This document shows, in pieces, positions 1 to 9,773 of a stretch of 9,773 nucleotides of DNA. The translations under genes were made by a program, and so were the position numbers. This stretch comes from an uncultured archaeon (GTDB lineage Archaea > Iainarchaeota > Iainarchaeia > Iainarchaeales > CSSED10-239), in NCBI GenBank assembly GCA_964586355.1, contig CAZPGO010000014.1, forward strand, positions 1 through 9,773, in the 5' to 3' direction. Each line of letters begins with the position of its first letter. Within the stretch, counting starts at the first letter, position 1. The notes below the pieces were generated by a model. That model searched no databases and was not told the origin of the DNA. It saw only the letters and a list, made by a program, of their open reading frames with translations.

Positions 1-145
1 ACAGATTTTGATCTAAAATTAATAAATTTCATAAGAATCAATTCCAATATAAATTAAAGAAGTAATAAGATAAAAAGATTTAAATAGTTAACTAAAAAAC
101 AAATTTTAATTAACAAAAAAATAGATTATAATAAAACTCAGCTTA

Positions 146-1465
146 TTACTTAACAAATTTATCAACAAACATTGCAGCAGTAAGATCTCCAGTAACATTA
201 ACTGCTGTTCTAAACATATCTACTATTCTATCAACACCTAATATCAGAGCAATACCTGTTAATGGGACACCAACAGTTATAAGAGCCATAGATAATATTA
301 CTAAACCAACTCCTGGGGTTCCTGGAGTTCCAATAGAAGCACCAACAATTGTTATTATTAAAAAAATTAATGCAAAAATACTTATTTCAATACTAAAAAC
401 CTGTGCTAAAAATATGGTTGCAATTGCTTGATAAAGGGCTGTACCATCCATATTAATTGTTGCGCCAATTGGAATAATAAATTTTGCTATTGAGAGTCTA
501 ACTTTTAATTTTTCTTCAGCAGTCTTTATAGATAATGGCATAACAACAGCTGAACTTGATGTGGAAAATGCCAATAGCTGTACATCTCTTATTTTCTTTA
601 AAAAATCTAAAGGTTTCTTTTTTAAAATTAAAGAAATTATTAGCATATAAAATAAAATTAATAAAAACAAACCAAACAAAACACACAAAACATAAACACC
701 AAGTCCTTTGAGGGTACTTATTCCAAACTGACTAGTAACTTTAGTCATTAGACCAAACACAGCAATTGGTGCTAAGACCATTGCATATTTTACAATCATT
801 ATACAAACATCTTGTAATGAACTTAAAACATCTATTAATGGCTTGGATTGTTTTTTTTTAAGATTTATTAAGGCAATACCAAAGATTATAGTAAAAATAA
901 TAATAGGAAGCATTTCTCCACTAATAACAGAGTTTAAAACATTTGTTGGAAATAGACCAGTTATTAATGAGGGTATTTTTTCTAATGTTGGCAACTCTTG
1001 AACATTGGTAGATATTTCCTCACTAGACAATTGTAAAACTGTTTGAGAGTCTACAAACTGGCCAGGATTAAATGTGTTTACTACTAATAGCCCTATTACT
1101 ATTGAGGCTATAGTAGTTATTATAAAATAGATTACGATTGTAATACCTGTTTTTTTTAATTGATTAATATTGCCACAAGAGACCATTCCTTTTATTATGG
1201 AGGCAAAGATTAGTGGTATTACTATCATTTGTATTAGGCTTAAAAAAACATACCCAGGTAGTGCAATCCATTCGGTAATAACAGACGAAGTGTCTGAAGG
1301 AAAAACGCCTATTGTTGGACCTAATAAAAACCCAAAAAACACTCCTAAAAATAAAGCAATTAAAACTTTTAACCAAAGTTTTTTTTTTATTAATGATCCA
1401 AGTTCTTCTGCTTTTTTTTTTAAAGTATTATTTTTAATAAAATTTTTTTTTTTTTTAATAACCAT
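146..1465 (-). CDS. Dicarboxylate/amino acid:cation symporter (DAACS, GltPh/SLC1 family), probably an aspartate/glutamate transporter
   Basis: 439-aa ORF with an ATG start and a multi-TM profile. It carries the family motifs STSSSAVVMP (HP1 serine motif), NMDGTALYQ (TM7 NMDGT) and GTPGTPGVG (HP2). The TM8 motif VDRIVDMFRTAVNVTGD has the same spacing as GltPh D390/D394/R397/T398/N401/D405. About 20 aa of Lys-rich N-terminal extension precede the first TM, so the true start could lie further downstream. Confidence 0.93.
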   Translation of the reverse strand: MVIKKKKNFIKNNTLKKKAEELGSLIKKKLWLKVLIALFLGVFFGFLLGPTIGVFPSDTSSVITEWIALPGYVFLSLIQMIVIPLIFASIIKGMVSCGNINQLKKTGITIVIYFIITTIASIVIGLLVVNTFNPGQFVDSQTVLQLSSEEISTNVQELPTLEKIPSLITGLFPTNVLNSVISGEMLPIIIFTIIFGIALINLKKKQSKPLIDVLSSLQDVCIMIVKYAMVLAPIAVFGLMTKVTSQFGISTLKGLGVYVLCVLFGLFLLILFYMLIISLILKKKPLDFLKKIRDVQLLAFSTSSSAVVMPLSIKTAEEKLKVRLSIAKFIIPIGATINMDGTALYQAIATIFLAQVFSIEISIFALIFLIITIVGASIGTPGTPGVGLVILSMALITVGVPLTGIALILGVDRIVDMFRTAVNVTGDLTAAMFVDKFVK

Positions 1466-1536
1466 ATAAGATCTTTTTTAGATGCTTTAATAAAAAGTAG
1501 TTGTAAAAGTTTTAAATGGTTTTTTATTTTATTTTT

Positions 1537-1554
1537 AAAAAAAACATTAAAAAA
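1537..1554 (-). terminator. Oligo-T tracts (T6 then T8 on the minus strand) immediately 3' of the tRNA; candidate archaeal terminator
   Basis: On the plus strand, A6 at 1549-1554 and A8 at 1537-1544 begin 3 nt after the tRNA discriminator base. T-runs are common in this AT-rich DNA, so specificity is low. Confidence 0.3.
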
Positions 1555-1557
1555 GGA

Positions 1558-1630
1558 TGCCTCGAGAGAGATTTGAACTCTCGATCCCCAGATTATGAGT
1601 CTGGTGTTATAACCGCTAAACCACCGAGGC
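1558..1630 (-). tRNA. tRNA with anticodon CAU: elongator tRNA-Met or, if C34 is modified, tRNA-Ile2
   Basis: The reverse complement is GCCTCGG TG GTTT AGCGGTTA TAAC A CCAGA CTCATAA TCTGG GGATC GAGAG TTCAAAT CTCTC TCGAGGC A. This folds into a 73-nt cloverleaf with a 7-bp acceptor stem (one G-U), a TTCAAAT T-loop and anticodon loop CT-CAT-AA. There is no intron and no encoded CCA. G1:C72 and the absence of three G-C pairs in the anticodon stem argue against an initiator tRNA. Confidence 0.9.
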
Positions 1631-1764
1631 AAATATCAAAGATCTATAAAAGAAAATTGATTCTATAATAATTAAGCATAAAAATATATATAAATGATTT
1701 GATTTTTTTAAAGATAGATCTTTAGACTTTTTATAAAAAAAACCTTAGCTTATTACATTTTAAA

Positions 1765-2442
1765 TTATATTCTTGATTTAATAGAAATCTTTTGACTTTT
1801 AGAATCATTTTTGTCAACAATAAAAATAACATCAGCAGATCCTAAAAAAACACCTGTCTCTAAAACACCTGGTATATTTTTTACAGAGTACTCAAAGTCT
1901 TCTAAAGTTATATTTTTATCTAATGTTATTCTTGCAAGATAATGACCTGTTTCTGTCTTTATAATGTTACCGTCAATATCTAAAACAACTCTTGCAAGAC
2001 CATAGCTTTGTAGATTTAAAACGGTTCTTTCCCAAGCAAAACTACTAATCTCCACAGAAATATCTTTTGAGATTTTGTCTACAACATCTGCTTTATCACA
2101 AATAGTTATTAGACTCAAAGCTGATTGAGAGATCATTTTATCTCTTATAAAAGATCTAGTTTCTTTTTTTATAAAATTATAATCAAAGTCTACTTGATCT
2201 ACAAACTCAATACCAACATCAATTTCTCTATCATTTAAAGAAACAACCTTTTGCCCAAGATTTGCTAACTGAGCTGCTTGCCGTGAGGTTGTTGCAACAA
2301 AAAAAACCTCTTTTTTTTTAAATAAAAAATATTTGACTAGTTCATCAACAAATTCTGTATCATATCTACTAGTACCAACAGCTATGATATTTCCATTACT
2401 TATATATTCATCAAATTCTTTTATTATTGCTTGTATATTCAT
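1765..2442 (-). CDS. rpiA: Ribose-5-phosphate isomerase A-like protein (divergent)
   Basis: 225-aa ORF with an ATG start. By eye it is collinear with archaeal RpiA. IIAVGTSRYD sits where GLGTGST is expected, VDQVD where DGAD(E) is expected, and IKKETRSFIRDK where KGGGG...(Q)EK is expected. The C-terminal IPGVLETGVF matches the diagnostic GVVE(T/N)G(L/I)F motif. Confidence 0.65.
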   Translation of the reverse strand: MNIQAIIKEFDEYISNGNIIAVGTSRYDTEFVDELVKYFLFKKKEVFFVATTSRQAAQLANLGQKVVSLNDREIDVGIEFVDQVDFDYNFIKKETRSFIRDKMISQSALSLITICDKADVVDKISKDISVEISSFAWERTVLNLQSYGLARVVLDIDGNIIKTETGHYLARITLDKNITLEDFEYSVKNIPGVLETGVFLGSADVIFIVDKNDSKSQKISIKSRI

Positions 2443-2463
2443 AATTTATCTTATTTAATATAA

Positions 2464-2471
2464 TTTATAAA
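2464..2471. promoter_or_regulatory. Palindromic TATA-like box TTTATAAA, candidate bidirectional promoter element
   Basis: TTTATAAA is its own reverse complement. Its centre lies about 26 nt from the proposed sRNA 5' end (2494, + strand) and about 26 nt from the A of the rpiA-like ATG (2442, - strand), consistent with a leaderless mRNA. TATA-like strings are frequent in this composition. Confidence 0.3.
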
Positions 2472-2493
2472 CATTACCTATTATTATATATTT

Positions 2494-2559
2494 TACACAA
2501 TGATGATAATTGAACACCTGCTGAATAAAATATGATGATAGATGGGCGGGCTGAGTGTA
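2494..2559 (+). ncRNA. Archaeal box C/D sRNA (2'-O-methylation guide) with two guide regions
   Basis: Layout: uacac-a-AUGAUGA (C, 2500-2506), a 14-nt spacer (2507-2520), CUGA (D', 2521-2524), 7 nt, AUGAUGA (C', 2532-2538), a 12-nt spacer (2539-2550), CUGA (D, 2551-2554), then gugua. A 5-bp terminal stem pairs 2494-2498 with 2555-2559. All four boxes match consensus perfectly. The element sits in an ORF-free gap, has a TATA-like box about 26 nt upstream and a T7 run 4 nt downstream. The D' spacer is complementary to the 23S gene in this window. Confidence 0.8.
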
Positions 2560-2754
2560 TTATTTTTTTAATTTTTCAAATTCTAATTTTGTTAATCTTT
2601 TATTTAACAAATCTAACTTAGAATCCATAACTTTACTACTTACTGATTCTCCAATTGGCAATTTTCTAATTCTTTGTTTTTCTAAAGTTATTAAAAATAT
2701 ATTACCTAATAAAAAAACAAAAATTAAAATTAATAATATTAATAATAACACCAT
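2560..2754 (-). CDS. Small membrane-anchored protein (N-terminal TM helix plus charged coiled-coil-like tail), hypothetical
   Basis: 64-aa ORF with an ATG start 4 nt after the stop of the upstream ORF (2761). A GTGA Shine-Dalgarno-like element lies 6-9 nt upstream. The sequence is a hydrophobic MVLLLILLILIFVFLLGNIFLI segment followed by a K/E/L-rich tail. It is short, so the coding status is not certain. Confidence 0.55.
   Translation of the reverse strand: MVLLLILLILIFVFLLGNIFLITLEKQRIRKLPIGESVSSKVMDSKLDLLNKRLTKLEFEKLKK
2563..2569 (+). terminator. T7 run directly after the C/D sRNA; candidate terminator
   Basis: TTTTTTT starts 4 nt after the sRNA terminal stem. It lies inside the last codons of the convergent minus-strand ORF 2560-2754. 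Confidence 0.3.
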
Positions 2755-2760
2755 ATTAAA

Positions 2761-3510
2761 TCACACTAAAAAGAAATGATCTTTTCTTTTTTCTAATATT
2801 ATTGCTTCTTCTTTTAAAATTTCTAAAACTGTTTTTAGAAGTTCTTTATCTTTATTTATTTTAAAACTAATTTCATCTAAAGTAAATGAAATAGTTTGCT
2901 GAGACATAATCTTATCTTTAATATCATTAAACAAATTCAAGTCTACAACATATGTGTTTCCATCAAAAGATTTAATACCTTTTATCTTACCAGAACTAAC
3001 CTTTTCTTCAAACTCTTGCTTAAAGTCTTGTAAATCTTTGTTGTTTTTTAAAATTGCAAAATTGTTTTTATTAAAATTATCCACAACTTCTGAATTTATT
3101 GTTGTTTGTTTAAATTTATTGTTTATTGTATAAAAACTGTTCTTATACTTATCAGATAGCTTACATAAAACAATCTCTTTATTTTTTACCATTTCAGTAA
3201 ACACTAAAAGATCTTCTTTGCTTAATAGTTTTTCAAAAGAGCCTTGTAATTTTTCTTTTACTGAAAGATTTTTATTATTTAAAAATTTTAGTATTTTTTC
3301 TTTAGATCCTAAATTCTCATTTTTAGTCTGCTCTTTTTCTTTTGGTAAATCTCTTTTTTCTTTAGAGTCGTTATCCTCAATCACTAGGGCAACAACATTC
3401 TCAGCAATAGGAACTACTTTTAAAGATTTAAAAATATACTTATCAATAAGCAGATCTTCATTTTTTTCTAGATTTAAAAAATAAACATTGTTTTTTTTTA
3501 CAATTTTCAT
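2761..3510 (-). CDS. Hypothetical protein with winged-helix-like segments
   Basis: 249-aa ORF with an ATG start and an AAGGT element about 10 nt upstream, starting 11 nt after the PIN gene stop. The C-terminal FTLDEISFKINKDKELLKTVLEILKEEAIILEKRKDHFFLV and the central ILKFLNNKNLSVKEKLQGSFEKLLSKEDLLVFTEMVKNKEIVL look like wHTH units. I recognise no catalytic motif. Confidence 0.75.
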   Translation of the reverse strand: MKIVKKNNVYFLNLEKNEDLLIDKYIFKSLKVVPIAENVVALVIEDNDSKEKRDLPKEKEQTKNENLGSKEKILKFLNNKNLSVKEKLQGSFEKLLSKEDLLVFTEMVKNKEIVLCKLSDKYKNSFYTINNKFKQTTINSEVVDNFNKNNFAILKNNKDLQDFKQEFEEKVSSGKIKGIKSFDGNTYVVDLNLFNDIKDKIMSQQTISFTLDEISFKINKDKELLKTVLEILKEEAIILEKRKDHFFLV

Positions 3511-3521
3511 ATAGAGTAACC

Positions 3522-4190
3522 TTACACTCTTTTTATATATTCATCAATCTCTTCAAAAGAGACTGCACAACCATTAAATTTTAGGGCATAAAGTGCTGAT
3601 TTAAGATATTCTTTTTTTAACATATATGCTGGTATTGTTTTTGATTCATAAGCATGAGAAAATAGATCAACAGATCTAATGACACTAACATTTCCGATCT
3701 CTTCTTTAAATTTATCATATTTCTCTGCATTAAAAATAATTTTTTTATTTCTATATTTTCTTTTTAAAACCTCTAGCAACCCTTCAGGAGACTCTACTAA
3801 CATTCTTGTTGTTCTCTCGTCAATTGCTAAACAATCGGCATTAGTTAAACCTAATAAAGCTAAACATTCTGCTTCTCCAAAATCAACAAGATGTAAAGGA
3901 TTATTATTTATTGAAAAAATACTGTTTGATATATTTAATATTCTATTTGTTTTTTCATTAAGCTCTTTTGATCCACCAACAACAGTAAAAACAAATTCGT
4001 CTATGTATTCTTCTATTCTAAGTGAACTTAGTTTAAATTTCATATTGTTTCTTACTCTATCCACACATTCATATTTTACTCCAGTAGTGATGATTAATTC
4101 ACCTATACTTTTTTTTATCTCTGGCATTAATGGTAAAAAACAGGTTTGTGAAAACCCAATTAATATTCCTGAATCTAATACAATTTTCAT
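3522..4190 (-). CDS. PIN-domain protein (COG2405/DUF3368-like signature) with an insertion and a C-terminal extension
   Basis: 222-aa ORF with an ATG start preceded by AAAGGAATAAATA. The N-terminal strand MKIVLDSGILIGF contains the first PIN Asp. It is followed by ELIITTGVKYECV, then DFGEAECLALLGLTNADCLAIDERTTR, which is the GEAE...(D/E)(D/E)..R pattern of this PIN subgroup. The family assignment is by eye only. Confidence 0.6.
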   Translation of the reverse strand: MKIVLDSGILIGFSQTCFLPLMPEIKKSIGELIITTGVKYECVDRVRNNMKFKLSSLRIEEYIDEFVFTVVGGSKELNEKTNRILNISNSIFSINNNPLHLVDFGEAECLALLGLTNADCLAIDERTTRMLVESPEGLLEVLKRKYRNKKIIFNAEKYDKFKEEIGNVSVIRSVDLFSHAYESKTIPAYMLKKEYLKSALYALKFNGCAVSFEEIDEYIKRV

Positions 4191-4203
4191 TATTTATTCC
4201 TTT

Positions 4204-5019
4204 TTATTCTTTTTTTAAAGCTGTGTGTAAATAATTTACTCTTTCTTTAATACTTTTTATTTTTTTATCTTCATCAGATATTTTTGTGGTTCCAACCATT
4301 TCCATAACATTCTCTTTTTGCGCTGATAAAAGATTTGTAGCTTGTGATAAAGACATTCCATAAGCATAAGCACTTGAGGCTAATTTTGTTCTTGCGTTAT
4401 CTACTAGATTATGAATGAAATGGCCTAATGTTCTATCTGTGTTTTGAATATTATTTTGAACTTTTTGTATTGCTTTTCTATACTCACCCATCTTTTTTTC
4501 TCTAAAACAACTACTTGCATAAACTAGATCATTTGTAACAGTACTAGAAAAAGAGTTCCATTTAGGATTATATAATATATGTTTTTTGGACATTAGTTTT
4601 CTAAATGAATAAGTAATAATTGTTAGCTCAATTAGATCTTTATTGTTCTTCATTACTGCTTCTTCTAAAAGCTTTTCATCAAGTCTATGAAGCTTGTCCA
4701 AATTTCTTTTATTAAATTCATTTATTATTTCTGTAATAATATCTGAATAGTCTTCTAAATTTAGATTTAAATTAGTGGCATTATTATTTTTGTTAAAACT
4801 ATTGTTTTGAGTATTGCGAAAACTGTTATTTTGAGTGTTACGAAAACTGTTGTTTTGAGTATTATTTCTATTAAATCTATTTCTATTAGGATTATTTGAT
4901 GTTGATTTATTAGATCTTATAGCTTTGACAATACCAGAATTTTCTAAAAAAGAATTGGGTCCTGATTTGTCTTTTTTTGCATTAACATAGTTTTTTCCTG
5001 ATCTATTATTATTACTCAT
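4204..5019 (-). CDS. Hypothetical protein: basic N/Q-rich low-complexity N-terminus with 3 x NTQNNSFR repeats, and a helical C-terminal domain ending in an HTH-like segment
   Basis: The tracked ORF runs to 5049, but that start is TTG. The ATG at 5019 is preceded by AAAGGAATAAAAAA, the same RBS-like motif found in front of the PIN gene, so I prefer it (271 aa). The stop lies 13 nt upstream of the PIN gene start. The C-terminal ARTKLASSAYAYGMSLSQATNLLS fits the Y..G.SL..A..L pattern of UPF0175-type HTH proteins. That similarity is weak. Confidence 0.7.
   Translation of the reverse strand: MSNNNRSGKNYVNAKKDKSGPNSFLENSGIVKAIRSNKSTSNNPNRNRFNRNNTQNNSFRNTQNNSFRNTQNNSFNKNNNATNLNLNLEDYSDIITEIINEFNKRNLDKLHRLDEKLLEEAVMKNNKDLIELTIITYSFRKLMSKKHILYNPKWNSFSSTVTNDLVYASSCFREKKMGEYRKAIQKVQNNIQNTDRTLGHFIHNLVDNARTKLASSAYAYGMSLSQATNLLSAQKENVMEMVGTTKISDEDKKIKSIKERVNYLHTALKKE
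4795..4866 (-). repeat. Three tandem 24-bp in-frame repeats encoding NTQNNSFR
   Basis: On the plus strand the units are aaaactattgttttgagtattgcg, aaaactgttattttgagtgttacg and aaaactgttgttttgagtattatt, at 4795-4818, 4819-4842 and 4843-4866. They differ by a few substitutions. Confidence 0.9.
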
Positions 5020-5180
5020 TTTTTTATTCCTTTTTTTGTTCTTATACAAAAATATTTATTTAATAGTATTTAAAATACTAACTATCTATTCTATTAATAT
5101 TATAAAACCAAATATATATATATTTGTTTATTATATATTTATATAACTTAAACTTAATAAAAAGAGATGTGAAATAAAAT

Positions 5181-5684
5181 ATGGGACTGTATGATGAAAA
5201 ACTTCAAGGGCTAGGTTTTAAAAAAAATAAAAAACTTATATTAATTGGTGTAAGTGCTTTACTAGTATTAATACTAATAATATATTTAATATCAGCAATA
5301 AGCTGGTCAGATTTATTTAAAGGGAGTAATATATCTGCAAAGTTTTCTAATAACCCTTATAATTTAAGCAAACATAATGATCTACAATTAAAAGTAACTA
5401 TAAAAAACGATAGTGAAATTGATGCTGAAAATGCTGTTATTACTATTTATCCAATAGAAGAAGAGACTTTCTTTTTAAATTGTAAAAATTATAGTGTAGA
5501 ACAAAATAGAGTAGTTATTCCTATACTTTCTAAGAATAGTACCAGAATAATTGAATGTGATGTTTTAATTGCTCCAAACTTATCTAACATAGAGGTATTA
5601 GAAGGATCATATAGTTTTGATATTGTTTATAATTTAAATAATATAGAACATAAAAAAAGAACATCATTAAGTGTTAAAAAATAA
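5181..5684 (+). CDS. Single-pass membrane/surface protein with a beta-rich ectodomain (CARDB-like impression)
   Basis: 167-aa ORF with an ATG start preceded by GAGATGTGA. It has an N-terminal TM segment LILIGVSALLVLILIIYLISAI followed by a beta-strand-like segment LKVTIKNDSEIDAENAVITIY. The ectodomain contains six N-X-S/T sequons. Confidence 0.75.
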   Translation: MGLYDEKLQGLGFKKNKKLILIGVSALLVLILIIYLISAISWSDLFKGSNISAKFSNNPYNLSKHNDLQLKVTIKNDSEIDAENAVITIYPIEEETFFLNCKNYSVEQNRVVIPILSKNSTRIIECDVLIAPNLSNIEVLEGSYSFDIVYNLNNIEHKKRTSLSVKK

Positions 5685-5700
5685 AATAGGAAAAGATAAG

Positions 5701-6453
5701 ATGATAGAAAGTTTATGTGCTGGGTTTAATTTTTTAAAAAAAAGAAATACATTAATAATTGCACCTGTTTATTTTGTTTTGATGATCTTAAGTATTACTT
5801 TTTACAATATAATACAAAATGTTTTATTTGTAACTGGTTTTTTTGAGATAACCATACCCAAACCAATATTTTATCCTATATTTCTAAATTCTATGTTTGG
5901 AATTTATTTTTGGTTAGCTATTTTGGGATTGTTTATAATAATGTTCTCATTTAGTTTTATATACTATAATATCTCAAAAACAAACTCAGATAAAGAAAAT
6001 AAAGAAAAACAAAGGGATGGACTAAAAAAGTGTTTTTTTATAACATTAATTGGATTTCTTACTTTTTTTATAATTACTTTTTTAGGGCTTTTATTATTAT
6101 CTTATCTTAATTTAATAACATTTATCTTATTTGTTTTTTTGTTAATTATTGCATTTTTGTTAGTGCTGCTATTTTATTTAACAGTAATATACTCTGGATT
6201 AAATAAATTAACTGTTAAAAAAGCATTTAATAGTGCTTGGTATCTATTAAAAAACAGATTTTGGTTAACTGTTGCTTTTTGTATATTACTTTACTTAGTA
6301 ATATTTATAATTTTGTTTATTTTCTCCATACTTGTTGAAAGAATATTTTTCTTTGATTATACAGCTGCAATGATTTTTGGAGTATTAAGTGTATTTTTAT
6401 CTGTTTTTTATTTTGTTAATTCTTTATCTATTTTTGCAAAAAAATTTATTTAA
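5701..6453 (+). CDS. Polytopic integral membrane protein, hypothetical
   Basis: The tracked start at 5671 is GTG and overlaps the upstream gene. The ATG at 5701 is preceded by ATAGGAAAAGATAAG (AGGA) and is preferred (250 aa). The protein has about 6 hydrophobic helices. Two similar amphipathic segments each precede a helix bundle (LCAGFNFLKKRNTL and VKKAFNSAWYLLKNRFWL), hinting at an internal duplication. Confidence 0.8.
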   Translation: MIESLCAGFNFLKKRNTLIIAPVYFVLMILSITFYNIIQNVLFVTGFFEITIPKPIFYPIFLNSMFGIYFWLAILGLFIIMFSFSFIYYNISKTNSDKENKEKQRDGLKKCFFITLIGFLTFFIITFLGLLLLSYLNLITFILFVFLLIIAFLLVLLFYLTVIYSGLNKLTVKKAFNSAWYLLKNRFWLTVAFCILLYLVIFIILFIFSILVERIFFFDYTAAMIFGVLSVFLSVFYFVNSLSIFAKKFI

Positions 6454-6469
6454 TTTTTTTTTATTTTTT
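6454..6469 (+). terminator. T9-A-T6 tract directly after the membrane-protein stop codon; candidate terminator
   Basis: The T tract begins at the first base after the TAA stop at 6451-6453. Confidence 0.35.
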
Positions 6470-6536
6470 AAAAAAGAGATCTAATTTCTATAAATAGATA
6501 AAAATTATTTTTTTAAGAAAAAGAAAAAATTTTTAC

Positions 6537-6544
6537 AAAAAAAA
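6537..6544 (-). terminator. U8 tract about 11 nt 3' of the rRNA processing helix; candidate rRNA transcript terminator
   Basis: An A8 run on the plus strand at 6537-6544 lies downstream, in rRNA sense, of helix strand 6555-6583. Confidence 0.3.
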
Positions 6545-6554
6545 TTACAAAGAA

Positions 6555-6583
6555 AAGAGAATTGGTATTAGTTTATTGCACTA
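6555..6583 (-). other. 3' (trailer) strand of the pre-23S processing helix
   Basis: Trailer RNA UAGUGC-AAU-AAACUAAUACCAAUUCUC(UU) pairs with leader RNA (AG)GAGAGUUGGUAUUAGUUU-GCACUA encoded at 9693-9718. This gives 18-20 bp, a 3-nt AAU bulge in the trailer, then 6 bp. Confidence 0.85.
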
Positions 6584-6638
6584 TTTTTGTAAGATATAAC
6601 CACTAACTGCGTACTTATTTCTAAAATCAAATTTCTTA

Positions 6639-9637
6639 CCTTTGATTTTAACTCGGACCCTTAGTATCAGAAAACTGAAATGGTCGTTTTGACACTTCCA
6701 TCTTACATTACTGACCTATCAAACCGGTCTTCTACCGGAGTCCTCGTTCTATATCTCTATAGAAATGGCTGTCTCGTCTTAGGGACTGCTTCGAGCTTAG
6801 ATGCTTTCAGCTCTTATCAGTTAAAGCGTAGCTACCCGACAGTGCCTTGTCAGACAATCGGTACACCAGAGACTTCGACACACCGTTCCTCTCGTACTAA
6901 ATGTATCTTTCCTTCAGACAGCCTGCGCTGCCAATAGATAGGAACCAAACTGACTCGCATCGTTCTTAACCCAGCTAACGTACGGCTTTAATGAGTGAAC
7001 ACCTCCACCCTTGGCTATTTGTGCCCAGCCAGGATGCCGTGAGCCGACAGCGAGGTAGCAAACCGCGGGGTCGATGTGAACTCTTACCCGCGACAACCCA
7101 GTTACCCCCAGGGTAAATTTACTGTCAGACTAGGCCCCCACTAATAGGGACACTAGCGTTCGCTAGACCCAAGTTTCCTTCCTGCGTTTCGTGCTTTGAG
7201 AAACACAGTTAAGCATGCTTTTGGTCTTGTCCTCTACAGCAGATTTCTGACCTGCTTGAGCATACCTTTGGACACCCCTGATATTCTTTCAGGGGTGTAC
7301 CGCCCCAGTCAAACTACCTGATCAAATGTTGTCCGCTTACAAAGAAGCGTTGAGTCATGGTTTTCATACTAGATGGTGTTACATTGTTGTCTATCTAGCC
7401 CCTAGCGAGACTAGCATCAGCGACTCCCATCTACACTCTATAGTATAAAAAACATAACAACATCAGACTGTAGTAAATCTCCATGGGGTCTTATCCTCCC
7501 ATTGGCAGTTCGTGGCGTATTCACCACGTGTGCAAGTTCACTAGGTTTAAATTAGGGACAGCGGAAATCTCGTTACTTCCTTGGTGCAAGCCGACAATTA
7601 ATCGGCAAGGTATTACGCTACCATGAGAGCCTCAGAGTTAGGCCCGCTCTTTACCAGCGCTTGGATCAGTTGAACCTGATATTCACGTACTAGCAGTGAG
7701 CAGAGGTCAGTGACTATACACACCGTTTCCGGCTAGCAGTCACCTGTGTTTTTGCTAAACAGTCGGACTTCCCTAGTTACTAAGACTTACAGTTTACTCA
7801 ACCGTAAGCACCCCTTATACCTAAGATACAGGGCTAATATTGCCGAATTCCCTTAATTTAATTATCCTATTACGCCTTAGCTTACTCAGCTAGAGACACC
7901 TTTCTCGGTTCTTGGTACGAGCAATAAACCACATTATAGTTCTCTTTTCAAGGGCTCTTGGCCTCGATAAAAGATTTCTCCCATTTGTATCTTTAACCTA
8001 TTTCTCATCATTATGATCCTCCATAGGTCTATAATACTTAGATGTGCAGACAAGCACACTCCACCTTGCCAAAAGCGTTAAAAACTATACTTGCGTTACC
8101 ACACGTGATTTATTGGTACAGGAATATGAACCTGTTTCCCTTTCGATGTTTGCCGTATTACGGGTCATCTTAGGATCGACTTACCCTTAGCTAAAGATTA
8201 GTGCTAAGGAACCCTTGCCCCTTCGGCGGAAATGATTCTCACATTTCTTTGATGTTACTATCGCGAGGATCCATATCTTTGGCAGATCCACAGGATATTA
8301 CTACCCTACTTCTGCTCTACCAAAGCACCTATCTATCAGATCACAAATTGCTTGTGCTCTGTGATATCGGTGGTTAGTTTAGCCCCGTTAATTTTCAGCG
8401 CATCTGTCCTAGATTGGTGAGCTATTACGCACTCTTTAAAGGATGGCTGCTTCTGAGCCAACCTCCCAATTGTCTGAGGACAAAAACTACTTTCCAGTTA
8501 ACACTTAACTAACACTTAAGGACCTTAATCACAGTCTGGGTTTTTTCCCTCTCGGAGAAGCAGCTTACCCGCCCCCCCCGACTCCAGCCTTCAACGACAA
8601 TAATACATTCGGAGTTTGACAAGAAAGCCGAAAATTTCTTCCCGATACTTTCTAATCAGTATCTCTACCATATTATTAGTCTCCAGCCAGGCTATCCTAA
8701 GGGATATCTCGATAGGAACCCGCTATCACCAGATTCGATTACTCTCTCAGTACTATTCCCAAGTCACACAATCAGTTAGACTAGAACTGCTTCGGACCTC
8801 CAGCAACCAGTCGGTCGCCTTCATCCTGCTCAGGAATTTATCATCTGGTTTCGGGTCATTTTCTAGTGACTAAAGGCACAGTTAATACCTCTTCCCTGAA
8901 TTAAAAATCTGCGGAAAATCGGTTTCCCTACGACACCATGATGTAACATCACTTCGTCTTGCCACTAAAAAATACTCCCTCGCCCGTGCTTCGTGACGGA
9001 TAGTGTAACCCTGTTCCCATAACACTTGCTTTTGCAGTTACCCACAATCACTCATGTGCTATGATCAAAACTTTCAGGCCACACCCGAACAGTAGCCAAT
9101 TAATTTCAAGTGCTTGAATTCACCCTCCGTTAGGAGAACTTTTCAACTTTCCCTCTCGGTACTCATTCGCTATCGGTCTTGTAGTATATTTAGGATTAGC
9201 AGTAAGTGCCTGCCATACTTCTGACGCGATATCCAACGCGCCATACTCTTGGTACTTAAAAATCTTCTCAAATATCTTATACCTACGGGACTATCACCCT
9301 CTTTGGTTAAGCTTTCCAGAAAAATTCGGTTTTGAATTCAAGAAGTAAATAAGCCAAAACACCCCACATGTCTTTTATATTACTATAAAAGATTCGGTTT
9401 GTCCTTTGCCGTCTTCGGTCGACCCTACTACCGGCATCACTATTGTTTTCTTTTCCTCTAGGTACTAAGATGCTTCAATTCCCTAGGTTCCCTTCCAGAC
9501 TTTAACATCTGGATAATTCGAGCATCTTGGGATCAAAGGCTGCATGCGCCTACCCCAAGCTTATCGCAGCTTGCCACGCTCTTCATCGGTCTACAAGCCA
9601 AGTTATCCATTAATTGGCTCTATATAAAATCAAAGTT
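6639..9637 (-). rRNA. rrl: 23S (LSU) rRNA, archaeal type, apparently complete (about 3.0 kb; ends +/- 15 nt)
   Basis: The reverse complement contains several conserved LSU elements. The 5' domain has GAUGAAGAGCGUGGCAAGCUGCGAUAAGC (9559-9587). The GTPase-centre region has GCAGCCAUCCUUUAAAGAGUGCGUAAUAGCUCAC (about 8417-8450). The PTC has GGGGGUAACUGG (about 7097-7109) and CCUCGCUGUCGGCUC (7041-7055). The A-loop has GGUGUUCAC (about 6995-7003). The sarcin-ricin loop is AGUACGAGAGGAAC (6885-6898), and GCUGAAAGCAUCUAAG lies at 6796-6811. Helix 1 pairs 9625-9635 with 6640-6650. GC content is visibly much higher than in the flanks. Confidence 0.97.
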
Positions 9638-9692
9638 TTGTGTAAGAAATCATAAATTTTAGAATAATTACCTTAATGATTACTTTTACACG

Positions 9693-9718
9693 TAGTGCAA
9701 ACTAATACCAACTCTCTC
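9693..9718 (-). other. 5' (leader) strand of the pre-23S processing helix
   Basis: Reverse-complementary to 6555-6583 (see that feature). It lies about 55 nt upstream of the mature 5' end. Confidence 0.85.
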
Positions 9719-9773
9719 ATCCCGTAAATATGTTTTGTAAAAAACGGTCAAATTCCTTCTAAAAAAGTTTAGA

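Follow-up and report, generated by a model that had tools for sequence, protein, structure and literature searches.

Two of the 2′-O-methylated nucleotides of ribosomal RNA, U2552 of the large subunit and C1402 of the small subunit (Escherichia coli numbering), have been mapped in E. coli, yeast, human, plants and Pyrococcus abyssi, the P. abyssi counterparts being Um2669 and Cm1369 (PMC11542601, Table 2). Knowledge of the RNAs that guide these modifications in archaea is uneven: sRNAs are predicted to target U2552 in five of the seven archaea studied, and guide predictions for helix 44 are sparse (PMC4644070). Cm1402 has been detected in Nanoarchaeum equitans, where no sRNA candidate was found for it, and sR11 of Ignicoccus hospitalis is the only guide that has been proposed (PMC5389701). 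Here, we focus on a short plus-strand element (positions 2494-2559) in a window of 9,773 nucleotides, the whole stretch of DNA analysed, from an uncultured archaeon of the Iainarchaeota. This element is very probably an independently transcribed archaeal box C/D sRNA gene with two guides. A preliminary description had proposed an unannotated C/D sRNA at this place, and the proposal is borne out by 21 homologues with invariant boxes and guides, a covarying stem, a suitably positioned TATA-like box and a conserved neighbourhood.

The window is A/T-rich, archaeal DNA with a complete LSU rRNA gene; its protein genes include those for ribose-5-phosphate isomerase A (RpiA) and an SDF-family transporter (table 1). 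The element lies in a gap between two minus-strand genes that is 117 nt long, as had been described, and runs from the RpiA start codon (2442) to the stop codon of a 64-aa ORF (2560). The same DNA is present on the 54-kb JGI contig Ga0643560_000128, and identical copies occur in two further metagenome samples. A named relative of the window DNA is Ca. Forterrea, of the DPANN lineage Iainarchaeota/Diapherotrites (PMC5905446), and the closed genome of Ca. Forterrea multitransposorum (CP045477.1, 839,632 bp) also carries the sRNA element. The earlier remark that the window looks like part of a reduced genome is reasonable, because the closest named relatives are Iainarchaeota that include this closed genome. 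The gene callers used on these contigs assigned no feature to the element, Iainarchaeota/Diapherotrites genomes lack such an sRNA annotation, and no earlier description of C/D sRNAs in Iainarchaeota/Diapherotrites was found in the literature searched.

Table 1. Features of the candidate sRNA gene, its predicted LSU target and the neighbouring genes, in window coordinates.
Feature	Position	Strand	Remarks
tRNA-Met gene	1555-1631	minus	Rfam
RpiA gene (ribose-5-phosphate isomerase A)	1765-2442	minus	start codon at 2442
TATA-like box, TTTATAAA	2464-2471	+	putative promoter; centre about 27 nt before the terminal stem begins
A/T-rich stretch, TATATATTT	2485-2493	+	directly upstream of the sRNA; conserved
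Terminal stem 5′ half, UACAC	2494-2498	+	complement of 2555-2559
Unpaired A	2499	+	G in three homologues
Box C, AUGAUGA	2500-2506	+	exact consensus; invariant in 21 of 21 homologues
D′ guide spacer, 14 nt	2507-2520	+	2511-2519 (UGAACACCU) complementary to the LSU A-loop
Box D′, CUGA	2521-2524	+	invariant
D′-C′ loop, 7 nt	2525-2531	+	sequence and length variable in homologues
Box C′, AUGAUGA	2532-2538	+	invariant
D guide spacer, 12 nt	2539-2550	+	2541-2549 (GAUGGGCGG) complementary to 16S 1399-1407
Box D, CUGA	2551-2554	+	invariant
Terminal stem 3′ half, GUGUA	2555-2559	+	abuts the stop codon of the 64-aa ORF at 2560
64-aa ORF	stop codon at 2560	minus	convergent to the sRNA element
T7 run	2563-2569	+	plausible oligo-T termination signal
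LSU rRNA gene, complete, archaeal	6641-9634	minus	Rfam
Predicted D′ target, AGGUGUUCA, helix 92/A-loop	6996-7004	minus	guide complementarity

The architecture of the element is that of the class. The C / D′ / C′ / D layout with exact boxes reads as claimed at all positions, and the lengths given for the D′-C′ loop and the two spacers were likewise found on re-reading. Boxes C (RUGAUGA) and D (CUGA) lie close to the 5′ and 3′ ends, respectively, near-consensus D′ and C′ boxes are joined by a short loop, and a terminal Watson-Crick stem of five perfect pairs, as first reported, closes a kink-turn with a 3-nt bulge, the G.A/U.U geometry of which is predicted from the sequence. The norm for spacers in the class is about 12 nt. 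The D spacer has this length in all 21 homologues, while the D′ spacer, which measures 14 nt in the window and 13-15 nt across the family, is the sole apparent departure from the canonical layout. Both guides stand out as G+C-rich islands; the fifth nucleotide upstream of box D′ is A2516, and that upstream of box D is G2546, which lies opposite C1402.

A search of both strands of the window with the four-box pattern RTGATGA-N10-16-CTGA-N3-12-RTGATGA-N10-16-CTGA returned a single occurrence, and the pattern was found in none of 3000 dinucleotide-preserving shuffles; its analytic expectation, with the stem requirement not yet applied, is 2.5e-6. At Rfam gathering thresholds there was no match to the element, the window's matches being the LSU rRNA and a tRNA only. 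The covariance-model check suggested in the preliminary description was made as a sensitive Rfam scan of positions 2400-2650, in which C/D-box families dominate the plus-strand matches (14 of the 17 weak matches), all below their gathering scores. The best of these was sR2, at 28.1 bits (E = 1.3e-4, gathering score 42), and the best score of any homologue was 30.7 bits against a gathering score of 45, so that the gathering score of a curated C/D family (sR2, RF01139; snoPyro_CD, RF00095; sR1, RF01152; others) was in no case reached. The C/D families of Rfam are guide-specific, and the scores fall below threshold because those family models carry other guides; the element therefore stands outside the curated families despite its class architecture. 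Homology to sR2, whose D guide GAUGGCGGCU is somewhat similar, was considered and rejected, as the complement of that guide does not match 16S 1399-1407. The plant-type snoU43 model (RF01174) gave a very weak match over the element (18.2 bits). The single-strand minimum free energy fold, at -8.6 kcal/mol, has no extra stability relative to shuffles (z = -0.41), from which the guides are taken to be unpaired; the fold itself, in which the two guides are weakly paired, was rejected as a meaningful structure. A weak intramolecular fold is expected of C/D sRNAs, because their guides must stay unpaired.

Homologues were sought in GTDB species-representative genomes with a pattern composed of D′ box, loop, C′ box, C1402-register guide and D box. 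This genome scan found at least 119 loci, the source genome itself not being among the matches listed, and a metagenome scan added 22 further loci on metagenome contigs. In at least ten of the genome loci, the D′ guide of the window and a box C are present as well; the search pattern contains neither. From Iainarchaeota genomes and metagenomes, Ca. Forterrea included, at least 21 distinct homologue sequences were obtained. The gene order RpiA / sRNA / orf249 / orf222 is kept in all ten genome loci tested. All 44 box and guide positions are identical, against a DNA identity of RpiA to the window of 65-87%. Because the search patterns were derived from this element, invariance at the pattern positions is partly a matter of ascertainment; about 22 of the invariant positions, among them those of box C and of the entire D′ guide, lie outside the genome-scan pattern. 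Within the D′ spacer, TGAACACCTG is invariant in all homologues; the 10-nt 3′ part of the guide does not vary, and the unpaired 5′ part differs by 1-2 nt in length. The D′-C′ loop ranges from 4 to 9 nt and varies in sequence, as expected of a K-loop linker under no sequence constraint.

The terminal stem changes in a different manner. Its inner three pairs form in all 21 distinct homologues, and four of its pairs show changes on both sides, with variants of the ACAC/GUGU, GGC/GCC and AGC/GCU types. A GGC/GCU intermediate (locus L126) contains one G.U pair, which is possible only on the plus strand. The covariation score of the stem is 0.504, compared with 0.200 in shuffles, a value reached by none of 500 shuffles, and the score is far lower in every slid register. 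The unpaired nucleotide at 2499 (column 8 of alignment A2) is A or G and never joins the stem. Aligning the gap from relatives, as the preliminary description had recommended, thus shows invariant boxes and guides, a covarying terminal stem and a neighbourhood kept in ten genome loci. As judged from these alignments, the pattern is the signature of a C/D sRNA gene and not of a promoter or a chance motif, and the boxes and guides are, on the same comparison, under strong purifying selection across Iainarchaeota.

Putative signals for transcription flank the element, and the upstream TATA-like box and downstream T7 run noted earlier were both located where they had been described (table 1). An A/T box of the TTTAAAA / TTTATAA type (TTTAWAA) occupies the same columns in all 11 sequences of alignment A1; T12 and A15 are invariant, and A16 and A17 nearly so. 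The archaeal TATA box usually lies near -26/-27, and this spacing to the transcription start marks TTTATAAA as a putative promoter. Columns A34, T35, A36, T37 and T39 of A1, in the upstream stretch 2485-2493, are near-invariant, and TATATATTT is possibly a promoter-proximal element. Runs of at least four T within about 20 nt downstream are found in most, not all, homologues and are weakly conserved.

The targets of the two guides were predicted by scanning both against rRNA without bias, with E. coli rrsH and rrlH used for numbering and LSU positions numbered by pairwise alignment to rrlH. For the D′ guide, the highest-ranking site in the LSU rRNA of the window itself spans nt 2630-2643 (window 6992-7005, minus strand). 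Here, guide positions 2-10 form nine contiguous Watson-Crick pairs with the A-loop and position 5 faces the equivalent of U2552, so the uridine predicted to be methylated is LSU nt 2634, at window position 7001. Helix 92 reads cgGGcUGUUCgCCcg in the Rfam archaeal LSU consensus and GGAGGUGUUCACUCA in this lineage. The two A-loops differ at three of the nine target positions, and the D′ guide matches the lineage version at all three, with nine contiguous pairs compared with five when it is set against the archaeal consensus or E. coli. Four sRNA-carrying contigs share the lineage version of the A-loop, namely the window, L045, L117 (Ca. Forterrea) and L138. Such co-variation of guide and target strongly supports the A-loop as the true target, which we regard as a firm prediction, and it illustrates neatly, in a natural setting, how a guide follows its target. 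The earlier claim that the D′ guide is directed to a conserved site is in this way sustained, the window's own A-loop pairing with the guide, U2552 lying at N+5 and the substitutions of the lineage being tracked.

The best site for the D guide on E. coli 16S rRNA is 1398-1409. Guide positions 2-10, the same register as in the D′ guide, form eight Watson-Crick pairs and one G.U pair (at G1405) with 1399-1407, and position 5 lies opposite C1402. Both guides thus have the complementarity of at least 8-9 bp, with the target at the fifth nucleotide, that marks the class, the 16S side being read from E. coli. The stretch 1392-1407 of 16S rRNA is near-universally conserved, and 1399-1407 overlaps the universal 1392-1406 primer site and runs on just past its 3′ end. 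On the source contig Ga0643560_000128 the gene that precedes the LSU 5′ end encodes a GTPase rather than 16S rRNA; the rRNA genes are therefore unlinked, and the 16S motif was absent from all 146 loci searched. The preliminary description had placed the D target, too, at a conserved site: this is supported through E. coli 16S and the universality of the sequence only. The assignment to C1402 is very likely, given the universality of 16S 1392-1407 and the recurrence of the guide core in distant archaea, and it predicts that CCGCCCGUC will be found at 16S 1399-1407 in Iainarchaeota genomes.

This recurrence defines a wider family of C1402-guide RNAs, for which the search pattern was GAYGGGCGGN directly upstream of box D and after C′ and D′ boxes, with box C and the stem left free. 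The genome scan gave at least 87 archaeal matches, at least 84 of them with a box C (at most one mismatch) 9-16 nt upstream, and in at least 75 of those 84 the canonical register holds a stem of 3 bp or more; no feature of the family is missing from the window element. In a bacterial control, seven of the 32 matches listed have a box C with one mismatch, all seven belonging to one repetitive coding motif with a stem length of 0. The bacterial matches (Bradyrhizobium, Roseateles and others), which lack a consensus box C, were set aside as coincidences in coding sequence. The guide core GAYGGGCGG recurs in at least 84 archaeal C/D elements from more than ten lineages. By record title these include at least Methanofastidiosa, Theionarchaea and Thermoplasmatota (DHVE2, Aciduliprofundum and Methanomassiliicoccales); the matches listed also include single MAGs labelled Halobacteria, Methanomicrobia and Thaumarchaeota, and their DPANN members are Iainarchaeota, Undinarchaeota, Aenigmatarchaeota, Woesearchaeota, Micrarchaeota and Nanobdellati.

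Which D′ guide accompanies the C1402 guide depends on the lineage, and several of these partners point into the peptidyl-transferase region of 23S rRNA. In Undinarchaeota the partner guide forms ten of ten pairs with E. coli 2500-2509, with position 5 on A2503, and the Methanofastidiosa-type partner pairs with the equivalent of 2501-2508. These differences fit the 'varied pairing of guides' that has been described for archaeal sRNAs (PMC7994747). Within Iainarchaeota, a sensitive Rfam scan of 68.7 kb from seven loci found no second C/D element, every C/D match being to the element described here, and a relaxed motif scan of eleven loci gave no second C/D candidate. The absence of a second candidate in these loci argues for a low density of C/D sRNAs, as in mesophiles.

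The mechanism by which the element would act is textbook, and our understanding of how C/D RNPs work is unchanged. By analogy with known archaeal C/D RNPs, L7Ae would bind the terminal C/D kink-turn and the internal C′/D′ K-loop. The kink-turn would have A2499, A2500 and U2501 as its 3-nt bulge, and beyond it tandem G.A pairs, then a U.U pair and a G-C pair. Both sites would be bridged by a Nop5 dimer, which would position two fibrillarin molecules, while each guide would pair over about 9 bp with rRNA. Fibrillarin would then methylate the 2′-OH of the nucleotide that faces position 5 of the guide, counted upstream from D′ or D, which predicts Um at the U2552 equivalent in the A-loop (window 7001) and Cm at 16S C1402 in the P-site/decoding centre. 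A tblastn search for fibrillarin, L7Ae, Nop5 and RlmE gave no match in 1.03 Mb of loci, a result that is uninformative, given that the loci cover small parts of any genome (of the 54-kb source contig about 20 kb was read, and of the closed Ca. Forterrea genome 8 kb). Fibrillarin (COG1889) and Nop5 (COG1498) are among 38 single-copy marker genes with which the completeness of archaeal genomes, DPANN included, is estimated (PMC9258230), and fibrillarin is present in more than 90% of archaeal taxa (PMC8481954).

Several other explanations can be weighed against this evidence. If the boxes were a chance cluster of motifs in A/T-rich DNA, or a promoter or terminator of the flanking genes from which no RNA is made, their location would be unsurprising, because a gap that has the start of RpiA on one side and the end of orf64 on the other must hold regulatory signals, and the lack of fold stability beyond that of shuffles would be equally natural. 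The absence of the four-box pattern from all 3000 shuffles speaks against chance, however, and the combination of invariant boxes and guides with a free loop and a compensatory stem is unlike a promoter; the guides, moreover, are G+C-rich and complementary to functional centres of rRNA. Taken with the conservation of boxes and guides relative to RpiA, the shuffles and the stem covariation leave this explanation effectively refuted. It is also quite improbable that the D guide is directed to a target other than 16S C1402, be it rRNA, tRNA or mRNA, or that the organism's 16S differs there. The pairing with C1402 is predicted from E. coli 16S, and the window LSU contains a weaker match to the D guide at nt 1585-1596; that match, however, is mismatched at guide position 6, beside the would-be target, and has a G.U pair at position 3. 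The GAYGGGCGG core is kept in at least 84 archaeal elements across more than ten lineages, and its target must therefore be invariant across Archaea, a property that fits C1402, where Cm has been mapped in both N. equitans and P. abyssi (PMC5389701; PMC11542601).

The D′ spacer raises a different doubt, namely that the element is a genuine C/D sRNA with one productive guide only, or a chaperone of rRNA folding whose D′ site methylates little or nothing. Its length is 13-15 nt in all 21 homologues and never 12, and in reconstituted archaeal RNPs an over-long D′ spacer can lower efficiency. Chaperone roles and non-productive guide interactions have been discussed for archaeal sRNAs (PMC4644070; PMC7994747). 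Against this, the added length is confined to the 5′ portion of the spacer, which is unpaired, and the invariant 10-nt guide part tracks the changes of the A-loop and holds U2552 exactly at position 5, a precision of register that mere binding would not need. We consider such a single-guide or chaperone role unlikely, and the preferred reading remains that of a C/D sRNA gene in which both guides would be productive.

What is new is a C/D sRNA outside the curated Rfam families, in a lineage for which the searched literature yielded no earlier description. It adds a well-supported non-coding RNA gene, missed by Rfam thresholds, to the DPANN lineage Iainarchaeota/Diapherotrites, and it brings to light, for Cm1402, a clear guide RNA that is spread over many archaeal lineages. 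A broader proposal can be put forward tentatively, and we hold it to be more doubtful than probable: the C1402-guide RNA would be among the most widely retained of archaeal C/D sRNAs, with partner guides that are repeatedly recruited for the peptidyl-transferase/A-site region of 23S rRNA (U2552 in Iainarchaeota; the A2503/U2504 region in Undinarchaeota and Methanofastidiosa), and in the 0.8-Mb Iainarchaeota there would be hardly any C/D sRNA besides it, if any at all, so that it would form a minimal RNA-guided system serving solely the two ribose methylations common to all domains and replacing RsmI and RlmE. If few other sRNAs exist in these 0.8-Mb genomes, the element would indicate which rRNA methylations are least dispensable.

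Comparison with known systems places the element squarely among archaeal C/D sRNAs. With the families in Rfam (snoPyro_CD, RF00095; sR1, sR2 and sR3, RF01152, RF01139 and RF01133) it shares a length of about 55-66 nt, the box order and a short terminal stem, together with two rRNA guides, a D spacer of 12 nt and the N+5 rule. Its best matches are to these families, yet the scores do not exceed 30.7 bits against gathering scores of 36-45; the element differs from them in its D′ spacer of 13-15 nt and in its host, a DPANN lineage of mesophilic type with a small, A/T-rich genome. The sR11 RNA of I. hospitalis has the same predicted target, C1402, and also uses a D-box guide, the likeness extending to the described target only; methylation of C1402 in I. 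hospitalis is below 50%, whereas the guide of the window element is clear-cut and its family is found in at least 84 archaeal MAGs (PMC5389701). In N. equitans the same nucleotide carries Cm1402 and the guide was not found (PMC5389701). A DPANN precedent for a single sRNA that addresses one site per subunit is provided by N. equitans sR20, which guides 16S Gm1530 and 23S Cm1920 (PMC5389701) and differs from the window element in target sites and lineage.

Beyond the archaeal sRNAs, the same two nucleotides are modified in E. coli by RsmI (Cm1402) and RlmE/FtsJ (Um2552), site-specific enzymes that are protein only and use no RNA guide; a homologue of RlmE is present in haloarchaea (PMC11542601). 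In eukaryotes the homologous positions are guided by snR70 / SNORD43 (U43) for 18S Cm1639/Cm1703 and by snR52 for 25S Um2921 (PMC11542601). [quoted passage not shown]

Complete box C/D sRNAs with a D guide in the 16S C1402 register (GAYGGGCGGN) occur in at least about 84 archaeal metagenome-assembled genomes (MAGs) from many lineages, according to the matches listed from a scan of GTDB genomes. The carriers among these matches include Methanofastidiosa, Theionarchaea, Thermoplasmatota/DHVE2, one Thaumarchaeota MAG and six DPANN groups. For the Cm1402 of N. equitans, no guide is reported in published work (PMC5389701). Bacterial matches to the sRNA pattern act as an internal negative control for the scan; they fall within conserved protein-coding sequence, both in Bradyrhizobium (L006, L008, L024 and others) and in Roseateles/Mitsuaria (L048, L050, L073 and others), and none of those listed contains a consensus box C. 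Seven Roseateles-type matches have a box C with one mismatch, located within one repetitive coding motif, and lack a terminal stem.

The D′ guide that partners the C1402 guide is lineage-dependent among the archaeal loci listed. The Undinarchaeota-type D′ guide, TCCGACATCGAT, forms 10 of 10 pairs with E. coli 23S positions 2500–2509, placing guide position 5 on A2503, while the Methanofastidiosa-type guide, TATCGACAGCGT, pairs with the 2501–2508 equivalent of the window LSU rRNA, placing position 5 on the U2504 equivalent. Both types are thus predicted from base pairing to be directed at the 23S peptidyl-transferase loop, and the C1402 guide would therefore be coupled repeatedly with a guide to the peptidyl-transferase centre (PTC)/A-site region.

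The region between the RpiA gene and the sRNA gene contains a TATA-like box, TTTATAAA, that reads as its own reverse complement and is placed at a distance of about 26 nt both to the start codon of RpiA (2442, minus strand) and to the sRNA 5′ end (2494, plus strand). This self-complementarity and equal spacing suggest that a single bidirectional TATA box could serve both RpiA and the sRNA, and that the RpiA mRNA would be leaderless. Since the RpiA-to-sRNA spacing varies among relatives, from 57 to more than 120 nt, the shared arrangement may be a peculiarity of the compact genome studied here.

At the 3′ side of the sRNA, two ORFs overlap on opposite strands. The preliminary description had dismissed the 74-aa plus-strand ORF as spurious; this is most likely correct, because the JGI contigs carry a gene call for the 64-aa minus-strand ORF that it overlaps, and tblastn gives weak syntenic matches to that 64-aa ORF in L045 (another Iainarchaeota contig with the sRNA), L021 and L100. 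The 3′ half of the sRNA terminal stem runs up to the stop codon of this shorter ORF, whose last codons overlap the T7 run.

Coordinates of features in the window and in other fetched loci (L numbers)
Feature	Position or loci	Strand	Remark
TATA-like box	2464–2471		TTTATAAA
74-aa ORF	2555–2779	+	overlaps 64-aa ORF
64-aa ORF	2560–2754	-	hydrophobic N-terminus
LSU rRNA gene	6641–9634 (gene order read together with L121 1–2808)	- (window)	
Helix 92 (A-loop stem)	6996–7005	-	
A2503-equivalent C	7050	-	inside CCTCGCTGTCGG, 7046–7057
C1402-guide matches (examples)	L002 4118–4147; L017 6634–6664; L030 6268–6297; L079 515–544		
Undinarchaeota-type D′ guide	L017, L072, L086, L093, L118		
Methanofastidiosa-type D′ guide	L002, L005, L013 and others		
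RF04354 matches	L117 608–681; L064 2994–3067; L121 10813–10886; others		

In at least three genomes (the window, L045 and the Ca. Forterrea locus L117), roughly 4 kb separate the sRNA from the LSU 3′ end. Read together, the window and L121 show a gene for a YchF/Obg-like GTPase upstream of the LSU 5′ end, and no 16S gene precedes the LSU gene, indicating that the rRNA genes are unlinked in the genome. Matches to RF04354 (Plastid-ycf2 5′UTR), at or near the gathering score, fall on the antisense strand of tRNA genes; they are a database artefact and no real feature of the genomes.

The LSU rRNA itself departs from the archaeal consensus in helix 92 and at the A2503 equivalent. The A-loop stem, helix 92, reads GGAGG...ACUCA against the archaeal consensus cgGGc...gCCcg, with a closing pair marked by Rfam as non-canonical G-A, and its sequence is identical across four Iainarchaeota contigs. 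RlmN and Cfr act on A2503, a highly conserved nucleotide of the peptidyl-transferase centre, so its replacement is an unusual substitution: LSU nucleotide 2585 of the window is C, as is its counterpart in Ca. Forterrea, versus A2503 in E. coli and a conserved A (ACcUCGAUGUCgG) in the Rfam archaeal consensus.

Follow-up and report, generated by a model that had tools for sequence, protein, structure and literature searches.

The 9,773-nt window, by which the whole stretch of DNA under analysis is meant, is archaeal, and positions 2494–2559 of its forward strand very probably encode an independently transcribed box C/D sRNA that guides 2'-O-methylation of C1402 in the 16S rRNA and of U2552 in the 23S rRNA (E. 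coli numbering). In the proposed mechanism the sRNA would assemble with L7Ae, Nop5 and fibrillarin, and its D guide would pair with positions 1399–1407 of the nascent 16S rRNA, presumably before helix 44 closes. The ribose of C1402, the P-site cytidine, would then be brought into the active site of fibrillarin for methyl transfer, and the D' guide would do likewise at U2552 in the A loop of the 23S rRNA.

Architecture and genomic setting of the sRNA

The coordinates of the sRNA and of the features around it are given in Table 1. From 5' to 3' the sRNA contains UACAC, a single unpaired A, AUGAUGA, a 14-nt spacer, CUGA, a 7-nt linker, a second AUGAUGA, a 12-nt spacer, CUGA and GUGUA. The UAGAUGGGCGGG spacer and box D are located where a first-pass annotation of the window had placed them. 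As expected of an archaeal box C/D sRNA, an RUGAUGA box lies near the 5' end, a CUGA box lies near the 3' end and the termini form a stem (k-turn). Internal D' and C' boxes are present and the C'-to-D spacer is exactly 12 nt, while the C-to-D' spacer is 14 nt (13–15 nt in relatives) compared with the usual 12. Both guides are complementary to rRNA, each with its target nucleotide opposite position 5, counted upstream from box D or D', and the host encodes L7Ae, Nop5 and fibrillarin.

When the region was scanned permissively with Rfam, a dozen C/D families matched exactly the 2494–2559 stretch, and this was the best generic C/D match both of the region and of the whole genome. No curated Rfam C/D family reached its gathering score at the sRNA: sR2 (RF01139) gave 28.1 bits against 42, snoPyro_CD (RF00095) 23.8 against 45 and snoU43 (RF01174) 18.2 against 45. 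Judged from its sequence, the sRNA is a member of the archaeal box C/D class that falls outside the sR2, snoPyro_CD and snoU43 families.

The sRNA sits in a 117-bp gap between the start of an RpiA-like gene (1765–2442, minus strand) and the end of a small open reading frame (2560–2754, minus strand). The assembly comprises 904 kb at 27% G+C in 54 contigs and is estimated to be 86% complete; the 5' third of the 16S rRNA gene and roughly 14% of the genome are absent from it.

Table 1. Coordinates of the sRNA, its elements and associated features in the window
Feature	Positions	Strand	Basis or remark
Box C/D sRNA	2494–2559	+	Box order and terminal stem read from the sequence
Terminal stem, 5' arm UACAC	2494–2498	+	Pairs with 2555–2559
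Box C, AUGAUGA	2500–2506	+	UGAUGA invariant, first base A or G in homologue alignment
D' guide spacer, 14 nt	2507–2520	+	Positions 2–10 from box D' (2511–2519) pair with 23S rRNA
Box D', CUGA	2521–2524	+	Sequence and homologue alignment
D'-C' linker (K-loop), variable	2525–2531	+	Length and sequence free among homologues, guides fixed
Box C', AUGAUGA	2532–2538	+	Sequence and homologue alignment
D guide UAGAUGGGCGGG, 12 nt	2539–2550	+	Positions 2–10 (2541–2549) pair with 16S rRNA 1399–1407
Box D, CUGA	2551–2554	+	Invariant in homologue alignment
Terminal stem, 3' arm GUGUA	2555–2559	+	Stem covariation
TATA-like element TTTATAAA	2464–2471	+	Starts 30 nt ahead of the sRNA; probable promoter
Seven-T run	2563–2569	+	Sequence
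tRNA-Met	1555–1631	−	Annotated in the window
23S rRNA	6641–9634	−	Rfam
D' guide target, 23S A loop (helix 92)	6994–7005	−	Alignment to E. coli rrlH; 23S by Rfam

The D guide and C1402 of the 16S rRNA

The 3' two-thirds of the host 16S rRNA gene were found on a separate contig (G000:C13). Alignment to E. coli K-12 rrsH identified the segment CACACCGCCCAUCAAGCC as the equivalent of positions 1395–1412, with A in place of G1405 (C13:17094). The helix-44 partner of this nucleotide, position 1496, is U instead of C. Positions 2–10 of the D guide form nine contiguous Watson-Crick pairs with 1399–1407 of this 16S rRNA and position 12 pairs as well. G2546, at position 5, lies opposite the C1402 equivalent (C13:17097), so that the N+5 rule and the rrsH alignment agree on the selected nucleotide, and U2543, at position 8, lies opposite A1405.

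The first-pass annotation had proposed this target and this selected nucleotide from the universal consensus, and both were borne out in the organism's own 16S rRNA. Its nine pairs at positions 2–10 are indeed contiguous, but the U:G1405 wobble that it included is in fact a U:A pair, since the host carries A1405. The annotation had also held that divergence within 1398–1408 would count against the target; such divergence is confined to 1405, where the change from G to A removes the wobble and strengthens the case. It was also right that the D spacer lacks a complement in the 23S rRNA, where the longest paired run is 6 nt, and that the D and D' guides share one register, both pairing at positions 2–10.

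The D guide/16S duplex has a predicted stability of −20.3 kcal/mol and was the most stable found for this guide across both rRNAs. At 9 bp the duplex is short, which speaks against its use as a guide, though it is rich in G+C. When the D guide was shuffled, 71 of 2000 sequences (3.5%) still gave a run of 9 nt at some point in the combined rRNA and tRNA sequence (6.5 kb), and the corresponding value for the D' guide was 7.7%; complementarity alone is for this reason only suggestive.

The frequency of 3.5% among shuffled D guides, together with the missing 5' third of the 16S rRNA and the missing 14% or so of the genome, leave some room for the D guide to have its true target in another RNA, such as a tRNA, an mRNA, the 5S rRNA or an unassembled sequence, with an incidental match to 16S. 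Several observations make this very unlikely. The 9-mer CCGCCCATC occurs within the 904-kb assembly only in the 16S rRNA gene and, in antisense, in the sRNA itself. In a same-family relative whose D guide and D' guide core are identical to those here, the complete 16S rRNA contains no better site, and among the tRNAs no match exceeded a run of 8 even when wobbles were included. Finally, guide position 8 tracks 16S position 1405 across phyla, as described below.

The D' guide and U2552 of the 23S rRNA

Positions 2–10 of the D' guide form nine contiguous Watson-Crick pairs with positions 2631–2639 of the LSU rRNA. Alignment to E. coli rrlH places the U2552 equivalent in the A loop at window position 7001, opposite position 5 of the guide. 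The duplex, at −14.1 kcal/mol, was the top-ranked site for the D' guide across both rRNAs, and the guide core GAACACCUG was unchanged in 13 same-family loci. Matches of the D' guide to tRNA T-arms were rejected as targets, as position 5 was mismatched and the runs were only 6 nt long.

In structures of C/D RNPs the space between the Nop5 caps takes up about 10 bp, counted from position 2, which matches the 2–10 register of both guides. C1402 and U2552 are two of the four positions at which the ribose is methylated in E. coli rRNA (PMC11542601).

The terminal stem and probable signals for transcription

The terminal stem was examined over 31 distinct homologues. Pairing was found in 84.5% of cells compared with 48.9% in shuffled alignments, none of 500 shuffles equalled the observed value, and pairing dropped to 29–45% when the partner strand was slid. 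The inner three pairs were formed in 31/31 homologues with 4–6 pair types each. On this alignment the terminal stem is evolving by compensatory change.

In 21 of the 31 homologues, whose flanks are otherwise unrelated, the sRNA is preceded by a TATA-like motif that begins 26–31 nt upstream. The element TTTATAAA is therefore probably the promoter of the sRNA, and the seven-T run downstream is probably an archaeal oligo-T terminator; T-runs also follow several of the homologues, as judged by eye. These signals point to a sRNA that would be transcribed independently of its neighbours. The ATATAT tract that immediately precedes the stem was rejected as a promoter because transcription would then begin within the guide; the element at about −28 is the better fit.

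The neighbouring RpiA-family gene (Pfam PF06026, 94 bits; 1765–2442, minus strand) is divergently oriented, and about 26 nt separate its start codon from TTTATAAA, which is palindromic. The two genes may share this element as a bidirectional promoter.

Conservation among relatives

The C'-guide-D motif was recovered in 18/41 close relatives and in 100/215 genomes of a phylum sample, while a reversed control pattern had zero matches in any of the 215 genomes. Both guides are invariant within the family, and the D'-C' linker between them is variable in both length and sequence. Other families of the order retain the D guide but have a different D' guide, and the C1402 guide is therefore the constant element of these RNAs.

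This distribution bears on whether the sRNA is functional at all. Boxes and complementarity might in principle have arisen by chance in AT-rich intergenic DNA, and the failure of every Rfam family to reach its gathering score, sR2 at 28.1 bits against 42 being the best, would fit such an origin. It is effectively refuted by the retention of the motif in about 100 genomes against zero control matches, by the compensatory changes in the terminal stem, by invariant guides beside a freely varying linker and by the positioned TATA-like element.

Several variants of the motif were observed. At L004, L005, L018, L020 and L059–L068 the C1402 guide is joined to a different D' guide, often CUGACGAUGAC, for which the host 16S rRNA has only a partial match of 7–8 nt, in helix 34 around E. 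coli position 1061. The guides of family f21 (L053–L058), GAUAGGCGGG or GAUUGGCGGG, are mismatched opposite C1404, which lies 2 nt away from the target, although the 16S rRNA is unchanged; the D' guide of this family, GUUAACCCCUG, is without a clear target. In G109 (C49), G162 (C54) and G056 (contig ends) two or three copies of the motif lie within a few kb of one another or at contig ends, a pattern suggestive of local duplication of the gene. A shorter element was found in Altiarchaeales and Altarchaeum (L078, L081, L101 and L103), consisting of a single UGAUGA, a 12-nt C1402-type guide and CUGA between complementary flanks (AAUGA/UCAUU), close downstream of a tRNA 3' end. This element may be a half-size, single-guide C/D RNA.

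Covariation of guide and target at position 1405

Across the order, A1405/U1496 was present in 26/26 16S loci (L022–L048), with a single exception genome carrying G1405/C1496, and every guide of the order has U at position 8. When species-representative genomes were scanned for the motif with C at position 8, 33 matches were obtained. Nine of these are bacterial, all without a box C, and 24 are archaeal. About 19 of the archaeal matches are complete C/D sRNAs with box C, D' guide, box C', guide, box D and complementary termini, and come from Thermoplasmatota, DHVE2/Aciduliprofundum, Micrarchaeota and one Methanobacteriota MAG. The relevant 16S segment was found for four genomes of other phyla with C8 guides, and all four have G1405.

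The alternation of C8:G1405 and U8:A1405 is a compensatory double change and is the strongest evidence for the predicted pairing that the sequences provide, pointing to a guide that has co-evolved with its rRNA target at 1405. The C8 guides of other phyla may have originated independently; this leaves the pairing argument unhurt but means that the change is not strict covariation within a single lineage. Such compensatory change, with exceptions at the edge positions 2, 3 and 7, places the sRNA with the guides of small-subunit C1402, a group that includes snR70, U43 and Iho sR11.

Compensation at guide positions 2, 3 and 7 was also considered and rejected. Families with A at position 2 or 3, or with A or U at position 7, keep C1399, C1400 and C1404, and lineages with U1400 keep G3 as a G·U wobble. 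These positions are without covariation and were therefore left out of the support for the pairing. Constraint may be relaxed at the edges of the duplex, or some guide copies may be decaying. Within the phylum one C8 guide was found, in G212, whose assembly lacks a 16S rRNA gene. Among G1405 lineages of the same class (f33, f34 and f37) no convincing guide was found; a single match in G214 was rejected as a C1402 guide, because its spacer is 8 nt long and does not fit the target.

The same pairing could serve another purpose, with the sRNA binding 1399–1407 mainly or only as a chaperone or timer for the folding of helix 44 and the decoding centre, and with C1402 left unmethylated or partly methylated. 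Some of the families described above tolerate uncompensated mismatches near the target, and binding of sRNAs across helices 44/45 has been proposed as an assembly checkpoint in Nanoarchaeum equitans, while Cm1402 lies below 50% in Ignicoccus hospitalis (PMC5389701). Against a role in folding alone, the register sets C1402, which is methylated in all three domains, exactly at position 5, the second guide sets U2552, another universal Nm site, at the same position, and fibrillarin is kept in a 0.9-Mb genome. A role confined to folding is considered unlikely, and a chaperone role would in any case be compatible with guided methylation of C1402 and U2552 and not an alternative to it.

Protein machinery and guide RNA repertoire

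The genes for fibrillarin (173.6 bits) and Nop5 (130.7 bits) adjoin one another on contig C33, and the gene for L7Ae (95 bits) is on contig C15. RsmH and RsmI, the bacterial enzymes for m4Cm1402, were not found in the assembly; as this is 86% complete, both absences are provisional. FtsJ/RlmE gave marginal partial matches only, at 25–27 bits.

Three pattern scans of progressively lower stringency recovered the sRNA at 2494–2559 as the only C/D locus in the genome. With the generic Pyrococcus C/D model the whole genome gave E = 0.004 at the sRNA compared with 3.07 for the next match. The homologue was likewise the only match with E < 1 in G012, which is a single contig and 94% complete, and in G136, while G144 and G036 had at most two C/D matches each with the same model. 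The sRNA thus appears from these scans to be the sole C/D sRNA of a reduced genome, which is a reading and not a result because the sensitivity of the models is limited. Candidates from the relaxed scan on contigs C21, C26, C28, C32, C43 and C52 were rejected; they lie in coding-like AT-rich sequence, are without C'/D' boxes and stems, and fail the scan for boxes plus stem.

The Nop5-fibrillarin operon and L7Ae are kept in these genomes despite one or two detectable C/D sRNAs at most.

A broader reading, to which we give somewhat less than even weight, is that L7Ae, Nop5 and fibrillarin are kept in the order to serve what is essentially a single guide RNA. This RNA would, in the family of the host, direct methylation of both C1402 (P site) and U2552 (A loop), a minimal RNA-guided methylome that would stand in for RsmI and RlmE, and the guide would have tracked the order-wide swap from G1405-C1496 to A1405-U1496.

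Comparison with known guide RNAs and enzymes

The closest general counterparts are the archaeal C/D sRNAs of Pyrococcus (RF00095) and of Sulfolobus and Pyrobaculum (sR2, RF01139). These share with the sRNA the C/D'/C'/D order, the 12-nt C'-to-D spacer, a short terminal stem, a length of roughly 60 nt, rRNA guides that follow the N+5 rule and the dependence on L7Ae, Nop5 and fibrillarin. The sRNA differs in scoring below every curated gathering cut-off and in its C-to-D' spacer, which is 13–15 nt in the family of the sRNA. In contrast to the hyperthermophiles, which have dozens of C/D sRNAs, the host has a low-GC genome of roughly 0.9 Mb with only one that is detectable.

C1402 has been reported as a target in two other archaea. 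In N. equitans Cm1402 was found by RiboMeth-seq, but with "no suitable sRNA candidate", and for I. hospitalis it was proposed that Cm1402 is guided from the D box of Iho sR11, but the methylation there was less than 50% and was left off the map (PMC5389701). The target nucleotide in the archaeal 16S rRNA is the same in all of these cases, and Iho sR11 is likened to the present sRNA by its target and not by its sequence. Here the guide is clear, conserved and co-varying, and the methylation is predicted.

Cm1402 is conserved in the three domains and corresponds to Cm1703 in human, Cm1645 in Arabidopsis and, as the first-pass annotation had noted, Cm1639 in yeast (PMC11542601). AtU43 is the guide for Cm1645 in Arabidopsis, and the listed sites that have been mapped experimentally include an archaeal Cm1369 (PMC11542601). 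Like U43, AtU43 and snR70, the sRNA would direct a C/D RNP to the homologous P-site cytidine. Some similarity between the U43 guides and the present one is unavoidable, since the target is near-universal, and the Rfam snoU43 model gave a weak match of 18.2 bits. Compared with the sRNA, the eukaryotic RNAs are longer, and their pairing partner is G1405 and not A1405.

The same two ribose methyls, Cm1402 and Um2552, are installed by bacterial RsmI (with RsmH) and by RlmE/FtsJ. These are stand-alone protein enzymes, whereas here both sites would fall to a single guide RNA. In bacteria and haloarchaea RlmE is responsible for Um2552, and in yeast snR52 and Spb1 are (PMC11542601).

The locus brings no new mechanism. 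What appears to be new is a clear, conserved and co-varying candidate guide for C1402 in Thermoplasmatota and in an archaeal order with small genomes of low G+C, together with the predicted combination of a C1402 guide and a U2552 guide in one RNA that is apparently the only C/D sRNA of its genome. A reduced genome would thus cover C1402 and U2552 with one guide RNA, which bears on the question of which rRNA modifications are indispensable. The sRNA supplies a clear predicted guide for archaeal Cm1402, which is without a guide in N. equitans, and offers a clean natural case of co-evolution between a guide sRNA and the rRNA that it targets.

The A1405-U1496 pair is in addition an order-wide variant of the decoding centre. 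G1405 is the m7G site of aminoglycoside resistance; the position is in contact with aminoglycosides and is covered by the universal primers 1392R/1406R, and the swap may therefore affect drug binding and primer coverage in this order.

Follow-up and report, generated by a model that had tools for sequence, protein, structure and literature searches.

Ribose methylation of the 23S rRNA A-loop guided by sRNAs is already published for archaea, and the kind of guide involved is known. Dennis et al. (2015, PMC4644070) predicted sRNA guidance of the U2552 equivalent (E. coli numbering) for five of seven archaea, and a review that tabulates mapped Nm sites lists P. abyssi Um2669 as the equivalent of Um2552. 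In the published sequences, GAACA-CCC of NeqsR10 pairs with GGG-UGUUC of N. equitans, GAACA-ACC of MKAsR17 pairs with GGU-UGUUC of M. kandleri, and the GGGCA-GCC present in both Sac-sR7 (S. acidocaldarius) and IHOsR33 (I. hospitalis) pairs with GGC-UGCCC. An RlmE homologue has been reported in Haloferax. When we searched with an A-loop-guide pattern, the complete C/D architecture was present in 67 of 76 archaeal matches versus 1 of 43 bacterial matches, and the same guide logic was found in at least 67 archaeal species. Our literature search found no C/D sRNA described for Iainarchaeota; for DPANN, box C/D sRNAs appeared only in work on N. equitans.

A dual-guide box C/D sRNA gene in an Iainarchaeota genome

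Judged by its sequence features, the segment at 2494–2559 on the plus strand of an Iainarchaeota (DPANN) genome is a dual-guide archaeal box C/D sRNA of 66 nt. It is the sole place on either strand of the window, which is the whole 9,773-nt stretch of DNA that was analysed, where C, D', C' and D boxes occur together with a terminal stem of 5 bp and a D spacer of 12 nt. The boxes can be read directly: box C is AUGAUGA (2500–2506), box D' is CUGA (2521–2524), box C' is UGAUGA (2533–2538), and box D is CUGA (2551–2554). Boxes D', C' and D are invariant in our alignment A1, and box C is invariant among the relatives except in one, designated L137 (AGGAUGA); boxes C and D are both kept in 13 homologues. 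The D' spacer (14 nt, 2507–2520) contains the guide UGAACACCU at 2511–2519, which is complementary to the 23S A-loop, and the 12-nt D spacer UAGAUGGGCGGG spans 2539–2550. The D'-C' loop (2525–2532) ranges from 4 to 13 nt and is not conserved in relatives, unlike the invariant guides.

The terminal stem, formed by UACAC (2494–2498) and GUGUA (2555–2559), shows covariation in alignment A1: both sides are changed in all six pairs, the inner three pairs are always paired, and 80.8% of the cells are paired compared with 19–45% when the partner strand is slid. None of 500 shuffles reached the covariation score of this stem. A T-rich tract that may act as a terminator follows at 2560–2577. Upstream, a TATA-like box, TTTATAAA (2464–2471, plus strand), lies 36 nt 5' of box C and about 27 nt 5' of the terminal stem, and is a candidate archaeal promoter of the sRNA. 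A TTTAWAWA element was found with equal spacing in all 13 relatives, within surrounding sequence that is unconserved; since the genome is AT-rich, the box taken alone argues weakly for a promoter.

Archaeal C/D sRNAs are compact, about 50–70 nt long with spacers near 12 nt, and the length of about 66 nt and the 12-nt D spacer are what one would expect. The D' spacer, however, is 13–14 nt long throughout the clade, whereas 12 nt is the archaeal norm and the length seen in 50 of 67 other A-loop sRNAs. In the Rfam search of the region, no curated family reached its gathering score, and the best match was sR2 with 28.1 bits (gathering 42; E = 1.3e-4). The near-significant matches were to box C/D families alone (sR2, snoPyro_CD and sR3), all sub-threshold. 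Because the Rfam C/D families are lineage-specific, these scores show only that the RNA belongs to no curated family.

The D' guide pairs with the A-loop of 23S rRNA

The window also carries the 23S rRNA gene on its minus strand (6641–9634; Rfam LSU_rRNA_archaea, 2492.6 bits, full length). The first-pass annotation had claimed that the D' guide matches this gene at the A-loop, and sequence comparison reproduced the match: positions 2511–2519 (TGAACACCT) are identical to 6996–7004, and the identity extends on neither side. These are the only two copies of the 9-mer in the window, where dinucleotide shuffles led us to expect 0.05 copies and where two copies were reached in only 1 of 200 shuffles. 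With the 23S gene encoded on the minus strand, this identity makes the guide complementary to the rRNA sequence 5'-AGGUGUUCA-3', and the duplex consists of nine contiguous Watson-Crick pairs at guide positions 2–10 upstream of box D'. The A-loop is the best site for this guide in the entire 23S rRNA, the runner-up having eight Watson-Crick pairs plus one G-U and an internal mismatch.

The duplex falls in helix 92, the A-loop hairpin, which was located by the Rfam alignment at 6992–7006 on the minus strand and reads 5'-GGAGG-UGUUC-ACUCA-3' in the rRNA. Guide position 5 (A2516), the fifth nucleotide upstream of box D', faces the U at 7001, so that the N+5 rule places the predicted 2'-O-methylation site at this nucleotide, as had been proposed from the first reading. 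This U opens the loop of helix 92 (Rfam consensus cgGGc-UGUUC-gCCcg), and in a published alignment with E. coli numbering the nucleotide at that place is U2552 (PMC4644070). The two alignments thus agree with the earlier assignment of the target to U2552. The loop-closing pair of helix 92 is G.A, in contrast to C-G in the consensus; G.A is also found in N. equitans.

Conservation and compensatory change in Iainarchaeota

The gene order 23S ... sRNA-rpiA, with the sRNA between the other two genes, is kept across Iainarchaeota, whose 23S sequences are only 83–90% identical. Both guides are invariant across the phylum, while the stem, the loop, the flanks and the 5' ends of the spacers drift. With the window counted, the D' guide UGAACACCUG is unchanged in 12 of 13 Iainarchaeota sequences, the exception being L137, where the change is compensatory. 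The D guide AUGGGCGGG is likewise unchanged in 12 of 13, L137 having an A at position 2.

In L137, the A-loop reads GGUUA as opposed to UGUUC in the window, which means that U2552 is replaced by G and C2556 by A. The syntenic L137 guide differs at exactly the two positions that pair with these nucleotides, with A replaced by C at position 5 and G by U at position 9. As a result, the L137 guide UUAACCCCU forms nine Watson-Crick pairs with its own A-loop at positions 2–10, and the register is kept. When the guides were swapped, the window guide failed on the L137 A-loop and the L137 guide failed on the window A-loop. The GGUUA loop was found in 18 metagenome contigs, the L137 contig among them, and is therefore no assembly error. 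Guide-target covariation within Iainarchaeota comes from a single lineage, represented by L137 and L138. The first-pass annotation had stated that its reading would fall if sRNA homologues carried spacers that fail to follow the A-loop sequence; both the L137 guide and the four published archaeal guide–rRNA pairs described above do follow it, and in the window the CCU side of the guide faces AGG. These comparisons show, at the level of sequence, that both guides are under purifying selection and that the D' guide and the A-loop have undergone compensatory co-evolution.

Among the contigs with GGUUU or GGUUA A-loops in the metagenome scan, the 60 loci scanned contained no C/D sRNA, which left the GGUUU-type A-loop with no paired sRNA in these loci. 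Among the 119 GTDB loci matching the pattern, none contained a 23S gene except L117, a near-identical relative. Guide–rRNA pairs outside Iainarchaeota were also sought through homologues of the ORF at 3522–4190, and this route was rejected: synteny is lost, and neither 23S nor sRNA was present in L131–L134.

The D guide probably targets 16S C1402

From the 16S sequences of related organisms, the most likely target of the D guide is C1402. Positions 2–10 of the D spacer are complementary to 16S 5'-CCGCCC(A/G)UC-3' (E. coli 1399–1407), where the N+5 rule selects C1402. The guide forms eight Watson-Crick pairs and one G-U with the universal 16S sequence CCGCCCGUC, and nine Watson-Crick pairs with CCGCCCAUC of related DPANN 16S. 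In 13 related DPANN contigs, the 16S reads CACACCGCCCAUCAAGCC with A1405, giving a perfect match to the D guide. The Cm1402 equivalent has been mapped as an Nm site in P. abyssi, and in Arabidopsis a snoRNA guides its modification.

Within the window, the D guide has no acceptable target in the 23S rRNA or in tRNA-Met. Its best 23S site, at 8046, is mismatched beside the target nucleotide and was rejected for Iainarchaeota. The 3' strand of helix 92 was likewise discarded, because the guide fits the window's ACUCAUU poorly; it would fit the canonical archaeal helix 92 sequence GCCCAUU. Targets in 5S rRNA or tRNA (the anticodon loop of tRNA-Met, or the acceptor end) were unsupported in the window's tRNA-Met or at any locus.

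The core of the D guide is shared with the GAUGGGCG-guide sRNAs MmasR106 (M. maripaludis), MKAsR114 (M. kandleri) and Sac-sR122 (S. acidocaldarius), as well as with the eukaryotic snR70 and U43 (18S Cm1639 and Cm1703). The partner guides of the three archaeal sRNAs differ from that of the window sRNA, and Dennis et al. (PMC4644070) gave their guides no rRNA site. On their own 16S rRNAs, MKAsR114 and Sac-sR122 form ten Watson-Crick pairs and one G-U, and their flanks covary at position 1408. For the M. maripaludis guide, the sequence comparison gave a slightly better fit to the 3' strand of 23S helix 92 than to 16S.

Proposed function and alternative explanations

We consider that this locus very probably encodes a dual-guide C/D sRNA that directs ribose methylation of the U2552 equivalent, with 16S C1402 as the most likely target of its D guide. 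The sequences show how the RNA is built, with which nucleotides and in which register its D' guide pairs, that both guides are under purifying selection and that the D' guide has co-evolved with the A-loop; RNP assembly, methyl transfer and the D-guide target in this organism are inferred. By analogy with characterised archaeal sRNPs, L7Ae, Nop5 and fibrillarin would form an RNP with the sRNA, whose D' guide would pair with nascent 23S rRNA at the equivalents of E. coli 2549–2557. The ribose that faces guide position 5, in the nucleotide at 7001 that corresponds to U2552, would then be methylated by fibrillarin, and the D guide is predicted to act likewise on 16S C1402. No fibrillarin, Nop5 or L7Ae gene was found within about 20 kb of source contig.

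Other functions for the same RNA have to be weighed. The main role of the sRNA could be that of a chaperone that helps helix 92 to fold while the 50S subunit is assembled, with methylation absent or incidental; or a stand-alone RlmE/FtsJ-type enzyme could carry out the methylation, and the guide would then be a back-up that is redundant with it. Archaeal dual guides have indeed been proposed in the literature as rRNA folding aids, yeast uses Spb1 and snR52 together, and by analogy with Haloferax, from which the RlmE homologue mentioned above was reported, a stand-alone homologue of this enzyme could make the guide redundant. Longer spacers have lowered activity in vitro, and the non-standard 14-nt D' spacer could reduce catalytic efficiency. 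However, a chaperone needs complementarity and not a fixed N+5 register, whereas in the window and in four other phyla it is position 5 that stands opposite nucleotide 2552, as it still does in L137 after the changes on both sides; in P. abyssi, moreover, Nm has been mapped at the 2552 equivalent. We therefore regard a chaperone or back-up role as improbable.

The nine-nucleotide match might instead be a coincidence, in which case a genuine C/D sRNA would have another true D' target, such as a tRNA or an mRNA. Chance matches are not negligible, as about 1.1–1.5% of random guides perfectly match some 9-mer in a 3-kb rRNA (here 2,994 nt), and no target for the accompanying D guide was found in the window. 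This match nevertheless falls on one specific, universally modified nucleotide, and a match on one named nucleotide is about 3,000-fold less likely than one anywhere in the 23S rRNA. The guide is invariant phylum-wide amid drifting flanks and its logic recurs in the many archaeal species of the pattern search; the two compensatory double changes in L137 effectively refute coincidence, which we rate as highly unlikely. It is equally hard to credit that the element consists of fortuitous box motifs in AT-rich intergenic DNA from which no RNA is expressed. The boxes are short, and shuffled sequences fold with energies as good as that of the sRNA (z = -0.44); low folding energy is, however, not expected of C/D sRNAs. 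Against fortuitous motifs also stand the occurrence of the architecture only once on the two strands of the 9.8-kb window, the invariance of boxes and guides and the covariation of the stem across 13 sequences in which the syntenic position is kept, and the positionally conserved TATA-like box upstream.

Implications for rRNA methylation in DPANN archaea

With guidance of methylation as the preferred reading, L137 represents a natural compensatory-mutation experiment, in which UGUUC changed to GGUUA, the guide followed and the N+5 register was kept. These comparisons provide strong in silico evidence that modification at 2552 has been maintained even though the base changed. In the DPANN lineages with GGUUU loops, the D' guide would, if it tracks the A-loop, end in ...AAACCCCU-N-CUGA.

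One RNA likely unites the U2552 and C1402 guides, and this suggests that ribose methylation of rRNA has a minimal core that is conserved. Rather tentatively, a single sRNA may carry the guides for the only two ribose methylations common to the three domains of life (23S Um2552 and 16S Cm1402) in genome-reduced DPANN archaea, in Iainarchaeota and likewise in Altiarchaeota, where this guide pair recurs; as a minimal core guide, it might stand in for enzymes of the RlmE and RsmI types. This suggestion, which we think somewhat doubtful, includes a sub-lineage in which the near-universal U2552 became G (GGUUA and GGUUU A-loops) and the guide followed, in which case it would be the 2'-O-methyl at position 2552, and not the base, that is under selection. 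With the locus at 2494–2559, Iainarchaeota gain a well-supported C/D sRNA, and the accepted picture of archaeal C/D sRNP action is unchanged.

Comparison with known systems

NeqsR10 of N. equitans (Randau 2012; Dennis et al. 2015, PMC4644070, additional file 1) is, like the window sRNA, a DPANN box C/D sRNA. The D' guides of the two (AGUGAACACCCU-CUGA in NeqsR10) have a GAACA core in common and place N+5 on the U2552 equivalent, and helix 92 of N. equitans (GGGGG-UGUUC-ACCCA) shares with that of the window the unusual G.A loop-closing pair. The two sRNAs differ in their D guides (AAAAUCCACACA in NeqsR10), in the length of the D' spacer (12 nt in NeqsR10 and 14 nt in the window) and at guide position 2, where C in NeqsR10 faces rRNA G2549 and U in the window faces A2549. 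A further difference is that N. equitans is a hyperthermophile with 26 sRNAs. As the likeness is confined to the boxes and the guide, common descent of the two sRNAs is not established.

MKAsR17, Sac-sR7 and IHOsR33 are also C/D sRNAs that place position 5 opposite the U2552 equivalent, and their guides fit their own helix 92 variants. They differ from the window sRNA in the loop and stem sequences, with UGCCC loops in Crenarchaeota, and in their partner guides; in Sac-sR7 the A-loop guide is at D, whereas in the window sRNA it is at D'. Beyond sRNAs of this type, yeast snR52 and Spb1 (25S Um2921) and the bacterial or haloarchaeal RlmE/FtsJ (Um2552, Um2587) act on the same A-loop nucleotide and make the same modification as predicted for the window. 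The means differ: snR52 is a eukaryotic snoRNA with a protein enzyme as back-up and RlmE is a guide-independent enzyme, whereas in the window the modification is predicted to be directed by an sRNA guide.

An intergenic box C/D sRNA in an AT-rich window

Outside the rRNA, the window has a G+C content of 24%. It carries a tRNA-Met gene (1555-1631, minus), rpiA (1765-2442, minus; Pfam Rib_5-P_isom_A) and a full-length archaeal 23S rRNA gene (6641-9634, minus; Rfam LSU_rRNA_archaea, 2492.6 bits). The box C/D sRNA is located on the plus strand, in intergenic DNA flanked by rpiA on one side and a small ORF (2560-2754, minus) on the other. It is composed of a 5' stem strand UACAC (2494-2498), an unpaired A (2499), box C AUGAUGA (2500-2506), a D' spacer of 14 nt, not 12 (2507-2520), box D' CUGA (2521-2524), an 8-nt D'-C' loop (2525-2532), box C' UGAUGA (2533-2538), the 12-nt D spacer UAGAUGGGCGGG (2539-2550), box D CUGA (2551-2554) and a 3' stem strand GUGUA (2555-2559), which is followed by T-runs. 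Scans of both strands showed this to be the sole C/D architecture in the window, and the near-significant Rfam matches at the locus, all sub-threshold, were to the box C/D families sR2 (28.1 bits, E = 1.3e-4), snoPyro_CD and sR3. The element TTTATAAA was found at 2464-2471, 36 nt 5' of box C; a TTTAWAWA box occupies a conserved position 30-37 nt upstream of box C in the window (2464-2471) and 12 relatives, consistent with a candidate independent archaeal promoter of the sRNA.

A 54-kb JGI metagenome contig (L001) contains the same DNA. The nearest named genome, 'Candidatus ainarchaeum sp.' STD2_171 (L117), has a 23S fragment 98.6% identical to the window 23S, and its sRNA differs from that of the window only in the D'-C' loop; this places the window organism in the DPANN phylum Iainarchaeota. 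The Iainarchaeota 23S gene is solitary, with a YchF-type GTPase gene on one side and lineage-specific ORFs on the other, and no 16S was found within 10 kb of it (window 1-9773; L001, L124-L139), unlike in another DPANN lineage, from the helix 92 variant scan, that has linked 16S-23S operons (L141-L190). ORF 4204-5049 (minus, 281 aa) has no Pfam match, is conserved in position among relatives, and has an Asn-rich N-terminal part with NTQNNSFR three times in tandem (repeats near 4790-4870). ORF 3522-4190 (minus, 222 aa) gave only a faint DUF3368 signal (PIN-like, 'predicted nucleic acid-binding protein'). Its homologues number more than 120 and span DPANN phyla; in Iainarchaeota, its position between 23S and sRNA is fixed.

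The D' guide matches the 23S A-loop

The first-pass annotation had proposed that the D' guide pairs with the A-loop of this 23S and selects the U2552 equivalent. The sequence TGAACACCT is present at both 2511-2519 and 6996-7004, with flanks that differ on each side and no third copy in the window (0.05 copies expected in shuffles). The 23S is encoded on the minus strand, which makes 2511-2519 (+) the complement of rRNA 5'-AGGUGUUCA-3'. The duplex covers guide positions 2-10 upstream of D', with one unpaired G before CUGA, and guide position 5 (A2516) is opposite the U encoded at 7001. The whole-23S scan ranked the A-loop first, with 9 Watson-Crick pairs, ahead of a runner-up with 8 Watson-Crick pairs, one G-U and an internal mismatch. 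For a random guide, the probability of a perfect 9-mer match anywhere in this 23S is ~1.1-1.5%, and it is roughly 3,000-fold lower for a match at this one nucleotide. The Rfam alignment placed the target U at the 5' end of the helix 92 loop (consensus cgGGc-UGUUC-gCCcg; window GGAGG-UGUUC-ACUCA), a nucleotide equivalent to E. coli U2552 (Dennis et al. 2015, PMC4644070). Both the 9-bp complementarity with its N+5 register and the identity of the target were thus borne out, and sRNA-guided methylation of the U2552 equivalent is supported at the sequence level. This site was predicted to be sRNA-guided in 5/7 archaea in 2015 (Dennis et al. 2015, PMC4644070); thus, the proposed mechanism is the textbook one and U2552 a known target class.

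Helix 92 of the window 23S (6992-7006, minus) has G.A oppositions at both stem ends (GGAGG/ACUCA) in place of the C-G and G-C pairs of the archaeal consensus; the G.A loop-closing pair is in common with N. equitans.

Conservation and guide-target covariation

Relatives, found via homologues of ORF 3522-4190, were Iainarchaeota contigs with 23S 83-90% identical to that of the window, in which the order 23S, a few ORFs, small ORF, sRNA and rpiA is conserved. Across an alignment of 13 Iainarchaeota sRNA sequences, window included, all four boxes are conserved (box C is AGGAUGA in the relative L137), and 12/13 share the D' guide UGAACACCUG and 12/13 the D guide AUGGGCGGG, with L137 the exception for both. 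The D'-C' loop is 4-13 nt long, and variation is also seen at the spacer 5' ends. The terminal stem shows compensatory variants (UACAC/GUGUA, AGACA/UGUCU, AUGGC/GCCAU and GUGGC/GCCAC): all 6 pairs changed on both sides, the covariation score was matched by 0/500 shuffles, and pairing was 80.8% for the real register vs 19-45% in slid controls. As read from this alignment, such a pattern of conservation and stem covariation marks a functional C/D RNA whose guides are under selection.

Helix 92 is GGAGG-UGUUC-ACUCA, as in the window, in every relative except L137 and L138 (the same lineage in a second sample), and the other relatives are therefore uninformative on covariation. The full-length L137 23S is 83.9% identical to that of the window, not farther than relatives retaining UGUUC, and its A-loop reads GGAGG-GGUUA-ACUCA, with U2552 changed to G, C2556 to A and the flanks unaltered (L137 5949-5975). 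The syntenic sRNA has the D' spacer UAAUUAACCCCUG, in which guide position 5 is C instead of A and position 9 is U instead of G. Guide-target covariation in related genomes, which the first-pass annotation had proposed as a check, was thus observed within the phylum in one lineage (L137/L138): the guide follows the changed A-loop, the two compensatory double changes restoring 9 Watson-Crick pairs at positions 2-10 with position 5 opposite G2552. Neither the window guide scanned on the L137 23S nor the L137 guide scanned on the window 23S gave an A-loop match.

Metagenomes were scanned for the same helix 92 context but with a first loop base other than U, which gave 60 contigs (L141-L200), with loops GGUUU (41), GGUUA (18) and GUUUA (1); the variant A-loops, recurring in these contigs, are therefore real. 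In these DPANN non-canonical A-loops, G replaces the near-universal U2552 and U or A replaces C2556, the helix 92 context being otherwise conserved. No C/D sRNA partner of a GGUUU-loop lineage was found in a search of the scanned metagenome loci.

Guides also track their own helix 92 across phyla, as seen in published sRNA and rRNA sequences: GAACA-CCC of NeqsR10 with GGG-UGUUC of N. equitans, GAACA-ACC of MKAsR17 with GGU-UGUUC of M. kandleri, and GGGCA-GCC of Sac-sR7 and IHOsR33 with GGC-UGCCC of S. acidocaldarius and I. hospitalis (Dennis et al. 2015, PMC4644070, additional files).

The D guide is predicted to target 16S C1402

Scanning the D guide on the window 23S and tRNA gave no acceptable target. 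Against the universal 16S sequence CCGCCCGUC (E. coli 1399-1407), the guide (UAGAUGGGCGGG, 2539-2550) formed 8 Watson-Crick pairs and, at 1405, a U.G wobble; C1402 lies at N+5. The 16S 3' end is CACACCGCCCAUCAAGCC in 13 DPANN contigs of the helix 92 variant scan (L141, L143, L148, L149, L159, L163, L167 (1560-1871), L168, L170, L175, L186, L187 and L190), which carry 16S-23S operons with 23S 69-72% identical to that of the window; Rfam SSU_rRNA_archaea confirms it as 16S, in which A1405 is compensated by U1496. Because this related DPANN 16S has A1405, the match of the window D guide to it is perfect: 9 Watson-Crick pairs in a row at positions 2-10, arranged as for the D' guide. The guide core GAUGGGCGG is found also in MKAsR114, Sac-sR122 and MmasR106 and in at least 23 GTDB A-loop sRNAs, at least 18 of them with the guide suffix ACC, mostly from Altiarchaeota. 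Guide flanks in M. kandleri and S. acidocaldarius track the 16S difference at 1408-1409 (AC vs GC), and these guides form 10 Watson-Crick pairs and one G-U on their own 16S. Together, these observations make 16S C1402 the well-supported predicted target of the D guide in the window organism.

The related DPANN 16S (CCGCCCAUC) has an A1405-U1496 pair in place of the near-universal G1405-C1496. G1405 is a site of aminoglycoside-resistance methylation in bacteria.

The GAUGGGCG guides of MKAsR114, Sac-sR122 and MmasR106 (PMC4644070 additional file 1) can pair at 16S C1402 with a single U.G wobble; they are unlabelled in the published rRNA alignments, where Sac-sR122 and MmasR106 have no label at all. 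For M. maripaludis, the 3' strand of 23S helix 92 (C2558) fits about equally, and the assignment of its GAUGGGCG guide is ambiguous.

A-loop guides in other archaea

One genome per GTDB species was scanned for the pattern 'C box, GAACA, 4 nt, D' box, C' box', which yielded at least 119 loci. Among the matches listed, a D box followed 10-14 nt after C' in 67/76 archaeal vs 1/43 bacterial loci, which argues that predicted A-loop guides are common in archaea, especially DPANN. The archaeal matches listed came from Micrarchaeota, Altiarchaeota, Iainarchaeota, Undinarchaeota, Woesearchaeota, Nanoarchaeota, bins labelled Methanosarcinales and others.

Among the matches listed (L005-L123), a few partner guides recurred with the A-loop guide in different phyla: GAUGGGCG in Iainarchaeota and Altiarchaeota, GGYURAYAGCGU in Micrarchaeota, and GCGGAAGUAACU in Undinarchaeota, Woesearchaeota and bins labelled Methanosarcinales. 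M. maripaludis MmasR106 has a D' guide, ACGGAGUAGCUU, that resembles GCGGAAGUAACU; a candidate target for this D' guide is 23S ...AAGCUACYCCG..., immediately upstream of GGGGAUAAC.

Comparison with known systems

Um2552 of E. coli (Um2669 in P. abyssi, Um2921 in yeast) and Cm1402 (Cm1369 and Cm1639, respectively) are common to all domains according to a review table. The D' guide fits U2552 and the D guide fits C1402; therefore, a single sRNA appears to carry the guides for both shared sites. New here are the host phylum, Iainarchaeota; compensatory evidence from nature, in which one lineage has G for the 'universal' U2552; and the likely combination of the U2552 guide with a C1402 guide. The main value lies in a guide that has changed together with its A-loop and in the pairing of predicted guides for two universal Nm sites in one sRNA.

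The A-loop is modified at U2552 and/or G2553 in all organisms examined (review). An RlmE homologue is thought to act instead of an sRNA in haloarchaea, and in yeast the U2552 equivalent is served by snR52 and Spb1. Compared with the published A-loop guides, the window guide adds a U at guide position 2, opposite rRNA A2549.
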